Positions 1 through 64,000 of a DNA stretch of 64,000 nt are shown here, piece after piece (the stretch's first letter is position 1; each line of letters begins with the position of its first letter). This DNA comes from an uncultured Alphaproteobacteria bacterium (GTDB taxonomy: Bacteria > Pseudomonadota > Alphaproteobacteria > Rhizobiales > Beijerinckiaceae). The translations under genes were made by a program, and so were the position numbers. The stretch covers positions 1,905 to 65,904 of the forward strand of contig CAVRMF010000002.1 of assembly GCA_963721905.1 (NCBI GenBank), in the 5' to 3' direction. The notes under the pieces are model-generated. The model worked only from the letters and a program-made list of their open reading frames with translations. It was not told the DNA's origin and ran no database searches.

Positions 1-19704: not shown

Positions 19705-21693
19705 GGATAGGGCGTACCGTCGCGCCACTTCCGCAGCGGCGCGCGCGTCCGCGGTGGAAATTGCGCCGTTGTTCGCCGCGCGCGCACTTTTCACGGCGTT
19801 GACGAGCGAGTCCGGGCCTTCGACCTCGCCGATTTCGCCCGACCCAGCGAGGCGGCTCCGCATCACGGTTTGGACGTCGTCGTCGGCGAAGGCGATGGCC
19901 TGCATCAGCGCGATCACTGGGCGCGACCCTTTCGAGCAACGTGCTAGCCGGTAGGCATTGAGAAACCGTTTGGCGTCGCGCGGCGAATGCGCCGCGAGCG
20001 GCGCGAGCGCAGTTAAGAGCGCCGTTTCTGAGCTCGATAGGGGCTCGACGAACGTCGTCGCGATCTTTGCGTCGACCGGCGTCGGCGCCGCCTGTCCGTC
20101 GCTGGACAGCAGCCGCGCAACGAGCCGCTCGCCGTCGAGGCCGATGCGGCCCGGCAGGTTGACGACGACCTGCAGCCATTTGTCAAAGCGACGGCGGGCC
20201 TCACTCGGGCCGCCGAGCGAGTGGACGAGCCTGGCTGGATCGAGGGCCAGGATTCCGATCGAGCCGGCTCCGATGACGCCGTGCGCCGCGTCAATCAAGC
20301 TGATCGCGGCGTCTGCCGTAAGCGCGCCTAGATTGTCGATGACGAAAACCAGCCGATCCGGCGCGTCGGCTCCCCGTCCGATGCGCTCGCCGAGCGCTGC
20401 GAGAAATGCCCGCGCGGCCGCTGCCGGGCCCTGGTTTGCGTCGAGGAAGTCGGGGCCCGGCGCGCGGGCCTGCGCCTTGCCGCCGGCTCGGCGAGCCGCC
20501 GCCTCGGCCACCTTGGCGGCGACTTCGGCGTCAGCGGACAGCGCAGCGACGCGCTGGTTGAGCCGCCCCAATCGCGTCTCCAGATCGCGTCGCCGCTCGC
20601 GCAGATCATGATTGAGGAGCCGCGTGCCGCGAAGCACGAGACTCGAGAAGCTAACCGCACGGAAAAGGTTCAGCGCGAGCAACAAAGCGCCGAGGATCCA
20701 TAACGCAGCGGCGAACCTTCCGAACCAGTCGCCATGGATGGATATCCAGTCGGCCACGGACTCGAGCTGTGGAGCGAGGCCGCGGATCGCCGTCACGGTC
20801 GTCCCCCTCTGCAGCATGTTGATGACGAAGCCGAGGACGAAGGCGACGATCGCCCAGCTGAGAAGGCGCCGTTGGCCGCGATAGGCCCAGACCGAACGCA
20901 ACGCCACTCCCGCGCGACCGCCAGCCCCCATGCTGGTCATATCGCGAACCAGATCACGATAGCTGACGCCGGCGTCTGAACCAGCGAGGTCGAAACGCCG
21001 GAGCCTGGAGTCGATCGCTCCCCGCCGCGCACGGGCGAAAACGTCCACGCGAGAGCCGGGCGTTTCGTAGAGCAGCGCGTCGGCGAGGCGGGCGCCGCGC
21101 GCCTCGCCCTCGTCGCGCTTTATGCGCTCGGCCTCGAGCTTGCGCACGATTTCGTCATGGCGGTCCGAGGCGGCTTTCGCCGCTCGCAAGGGATCACCGC
21201 CGGCATGCGCCAATTCGTCGAGCAACGCGGAGTAATCGACGCCGCTCGGTTCGCGGTCGAGCGCGGCATAGGCGGCGCTCGCAATTGCGACCGGCGCGTC
21301 GGCGCCGTCGGCCGCATCGATCCGCACGACAACCACTCGCCGAAGCGCGCCGGCCGACCCGCCTAACGTCTCGATCGCCTGGGCCAGGCAATTCAGGGCA
21401 AAGGTCTTGCCCGCGCCTCCGGGACCCACGACCGCAGCCAAGAACGGCGTCTGAACTTGCGGCGTCACGCAAAGCTGCGCCAGCGGCTGAACGACATGCG
21501 CGGTTTCGAGCACGTCGGCGCCGTCGGCGGAATCGGAGAGGAATATCGGCGCGGGGGATGTTGACGCCAAAGGCGCGGCTTCAGCGAGCGGCGCCGGGCG
21601 CGAGGTCGGTTCAGGAGGCGGCGCGGCTTGGAGCTTTTCCTTCAGGCCTCCGCCGAGCAGACGAATTCTTGTTCTCTCGCTGATCTCGGACAA
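19699..21693 (-). CDS. KAP-family-like P-loop NTPase with internal TM helices
   Basis: Walker A GPGGAGKT, Walker B LVFVIDN, central TM pair and coiled coil. Confidence 0.65.
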   Translation of the reverse strand: MSEISERTRIRLLGGGLKEKLQAAPPPEPTSRPAPLAEAAPLASTSPAPIFLSDSADGADVLETAHVVQPLAQLCVTPQVQTPFLAAVVGPGGAGKTFALNCLAQAIETLGGSAGALRRVVVVRIDAADGADAPVAIASAAYAALDREPSGVDYSALLDELAHAGGDPLRAAKAASDRHDEIVRKLEAERIKRDEGEARGARLADALLYETPGSRVDVFARARRGAIDSRLRRFDLAGSDAGVSYRDLVRDMTSMGAGGRAGVALRSVWAYRGQRRLLSWAIVAFVLGFVINMLQRGTTVTAIRGLAPQLESVADWISIHGDWFGRFAAALWILGALLLALNLFRAVSFSSLVLRGTRLLNHDLRERRRDLETRLGRLNQRVAALSADAEVAAKVAEAAARRAGGKAQARAPGPDFLDANQGPAAAARAFLAALGERIGRGADAPDRLVFVIDNLGALTADAAISLIDAAHGVIGAGSIGILALDPARLVHSLGGPSEARRRFDKWLQVVVNLPGRIGLDGERLVARLLSSDGQAAPTPVDAKIATTFVEPLSSSETALLTALAPLAAHSPRDAKRFLNAYRLARCSKGSRPVIALMQAIAFADDDVQTVMRSRLAGSGEIGEVEGPDSLVNAVKSARAANNGAISTADARAAAEVARRYALSL

Positions 21694-22002
21694 TCAATTC
21701 TCCTCAACGCCATTGCGCTTTGAGCCAACTGGCCCAACGCGTTTTTCCTTGGAATCGCGGCACAGTTACCATCGCCAAGTCGCCCGCAAGTCAAGCGCTT
21801 CGGGCAGGCTCGACGCCCCAGCGAGCCTCTACGACGCCTCGCCGCGGTCCGAAAAACCGCGCAATCCTCAAATTTTACGAAAACCGCTCACGGACCTTCA
21901 AACGATATTCTTTCATATGCCCGTCCAGCGGCGGGACGCTAGCCGTCCACCGTGAGCCCTAGGGCTTCGACGCGCGATGTCAGGCGCGTTCCGGTGAACC
22001 GC

Positions 22003-23223
22003 ATGTCGTCATTCCTCGCATATGAAGCGACGCATCACATGGGCAGTCTTTCCACGCCGCCGCAGGCGGCGAAACTGGCGAATTCGGGCATCGAGGCCGA
22101 TGTCGCAAAGGATCTGCAGAGCGGGTCGCTCAGTTACTCGGCTGACCTGTCCATTCTCGAAGACGCCGCCGTAGGCGGGATGACGGCGTCCAAATTCAGC
22201 ACGCTCCAGACTTTTGCCTCGGAGCTCAACACGACGGGCGGCATCAGCGTGTCGCCTTACGTGCAGCAAATCACGGACGACGTGATCTTCGGCAATTCGG
22301 CGAACGCCACCTGGAACGGCGGCGCAGCGACTGCGACCCTGCTTGGCAACCTCACCGCGACGTCGACGCAGCCCCAGGCCGACGACCTGATCGGCGAGTG
22401 GTTCCTCGGCACCAACCTTCCGAGCCTGAATCTCGCGCCGGTCGGCCAGGAGAACCTCAATCCGACGTACAAGGCCTCGACGCTGCCGCTCTATGGCCCG
22501 AGTGGGGGGCCGACATATCAGGACGTCAACCAGGGCTATCTCGGCGATTGTTATTTCCTCTCATCGCTGGGCGAGGTCGCGCTCAAGGACCCTTCGGCGA
22601 TCGAGGACATGATTTCGGGCAACGGAAACGGGACCTTCAGCGTCCGTTTCTTCGTCAATGGCCAACCGGACTATGTGACGGTCAATTCTCAGCTGCCGGT
22701 GATGGGGGGCTATGAATGGGCGAACGGCTCCCAGCTCGAATTCGCCAACGGCAGGACCGACGACTGGGTGGCGCTTGTCGAGAAGGCCTATGCTCAGCTC
22801 AACGCGCAGACGAACGCGCCCCACGGCATGGAGCTCAACAGCGCGTCGGATTCCTACGCCGGCATCACGGCAGGCAACGGCTCCGCCCTGACCCTCGTGA
22901 CCGACCAGCCCGAGACCGGCACAAGCCTGTACGCGAACGAGTCCGCGAGCGCGCTGGGTTCGATCCTGACGAGCCTCGCCTCGAGCTTCAGCGCGGGCGA
23001 AGAGGTTCTCATGTCGACGCCCTGGAATTCGGGCGGCAATCTCGTCGCCGACCACATGTACATGGTCACTGGCGTCAACGCCGCAACCGGCGCGCTCACG
23101 ATCCACAATCCCTGGAACACCGCTTACAGCGGCTCGCTTTCGATGAGCTTCACCGAAACCATCCAGCAGCTCGCCGCCAACAATTGCACTCTTTGGGTCA
23201 CGAGCGGCCGTCCCGTCGCCTGA
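22003..23223 (+). CDS. Calpain-like (peptidase C2) cysteine protease
   Basis: QGYLGDCYFLSSL (Cys), WVALVEKAYAQL, DHMY (His), IHNPW (Asn). Confidence 0.85.
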   Translation: MSSFLAYEATHHMGSLSTPPQAAKLANSGIEADVAKDLQSGSLSYSADLSILEDAAVGGMTASKFSTLQTFASELNTTGGISVSPYVQQITDDVIFGNSANATWNGGAATATLLGNLTATSTQPQADDLIGEWFLGTNLPSLNLAPVGQENLNPTYKASTLPLYGPSGGPTYQDVNQGYLGDCYFLSSLGEVALKDPSAIEDMISGNGNGTFSVRFFVNGQPDYVTVNSQLPVMGGYEWANGSQLEFANGRTDDWVALVEKAYAQLNAQTNAPHGMELNSASDSYAGITAGNGSALTLVTDQPETGTSLYANESASALGSILTSLASSFSAGEEVLMSTPWNSGGNLVADHMYMVTGVNAATGALTIHNPWNTAYSGSLSMSFTETIQQLAANNCTLWVTSGRPVA

Positions 23224-23372
23224 CCTTTCAACGAAGCGCGCACCGCGACCCCCGCGGGGCGCCATTGGGCCGCGCCTTGCGCCCCTTCGGGGCGCGGCCC
23301 AGCCAATCGGGTGGAGAGGGTCCGGCGAATCCGTGGTAAGGCCAGGCGTCCCTGCTCCATGGAGGTCGTCCG

Positions 23373-24759
<1,387 letters not shown>

Positions 24760-24902
24760 GGACGGGCCGCCATTCCCGCTCGCCAAACGTTGGATTCCAA
24801 TGATTTGCGGCGCCATTCCGGGCCGAACTATGGTTCAGCAGATTTTTGTTTTCCGACCGGTCCGAGTCGCAGGGTGGCGTTTCTTGCAGTTTGCTGGCCG
24901 CA

Positions 24903-24918
24903 GTGTTACATGTAACAC
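24903..24918. promoter_or_regulatory. Perfect 16-bp palindrome, likely TA autorepression operator
   Basis: GTGTTACATGTAACAC lies 25 bp upstream of the antitoxin ATG. Confidence 0.65.
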
Positions 24919-24943
24919 GTTTTCAAGCGGAAGGGCATGACCC

Positions 24944-25168
24944 ATGGCGTCTTCTGGTGCGGCCCGAGTTCGCAAGCGACGAGCCGCCCTTCGCGAGGCG
25001 GGCCTGCGACCGGTGCAGATCTGGGTTCCCGACACGAGGCGTCCGGGTTTCGCAGAGGAATGCCGGCGCCAGTCGCTGCTCGCCGCCGCGTCCGACCTTG
25101 CCGATGAAGACTTGGCGGCGTTCCTCGATGCGGCTCTCGGCGACGTCGAAGGCTGGACCGGTTCGTGA
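24944..25168 (+). CDS. MazE-like antitoxin (DUF3018-type)
   Basis: RVRKRRAALREAGLRPVQIWVPDTRRPGFAEECRRQS; directly upstream of the toxin. Confidence 0.85.
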   Translation: MASSGAARVRKRRAALREAGLRPVQIWVPDTRRPGFAEECRRQSLLAAASDLADEDLAAFLDAALGDVEGWTGS

Positions 25169-25169
25169 C

Positions 25170-25496
25170 ATGAGACGCGGCGATCTGGTGACGGTCGCGG
25201 TTCAGGGCGATTTCGGCAAGCCGCGCCCGGCTCTGATCGTTCAGGCCGACGCATTCGCCGAAAATGCGACGGTGACCGTTCTTCTGGTCTCGAGCGCGCT
25301 CGTCGATGCGCCGCTCTTGCGACTCACGGTTCAGCCGGACGCGGCGAACGGCCTGCGCCGGCCGTCGCAGGTGATGATCGACAAGGCGATGACGATCATG
25401 CGGACGAAGCTCGGCGAGGCCATCGGCAGGCTGGACGGCGACGCGATGATCGAAGTCGAACGGCGCATTGCGGTCTTTCTCGGCATCGCGAAATAG
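25170..25496 (+). CDS. PemK/MazF-family toxin
   Basis: MRRGDLVTVAVQGDFGKPRPALIVQ...SQVMIDK. Confidence 0.9.
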   Translation: MRRGDLVTVAVQGDFGKPRPALIVQADAFAENATVTVLLVSSALVDAPLLRLTVQPDAANGLRRPSQVMIDKAMTIMRTKLGEAIGRLDGDAMIEVERRIAVFLGIAK

Positions 25497-25506
25497 CGGT
25501 CCCACC

Positions 25507-26643
25507 CTACCTCGGCGCGAGCTCGGCGAGGAGTTCGTTGGCGGCGTTGCCCATCGTGAGCGCGGCATTGAAATCGAAGGCGTTGATCGCGACCATCACG
25601 GCGACGTCCCGCGCGGGGGAGAAGGCGACATAGGAGAAGATCCCCTGCAGGCCGCCCGCCTTCTGCAGGATGAGCGGCCGGTCGCCCTCGGGCGCCATGA
25701 TCACCCAGCCGAGGCCCATCGCGTCCATTCGTCCCGACTCGTCCATGCCGACGACCGATACGAGCCCGTCGCGCCAGAGATAGGCGGCGTGGTCGATGAG
25801 CCGCTCGGCGGCGCGCTCGTTGGCGAACCGGTCGAGGTGCCATCTGAGCCAGCGCAGAAGGTCGCGCGGGGTCGAATAAAGGCCGCTGGCGCCGACGATC
25901 ACCGGGCCGGTCGGAACGTCCGGCAGCGGGGCGCCGTCGAAGTCATGCCCCTGCATGAGGCGCCGGGTCTGATCGGGGGAGGGCGCGAAGCTCGTGTCAG
26001 AAAGCCCCATCGGTTTCAGCACACGCTCGGCGATGAGGTCAGGATAGGGCTTCCGCGCTGCGGCCGAGAGCGCGGCCGCGAGCAAATCGAAGCCGAAGTT
26101 GGAATAGAGGATCGAGGTCCCCGGCGTGAACAGGAGCGGATTGGCCTTGAGCCAGGCGGCGAAGGCGTCGGGCGTGATATTGAGGAACGGATTGTCTGGC
26201 GGACCGGGAGCGTGCGGGACCTCGCGCGGCAGCCCGGCCGAATGGGTCGCGAGATCGACGAGTCGGATCGGCCGCCCGCCCTCCGACAGAGGCGCGATGA
26301 ATTCGGGGACGTAATTGGTTAGCGGGTCCGCGAGGCTCACCACGCCGTCGGCCGCGAGGCTCGCGAGCAGCTGCCCGGTGAACGCCTTGGTGATCGATCC
26401 GATGCGGAAGAGCGTGTCGCGGTCCGGCGCGGCGTCGCCAGCGTTGGCGCGGCCGAAGCCCTGGATCGAGGTCTCTCCGTTGTGGACGGCGCCGATGACG
26501 AGCGCCGGGGCTTTCAGCGCGAGAAACAGCACCTGGCCGGTGAAGCCGACCGCCTCGTCGAGCTCGGCCTGGCCCGCCCGCGCATGGAGTGGCCACGCCA
26601 GCGCCGCGCCGGCGAGGAGGGCAAGGGCGTCGCGTCGGCGCAT
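25507..26643 (-). CDS. Serine hydrolase, AmpC/AmpH-like (DD-peptidase family), with Tat-like signal
   Basis: MRRRDALALL signal; SITK (SxxK), YSN and KAGG motifs. Confidence 0.85.
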   Translation of the reverse strand: MRRRDALALLAGAALAWPLHARAGQAELDEAVGFTGQVLFLALKAPALVIGAVHNGETSIQGFGRANAGDAAPDRDTLFRIGSITKAFTGQLLASLAADGVVSLADPLTNYVPEFIAPLSEGGRPIRLVDLATHSAGLPREVPHAPGPPDNPFLNITPDAFAAWLKANPLLFTPGTSILYSNFGFDLLAAALSAAARKPYPDLIAERVLKPMGLSDTSFAPSPDQTRRLMQGHDFDGAPLPDVPTGPVIVGASGLYSTPRDLLRWLRWHLDRFANERAAERLIDHAAYLWRDGLVSVVGMDESGRMDAMGLGWVIMAPEGDRPLILQKAGGLQGIFSYVAFSPARDVAVMVAINAFDFNAALTMGNAANELLAELAPR

Positions 26644-26654
26644 GACCACGGAGC

Positions 26655-27683
26655 TTACGTCCCCTTCCGTCTCCTTTGCCGGTACTGGTCGGCGACGACC
26701 GCCGCAATGATGACGCCGCCCTTGATGATCTCCTGGTAGTGGGCGTCGACGTTGAGGAAGGTGAAGCCTGAGGTCAGGATCCCAAGGATGACGGCGCCGA
26801 TCACGGTTCCGGTCAGGCGCCCGACGCCGCCCGAGAGCGACGTTCCGCCGATGACGGAAGCCGCGATTGCGTCGAGCTCGAAGCCCATGCCGACGCCCGC
26901 CTGGCCGCTGATCGCCCGCGCCGTGTGCACGATGCCCGAGAGACCCGAGAGAAGGCCCGCCATCATGTAGACGAGCACGATGTGGCGCTCGACGTTGATG
27001 CCGGAGACGCGCGCGGCCAGCGGGTTCGCGCCGATCGCGTAGGTGAACTTGCCGTAGCGAGTGTAGCGCAGCGCGATGTGGAAGATGAAGGCGACGGCGA
27101 GGAAGATGATGACGGGCCACCAGCCGGCGCCGATGGCGGCAAAGGAATCCTCGAGATTGCCGATCGGCTGGCCGTTCGTGTACCAGTCGGCGACCCCGCG
27201 CGCCGACACCATCATGCCGAGCGTCGCGATGAACGGCGGGATTTTCGTGTAGGCGATGAACCAGCCATTGATGAAGCCGACGATGAGACCGCAGATCAGG
27301 CCGGCCGCCACGGGAAAGATCGGATTGAGACCGGTGAGATTCGGATAGATCGCGTGGGTGAAGCCTTCGGTTTGCGCGAGGCTCGCCGCGATCATCGCCG
27401 TCATGCCGACGACCGAGCCGGACGAGAGATCGATGCCGCCCATGATGATGGCCTGCGTCACGCCGACAGCGATGATGCCGATCTCCGCTTCCTGCAGGAT
27501 CATGATCTTCAGGCGCAGCGGGTTCATGATGAAGCTCTGCCCGACGAAGATCCACCCCAAGACTTCGAAAAGCAGCATCATGCCGATCATGACGCCGAGG
27601 ATGCTGAGCTCGGGCGGCAGGCGGCGGCGTCCGGCGTTGGGGAGTTCGCTGGTCGGGGCGGCAGTCGAGATATCGTGGGCCAC
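26655..27683 (-). CDS. Sugar (inositol-type) ABC permease
   Basis: GGIDLSSGS, IPPFIATLG and ELDAIAASVIGG motifs. Confidence 0.9.
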   Translation of the reverse strand: MAHDISTAAPTSELPNAGRRRLPPELSILGVMIGMMLLFEVLGWIFVGQSFIMNPLRLKIMILQEAEIGIIAVGVTQAIIMGGIDLSSGSVVGMTAMIAASLAQTEGFTHAIYPNLTGLNPIFPVAAGLICGLIVGFINGWFIAYTKIPPFIATLGMMVSARGVADWYTNGQPIGNLEDSFAAIGAGWWPVIIFLAVAFIFHIALRYTRYGKFTYAIGANPLAARVSGINVERHIVLVYMMAGLLSGLSGIVHTARAISGQAGVGMGFELDAIAASVIGGTSLSGGVGRLTGTVIGAVILGILTSGFTFLNVDAHYQEIIKGGVIIAAVVADQYRQRRRKGT

Positions 27684-27715
27684 GGGTTGCGTTTCCTGCG
27701 TTTCAGGTCGCGACG

Positions 27716-29260
27716 CTATTGCGAGGCGAGCTCCATGATCTTGACCTGGTTTGCGTCCTTGCGGTCGACGATGCCGGTCATGCGCCCCTCATGCATGACG
27801 AGAATCCGGTCGCTCATGCCGAGCACCTCGGGCATTTCCGACGAGATCATCATGACCGCGACGCCCTGGCCAGCGAGCTCGCTGATGAGCTTGTGAATCT
27901 CGGCCTTGGCGCCGACGTCGATGCCGCGCGTCGGCTCATCGAGAATGAGAATGCGGGGCTTGGTCATCAGCCAGCGGGCGATCAGCACTTTCTGCTGGTT
28001 GCCGCCGGAGAGATTGAGCACGGGCTCCTCGAGATCGGGCGTGCGAACTCTCAAGCGCGCCTTCTGCTGCTGGCAGAGCGCCTCGATCTCGCGTTCCTTG
28101 ACGAAGCCGGCGCGCGCATGGCCGTGGCGCAGGAGCGCGATCTGCATGTTCGCCGTCACGTCGAGCAGGAGAAAGCAGCCGCTCTCCTTGCGGTCCTCGG
28201 TCAGGAACGCCATGCCGGCGTCCATCGCCGTGCCGGGGTTCCTGATTGCGATCTCCCTGCCGTCGATCGCGATCGTGCCCGAGGTTGCGGGCGTGACGCC
28301 GAACAGGGTCTCAGCGACGTTGCTGCGTCCCGAGCCGACGAGGCCGGCGAAGCCGAGGATCTCGCCCTTGCGCAGATCGAAGGTAATATCTCGGAAGCGG
28401 CCTTCGAGCGTGAGATTGCGCACCGAAAGCGCGACGTCGCCGATCGGGACCGTCTCCTTCGGGAACATCTGGGTGATCTCGCGCCCGACCATCTCCCGGA
28501 TGATGTCGTCACGGGTGACGTCCGCGGCCGCGTGCTCGCCGACGAAGTGGCCGTCGCGAAAGACCGACACCTCGTCGGCGATCTCGAAGAGCTCGTTCAT
28601 CTTGTGGGTGATGTAGACTATGCCCTTGCCCTGCGCCTTGAGCGTGCGGATGATCTTGAAGAGATGCTCGACTTCGCGGTCGGTCAGCGCCGACGTCGGC
28701 TCGTCCATGATGAGGACTTCGGAATCGTAGCTGACAGCTTTTGCGATCTCGATCATCTGCCGGTTGGCGACCGAAAGGTCGCGCACCTCCGCTTCGGGGT
28801 CGATGGGAATGTCGAGCCGCTCGAAGAGGTCCTTGGTGCGCCTGCGCATCTCGTCGTGCCGCACGAAGCCGAGCGCGTTCAGCGGCTCACGGCGGATCCA
28901 GACGTTCTCGGCGACCGTCATGGGGTTCATCAGGTTGAGCTCCTGATGGATCATCGCGATGCCATAGCGCAGCGCATCGAGGGGCGAAGTGAGCTTGATC
29001 TCCTGGCCCTTCAATTTGAACGAGCCGGAATTGGGCGTGTAGACGCCGGCGATGATCTTCATCAGCGTCGACTTGCCCGCGCCGTTCTCGCCCATCAGCG
29101 CGTGGACATGGCCGCGCTTCAAGCGGAACGACACGTCATCGAGGGCGAGCACGCCGGGAAAGGCTTTGCGGACGTTGGCGACCTCGAGCAGATATTCGGC
29201 GCCTGGAACGGCCCCGCTCTGCCGAACGATTTCGGCGGTCGACGGACTGATGGTCGCCAT
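27716..29260 (-). CDS. Sugar ABC ATPase with two NBDs
   Basis: [17 protein letters not shown] and [12 protein letters not shown] motifs. Confidence 0.93.
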
Positions 29261-29441
29261 GGCGCTCCGTCCCTGGTGCTTGCCCGAATTCCCTTGCGGC
29301 CCTTCTCGAGGAGGGTCGTGCGATACCTAACACAAAATGCGGCGAAAGGCCGGAGGCGCGCATGAACTCGCCCGCCTCCAGCGCCGCCGCCTTCCCGCCA
29401 GGGTGAGCGGGCGGGAAGGCGCCAGCCGATCAGTTTGCCGA

Positions 29442-30371
29442 TCAGTTCTTCTTTATGAACTGATCCATGTTGGCCGGCGTCACAAGCAGGAAGGGGATAT
29501 AGACCTTCTTCTCGACCGGCTTGCCGGCGGCGAGCGCCAGAGCCGCGTCGACCGCGCCCTTGCCCTGGCCGGCGGCGTCCTGGAAGACGGTGACCTTGAG
29601 GTCGCCGGACTTCATCGACGCGAGCGCGTCCTGCGTCGCGTCGATGCCGCCGACGATCGCCGACTTGGTGTCCATGCCGGCCGACTTCATCGCCTGAAGG
29701 GCGCCGATCGCCATCTCGTCGTTGTTGGAGACGACGGCGTCGAACTTCATGCCCTTCGACAGCCAGTTGGTCATCAGGTTTTGCGCCTGCGTGCGATCAT
29801 AGTTCGCCGTCTGTTCGGCGACGACTTTTATGCCGCTGCAGTCCGGGGTCGAGATGACCTCGTGGACGTCCTGGGTGCGCTGCACCGCCGACTGGTTCGA
29901 CAACACGCCCTCCATGACGAGGATGTTGCCCTTGCCGCCGAGGAGCTTGCAGATTTGCTTGGCCTCGAGGGTGCCCGACTCGGCCTCGTTCGAGGCGACG
30001 AAGGCGGCCTTCGGACCGAGGTTGTCGACGTCGATCGGCTGGCGGTTGACGTAGACGAGCGGCACGCCGGCGTCCGCGGCGGCCTTGGTGATGGCCGCGG
30101 TCGCCGAGGTGTCGACCGGGTTGACGATAATCGCATTCACGCCGTTGGCGATGAAGTTCTGAACCTGGCTCAATTGCTTCGAGACGTCGTCTTTGGCGTC
30201 TTCGATCTGCAGCGTCACGCCCGGCTGCGTCTTGGCGTATTCCGCCATGCCGTTGCGCAGCACGGTGAGGAAGTTGTCGTCGAACTTGTCCATCGACACG
30301 CCAATCTTGGCGGCGAAGGCCGGGCTCGAAAGCACGGTGGCGGCGGCGAGCGCGATCAGAATGCGTTTCAT
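29442..30371 (-). CDS. Sugar ABC substrate-binding protein (inositol/rhizopine-binding-like)
   Basis: Signal peptide; FDDNFLTVLRNG, IIVNPVD and NNDEMAIGA motifs. Confidence 0.88.
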   Translation of the reverse strand: MKRILIALAAATVLSSPAFAAKIGVSMDKFDDNFLTVLRNGMAEYAKTQPGVTLQIEDAKDDVSKQLSQVQNFIANGVNAIIVNPVDTSATAAITKAAADAGVPLVYVNRQPIDVDNLGPKAAFVASNEAESGTLEAKQICKLLGGKGNILVMEGVLSNQSAVQRTQDVHEVISTPDCSGIKVVAEQTANYDRTQAQNLMTNWLSKGMKFDAVVSNNDEMAIGALQAMKSAGMDTKSAIVGGIDATQDALASMKSGDLKVTVFQDAAGQGKGAVDAALALAAGKPVEKKVYIPFLLVTPANMDQFIKKN

Positions 30372-30470
30372 GTCGGTTTTACCTCCCTGGTCGGCGCCGG
30401 TTGAGCGCCGTTTGGTTTCCTGTCAGGCCGCCGGCCTCCTTAGCCGGTCAGGCGCGGGCGACGCTCAATT

Positions 30471-30516
30471 GTGTAACAAACGTTCCAAAGACAATCAAGG
30501 ACGGAATAATCGTTCT
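30471..30516. promoter_or_regulatory. Two IolR-like boxes over the ABC-1 promoter
   Basis: GTAA-N6-TTCC (30473-86) and GGAA-N6-TTCT (30503-16); same layout as 34026-71. Confidence 0.6.
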
Positions 30517-30640
30517 AAAATTTTTCTGCGCCCGTCTCCCCGCCTTCTTTGCAAGGGGCGCGCTCCGTCATCCTTCGAGGCCGCAAAGGAGATGTCGCTG
30601 GGGTTCGCGCCGCCCCTTCCGAGGCGGCGTTGGGCTCCTA

Positions 30641-31441
30641 TCAGACCGTGCCGCCGAGCTCGCTGGAAAGTTGCTGCAGCTCCTTTCCGCCGGCCATCAG
30701 GTTTTGGAGATCGTCCATAGGGATTGCCGCCTTCGTGTAGGTGCCGAGGGTCTTGCCGCGATTGAGCACTGTGAAGCGATCCCCGACCGAGTACGCATGC
30801 CGCACGTTGTGGGTGATGAAGATCACTCCCAACCCCTTCTGGCGGACGAGATGAATGTATTTGAGCACCATCGACGTTTGCGCGACTCCCAGTGCCGAGG
30901 TCGGCTCGTCCAGGATCAGCACTTTCGCGCCGAAATAGACCGCGCGCGCGATCGCCACGCATTGACGCTCGCCGCCCGACAGCGTTCCGACGGCCTGATG
31001 CGGATCGCGCACGTCGATCCCGATCCTGTGCATTTCCTCGCGCGTGACCGAGTTGGCGAAGTTGAAATCCATTCGCCGGAACGGCGTCGTTCCGATCACC
31101 GGCTCCCGGCCCATGAAGAAATTGCGCGTGACCGACATGAGCGGGATCATCGCCAGGTCCTGGTAGACAGTGGCGATGCCGGCGTCGAGCGCGTCGCGTG
31201 GATTGGCGAAGGTCACCGGCTTGCCTTCGACGAGGTATTCCCCGCTCGTCGGACGGTGGACGCCCGCCAGCGTCTTGATGAGGGTCGACTTTCCCGCGCC
31301 GTTGTCTCCGAGGAGACAGTGAACCTCGCCTCCGCCAACCGACAGAGAGACGCCCGAAAGGGCGATCACCGACCCGAAATGCTTGACGATGTTCCGGACG
31401 TCAATGAGGGGCGCCGGCCCCTTCGCGCTCGCATCGCTCAT
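30641..31441 (-). CDS. Sugar ABC ATPase with a single NBD
   Basis: [16 protein letters not shown] and DEPT motifs. Confidence 0.9.
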
Positions 31442-31457
31442 GATTTCCACTCCCGCT

Positions 31458-32594
31458 TCAGCGCTCGCCTGTGACTTTGCGACGAATGTAGTTGTTGAAC
31501 AGAACCGCCATCAGGAGCATCGCCCCGAGGAAGACCTGGAACCAGTCGCTGTCGAACGAGGTGTAGGTCAGACCGATCGAGACGACGCCAAAAATGATGG
31601 CGCCGATGAAGGCGCCGATCGCCGAACCGTAGCCGCCGGTCAAGAGACACCCGCCAATCACCGCCGCGATGATCGCCTCGAATTCCTTTTGCACGCCGCG
31701 GCGCGCGTCGGTCGAGCCCGCGTCGAGAACCGTAAGGATCGCAACCAGTGCCGCGGCGCATGCGGTCAGCATGAAGAGGCCCGTCTTGACGCGAGTGACG
31801 GGAACGCCCGAATTGCGGGCGGCGTTCGCATCTCCGCCGGAGGCATAGATCCAGTTTCCGACCCGCGTGCGCAGGAGCACCCAGGTCGCAACAATCGCAA
31901 ATCCGATGAACCACAGGATCGACACCGGAACGCCGGACACCTTCGGGAGCCCGTTGTCGAATTTGTCGATGAGATTGTTGCTCGCCAGCCAGGAGAAGAA
32001 GCCCTGGAAGGCGACGCCGGAAAACAGGCTCTTGACCACGTCCCCCTGGACCACGTCATCGACGCCGCGCAGCTGGGTCGAGCCGCCAGTCGCAAGCTTG
32101 AGTCCGACGAGCGTGAGGCCGCGCAAGATAAACAGAAACGCCAAGGTCACGATAAACGAGGGAAGCCTCGTCTGGATGACGAGCTGTCCGTTGATGGCGC
32201 CGACTATGGCCGCGAACACCATCGTCGCGACGATGGCGACAGGAAGCGGCCAGTGCGCATTGACCAATGCGGCCGCGAACGCGAGGCCGGCGAAGGCGAT
32301 CATGGATCCGATCGAGAGATCGAACTCACCGCCGATCATCAAGAGGGCTGCGGCGATCGCCAGGATGCCGAGTTGCGAAGCGGGCGCGAGAATCGTCATC
32401 GCGCCGCTGAGCGTGAACATGGTCGGGCTGGCGGTGAAGAGGAAGAAGATGAGGACGACGATCAGCCCCGCGATCGCTCCGAGCTCCGGCCTCCGCATCG
32501 CCTCGGTCACAATCGAGGTCTTACGCAGACGTTCGTCCGCGGGCGGCACGGCGGGGGCGATGACGTCGCCCGGTGTTTTCTGCGCAGGACTCAT
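31458..32594 (-). CDS. Sugar ABC permease
   Basis: [10 protein letters not shown] and [12 protein letters not shown] motifs. Confidence 0.9.
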
Positions 32595-32714
32595 GGCGCG
32601 TTCATCCCTGAAATGGCTGTCGCCAGCCGATTGACCGATTCCGGGCGGGGAGGTTGCGAACGCAACATCCCCGCTCAGTTCGACATAAACGCCAAGCGGC
32701 TTAGTTTCGCCTGC

Positions 32715-33662
32715 TCAGCGAATTCCCTTCGCCGACAGCTCGACGACCTTTGCCGCCTTGTCCTTGGTGATCAGGTTGGGGCCCGAAGCGACGTTGTTGG
32801 CCGGGATCAGTCCATACTTGGCGTAGTTCGCCAGGAACACCACCGGCAGGTAACCTTGCAGGTACTGTTGCTGGTCGATGCAGAAAGCGGCTTCTCCGGC
32901 AGCGACCGCCTTCAGGAAATCGGCCGAGAGATCGAAGGTCCCGATATTGATCTTGCCGATCTTGCCGGAATCCTTGACCGCCGCGAGCGACGGCTCTCCG
33001 GCGGTGCCGGCGCCGAGAGCAAGGATTGTGTCGACGTCGGGGTTGGACTGGAGCGCCGCCTTAACCTTGGCGCGCGCTTCCGCCGGTTCGTTCGACACCG
33101 GCAGAACGGTAACCTTGCCGCCGAAGCCCTCAGTGAAGCCCTTGCAGCGCAAGTCGAGGGCGACGTTGCCGACTTCCTGGTTGACGCAAAGGGCGACCTT
33201 ACCGCCCATCTCCTTGAGTTTCTCGCCCGCCGCCTTTCCAGCAGTCTCCTCGTCCTGGCCGACGTGCAGGAGCGCGCCAAGCGACTTCGACACGTCCGAT
33301 CCTGAATTCATCGAGATCACCGGGATGCCCGCGGCGACCGCCTTCTTGATCGAAGGGCCAAGGGCCGACGCGTCCGGAATGGAAACGACGAGTCCGTCCG
33401 GTTTCTGGTTCACCGCGGCGTCGATCAATTGAGACATGGCGACCATGTCGAAGGTCTCGGGGGCGCGGTAATCGGCGGTGACGCCGGTCTCCTTGGCGGC
33501 GGCGACAACACCGTTCTTGACGACGGACCAGAAGGGATCGTTGGCCTGGCCGTGAGTGACGACGATGATGTGCGGGGTCTGGGCCGAGACCGTCGTGGCG
33601 GCGCCTCCGATGGCGGCGATCGCCGCCGCCGCGGCGATGGTGAGTTTGACGATGCCCTTCAT
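32715..33662 (-). CDS. Sugar (inositol-type) ABC substrate-binding protein
   Basis: Signal peptide; VTHGQANDPFWSVVKNG and IDQQQYLQGY motifs. Confidence 0.88.
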   Translation of the reverse strand: MKGIVKLTIAAAAAIAAIGGAATTVSAQTPHIIVVTHGQANDPFWSVVKNGVVAAAKETGVTADYRAPETFDMVAMSQLIDAAVNQKPDGLVVSIPDASALGPSIKKAVAAGIPVISMNSGSDVSKSLGALLHVGQDEETAGKAAGEKLKEMGGKVALCVNQEVGNVALDLRCKGFTEGFGGKVTVLPVSNEPAEARAKVKAALQSNPDVDTILALGAGTAGEPSLAAVKDSGKIGKINIGTFDLSADFLKAVAAGEAAFCIDQQQYLQGYLPVVFLANYAKYGLIPANNVASGPNLITKDKAAKVVELSAKGIR

Positions 33663-34025
33663 GCGGTTTCCTCCTTCACGGGCGACATTGCCCCAACCTC
33701 AAGACGCGCCACCCGTGCCGACGTGGGCGGCGCGGGTCGATATTCCGTTCCGGTGTCGTTTCCGCGCCTGCGGGCCGCGCGCAAACGCGCGCCACCCCGG
33801 CGCTTGGGCGGGCGAGGCGGACCAAGGCAGTAAGCGGCTGCGGGACATGAGATCGAGGCGCGGGGACGACGGCCTGCGGAGCCACAACTTGGGTCACGCC
33901 TCCTCCTCCCGGGTCCGCCTCATCGCATCGTTGACCGACGCCGACGCACGGAAACCTTACGTGGTTGCTCGGCCTCAGCGGCCGGAACCCGAATTTCGCC
34001 GCCGGGTTTCCGGCGACGGATGCTC

Positions 34026-34071
34026 GTGTAACAAATATTCCAAAAAAAATCAAGATCGGAATATTCATTCC
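34026..34071. promoter_or_regulatory. Two IolR-like boxes over the ABC-2 promoter
   Basis: GTAA-N6-TTCC (34028-41) and GGAA-N6-TTCC (34058-71); minus-strand TTGATT -35 lies between them. Confidence 0.65.
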
Positions 34072-34161
34072 AAAAAGAATTTTTTTGCTCGTTTTGGCCG
34101 CGGGCCGCCCGTGAAACTAGGCCCGGCTCCGGTCCCCTGCTGGATGCAAGATTTTGCAGGC

Positions 34162-35190
34162 CTAGATGTTGGTCGGAAGATGAAGCTCGAAAGGGACAAA
34201 AACAGGGCTGTGAACCGTCTCCTGCGGCGCTGCAATCGCGCCGGCCATCGCGGCGAGGGCACGCTCGGCGAGCAGCGCAGTCGGGGTCGAGATGACCGCG
34301 GTCAGGACGCCGTCGATGAGCCCGGCGCGGGATTTGGGGGTCAATTCGTTGCAGACGATCGCAAGCCCGCGGGCGTCGGGGTCGTCGCGGGCGCCGGCGA
34401 TCACGCCTTCCGTTCCGCCGCCGCAGATATAAAGGCCGACGAGGTCGCGGTGGGTTGCGATCATGTCCTGGGTCGCCGTGTAAGCGATGCGCGGATCCTC
34501 GAGATTGACGAGCGGCTCGAGCAGGGTGAACTCGGGGGCGTTTTCCCGCAAATAGGCGCGGAACGAAATCTCCGCGATCTCCTGGCAGAGAAACCGGTGG
34601 CTGCCGACGATGATGCCGACCTTTCCGGGCCCCTTTGCGGCCTTGGCGATGAGCCAGGCGGCGGTACGCCCTTCCTTGCGGTTGTCGCGGCCGATATAGG
34701 GCGCCGCGGCCTCGGCCCCGAGCTCGGTCAAGATGGCGAAGGTCGGCACGCCGCGCGCGCGTAGAGCGCCGATTGCGTCGCTGACGCGCGGGTGATCGAC
34801 AGAGACGATCGCGATCGCATGCGCGCTCTCTCCGAGCTTGAGCAGGCGCTCGGCGACGACGGCGGGCGAGAGGTCCGGCGCGAAATCGACGACCGGCTTG
34901 CCGCGGACCCTGGAGAGCGCTCGGGTCGCTGCGGCGAGGTCGGCGCCGAACTGCGCATAGAACGCGTCCGGCCGCTGCAGCAGGAATGCGAACGTCCGTT
35001 CCGGCAGCTCCGTGCGCAGGCGATTCTTGAGAAGCGCCGCGGCGTGATAGCCGATCGCCTCGGCGGCCCTGATGACGCGCTCGGCGGTCGGCTCGCGCAC
35101 GCGGTGGCGGGCGTTGAGCACCCGGTCGACGGTGGCGACGCTGACGCCGGCGGCGCGCGCGAGATCGGCGATGGTCGGACGGCGGCTCAT
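34162..35190 (-). CDS. LacI-family regulator
   Basis: PTIADLARAAGVSVATVDRVLN HTH plus a periplasmic-binding-like domain. Confidence 0.92.
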   Translation of the reverse strand: MSRRPTIADLARAAGVSVATVDRVLNARHRVREPTAERVIRAAEAIGYHAAALLKNRLRTELPERTFAFLLQRPDAFYAQFGADLAAATRALSRVRGKPVVDFAPDLSPAVVAERLLKLGESAHAIAIVSVDHPRVSDAIGALRARGVPTFAILTELGAEAAAPYIGRDNRKEGRTAAWLIAKAAKGPGKVGIIVGSHRFLCQEIAEISFRAYLRENAPEFTLLEPLVNLEDPRIAYTATQDMIATHRDLVGLYICGGGTEGVIAGARDDPDARGLAIVCNELTPKSRAGLIDGVLTAVISTPTALLAERALAAMAGAIAAPQETVHSPVFVPFELHLPTNI

Positions 35191-35360
35191 GGCCTGGCTC
35201 CGGAGGGCTTGACGCAAAATGCAATAATCGCCCGAGGCGATGATGATGGATTATGATAGAAAATGAAAGGGAGACATTGAGTTGCAGGCGGGTTGCCGGT
35301 AGCGTTCGAGTGTGCGCAGGCGCCGGCGGCCAGTCCGGCCCACATGCGAGGAGGAGACGG

Positions 35361-36440
35361 ATGTCCGCTGCCTTCGTCAGACGCGATTACAGTCTCGTTG
35401 GGCCCGAGGCCGAGAAGGCGGCCGAAGCCGGGCTCGTCTCGGCGAAATGGTACGTCCCTCCCATCTCGCGCTCGGAACTGAAGGCGTTGATGCGCCGCGA
35501 TGATCAGCCCGCGATCCGCGATACGCTGATCTGGTTCGCGGCGCTGATCGTCTCAGGCAGCCTCGGCTATGTGTTCTGGGGGAGCTGGGCGGCGGTCCCC
35601 TTCTTTCTCATTTACGGCGTGCTTTATGGCTCGGCCTCGGACAGCCGCTGGCACGAATGCGGCCACCGCACCGCATTCAAGACGCAATGGATGAACGATG
35701 CGGTCTACCAGATCGCGTGCTTCATGATTTTGCGCGAGCCCGAGATCTGGCGCTGGAGCCATACGCGCCACCACACCGACACGATCATCGTCGGCCGCGA
35801 CCCGGAGATCATTCAGCCGCGTCCGCCCAATCTCATAGCGATGGCGCTCAGCGTTTTCGCGCTCAAGCAGGGCGCCGCGGCCTTCCGCAAGCTCGTGATC
35901 CATGCCGGCGGTCGGTTGACCGACGAGGAGATGACATTCGTTCCGCAATCCGAGCGGGGCAAGGTCTACAGGGTCGCGCGGATTTGGCTTGCGCTGTTCG
36001 CCGCCGTGATCGCCGCCTGCGTCGCGACGCGGTCGATCCTGCCGGCAATGTTCGTCGGCCTCCCAACCTTCTACGGCGGCTGGCTTACCTACTATTTCGG
36101 GATCACGCAGCACTTCGGCCTAGCCGAGGACGTCACCGATCACCGCCTCAACTCGCGCACGATCTACATGAACCCGATCTTCCGGTTCATCTACTGGAAC
36201 ATGAACTATCACGTCGAGCACCACCTGTTCCCGCTGATCCCCTATCATGCGCTGCCGAAGCTGCATGAGGCGATCAAGGCTGACTGCCCGCCGCCCTATC
36301 CGAGCACCATCGCCGCCTACCGCGAGATCATCCCTGCGCTTGCGCGCCAGCTGAGCGATCCCACCTATTTCGTGCGGCGCGAGTTGCCGCGAGACGCGCG
36401 GCCGGCGCCAAGCGGCGCCGCTGCGGTTGCGAGAGCCTGA
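35361..36440 (+). CDS. mocD: MocD-like membrane di-iron oxygenase (fatty acid desaturase family)
   Basis: His boxes HECGH, HTRHH and HVEHH; adjacent Rieske ferredoxin. Confidence 0.75.
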   Translation: MSAAFVRRDYSLVGPEAEKAAEAGLVSAKWYVPPISRSELKALMRRDDQPAIRDTLIWFAALIVSGSLGYVFWGSWAAVPFFLIYGVLYGSASDSRWHECGHRTAFKTQWMNDAVYQIACFMILREPEIWRWSHTRHHTDTIIVGRDPEIIQPRPPNLIAMALSVFALKQGAAAFRKLVIHAGGRLTDEEMTFVPQSERGKVYRVARIWLALFAAVIAACVATRSILPAMFVGLPTFYGGWLTYYFGITQHFGLAEDVTDHRLNSRTIYMNPIFRFIYWNMNYHVEHHLFPLIPYHALPKLHEAIKADCPPPYPSTIAAYREIIPALARQLSDPTYFVRRELPRDARPAPSGAAAVARA

Positions 36441-36450
36441 GAGGACGCGA

Positions 36451-36768
36451 ATGAGCGAGACCTGGATCGACGCGGGGGCGGCAGACAGAATTTCGCCGGA
36501 AGACGTTGCGCCCTTCGAACATGACGGCCGCCAATATGCGATCTACCGGACCCCGGACGGGCGCTACTTCGCCACCGACGGCCTCTGCACGCACGAGCAG
36601 GTCGAACTCGCCGACGGGTTCGTCATGGGAACGATCATCGAATGCCCAATGCACAACGGTCGCTTCGACTTCACCACCGGCGAAGCCAAGGGCGCGCCCG
36701 CCTGCGTCAATCTGGAGACTTTTCCAGTGAAGGTCGAGGGTGGGCGAATCTTGTTGAAGGTCGCCTGA
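36451..36768 (+). CDS. mocE: MocE-like Rieske [2Fe-2S] ferredoxin
   Basis: CTH...CPMH Rieske ligands. Confidence 0.8.
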   Translation: MSETWIDAGAADRISPEDVAPFEHDGRQYAIYRTPDGRYFATDGLCTHEQVELADGFVMGTIIECPMHNGRFDFTTGEAKGAPACVNLETFPVKVEGGRILLKVA

Positions 36769-36776
36769 TCTGGTCC

Positions 36777-36887
36777 GTCATGGCGAACGAAGCGAAGCAA
36801 TCAAGAACCGCCGCGCATCTCTACGATCCCGCCATAGCCCGTCGAAAGACGGGCGTCTCTCTACGCCCTATGGCTCCTCGCAATGAC
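36777..36887. repeat. REP-like palindromic intergenic element
   Basis: GTCATGGCGA..GAAGCGAAGCAATC ... CTCCTCGCAATGAC, with an inner GCCCGTC-GAAA-GACGGGC hairpin. Confidence 0.65.
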
Positions 36888-37014
36888 GCGAACTGCGTCA
36901 CTTCGCGCCCCTGCGATCGCATCTCGAGTCCAGCCGCAATCCCGCTGGCGCGAACCGTCAGCCGTTGCTAAGGGCTGACGAGTTAAATTTTTAGTTTGGG
37001 AGGAGCGGGAGGCG

Positions 37015-37773
37015 ATGAAGATTTCCGGAGCGGCGGCGATCGTGACGGGCGGCGGATCGGGGTTGGGACGGGCCACGGCGGAGGCGCTGGCGGCGAAGGG
37101 CGCGCGCGTCGCGGTGCTCGACCTCAATCCGGCGGCCGCCGAGGAAGCGGCCAAAGCCCTCGGCGGCCTCCCGCTCGTCGGCGACGTCGCGGACGAGGAA
37201 TCTGCGATCACCGCGATCGCCAAGGCGGAGGCCGCGCATGGACCCGCCCGCATCCTGGTCAATTGCGCCGGCATCGGCACGGCGACTCGCGTCATCGGCC
37301 GCGACGGCCCGCACCCGCTCGCCGATTTCGAGCGGGTGATCCGCGTGAACCTCGTCGGATCGTTCAACATGATCCGGCTCGCAGCGGCCGAGATGGGCAA
37401 GCTCGAGCCGATCGAAGGCGAACGCGGGGTCATCATTTCGACCGCCTCGGTCGCGGCTTACGAGGGCCAAATCGGCCAGGCCGCGTATTCCGCTTCGAAG
37501 GGCGGGGTGGTCGCCATGACGCTGCCGATCGCGCGCGAGCTCGCGCGGATGGGCGTTCGGGTCAACGCGATCGCGCCGGGGATCTTCATGACGCCGATGC
37601 TGGCCGGCCTGCGTCAGGAAGCGCAGGATTCGCTCGGCGCCGCGGTGCCGTTCCCCGCGCGGCTCGGCCGTCCATCAGAATACGCCGCGCTTGCGGTGCA
37701 TATCGTCGAGAACGGCTATATCAACGGCGAGACGATCCGCATCGACGGCGCCTTGCGCATGGCGCCGAAATAG
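37015..37773 (+). CDS. SDR, 3-hydroxyacyl-CoA dehydrogenase type II-like
   Basis: TGGGSGLG, NCAGIG and YSASK motifs. Confidence 0.88.
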   Translation: MKISGAAAIVTGGGSGLGRATAEALAAKGARVAVLDLNPAAAEEAAKALGGLPLVGDVADEESAITAIAKAEAAHGPARILVNCAGIGTATRVIGRDGPHPLADFERVIRVNLVGSFNMIRLAAAEMGKLEPIEGERGVIISTASVAAYEGQIGQAAYSASKGGVVAMTLPIARELARMGVRVNAIAPGIFMTPMLAGLRQEAQDSLGAAVPFPARLGRPSEYAALAVHIVENGYINGETIRIDGALRMAPK

Positions 37774-37807
37774 CGCTGATTTTTGCGATCGAAATCGGGA
37801 GGAGACA

Positions 37808-38575
37808 ATGGAGGCGGCGAAACCGGGCCGGTTGGCCGGCAAGACGGCGCTGATCACCGGCGCCGCGTCCGGCATCGGCCGCGCGACGGCGAGGCTCTTT
37901 CGCGCCGAGGGGGCGAGAGTGGCGGCGACTGACCGCAATGAAGCGGGTCTTGCGGAGCTCAAACCTGACGTCGATCTCGTGCTGCCGCAGGACGTGACCG
38001 ATGAAGAGCGCTGGCGGCAGGTGGTCGACGCCGCGGTCGCCGCGTTCGGCCGGCTCGACATTCTCGTCAACAGCGCCGGCATCGGCACGAAGGGCAACGT
38101 CGAAACCGAGACGCTGGCCGACTGGCGCAGGGTTAATGCGGTCAACGTCGAGGGCACCTTCTTAGGCTGCCGCGAGGCAGTGCGCGCAATGAAAGAGACG
38201 GGCGGCGGCTCGATCGTCAACCTCTCATCCGTCGCCGGCATCATCGGCGATGCGCAAACGATCGCCTATTGCGCCAGCAAGGGCGCGGTCCGGCTCCTGA
38301 CCAAGTCGGCGGCGCTCCACTGCGGACGCAGCGGCTACAAGATCCGCGTCAACTCGGTTCACCCATCGTTCGCGGACACCGCGATGGTTCAGTCGCTGAT
38401 CGCGAGCTCGAAGAATCCGGAACGGACGCGCGAGGGCCTCGCGCGCGCCGCCCCGCTCGGGCGTCTCGGCCGCGCAGAGGAGGTCGCCGCCGCGATCCTT
38501 TATCTCGCGAGCGACGAATCGGCCTTCACCACGGGGACGGAGCTCATCGTCGACGGGGGGTTGACTGCGCAGTGA
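37808..38575 (+). CDS. SDR oxidoreductase
   Basis: TGAASGIG, NSAG and YCASK motifs. Confidence 0.88.
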   Translation: MEAAKPGRLAGKTALITGAASGIGRATARLFRAEGARVAATDRNEAGLAELKPDVDLVLPQDVTDEERWRQVVDAAVAAFGRLDILVNSAGIGTKGNVETETLADWRRVNAVNVEGTFLGCREAVRAMKETGGGSIVNLSSVAGIIGDAQTIAYCASKGAVRLLTKSAALHCGRSGYKIRVNSVHPSFADTAMVQSLIASSKNPERTREGLARAAPLGRLGRAEEVAAAILYLASDESAFTTGTELIVDGGLTAQ

Positions 38576-38632
38576 CTCCCTTCTCCCGCGAGCGGGAGAA
38601 GGTGGCAATTTCCGGGCGCGAATCTCGGGCTT

Positions 38633-39118
38633 TCAATCGCTTGGCGCGCCCTTTCCGGGCGGGCTGGCTACTGGCGCTCCCAGCGCAAGAGGGATTTGCG
38701 CCGGCATGCCGAGGCGCCGCGCCTCGGGGCGCGGATCGTGCCCGGCGGCGACGAAACCGTGATAGCGGTCGAGCTCCCGGACGATTTTGACGACGCGGTC
38801 GACAGCCTGGAGGTTGGCGCCCGACATCGCCGAGTAGGAGACGAGCAGGGCTTCATTCAATCGTCCGACCTGCACGGCGAGGAATTCAGCTGGCGGCTGC
38901 GGCATGCGCCGGGCGAGGATCTCCTGAACCAGCGCCTGCATCCGCTTCACCGTCACGCGCTCGCGCGACGCGATCTCGGCAACGGAAACGCCCGCGTTCA
39001 ACAGTGCGACGATCCCTTTTTCGCGCTCGGCTTTCTTCCGGCGCGCTGCTCTTCGCGCCGTGATCGAACGGTTGCGCGGGAGGGAGGGCGGCGAGAGCGA
39101 TTCGGGAGCGTCGGGCAT
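38633..39118 (-). CDS. Hypothetical protein with a probable HTH
   Basis: GVSVAEIASRERVTVKRMQALV helix-turn-helix pattern; GGAGG-like RBS upstream. Confidence 0.55.
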   Translation of the reverse strand: MPDAPESLSPPSLPRNRSITARRAARRKKAEREKGIVALLNAGVSVAEIASRERVTVKRMQALVQEILARRMPQPPAEFLAVQVGRLNEALLVSYSAMSGANLQAVDRVVKIVRELDRYHGFVAAGHDPRPEARRLGMPAQIPLALGAPVASPPGKGAPSD

Positions 39119-39561
39119 CTGGACCTCTGCATGGATGGGATGAGAAGAAGGATAGCGCGGTTCTGATAATCTGGAAGAAATTGTTGCGATTCCGGAAATC
39201 ATGGTTAGCGGCGCAACAGGCTCGCGCGGCAAGCGCCATCGTCATTGACGAGGATAGGGAGACGCGCCCCGCGCCGGACGCGTAACCAATCCAGCGCCCG
39301 CAACAAGCGCCTTCCGCCCAAAACCAAAGATAGCGGCGCAGACGCGATTCTCTTCGGCTCATGCGCAGCCTTGTCAAAGCCGCGCCACGGGCGCAGTTTC
39401 GGCCGCGATAAGGCTGTCAACTGGCGAACGTCGGAACAAATAATTGCCCGACTTTTCACAAGACACAGGCGGCGAAAGTGGTTGAGAAAGCGCCAAACCG
39501 GTACGTTAACATATTCAAATCGGCTATTGATAGAGTGGCAAAACTGCGACGCGTCACTCTA

Positions 39562-40508
39562 GGGCCTGTGTTCAGTTGAGGAGGATGGCGGCGCAGGCGA
39601 GTTGAACGCCAGCGAGGAAAGTCTTGGCGAGTATTGTCGTAACGAGTGGCGATGGCATTAGCGCTTGAAATGCTTGAGCGAAGTTGTAGGCTGTGAGAAG
39701 GCCAGACGCTGCGATGAGATTTGCGTTCGCAGTAGAGAGCGAAATCGCATGGCGACGGCGGTTTTTCGGTTCGATTTGGATAGGGATGACTGGTGGCGAT
39801 CGCTCGATCGTCGAGAGGCGGCAATGAAGGTGTGCGGCGTCGAGAGACGCCGGTTGGGGTCTTGGCGATCAAGGCAGCCGGGAGAGGACAGTTCGATCAG
39901 AGGTTCGGCGCAAGTGAGATCGTAGGATCATCGGCCGGCATCTCAGAAAAGCTATCACCTCGACGGGATTGCCGAGGGCATCGACGAGCGCGTGAATTTT
40001 AGTCGTCAATCCGCCGCGGGATCGGCCGATGGCTTGCGCACCGTCTTTTTTTGGGCGCCGGCGCTATGCTGGTGAGCGCGCACAATGGTGGCGTCAATCA
40101 TCATGTATTCGTTGTCGTGATCGCTGGCCAATAGCCTGAAAACCCGCTCGAAAACCCCGCTCTTGGCCCATCGGTTGAAGCGCTGATAGACGATCTTCCA
40201 GTCGCCAAAGCGCTCGGGCAGATCGCGCCAAGGGATACCGGCTCGAAACCTGAAGAGAACGGCTTCGACGAACAGGCGATTGTCCGCCGCCGTACCGCCC
40301 ACATGGCCTTCGCGGCCCGGCAGAATGTCTTTGATCCGATCAAACTGGTCGTCGCGCAATGCATATCGTCGCATCGGTCGGCCCCTCCTCAGGCCAACCA
40401 CTCATGAGTCAGAACATTTGCTGATTAGGAACATCCCTCACCGATCCAAAACACAAAGTGTTCCGCGTCCGATTCCGATCCGTTCTCGCGTCAACTGAAC
40501 ACACGCCC
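39562..40508 (-). mobile_element. IS5-family (IS427-like) element
   Basis: IRs GGGCCTGTGTTCAGTTGA and its counterpart match at 17/18; TA duplicated within the target CTCTAGAG. Confidence 0.85.
39572..40374 (-). pseudogene. IS5 transposase; orfA intact, orfB riddled with indels
   Basis: GIPWRDLPERFG and MIDATIVRAHQH motifs, A7 slippery run, then SRGGLTTKIH. Downstream remnants (CDFALYCER, AIATRYD) fall in shifting frames. Confidence 0.8.
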
Positions 40509-40769
40509 TAGAGCAACGTGGTGAAAAGGAGCGGCACCTTTCTGAAGTTAAAAGTAAGCCGGAGCCAACGGTAAATTTGGAGTTTGGTAGTGAATTATTC
40601 AACGATAATCGCGAGCGTCGTGATGCATCTCGACCAATTCGGCAACCATCTTCGACCGAAACGGACCCAAAGGAACGTTCGACTGCTGATTTGAATGAAG
40701 ATTTTCTCATTGCGGCAATGCTCGGCGATCCGCCTGCGGTACAATCCTTCATAGCCAAAGGGGTCGATA

Positions 40770-42036
40770 CTCATGAATCCCCTCATTTCGTGAAGGACTT
40801 ATGTTGGCCCTATTTCGCAGCGAAATCATGAGGATATCGAATCACCTCATGATGAGCCTGGGCCATGAACCGTCTGACCAAGCGCTTTGATTTCATTCAA
40901 AACTATCTCGACGCTCTATTTTCAGAAGACCTCCATGCGAAGCGTGTGAAGTCCCTGGCCAATGGCGCGCTCGGCGTGATGACGAGCGCATCGCTGGCGG
41001 TGTCGATCATCGGCCAGTCTCTGGCCGAAGCGCGCGGGCTGCTGAGCAAGCACGCCATCAAGCAAGTCGATCGGCTGTTGAGCAATCAAGGCATCGTCGT
41101 TTGGGATATGTTTGGGCCCTGGGTGGCGCAGATCGTTGGCCAGCGGAAGACGATCGTTGTCGCCATGGACTGGACCGACTTCGACGCCGACGATCAAACG
41201 ACGCTGGCCTTGAACCTGATCACTAACCACGGTCGGGCGACGCCTTTGCTGTGGCTGACCGTGTTGAAGGACGAACTGAAAGACAGGCGCAACGACTACG
41301 AGGACCTCTGCCTGGCCCGCTTGGCCGAGGTTCTGCCCGAGGGCGTCGCGGTGACGATTTTCGCCGATCGCGGTTTCGGCGACACCAAGCTGTTCGCCTA
41401 TCTCGAGAGGTTGGGCTTCGCCTACGTCATCCGGTTTCGCGGCAACATCCATGTCAGCGCGGCCGATGGCGAAACCCGCGCCGCCGCCGCATGGACCGGG
41501 ACGGGCGGACGAGCGCGCAAGCTGCGCGACGCCGAGGTCACGGCGGGCCGGCATCGGGTCGCAGCGGTCGTCTGTGTCAAAGCCAAGGACATGAAGGAGG
41601 CTTGGTGTCTGGCCGCCAGCAATGCCGAGGCGACCGCGCGCGAAATCATGAACTATTACGCCAAGCGCTGGACGATCGAGCCTGGCTTTCGCGACACCAA
41701 GGACCTTCGTTTCGGCATGGGCCTAAGCGTTCTTCGCATCGCCGATCCGCAACGGCGCGACAGGCTTCTTCTGCTCAACGCCTTCGCCATCGTTCTCCTG
41801 ACGCTGCTCGGCGCCGCTGGCGAAAGCCTCGGCATGGATCGCCATCTCAAGGTCAACACGGCCAAACACCGGACCCATTCGCTGTTCCGGCAGGGATGTA
41901 TGCTCTACGAGTTGATCCCCAACATGCCGGAGGTCCGCCTGCGGCCGCTCGTCGAACGGTTCAGCGAATATATCACCCAAAACAGAGCCTTGGCTCAGAC
42001 CTTCGCGGTCGTATGAAAAATGAGGGGATGGCTGAG
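40770..42036 (+). mobile_element. IS4-family element
   Basis: IRs CTCATGAATCCCCTCATTT and its counterpart match at 16/19; 8-bp TSD GGTCGATA (40762-69, 42037-44). Confidence 0.88.
40865..42016 (+). CDS. IS4-family DDE transposase
   Basis: AMDWTD, FADRGF and YAKRWTIEPGFRDTK motifs. Confidence 0.9.
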   Translation: MNRLTKRFDFIQNYLDALFSEDLHAKRVKSLANGALGVMTSASLAVSIIGQSLAEARGLLSKHAIKQVDRLLSNQGIVVWDMFGPWVAQIVGQRKTIVVAMDWTDFDADDQTTLALNLITNHGRATPLLWLTVLKDELKDRRNDYEDLCLARLAEVLPEGVAVTIFADRGFGDTKLFAYLERLGFAYVIRFRGNIHVSAADGETRAAAAWTGTGGRARKLRDAEVTAGRHRVAAVVCVKAKDMKEAWCLAASNAEATAREIMNYYAKRWTIEPGFRDTKDLRFGMGLSVLRIADPQRRDRLLLLNAFAIVLLTLLGAAGESLGMDRHLKVNTAKHRTHSLFRQGCMLYELIPNMPEVRLRPLVERFSEYITQNRALAQTFAVV

Positions 42037-42646
42037 GGTCGATATAGAATGCAAGGACGCGAAAGGCTGGACTGCATTGATTTTAGCCTCTGAGCAGCGA
42101 CGACTTGAGGTCGTGCGGTGGCTGCTCGCCAAAGGGGCGGACAGGAATGCTAAGGCAAGCGATGGCGAGACCGCGCTGATGAAGGCTTCGTCGAAACGCA
42201 GCGCCGATATAGTACGGGCACTACTAGGTACTTTGACCGATGCGGCGAAGCGCGGCGATGCAGCTGCGGTTCAGGCGCTAGTCGCCAGTGGGGCGAACGT
42301 CAACGAGAGTGTAATCCACGCTGATGACACTCCTGGTGAAACTGCACTGATCATAGCAATCGGGCAAGGTCATCGTGATGTGGCGGCCGTCTTGATGGCT
42401 ATGGGGGCGGACATCAACAAAAAGGGTTTCTATCGGAACACGGCTCTCAAGGTAGCATCTGGAATCGGCGACGTAGACTTGGTGCAGGCGTTGCTCGCTA
42501 AGGGGCTCTAAGACGTCTTTGATGATCGCGGCTTCGGAGGGCCATCGCGCAGTGGTGCAAGCACTCCTGGTCAGAGGCGCCGACGTTGACGCGAAATCGA
42601 CGTTCAAATTCAATGCGGGTACGACCGCCCTAATGCTAGCCGCTAG

Positions 42647-44241
42647 CAGCCTGTCGGACTTAACGCCTCGCCTGCGATTACGCTAGAATCAGGCATTGAT
42701 TCGGGCAGGGCGGCGGGCGTTTTTGATGAGCAATTTTCGGACGATCGATCGCGAGACAGGGTTCTTGCTGCCTCCCTCGGTCGACGAATGGCTTCCCGAG
42801 AAACATCTGGCGCGATTTGTCGTGGAGGTTGTCGAAGGGCTCGATCTTCGGGCGATGAGCGGCAGTTACCGCGGTTCCGGGTCGGCGTCGTATCATCCGC
42901 GAATGCTGCTGGGCCTTCTGGTTTACGGCTATGCGACAGGGGTGTTTTCGAGCCGCAAGTTGGAGCGTGCGACCTATGACTCGGTGGCGTTCCGGTTCAT
43001 CGCGGCCAACGATCATCCCGACCACGACACGATCGCGACCTTCAGACGCCGCTTTCTCGCGGAGATCGAAGCTCTGTTCGCTCAAGTGCTGCTGCTGGCG
43101 CGGGAGATGGGCGTTCTGAAGATGGGGACGGTGGCGCTGGACGGCACGAAGATTTATGCCAACGCCAGCCGGCACAGTGCGCTGTCTTATGAACACGCCG
43201 GCAAGATCGAGGCGCAGTTGAAAGCCGAAGTCGCCGATCTGATGGCCAAGGCCGAAGCGGCCGACGCGGCGGACATTCCCGACGGCATGTCGATACCGGA
43301 CGAACTGGCGCGGCGCGAGGAGCGGTTGCGCAAGCTGGCCGAGGCTCGGGCGAAGATCGAGGCGCGGGCCAAGGAACGCCATGCGCGCGAGCAGGCGGAG
43401 CACGAAGCCAAGCTCGCGGCGCGGCAGGCGAAGGCGGAGAGGAGCGGGAAAAAGCCCCGCGGCAAGCCTCCCGAACCTCCGGTCGAGGGGCCGCGCCCGA
43501 ACGACCAGATCAACCTGACCGACGAGGAGTCGCGCATCATGCCGGTGGCCGGCGGCGGCTTCGATCAATGCTACAACGCCCAGGCCGCGGTGGCGGCGGG
43601 AAGTCTGCTGGTGGTGGCGAGCGCCGTGAGCCAGACGCCCAACGACAAGCAGCAACTCGAACCGATGCTGGACAAGATCGAGGCTCTTGCCGACGAACTG
43701 GGCAAGCCCGAATGCCTGCTGGCGGATACGGGCTATTTCAGCGCGGCGAACGTCGCGGCTTGCGACAAGGCGGGGATCGAACCGCTGATCGCCATGGGCC
43801 GTCAGCCGCATCATCCGCCGTTGGCCGAGCGCTTCGAAGCGGCGCCGGAAGCGCCGCAAGATCCAACGCCGGTCGAGGCGATGGCGCATCGGCTGACGAC
43901 GGCGGCAGGCCGGGCGCTTTACGCGCTGCGCAAGCAGATGCCGGAGCCAGTGTTCGGGATCATCAAATCGGCGCTGGGATTCCGTCAATTTTTGCTGCGC
44001 GGCCTCGCGGGCGCGCGCGGCGAATGGAGCCTCGTCACCATGGCCTGGAACATCAAGCGGATGTTCGCCCTCGTCCCGGCCTGACAAGGCTTAGTTGCGC
44101 CCGGCTCGGCAGACAGGTCCCCAGAAAACGGCGATCTCCGGCCCCTTCAACCACTTTCTGCACCCAACCCAACGCCCGGCGCCGCCGCAACCGCCAAAAT
44201 CACTCGCGGCGATCAACCGCAACCCCCAGTCCGACAGGCTG
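42647..44241 (+). mobile_element. IS1182-family element
   Basis: Perfect 14-bp IRs CAGCCTGTCGGACT/AGTCCGACAGGCTG; 4-bp TSD CTAG. Confidence 0.9.
42726..44084 (+). CDS. IS1182-family transposase
   Basis: YHPRMLL, FSSRKLE, PDHDTIATFR, ALDGTKI, LADTGYFS and PEPVFGIIK motifs. Confidence 0.9.
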   Translation: MSNFRTIDRETGFLLPPSVDEWLPEKHLARFVVEVVEGLDLRAMSGSYRGSGSASYHPRMLLGLLVYGYATGVFSSRKLERATYDSVAFRFIAANDHPDHDTIATFRRRFLAEIEALFAQVLLLAREMGVLKMGTVALDGTKIYANASRHSALSYEHAGKIEAQLKAEVADLMAKAEAADAADIPDGMSIPDELARREERLRKLAEARAKIEARAKERHAREQAEHEAKLAARQAKAERSGKKPRGKPPEPPVEGPRPNDQINLTDEESRIMPVAGGGFDQCYNAQAAVAAGSLLVVASAVSQTPNDKQQLEPMLDKIEALADELGKPECLLADTGYFSAANVAACDKAGIEPLIAMGRQPHHPPLAERFEAAPEAPQDPTPVEAMAHRLTTAAGRALYALRKQMPEPVFGIIKSALGFRQFLLRGLAGARGEWSLVTMAWNIKRMFALVPA

Positions 44242-44418
44242 CTAGGGGAGGTCATTTTGAAATAGTGCAGGCACTGCTCGGCAAAGGAGCTGACGTTAAC
44301 GCTAAGGACAGTGAAGGCTCTGGGGTGCTAAATACGACGAGTGACGCCAGGGTCAAGTCTTTACTGGTTCAGGCAGGGGCCAAACCATGACAGCGCCATG
44401 CCAGCGCCGCTTTTGCGG

Positions 44419-44781
44419 TCAGAATACGATGGCTGAAGCAACAGTAGGCGCGCCGATCGTGTCGCCGGGCTTGATGCGGAGATTGACCGCCCACCCCAGT
44501 CGCACCAACGTCCCGTCGTCAGCCAGAGTTTCAACGTGCACGAGCACAGTCCAATTGCATTGATCGTTCGAAGCGTACGTGTGATCATCACTGGAATAGG
44601 AGAAGATTGGAAAATGCAGGTTTGGCAGCCTGTCTTTGACGGCTTGCTGCGCGGCCGAAATCATATTGTCCGGTTTGTAGGAACAGACCTCCGAAATTGG
44701 GTGATGCGAGGCAAGACCAACGCTCAGCATCGCGACGCCGACGATTGGGCCTACGCCAAGCAGTGTGGCGCCTAGTCTCAT
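44419..44781 (-). CDS. Hypothetical exported or anchored protein
   Basis: 120-aa ORF with a hydrophobic N-terminus; lower GC. Confidence 0.4.
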   Translation of the reverse strand: MRLGATLLGVGPIVGVAMLSVGLASHHPISEVCSYKPDNMISAAQQAVKDRLPNLHFPIFSYSSDDHTYASNDQCNWTVLVHVETLADDGTLVRLGWAVNLRIKPGDTIGAPTVASAIVF

Positions 44782-45139
44782 AAGAGTGGCCTTCGAACTT
44801 AAAACATCCGAAGGCTAACCCAATGGCTTTGCATTCGCCGCAAGAGAATCGATCAAATTTGAGCAGTTCCGCTCGACCGCACAAGCGTCGAGTGTCAAGG
44901 ATTTGGATGGATTTTCCGCGTCGTTGGAACAAAGGGTGGGTAACTCGACTGATCGGTGGACCTCGACACCAGGATCAAGACCTTCCGCGCCGAGAAGCGG
45001 CTTGGGCCGCACAACCGGCTCCACGTCGTGTCATTGTTGCCGTCTCAATGAGCCGGCAAGGCAGCGTCATCGACACCTGGAGGTGGTCGCGCTTCGAGGG
45101 CTGCTGGGGTTGCGCCGCGCGTTTTCACGCACGGCGGTC

Positions 45140-45406
45140 TCACCGATACGGCCAGCAGGACGGCTCGGCGCGCCTCACGAGTTTGCAGGCGCCGGCGCGG
45201 GCCGTGAAGGGCGCGAGATTGCGGGGGTGGAGAGAATGGAGCCAAAGCCAGTCGCTCCAGGTCCCGATTACCCTACAGTCGTCAGGATTGTCCCCGCAAC
45301 GCACGGTGTCGCCTTCCTGTACGGGTTGGCTGTCATGGAGGGGTTGGCTGTAGGCCGAATCGTCAAATGCCGCAACGGTTGCGTCATACTGGGCAACAGA
45401 CGTCAT
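45140..45406 (-). CDS. Small hypothetical protein
   Basis: AGGA RBS, ATG at 45406, globular-looking 88 aa. Confidence 0.35.
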   Translation of the reverse strand: MTSVAQYDATVAAFDDSAYSQPLHDSQPVQEGDTVRCGDNPDDCRVIGTWSDWLWLHSLHPRNLAPFTARAGACKLVRRAEPSCWPYR

Positions 45407-46019
45407 GGGTTCTGTTCCTGCTTCAAGAGCTGGCCAAAATGCCGCACCAGGCTTGGGAAGCGGCCTCGCCCGGTGCTTTGCGGGGCCCCGCACCGGCCGC
45501 AGGCGATGCGGCCGGCCGCAGCCGATGCGGGGCGAGACCGAGCGCGCTTGCCGGAATGGGCAGCGTTGCGCGCGAGGCTCGTTAGAATGCGGCCGCCCGC
45601 GGTGTGAGATCAAGTCGGCAAAAATCGGTATGGCGTAATCCTTTCGGTCGCACGATGCGGCGTTGCCACGGCGCGCGGCCGACGGCGAGCGAGGTAGTGC
45701 GGACTCCGGTGAAATCGGCTCTTAAAACTCGTTCCCGATTTCCCGGTTCTCGAAAGGTCGTGAACCAGCGACTTTCGAGTGGTGCAGAGGTCAAAATTGC
45801 TTCGGGTTATACAGGCCGAAACATCAAGCGGGTCAGCGAGGCCCGCTCGCCGCCCTTTGCGGCTCATCGTTGGCTGTCGAAAAAATTGGGCGCTCGTTGT
45901 CGTCCGCTTGATTTTTGTCGCGCTTCCCGCGATTCTTATGTTTGAAGACGCGGGGCTCGAGCCGTAAGGCCGGCCTTGGACCCCTCGCGCCTGGCCAGAG
46001 AGGAACGTCCGAAAGCCGG

Positions 46020-46481
46020 ATGAACAACCCCGTCTCAAATCCCACTCAACCCTATCGCAGCCTGCTCGCCGGATATACGGAAGCGATCCGGGCGAGTGAT
46101 TTGAAGGCGAACATCGCGTTTCTTTTCGTTGCGTTCATGATGGGCTCGGTCCTCTATAACTATACCAGCTTTCCACCTTACCTGCCGATCCATATCGTCT
46201 TGATGCCGTTCCTAGTCGTCTACTTTTGTTTGTTCGCGGTGCTCCTTCCGCGCTATCCCAAGCGCGGCGCCAAGAACTTTCTCGTTTCACGTAACCTGAC
46301 GCCGGCCGATTTCGAAAACGTCGTCGAAACAGAGGACAGCCTCGACCAGTTGAAGCTGCGCTGCGCAGTGTTCTCGGATATTCTTTGGTGGAAAACGCTG
46401 TTTCTCCGCACCAGCCTTATCGTGTCGATTGTCTGCGTTTTCGTAACCCTCATTCTGTTGTATTACGCTTGGCTTAGCTAA
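46020..46481 (+). CDS. Pycsar-effector-like (DUF5706/PycTM) membrane protein, copy 1
   Basis: IRASDLKANIAFLF, TM1-TM2, LLPRY, then FSDILWWK before TM3. Confidence 0.7.
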   Translation: MNNPVSNPTQPYRSLLAGYTEAIRASDLKANIAFLFVAFMMGSVLYNYTSFPPYLPIHIVLMPFLVVYFCLFAVLLPRYPKRGAKNFLVSRNLTPADFENVVETEDSLDQLKLRCAVFSDILWWKTLFLRTSLIVSIVCVFVTLILLYYAWLS

Positions 46482-46519
46482 TTCCGAAGCGCGCGCATCG
46501 GGCCGAGTTGGAGCGTTTG

Positions 46520-46969
46520 ATGGCCAAAGACAGAAACACGCGGTTGCGCAATCTCATCTCCGGCTACAGCGACTCGATCCGCCTCAGCGACATCAAGGCC
46601 CTCATCGCGGTGCTATTCGTGGCGATCATGATGGGAACGGCTCTGCAGTTCCGCGCACTCTATCCGTGGTACCTGAAGGCGCCGGTCATCCTGACGCCGT
46701 TCATGATCATTTTTCTTAACTTGCTGATCTCGATTTATCCGCGATTTCCCCGCGCCGGTCGGCAGCGCTTCCCGATCCGGCGCAATCCGGATCCGGAGGA
46801 TTTCGACTTCATCGCCGACACTGAGGCCGAAATCGAGGGGCTCCCCGCGCGGTGCGCCCTTCTGTCGCGTATCCTCTGGTGGAAGACCACCACGCTGCTG
46901 GCGGCCAATGTTGTGGCGATGGCCTGCCTTGCGGCGGCTGCGATCCTGCTCATTGTCGGACACCTCTGA
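46520..46969 (+). CDS. Pycsar-effector-like (DUF5706/PycTM) membrane protein, copy 2
   Basis: IRLSDIKALIAVLF, IYPRF and LSRILWWK motifs; same architecture as copy 1. Confidence 0.7.
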   Translation: MAKDRNTRLRNLISGYSDSIRLSDIKALIAVLFVAIMMGTALQFRALYPWYLKAPVILTPFMIIFLNLLISIYPRFPRAGRQRFPIRRNPDPEDFDFIADTEAEIEGLPARCALLSRILWWKTTTLLAANVVAMACLAAAAILLIVGHL

Positions 46970-47171
46970 GCGCTGCCGGCCGTCTCTTGGGCGGGAACCA
47001 AGCGCCGGATTTTGTTCAAGTGCACTCATCGGCCCAACGCTGATCGGTCCACGATGGCGCGGTCAGTCCGCAAAAAACGCTCTCACCGCCGCATTTCGAG
47101 TCCCCGCCCGCAAACGCGGGCAGTCGGGACGGCGCCCGGCTCCTGCGAGGCCGAGGCAGGCTTCGCCTCTC

Positions 47172-47939
47172 TTATTCGCCGGCGCCGAGGTCTGGGTCGT
47201 TGTAGGTCAGCGGCGCCACGCGGTAGCGCGGGTCTTTTTTAAGCTCAGCGTATTCCTCGGCCGTCAAAGGTCTCGTGCTGTTCGTGTCGCTAAAAAAGGT
47301 GACGTTTTTAGCCTGGGGAGGCGGTGTCTCTCCAGCGTTCAGGTAGTGTGCAAGGATAGTCGTTTCGTAATTGATCGTGGGGAGCGGAGCGCGGGCTATT
47401 GGCGCTTTGGTGGCGCGCAGGTGGGTCCACAGGGCGCGGTCTGCAAAATAGGCTTTGCCGCGATCGGCGAAGCACAGGGGGCGAAGTCGGACCAGCGCCT
47501 CTTTGGTGAAGAGATAACAGTTGCAGTCGTTGAAATGGACGCCATCGCTTTCAGTGCAAACGCCCATGAGGCTCTCGTCGAGACGGCGGAGGTAGCGGGG
47601 GCAGGTGATGATTTCGGCGCCTGTCTGGCGCTGGGTGAGCGCCATCTGTTCGATGTGGTTTGGTTCGAGCCAGCAATCGGCGTCGAGGAGCAAGTAGCCG
47701 TCGTAGTTAAGGGCGGATGCGGCGAGCAGGCCAATCATTCGAGGCGTGTAGCCGGTGTCGTTTTGCGGTATTGGCAGTCGAATGTGGGTCACGGGCCAAT
47801 TGTCGACTGCTGGATTGGGATGGCCGTCGGCAACCATGACGTGGGCGGCGGGGATGGTTTGGGCTTTGACGCTAGCGTGGCAACGCCAGAGTTTCTCTGT
47901 GGGCTCTTTGTAATATGGCGTTATGACAGCATATATCAT
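47172..47939 (-). CDS. GT-A fold glycosyltransferase (GT2-like)
   Basis: AVITPYY, VMVADG and LLDAD (DxD) motifs. Confidence 0.75.
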   Translation of the reverse strand: MIYAVITPYYKEPTEKLWRCHASVKAQTIPAAHVMVADGHPNPAVDNWPVTHIRLPIPQNDTGYTPRMIGLLAASALNYDGYLLLDADCWLEPNHIEQMALTQRQTGAEIITCPRYLRRLDESLMGVCTESDGVHFNDCNCYLFTKEALVRLRPLCFADRGKAYFADRALWTHLRATKAPIARAPLPTINYETTILAHYLNAGETPPPQAKNVTFFSDTNSTRPLTAEEYAELKKDPRYRVAPLTYNDPDLGAGE

Positions 47940-48051
47940 GATCGCTCTTTTTGGCCGGGGTTGCCGCCTGCGCTGCTGTGATCCGCATGACCTTGACGGC
48001 GTTGCCGATCACGTCGGGGGAGGCGCTCGCCTCTAGGGCCGCGAGGCATCT

Positions 48052-48321
48052 CTAAATCCTGGGGAAGCCCGGCGGAGGGTAACTATCGGATCCCTGTTGT
48101 CCACGCCAAGGCGTCAACTGGTGTAGGTACCAGTCCTCAACCTGTTGTTTTTGGTCGTCCGACAGGAGATGAACGATCCCGGAAATCACGTCAACAGCGC
48201 CTTGAGCGTAGCCGCGTCCATAAGTTTTCTCTTCTCCTCGGCTCCGATCATCAAACAGCTCCCGCTTCCCGCCCGGCGTACCACGGGACATTGGGGAGGC
48301 GCGAACGCGCGTCAAGCCCAT
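48052..48321 (-). CDS. Small hypothetical protein
   Basis: ORF only; amphipathic YGRGYAQGAVDVISGIVHLL. Confidence 0.35.
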   Translation of the reverse strand: MGLTRVRASPMSRGTPGGKRELFDDRSRGEEKTYGRGYAQGAVDVISGIVHLLSDDQKQQVEDWYLHQLTPWRGQQGSDSYPPPGFPRI

Positions 48322-48507
48322 AAAATCTCAAACTGGAGACACTTCCCGGCCCGGGCGTCTAATCCGCTCGCGCGGTCCTCTCGCGAAGGCGATTCAGCCG
48401 GATTGTTTAGCACAATTCTGCACAGCTGCCGCGCGTCACGCCGCATTGCTGCGCGCGAAAGCCTGGGGCATAAGACCTGCAACCACGCATTCGCCAGGGA
48501 GCGGAAC

Positions 48508-50004
48508 ATGATCGAGTATGGGCATTTCATCGGCGGCAAGCATGTCGCCGGCAAGTCGGGGCGCACCGCTGAAGTCTTCCAGCCGATGGACGGCACGGTG
48601 CGCGCGCATGTCGCGCTCGCCTCCAAGGCCGAGGTCCGCGCCGCGGTCGAGAACGGCGCCGCCGCTCAAGTCGGCTGGGCTGCGACCAATCCGCAGCGCC
48701 GCGCCCGCGTCCTGATGAAGTTCCTCGATCTCATCTCCAGGAACAACGATGAACTCGCCGACATTCTCGCGCGCGAGCACGGCAAGACGATCGCCGACGC
48801 CAAGGGCGACATCCAGCGCGGCGTCGAAGTGGTGGAATTCGCGCTCGGCGTCCCGCATCTGATGAAAGGCGAATATACCGACGGCGCCGGCCCCGGCATC
48901 GATCTCTATTCGATGCGGCAGCCGCTCGGCGTCGTCTGCGGCATCACCCCGTTCAACTTCCCGGCGATGATCCCTTTATGGAAGCTCGCGCCGGCGATCG
49001 CCTGCGGCAACGCCTTCATCCTGAAGCCGTCCGAGCGCGATCCGGGCGTGCCGATGCGGCTTGGCGAACTCTTTGTCGAGGCGGGCGGGCCTCCCGGCAT
49101 CCTCAACGTCGTCAACGGCGACAAGGAAGCGGTCGACGCGATCCTCGACGATCCGGACATCCAGGCGATCGGCTTCGTCGGCTCGACCCCGATCGCGCAT
49201 TACATCTATTCGCGCGGCACGGCCAACGGCAAGCGCGTGCAATGCTTCGGCGGCGCCAAGAACCATATGGTGGTGATGCCGGACGCCGACATGGACCAGA
49301 CGGTCGACGCGCTGATCGGCGCGGGCTACGGCTCGGCCGGCGAACGCTGCATGGCGATTTCGGTCGCGGTGCCGGTCGGCCAGAAGACGGCGGACGAGCT
49401 CGTGAAGCGGCTGACCCCGCGCGTTGAGTCGCTTAAGATCGGTCCTTCGACCGACGCTTCCGCCGACTATGGTCCGCTGGTCACCAAGGCGGCGCTCGAC
49501 AAGGTGCGCGGCTATGTCGATATCGGCGTCAAGGAAGGCGCCGAGCTCGTCGTCGACGGGCGCGACTTCAAGATGCAGGGCTACGAGAACGGCTTCTACA
49601 TGGGCGGCTGCCTGTTCGACCATGTGACCAAGGACATGCGCATCTACAAGGAAGAGATCTTCGGCCCGGTGCTGTCGGTCGTCCGCGCGCACGACTATCA
49701 GGAAGCGCTCGGCCTCTGCAACGATCACGAATATGGCAACGGCGTTGCGATCTACACCCGCGACGGCGACGCGGCGCGCGACTTCGCCAGCCGCGTCAAG
49801 GTCGGCATGGTCGGCGTCAACGTGCCGATCCCGGTGCCCGTCGCCTACTACACCTTCGGCGGCTGGAAGCGCTCCGGCTTCGGCGACCTCAACCAGCACG
49901 GGCCCGATTCGATCCGCTTCTATACCCGCACCAAGACCGTGACCGCGCGCTGGCCGTCGGGCATCAAGGACGGCGCGCAGTTCAGCATCCCGACGATGAA
50001 CTGA
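48508..50004 (+). CDS. mmsA: CoA-acylating (methyl)malonate-semialdehyde dehydrogenase
   Basis: GITPFNFPAM, KPSERDP, GGAKNH, GERCMA and EEIFGPV motifs. Confidence 0.92.
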   Translation: MIEYGHFIGGKHVAGKSGRTAEVFQPMDGTVRAHVALASKAEVRAAVENGAAAQVGWAATNPQRRARVLMKFLDLISRNNDELADILAREHGKTIADAKGDIQRGVEVVEFALGVPHLMKGEYTDGAGPGIDLYSMRQPLGVVCGITPFNFPAMIPLWKLAPAIACGNAFILKPSERDPGVPMRLGELFVEAGGPPGILNVVNGDKEAVDAILDDPDIQAIGFVGSTPIAHYIYSRGTANGKRVQCFGGAKNHMVVMPDADMDQTVDALIGAGYGSAGERCMAISVAVPVGQKTADELVKRLTPRVESLKIGPSTDASADYGPLVTKAALDKVRGYVDIGVKEGAELVVDGRDFKMQGYENGFYMGGCLFDHVTKDMRIYKEEIFGPVLSVVRAHDYQEALGLCNDHEYGNGVAIYTRDGDAARDFASRVKVGMVGVNVPIPVPVAYYTFGGWKRSGFGDLNQHGPDSIRFYTRTKTVTARWPSGIKDGAQFSIPTMN

Positions 50005-50022
50005 GGCCTGTAGCCGCAGTCG

Positions 50023-50614
50023 ATGACCGCGGCTCCCGGGCTGCCGCTCGGCAGCCAGTCCGCGCTCGCCGAGCCCACGGCGCTGAAACACATGACGTCG
50101 GACGATCTGGGTCGAGGGGAAGGAAGGCCGGTGGGAGTTGCATGACGGCGCGCCGGTTATGATGTCGCCGGAGCGCGTTCTGCACGGGGACACGAAAGGC
50201 GAGGCCTATGCCGCGCTGAGAGATGCTGTTCGTCGCGCGGGACTGCCCTTCAAGGTCTATCCCGACGGAGTCGCGGTCCGTATCGACGCCAAGACAAACT
50301 ATCAGCCCGACGTTTCGGTCAGTCGCGGTCCGCGGCCCCCGGCGGACGCTCAAGCGATCACGGACCCGATCATCGTCGTCGAAGTCCTCTCGCCCAGCAC
50401 GGCGGCGATCGATCACCGGCGCAAGCTCAGCAGCTATTTCTGGCTGCAGAGCGTTGAGCATTATGTCATTCTCGATCCCGAGCGCCGGGTCGTTATCCAT
50501 CACAAGCGCGGGCAGGGCAGAGCGATCGAGACGCGCGTTTTGTCGAACGGATTGGCGAGGCTCGACCCGCCCGGGTTTGAGTTGGCGGTCGAGGCGCTGC
50601 TTCCCGCGCCCTGA
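50023..50614 (+). pseudogene. Uma2-family endonuclease-like protein, frameshifted near 50105
   Basis: KHMTSD and W.EGKEGRWELHDG fall in different frames; QPDV and VVEVLSPST motifs. Confidence 0.7.
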
Positions 50615-50672
50615 GGGGCCGAGCCGAAAATCACTCGCGCGATCGCGTGCGGCGCGGCGGCGACAACAAGGC

Positions 50673-51539
50673 CTACGGCGCCTGGTCCGGCTCTGGCGCG
50701 TGAGGTCGCTCCGGCGGCACCCCGTTCACTCGAAGGCTTCGCAGATCGGCCGCGACGATTTTATCGACTTCAGCCTGTTGGAGATGAAGATCGCCGCGGG
50801 CCGCCATCAGCATGCGGCCGGCGAGCTTGTCGAATCGGCCGGCGCCGATTTCGACGCTGAGGCGCGCGGCAAGCGTCGGCGGCACGTTGACGCTGGCCCC
50901 AAACAGGCGCGGGATGTTGGGCAGATGCGTCCGGCCAGCCTCGCTCTTGAGCTGATATTCGGTCATCGCGGTTCGCACTAGGCCCGGGTCCATCGCGAAC
51001 ATGAGCACGCCGCTGCCGGTCAGCGTATCCGAGACGCATTCCGTGAAGCGGAGGAGGCCCGCCTTGCTGGTTGCGTAGCCGGAGCCGTTGGGAAAGGACG
51101 TCGCCGTCCCGCCGCCCGTCATGTTGATGATGCGGCCGCGCCCGCGCGCCATCATCGCCGGTATCGCCGTCCGGCAACAGTTGAAGGTCCCCCGGACATT
51201 GATCTCGATGTCGCGCCACCAGGCTTCCGCATCGACCGCCCAGATCGGGCCGATCGCGACGAACGAGCCCGCGTTGTTGGTGAGCAGGCTGACCGGGCCG
51301 ACGTCGACTTCGATTGCTGCGAATGTCTTCGCGACGGCGTCGAGGTCGACGATGTCGACAGCGAAGGCGCGCGCGATCCCGCCCTCCGCTGCAATGGCTT
51401 CCGCCGCAGTCTCGATCTCGGCCGCCGTTCTCGCCAGCAAAGCGACCTTCGCGCCTTCCTTGGCCTGCGCCAGCGCAATCGCTCGGCCGATCCCACGCCC
51501 AGCTCCGGTGACGACGGCGACTTGGCCAGCGAGCTTCAT
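50673..51539 (-). CDS. SDR oxidoreductase
   Basis: TGAGRGIG, NNAG and YATSK motifs. Confidence 0.88.
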   Translation of the reverse strand: MKLAGQVAVVTGAGRGIGRAIALAQAKEGAKVALLARTAAEIETAAEAIAAEGGIARAFAVDIVDLDAVAKTFAAIEVDVGPVSLLTNNAGSFVAIGPIWAVDAEAWWRDIEINVRGTFNCCRTAIPAMMARGRGRIINMTGGGTATSFPNGSGYATSKAGLLRFTECVSDTLTGSGVLMFAMDPGLVRTAMTEYQLKSEAGRTHLPNIPRLFGASVNVPPTLAARLSVEIGAGRFDKLAGRMLMAARGDLHLQQAEVDKIVAADLRSLRVNGVPPERPHAPEPDQAP

Positions 51540-51678
51540 GTGACAACCTCATTCCGGAGAGCGATCACGAAAATGTCCCTTTTTTAGAATTTTTAGTGGA
51601 GGGCTGATGTTGCCTTGCGCCTCGGATCAGCAGGGTCGGCGTGACGCTCCCGCTGGTTAGCGAAGAAGGCTCGCTTGG

Positions 51679-52023
51679 TCAGAACCGGAAGAGCGGGAAT
51701 CCGGGATTGTCGGGGCGGCCGAGCGCCTCCCGGCCTCGCAAGCCCAGAAATGTCCCCTCGACCGGCGCCGGCTGGTCAAATGTGTCGATCACGTAGTTGT
51801 TTGTGGAGGTGACTGCGGGAGCCGCGACGCCGCCGAGCGTCAGATAGGACGGCGTCGCCTTGTGCACGGTGATTTGGCGGCCCTCGGGCTCGATCTTTTT
51901 CCTGGCGTGATGTTTCGCTCGCGCATGGATCGTCGGCGTCAGCGTCGTCTGCGCATCCGCCGAAGGCGCGGCGAGCGCGAGGGCGATGAGCGCGGCGCCC
52001 ATCAACTGAACCGAACGAACCAT
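51679..52023 (-). CDS. Hypothetical secreted protein
   Basis: Signal peptide AALIALALAAPSADA. Confidence 0.55.
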   Translation of the reverse strand: MVRSVQLMGAALIALALAAPSADAQTTLTPTIHARAKHHARKKIEPEGRQITVHKATPSYLTLGGVAAPAVTSTNNYVIDTFDQPAPVEGTFLGLRGREALGRPDNPGFPLFRF

Positions 52024-52140
52024 GATCCTAGCCCTCCGCCCGCTCAAACGCGCTACCCGAAACCTTCAATGGCCATGCGCCGACGCGCGCGGGCCTCCGC
52101 ATTGCCCCGGCTCAAGCAGAAAATCAAGAACAGCGGCCCG

Positions 52141-64000: not shown

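Follow-up and report, generated by a model that had tools for sequence, protein, structure and literature searches.

A conserved pair of PycTM-related three-transmembrane genes without a linked cyclase in Roseiarcus-like Alphaproteobacteria

The A-B cassette and its expression signals

A 64-kb stretch of DNA from an uncultured alphaproteobacterium (64,000 nucleotides, hereafter the window) carries two co-oriented genes, A and B, separated by a gap of 38 bp. The genes and the elements recognized around them are the following:

45908-46969, forward strand: whole cassette of ~1.06 kb (promoter-like element, leader, A, spacer, B)
45908..45932, forward strand: promoter-like element, composed of a -35-like TTGAT(T), a spacer and a near-invariant TTC(A/C)CGCGA box
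45933..46019, forward strand: conserved non-coding 5' leader of A, with a GGAG/GGAA Shine-Dalgarno-like block near 46001-46005
46006..46022, forward strand: predicted 6-bp hairpin CGUCCG-AAAGC-CGGAUG, whose 3' arm holds the AUG of A
46020..46481, forward strand: gene A (153 aa, ATG at 46020, TAA at 46479-46481), a predicted inner-membrane protein of the 'A type'
46482..46519, forward strand: A-B spacer of 38 bp, with the B Shine-Dalgarno GGAG at 46510-46513 followed by CGTTTG-ATG
46520..46969, forward strand: gene B (149 aa, ATG at 46520, stop codon ending at 46969), a three-transmembrane paralogue of the 'B type'
47145..47166, forward strand: terminator-like stem-loop between B and the convergent glycosyltransferase gene, with an 8-pair stem, 6 of the pairs G-C, and a weak T tract

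A and B are 44% identical across 114 residues (BLASTP, E 2e-36) and their paralogy is also visible in the DNA as direct repeats with a spacing of 491 bp. The description as diverged tandem paralogues 38 bp apart, given by an earlier reading of the window made from sequence only, is exact in its coordinates. No terminal repeats were found flanking the cassette, which therefore shows no sign of being a transposon-like unit. The sequencing runs that hold the locus are soil and peat DNA metagenomes only.

Both proteins are organized as an N-terminal helix followed by two transmembrane segments (TM1 and TM2), a loop that contains a PR dipeptide and a segment in which WWK precedes TM3. Hydropathy profiles of A and B alike feature three TM segments, the hydrophobic windows of A spanning residues 28-46, 59-77 and 132-150. 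The AlphaFold2 monomer models have helices at residues 10-46, 57-75 and 108-152 of A (pLDDT 74.8) and at residues 2-43, 54-72 and 108-148 of B (pLDDT 77.9). The conserved core (A numbering) includes Y19, I23, R24, D27, K29 and A30 in the N-terminal helix, P77-R78 after TM2, and C115 and W123-W124-K125 before TM3. The motif pattern shared with PycTM/DUF5706 that the sequence-only reading had pointed out is real and corresponds to this core of the A/B family. The composition of TM3 differs systematically by type, being rich in Ala and other small residues in B and in bulky beta-branched residues in A.

The promoter-like element precedes the start codon of A by 88-112 nt, and its TTGAT(T) is replaced by TTGACA in most relatives. 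CTTGACA and TTCACGCGA are invariant or at least 90% conserved in an alignment of 33 leaders from differing genomic contexts. The pattern TTGACA-N10-14-TYACGCRA occurs at 34 loci, one per locus and always ~90-115 nt upstream of A, and the promoter-like pattern has a single match within the window. Segment 45908..45932 is a putative promoter of the cassette.

The ~100 nt that precede A have 72-86% nucleotide identity among loci with unrelated flanks. Reading frames in the leader are interrupted by stops, coding for MFEDAGLEP* in the window as compared to the longer N-termini called in P0111. Rfam searches of 44000-48500 (E <= 1) and of the whole window gave nothing at or near the pair, and therefore the leader is not a known riboswitch. 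Its single-sequence fold is no better than that of shuffles (z = -0.37). The start-codon hairpin is the only consensus structure provided by RNAalifold and its pairs are kept in 29-32 of the 33 leaders, with zero compensatory changes, so that structural conservation and plain sequence conservation are indistinguishable at this position. Because of the unexceptional fold and of a hairpin without covariation, no structured RNA element is claimed for the leader. It is possible that the hairpin serves as a brake on translation.

Spacing between the two genes is conserved, with a median gap of 37 bp and an interquartile range of 28-48 over 75 non-redundant loci. B starts with ATG in 70 of them, and the motif GGAGCG(T)TTG recurs ahead of its start codon. 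The stem-loop 47145..47166, picked out by a consensus scan only, might mark the end of the A-B transcript, an assignment of low confidence.

Relationship to PycTM, PucTM and SpdB3

PF18967 is the sole recurrent Pfam match across the A/B family and a weak one, found at E <= 0.01 for 24 of the 39 family members scanned (best E 1.1e-5). A matches it with 20.7 bits (E 5.6e-4), below the curated gathering cut-off of 27.2, and B has no match in Pfam. The PADLOC PycTM model PDLC02364 aligns with A over model positions 16-152 of 160 (E 3e-7) and gives only E 0.019 with B. As both proteins stay below the curated Pfam cut-off they are distant relatives rather than clear members of PF18967.

A total of 456 homologues were found for A and 592 for B, most of the latter with a precomputed PF18967 match. 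The connection to the family is made by P0273, a protein of a third Roseiarcus paralogue type, which reaches 27.6 bits against PF18967, above the cut-off of 27.2. When 1.84 billion proteins were searched with the A/B profile, P0273 was matched at E 2.6e-28. P0454, also of the third type, bears the NCBI name 'Pycsar system effector family protein'. Through this intermediate sequence A and B are homologous to accepted PF18967 members, a relation that sequence comparison indicates to be real but distant. The check for PF18967 suggested by the sequence-only reading thus upheld a distant kinship, through the PADLOC model and the bridge protein, and failed at the curated cut-off.

NCBIfam gave no meaningful match for A, B or the small ORFs beside them, and a Foldseek comparison with the PDB (entries to April 2026) and BFVD returned nothing at E <= 0.001. 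The structure entry named for PucTM came up in neither the sequence nor the Foldseek search of the PDB. The sole PDB sequence match, to the juxtamembrane WWK-TM segment of VAMP2, is marginal (E 0.03) and was taken as convergence or an effect of composition.

The third type ('C type', 170-175 aa, represented by P0273 and P0454) is found in the same genomes as A and B, displays the same motifs and has no cyclase nearby. It differs from A and B in being solitary, in its longer N-terminus and in reaching the Pfam cut-off. Its neighbours are genes for a DegP-like protease, a GerE-type regulator and Transgly_assoc stress proteins.

A and B are near in size to PycTM (PF18967/DUF5706; PADLOC PDLC02363 and PDLC02364, whose models have 154 and 160 positions) and, like it, have three TM helices and a cytoplasmic helix at the N-terminus. 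PycTM, which is described as disrupting membrane integrity (PMC11224242), is a single effector gene with a patchy distribution, while A and B form a conserved heterologous pair without an adjacent PycC that is chromosomal, syntenic and multi-copy in one lineage.

A second relative is PucTM of the E. coli Pucsar system, whose partner is a cGMP-producing cyclase and whose structure entry is named PDB 37HR (preprint 10.64898/2026.08.12.744502). The same study placed PucTM together with PycTM in the pJV1-SpdB3 3TM effector family, described as a small three-TM design with cytoplasmic helical parts. A and B have this architecture of the pJV1-SpdB3/PycTM superfamily, being small, with three TM segments and helical cytoplasmic parts. 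EcPucTM is a hexamer with a central channel of ~15 A lined by TM2 (preprint 10.64898/2026.08.12.744502), and by analogy within the 3TM family its ring of six protomers may be the best available model for an A/B assembly. PucTM differs from A/B as a homo-hexamer encoded beside a cyclase and in having extra cytosolic alpha-helical and beta-sheet parts, while the cytoplasmic side of A and B comprises only a ~45-50-residue loop and the N-terminal helix.

SpdB3 from the Streptomyces conjugative plasmids pJV1 and pSVH1, the namesake of the 3TM family, is also a small integral membrane protein. It is toxic in E. coli when over-expressed and acts without a cyclase in a multi-protein membrane complex (PMC4447253). 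SpdB3 is plasmid-borne and takes part, alongside TraB and further Spd proteins, in the intramycelial spread of plasmids, whereas A and B are chromosomal in a Gram-negative alphaproteobacterium and share the family by name. The setting of Spd plasmid spread, a conjugative plasmid or ICE with TraB and spd genes, was not found for A/B, and no conjugation family is present among the Pfam families listed for the neighbours and the window proteins, which are metabolic, transport and transposase families. A and B belong to a narrow clade of this PycTM/PucTM/pJV1-SpdB3 group in Roseiarcus-like Hyphomicrobiales.

Genomic context, distribution and selection

Searches with phmmer seeds found no class III cyclase or cyclic-nucleotide-binding domain (CNBD) in the window at E < 0.01, and no cyclase, CD-NTase or TIR is among the 25 families listed from PADLOC and Pfam scans of its 58 proteins. 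A gene of these three kinds is also not adjacent to the pair in ~90 related loci nor to its relatives in six more distant subfamilies, and the Pycsar arrangement of PycC next to the effector was accordingly encountered in none of these settings. The sequence-only reading had recognised no such gene nearby; this holds throughout the window. A cyclase sitting regularly beside the homologues, which would have pointed to its deletion in the window, was looked for and is absent from the ~90 loci and the six subfamilies. Class III cyclase homologues near related loci are limited to two contigs, at distances of at least 6.5 kb; the one in L002 is a response-regulator cyclase 6.5 kb from the pair.

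The gene downstream of B, on the opposite strand, codes for a glycosyltransferase of family 2 (PF00535, E 9.5e-8), as anticipated from the letters of the DNA. The ~600 bp upstream of the pair in which no credible ORF had been seen are indeed ORF-poor and make up the right end of an IS-rich insertion of 7.28 kb (38580-45862), which is absent from a 96-98% identical relative and stops 45 bp short of the promoter-like element that begins at 45908. Segment 45075-45678 is 81% identical to a segment of locus L010, with frame changes, and probably represents the remains of a gene that lies within the insertion and outside the cassette.

The proximity of this IS-bearing insertion to the cassette could suggest that A and B are the remains of a canonical Pycsar operon whose PycC was deleted or displaced. 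Such decay is very improbable. The uninterrupted relatives L085, L086 and L088 carry a short-chain dehydrogenase gene, not a cyclase gene, directly upstream of the same pair, which refutes a deleted-cyclase origin at this locus. Loss of a local cyclase is also contradicted because all ~90 related loci and the six distant subfamilies are without an adjacent one, and both genes are under purifying selection (dN/dS of 0.23 for A and 0.28 for B). Values of dN/dS near 0.25 are looser than usual for housekeeping genes.

In one synteny group, 15 related loci feature a gene for a stand-alone CNBD protein of 147-151 aa upstream of the pair and co-oriented with it. The order in these loci is CNBD, a small gene (99 aa) and A(-A')-B, with variable outer flanks. 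The CNBD protein matches PF00027 (E 3e-20) and the CNBD part of PADLOC PycTIR (E 7e-19). PADLOC matches of neighbours labelled 'PycTIR', 'TIR effector' and 'PycC' all correspond to this one protein, which aligns with the CNBD portion of those models only, and indicate neither a TIR nor a cyclase.

The presence of the CNBD gene in these 15 loci, the homology of A and B to PycTM and the existence of class III cyclases in related genomes, as in L002, would be consistent with a receptor or effector for a cyclic nucleotide made elsewhere, operating either as a trans-acting Pycsar- or Pucsar-like abortive-infection module or as a physiological cNMP-gated channel. We consider this role unlikely. The window codes for neither a CNBD nor a cyclase, and linkage to the CNBD gene is confined to one orthologous neighbourhood, so that it possibly stands for just one event in evolution; further genes often lie between the CNBD gene and the pair. 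The CNBD match is moreover generic, its Pfam score being about that of the PycTIR match. Small PycTM proteins have no known nucleotide-binding site, and cGMP could not be placed in the PucTM study (preprint 10.64898/2026.08.12.744502).

The family has 143 matches in species-representative genomes. The 80 loci listed of these matches are all from Roseiarcus, Hyphomicrobiales or uncultured Alphaproteobacteria, the isolate R. fermentans DSM 24875 being one of the carriers. The cassette is present in 2-3 copies in at least 16 genomes. Two large synteny groups were delineated (41 and 14 loci), with identities of 0.78-0.87 within a group and 0.64 between groups, and copies from the same genome are ~60% identical. 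By these sequence relationships the cassette is found in many Roseiarcus-like genomes at two or more syntenic sites of the chromosome that go back to an ancient duplication and are surrounded by housekeeping genes, and Pfam scans of the neighbours found metabolic and housekeeping genes around the related loci. The subclade of the window itself has varied contexts, such as an integrase in L002 and the IS-rich insertion upstream in the window, a picture more in keeping with an accessory or mobile element than with a core gene. One genome harbours a recent duplicate of the cassette that is 97% identical.

Anti-phage systems are usually patchy, defence-island-like or mobile, even if this is not a strict definition. 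The patchy or mobile distribution of Pycsar and Pucsar was not observed for A/B, though the contexts in the window's subclade vary. A tblastn search with A found no relatives in 72,556 plasmids nor in the phage collection, and an IMG/VR viral-contig scan found no A/B relatives. PADLOC yielded only a few matches, of a generic kind, in the 150 neighbour families, giving no defence-island signal. These results, together with the syntenic housekeeping positions, weaken the framing of the pair as an abortive-infection module or Pycsar receptor that had been put forward initially.

They bear also on a cyclase-independent abortive-infection or toxin-antitoxin-like module, in which one paralogue would be a membrane toxin restrained by the other until phage infection or stress. 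Toxicity of relatives (SpdB3 in E. coli, membrane disruption by PycTM), the tightly conserved promoter and start-codon hairpin, the integrase, transposases or IS elements that adjoin some copies and the mobility suggested by the 97% identical duplicate are all in line with such a module. Loci with A only argue against a need of A for an antidote in cis, however, and the mostly housekeeping neighbourhoods, the scarcity of PADLOC matches, the lack of any match among the phages, plasmids and viral contigs searched and the long-term syntenic retention make it decidedly doubtful.

Of the 84 related loci, 77 have the order A-B, a count that includes 6 A-A'-B triplets. The remaining 7 of 84 loci (6 distinct contigs) have A without B, so that A possibly functions by itself or together with a B from another locus. 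Identity between the A and B types is ~40% as compared to ~70% within a type, and the identity matrices of A and B correlate across loci with r = 0.76.

A two-subunit membrane complex as the preferred reading

The conserved cyclase-free pair, in the window and in ~90 related loci, makes a lineage-specific two-part complex likelier than a standard defence system. The best explanation, to which we assign a probability of about 0.45, is that the chromosomally encoded A and B are the two subunits of a 3TM membrane complex akin to PycTM, PucTM and SpdB3, with no cyclase in cis. The two-subunit idea of the sequence-only reading fits the gene order (A-B in 77 of 84 loci), the median spacing of 37 bp, the r of 0.76 and purifying selection on both genes; the heteromer itself is our inference from these patterns.

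A competing view holds that A and B are independent tandem duplicates, each forming its own homo-oligomer, with roles that are identical or sub-functionalised and no obligatory complex between them. It draws on the A-only loci, on the flexible copy number seen in the A-A'-B triplets, on more distant subfamilies in which solitary relatives are the rule and on the homo-hexameric state of PucTM. Against this, the two types stayed distinct in sequence (~40% between, ~70% within), their order and spacing outlasted an old duplication of the entire pair, A and B distances co-vary, and TM3 is systematically small-residue in B and bulky in A. Independence of the two proteins therefore seems improbable, without being far-fetched.

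In the two-subunit complex, A and B would be co-transcribed from their own promoter and leader. The hairpin that occludes the start codon of A may hold down the production of a potentially toxic membrane protein. Once inserted, both proteins would have their N-termini on the cytoplasmic side, and they would join in a hetero-oligomeric ring, by analogy to the homo-hexameric PucTM channel. The conserved residues (Y19/I23/R24/D27/K29, P77-R78 and C115...W123-W124-K125) are all predicted to lie on the cytoplasmic face, which could provide a regulatory or subunit-interface surface controlling membrane permeability, possibly with a sensing function. As there is no cyclase in cis, the trigger would be either non-nucleotide or a cyclic nucleotide from a cyclase elsewhere in the genome. 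The old, vertical and multi-copy distribution among housekeeping genes favours a putative physiological or stress-related membrane role over classical mobile defence.

A more specific proposal is that a pore-forming immune effector of the Pycsar/Pucsar type was domesticated in Roseiarcus-like bacteria as a heteromeric inner-membrane channel, gated in trans by a cyclic nucleotide through the CNBD protein encoded beside the ancestral copy, and is now present as several chromosomal copies with a shared promoter and leader. We hold this scenario to be quite unlikely as a whole. If true, it would be a case of an immune effector fold reused for ordinary physiology or for an envelope-stress response.

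PycTM-type proteins are so far understood only as the killing arm of cyclase-based phage defence. The A/B clade has kept the fold, has lost a linked cyclase or never had one, and comprises two co-inherited subunit types retained for long in several copies. The existence of a cultured carrier, Roseiarcus fermentans DSM 24875, makes the question experimentally approachable. If A and B do form a heteromeric channel, their conserved and subunit-specific residues would offer a natural contrast for dissecting how 3TM rings assemble and open, and the pair would call for caution in annotation, since a PF18967 or 'Pycsar effector' label alone would be no proof of a defence system.

Genes A and B and their relation to the PycTM family

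The locus is composed of two genes 38 bp apart, the second one having a GGAG motif 6 nt ahead of its start codon:

Gene A: ATG at 46020, stop codon at 46479-46481, co-oriented with B, ORF of 153 aa
Gene B: ATG at 46520, stop codon ending at 46969, co-oriented with A, ORF of 149 aa

Their products are paralogous (44% identity across 114 residues, E 2e-36) and the duplication is still readable in the DNA as direct repeats with a spacing of 491 bp. Each protein features three hydrophobic segments. AlphaFold2 models based on the family alignment have long helices at residues 10-46, 57-75 and 108-152 of A (pLDDT 74.8) and 2-43, 54-72 and 108-148 of B (pLDDT 77.9), the loop after TM2 being modelled at low confidence in both. 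Positions (near-)invariant among A-type, B-type and more distant relatives are, in A numbering, Y19, I23, R24, D27 and K29 in the N-terminal helix, P77-R78 directly after TM2, and C115 and W123(-W124)-K125 ahead of TM3; the motif residues singled out in the sequence-only reading are these same positions. The N-terminus and the 76-126 loop are where basic residues concentrate; by the positive-inside rule, the conserved soluble motifs would therefore all lie on the cytoplasmic face. TM3 differs systematically in composition, with small residues in B and bulky ones in A. The helix-WWK-TM3 stretch of A (residues ~91-149, window ~46290-46466) aligns marginally (E 0.03) with the juxtamembrane 'KRKYWWKNL' and transmembrane segment of synaptobrevin/VAMP2, probably a convergence on a membrane-interface motif.

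The best Pfam match of A is PF18967, the PycTM model formerly named DUF5706, at 20.7 bits and thus under its curated cut-off of 27.2 bits, while B has no match to this model. With the PADLOC PycTM model PDLC02364, A aligns almost from end to end (E 3e-7) and B reaches an E of only 0.019. NCBIfam has nothing for either protein. Among 39 family members scanned, 24 match PF18967 at E <= 0.01; apart from this model, the one match that recurs is a weak one to SPC25, another small membrane protein. The connection is provided by a third paralogue type of 170-175 aa found in the same kind of genomes: its member P0273 matches the A/B profile (E 2.6e-28) and reaches the PF18967 cut-off (27.6 bits), and a third-type member carries the NCBI name 'Pycsar system effector family protein'. 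Homology of A and B to the PycTM family, as judged from these profile matches, is accepted through this bridge; A and B themselves miss the curated membership threshold. The A/B clade is narrow, since its profile retrieves only 157 matches, many of them fragmentary, from 1.84 billion representative proteins.

PycTM and PucTM, the effectors of the Pycsar phage defence and of the Pucsar system, were assigned to the 'pJV1-SpdB3 three-transmembrane' family in a 2026 preprint, where E. coli PucTM is reported to be a hexameric ring whose TM2 lines a ~15 A channel (10.64898/2026.08.12.744502). Toxic or membrane-disrupting behaviour was described for SpdB3 (PMC4447253) and PycTM (PMC11224242). A PDB sequence search and PDB/BFVD fold searches gave no significant match, the PucTM entry being absent from the PDB results.

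The third-type gene is solitary in Roseiarcus (loci L089-L092; at 6001-6516 in L089). On one side of it is a Transgly_assoc (GlsB/YeaQ-type) stress-protein gene and on the other a set of DegP-like protease and GerE-regulator genes, neighbours that suggest an envelope-stress setting. A second kind of pairing is found in another subfamily, where two 149-aa PycTM-like genes flank an unannotated 223-aa gene (L093, 6001-7748).

Pairing, distribution and neighbourhoods

Database homologues number 456 for A and 592 for B; no matches were found in 72,556 plasmids, 50,697 phage records and IMG/VR. A scan of one genome per species gave 143 relatives. The best 80 loci among these 143 all carry the label Roseiarcus, Hyphomicrobiales or uncultured Alphaproteobacteria; the isolate Roseiarcus fermentans DSM 24875 is one of the sources, and at least 16 of the genomes contribute two or three loci. 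Gene organization in 84 loci is as follows:

A then B: 71 of 84 loci
A-A'-B triplet: 6 of 84 loci
A without B: 7 of 84 loci

In 75 non-redundant loci the spacing between A and B is 37 bp at the median (interquartile range 28-48); 70 of these loci start B with ATG, and a GGAGCG(T)TTG motif recurs ahead of it. Pairwise dN/dS values have medians of 0.23 (A) and 0.28 (B), and the identity matrices of the two proteins correlate (r = 0.76). The B copy of L060 is unusually diverged (47% identity), and in L048 (10556-10997) and L074 (10478-10922) the B gene aligns as two segments that do not share a frame, suggesting frameshifted copies in decay.

No flanking gene family is present in more than 21 of 85 loci. 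One synteny group has 41 loci, with methylmalonyl-CoA mutase, alcohol dehydrogenase, ribose-5-phosphate isomerase and disulfide reductase genes downstream; a second has 14, with ComEC, glutamate dehydrogenase and ribosomal protein L33 genes close by. The remainder fall into many small groups and singletons. Pair identity is 0.78-0.87 inside synteny groups versus 0.64 across them, and the nearest sequence neighbour belongs to the same group in 34 of 39 loci. Sequence thus tracks synteny, and where one genome has a copy from each of the two big groups, these share only ~60% identity. Duplication of the whole pair is therefore old, and both copies were retained. One genome has a recent duplicate, 97% identical, in a different context. 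The Pfam families of 150 neighbour representatives are metabolic and transport ones, and PADLOC matches among neighbours are few and generic.

That the distribution is old, syntenic and multi-copy, with housekeeping genes around the pairs, speaks for a physiological or stress-related role in this lineage more than for classical defence. Against this, the window's own subclade occupies more variable places, near an integrase or IS elements, and an accessory role is conceivable. The sequence-only reading of the genes as paired orphan relatives of effectors without a cyclase stands; its defence angle is weakened.

The absence of a nearby cyclase extends to the relatives: a class III cyclase homologue is found in two contigs only, at least 6.5 kb from the pair, and no neighbouring cyclase was seen in the contigs looked up for six more distant subfamilies. 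The PADLOC matches 'PycTIR', 'TIR effector' and 'PycC' among neighbours all trace to one family, a stand-alone cyclic-nucleotide-binding domain (CNBD) protein of 147-151 aa (PF00027, E 3.4e-20); these labels were rejected, only the CNBD part of the models being matched. The CNBD gene is upstream of the pair and co-oriented in 15 loci (L021, L024, L027, L047 at ~9000-11700, and ~11 more). Of the 19 loci with either this gene or an unannotated one for a small helical protein of 99 aa, likewise co-oriented upstream, 18 have the latter. The run of CNBD, 99-aa and PycTM-like genes is compact in A-A'-B loci; in the rest it is interrupted by further genes, and the outer flanks vary. Since all of them sit in a single broad synteny group, the linkage could reflect just one evolutionary event. 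The window has no CNBD gene. No nucleotide-signalling link other than the CNBD protein was found for the family, and this one counts as a lead rather than as evidence.

The leader and the upstream insertion in the window

The ~100-190 nt ahead of A are conserved at the nucleotide level in loci with unrelated wider flanks, and stops break the reading frames through this stretch. The leader core consists of CTTGACA, a spacer and the near-invariant TTCACGCGA. This pattern occurs in 34 loci, once in each and always 90-115 nt 5' of A, with no further occurrence in the DNA retrieved; the leader of other synteny groups differs. Two features are found in the window:

45908-45932: promoter-like element, reading TTGATTTTTGTCGCGCTTCCCGCGA
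46006-46022: 6-bp hairpin CGUCCG/CGGAUG after the terminal GGAG of the leader, containing the AUG of A

The first is read as a probable promoter of the sigma-70 type, its conserved box falling in the spacer and -10 region. Across 33 sequences the hairpin persists in 29-32 and, since compensatory changes are absent, is only a candidate translational brake. No Rfam family was found at or near the pair, and a search for RNA-seq runs gave none.

In L085, L086 and L088, relatives 96-98% identical to the window, a short-chain dehydrogenase gene lies directly upstream of the same pair. Loss of a cyclase from the window locus is therefore ruled out. In the window, the cassette (promoter-like element, leader, A, spacer and B) is separated from the dehydrogenase gene by an insertion that holds degraded sequence and two IS elements, one of which splits an ankyrin-repeat gene:

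38580-45862: insertion of 7.28 kb, not in L085, L086 and L088, ending 45 bp ahead of the promoter-like element
39552-40518: unit of ~970 bp adjoining the IS4-like element, with 28-nt inverted repeats (89% complementary) and no obvious transposase; it looks like a MITE
40764-42042: IS4-like element, 383-aa DDE transposase, 25-nt terminal inverted repeats
42020-42686 and 44265-44390: ankyrin-repeat gene (Ank_2, E 1e-26), interrupted by 42640-44248
42640-44248: IS5/IS1182-like element, 462-aa DDE transposase, 21-nt inverted repeats (95% complementary)

A search for repeats at the ends of the whole block found none, and the block thus looks like a composite of several insertions. Within it, 45075-45678 matches L010:17203-17804 in reverse orientation at 81% identity, and frame changes make it probably a degraded gene; a 19-nt tandem duplication, CCGGCCGCAG(G/C)CGATGCGG, lies inside at 45493-45530. 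The '600 bp without a credible ORF' remarked upstream of the pair are accounted for by this insertion and its degraded sequence. The pair itself is poorer in G+C (0.54-0.57) than the sequence flanking it (about 0.65).

Downstream, L085 and L086 have the same genes as the window: glycosyltransferase 2 on the opposite strand, a hypothetical gene, aldehyde dehydrogenase and Uma2. The latter, 3 kb from the pair (50138-50614; PF05685, E 6e-23), codes for a putative restriction endonuclease. Elsewhere in the window, group II intron RNA domains at 3421-3558 (RF02003, 95 bits) and 7739-7959 (RF02005, 173 bits) are directly followed by ORFs 3559-4422 and 8022-10370. The 58 window proteins scanned gave, as a set, one reverse-transcriptase and homing-endonuclease match. 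A tRNA-Gly(GCC) gene is located on the minus strand (10125-10199) beneath the end of ORF 8022-10370.

A paired cassette and its possible mode of action

The cassette is a self-contained, co-inherited two-gene unit coding for two diverged 3TM subunit types under purifying selection, without a cyclase in cis. Its assignment as an orphan, paired and distant PycTM-family cassette is very probable (about 0.85). In the literature covered by full-text searches, no account was found of PycTM relatives that are paired or lack a cyclase. The wider 3TM family is already known to include members that act independently of a cyclase, such as SpdB3.

A two-subunit ring is the likeliest mechanism, though at somewhat less than even odds. 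Taking the PucTM hexamer as a model, together with the membrane disruption or toxicity reported for PycTM and SpdB3, A and B would form a hetero-oligomeric ring in the inner membrane whose conserved cytoplasmic face would control opening. The small TM3 residues of B and the bulky ones of A might provide complementary packing. The cassette is real and conserved, and the existence of a cultured carrier makes it testable.
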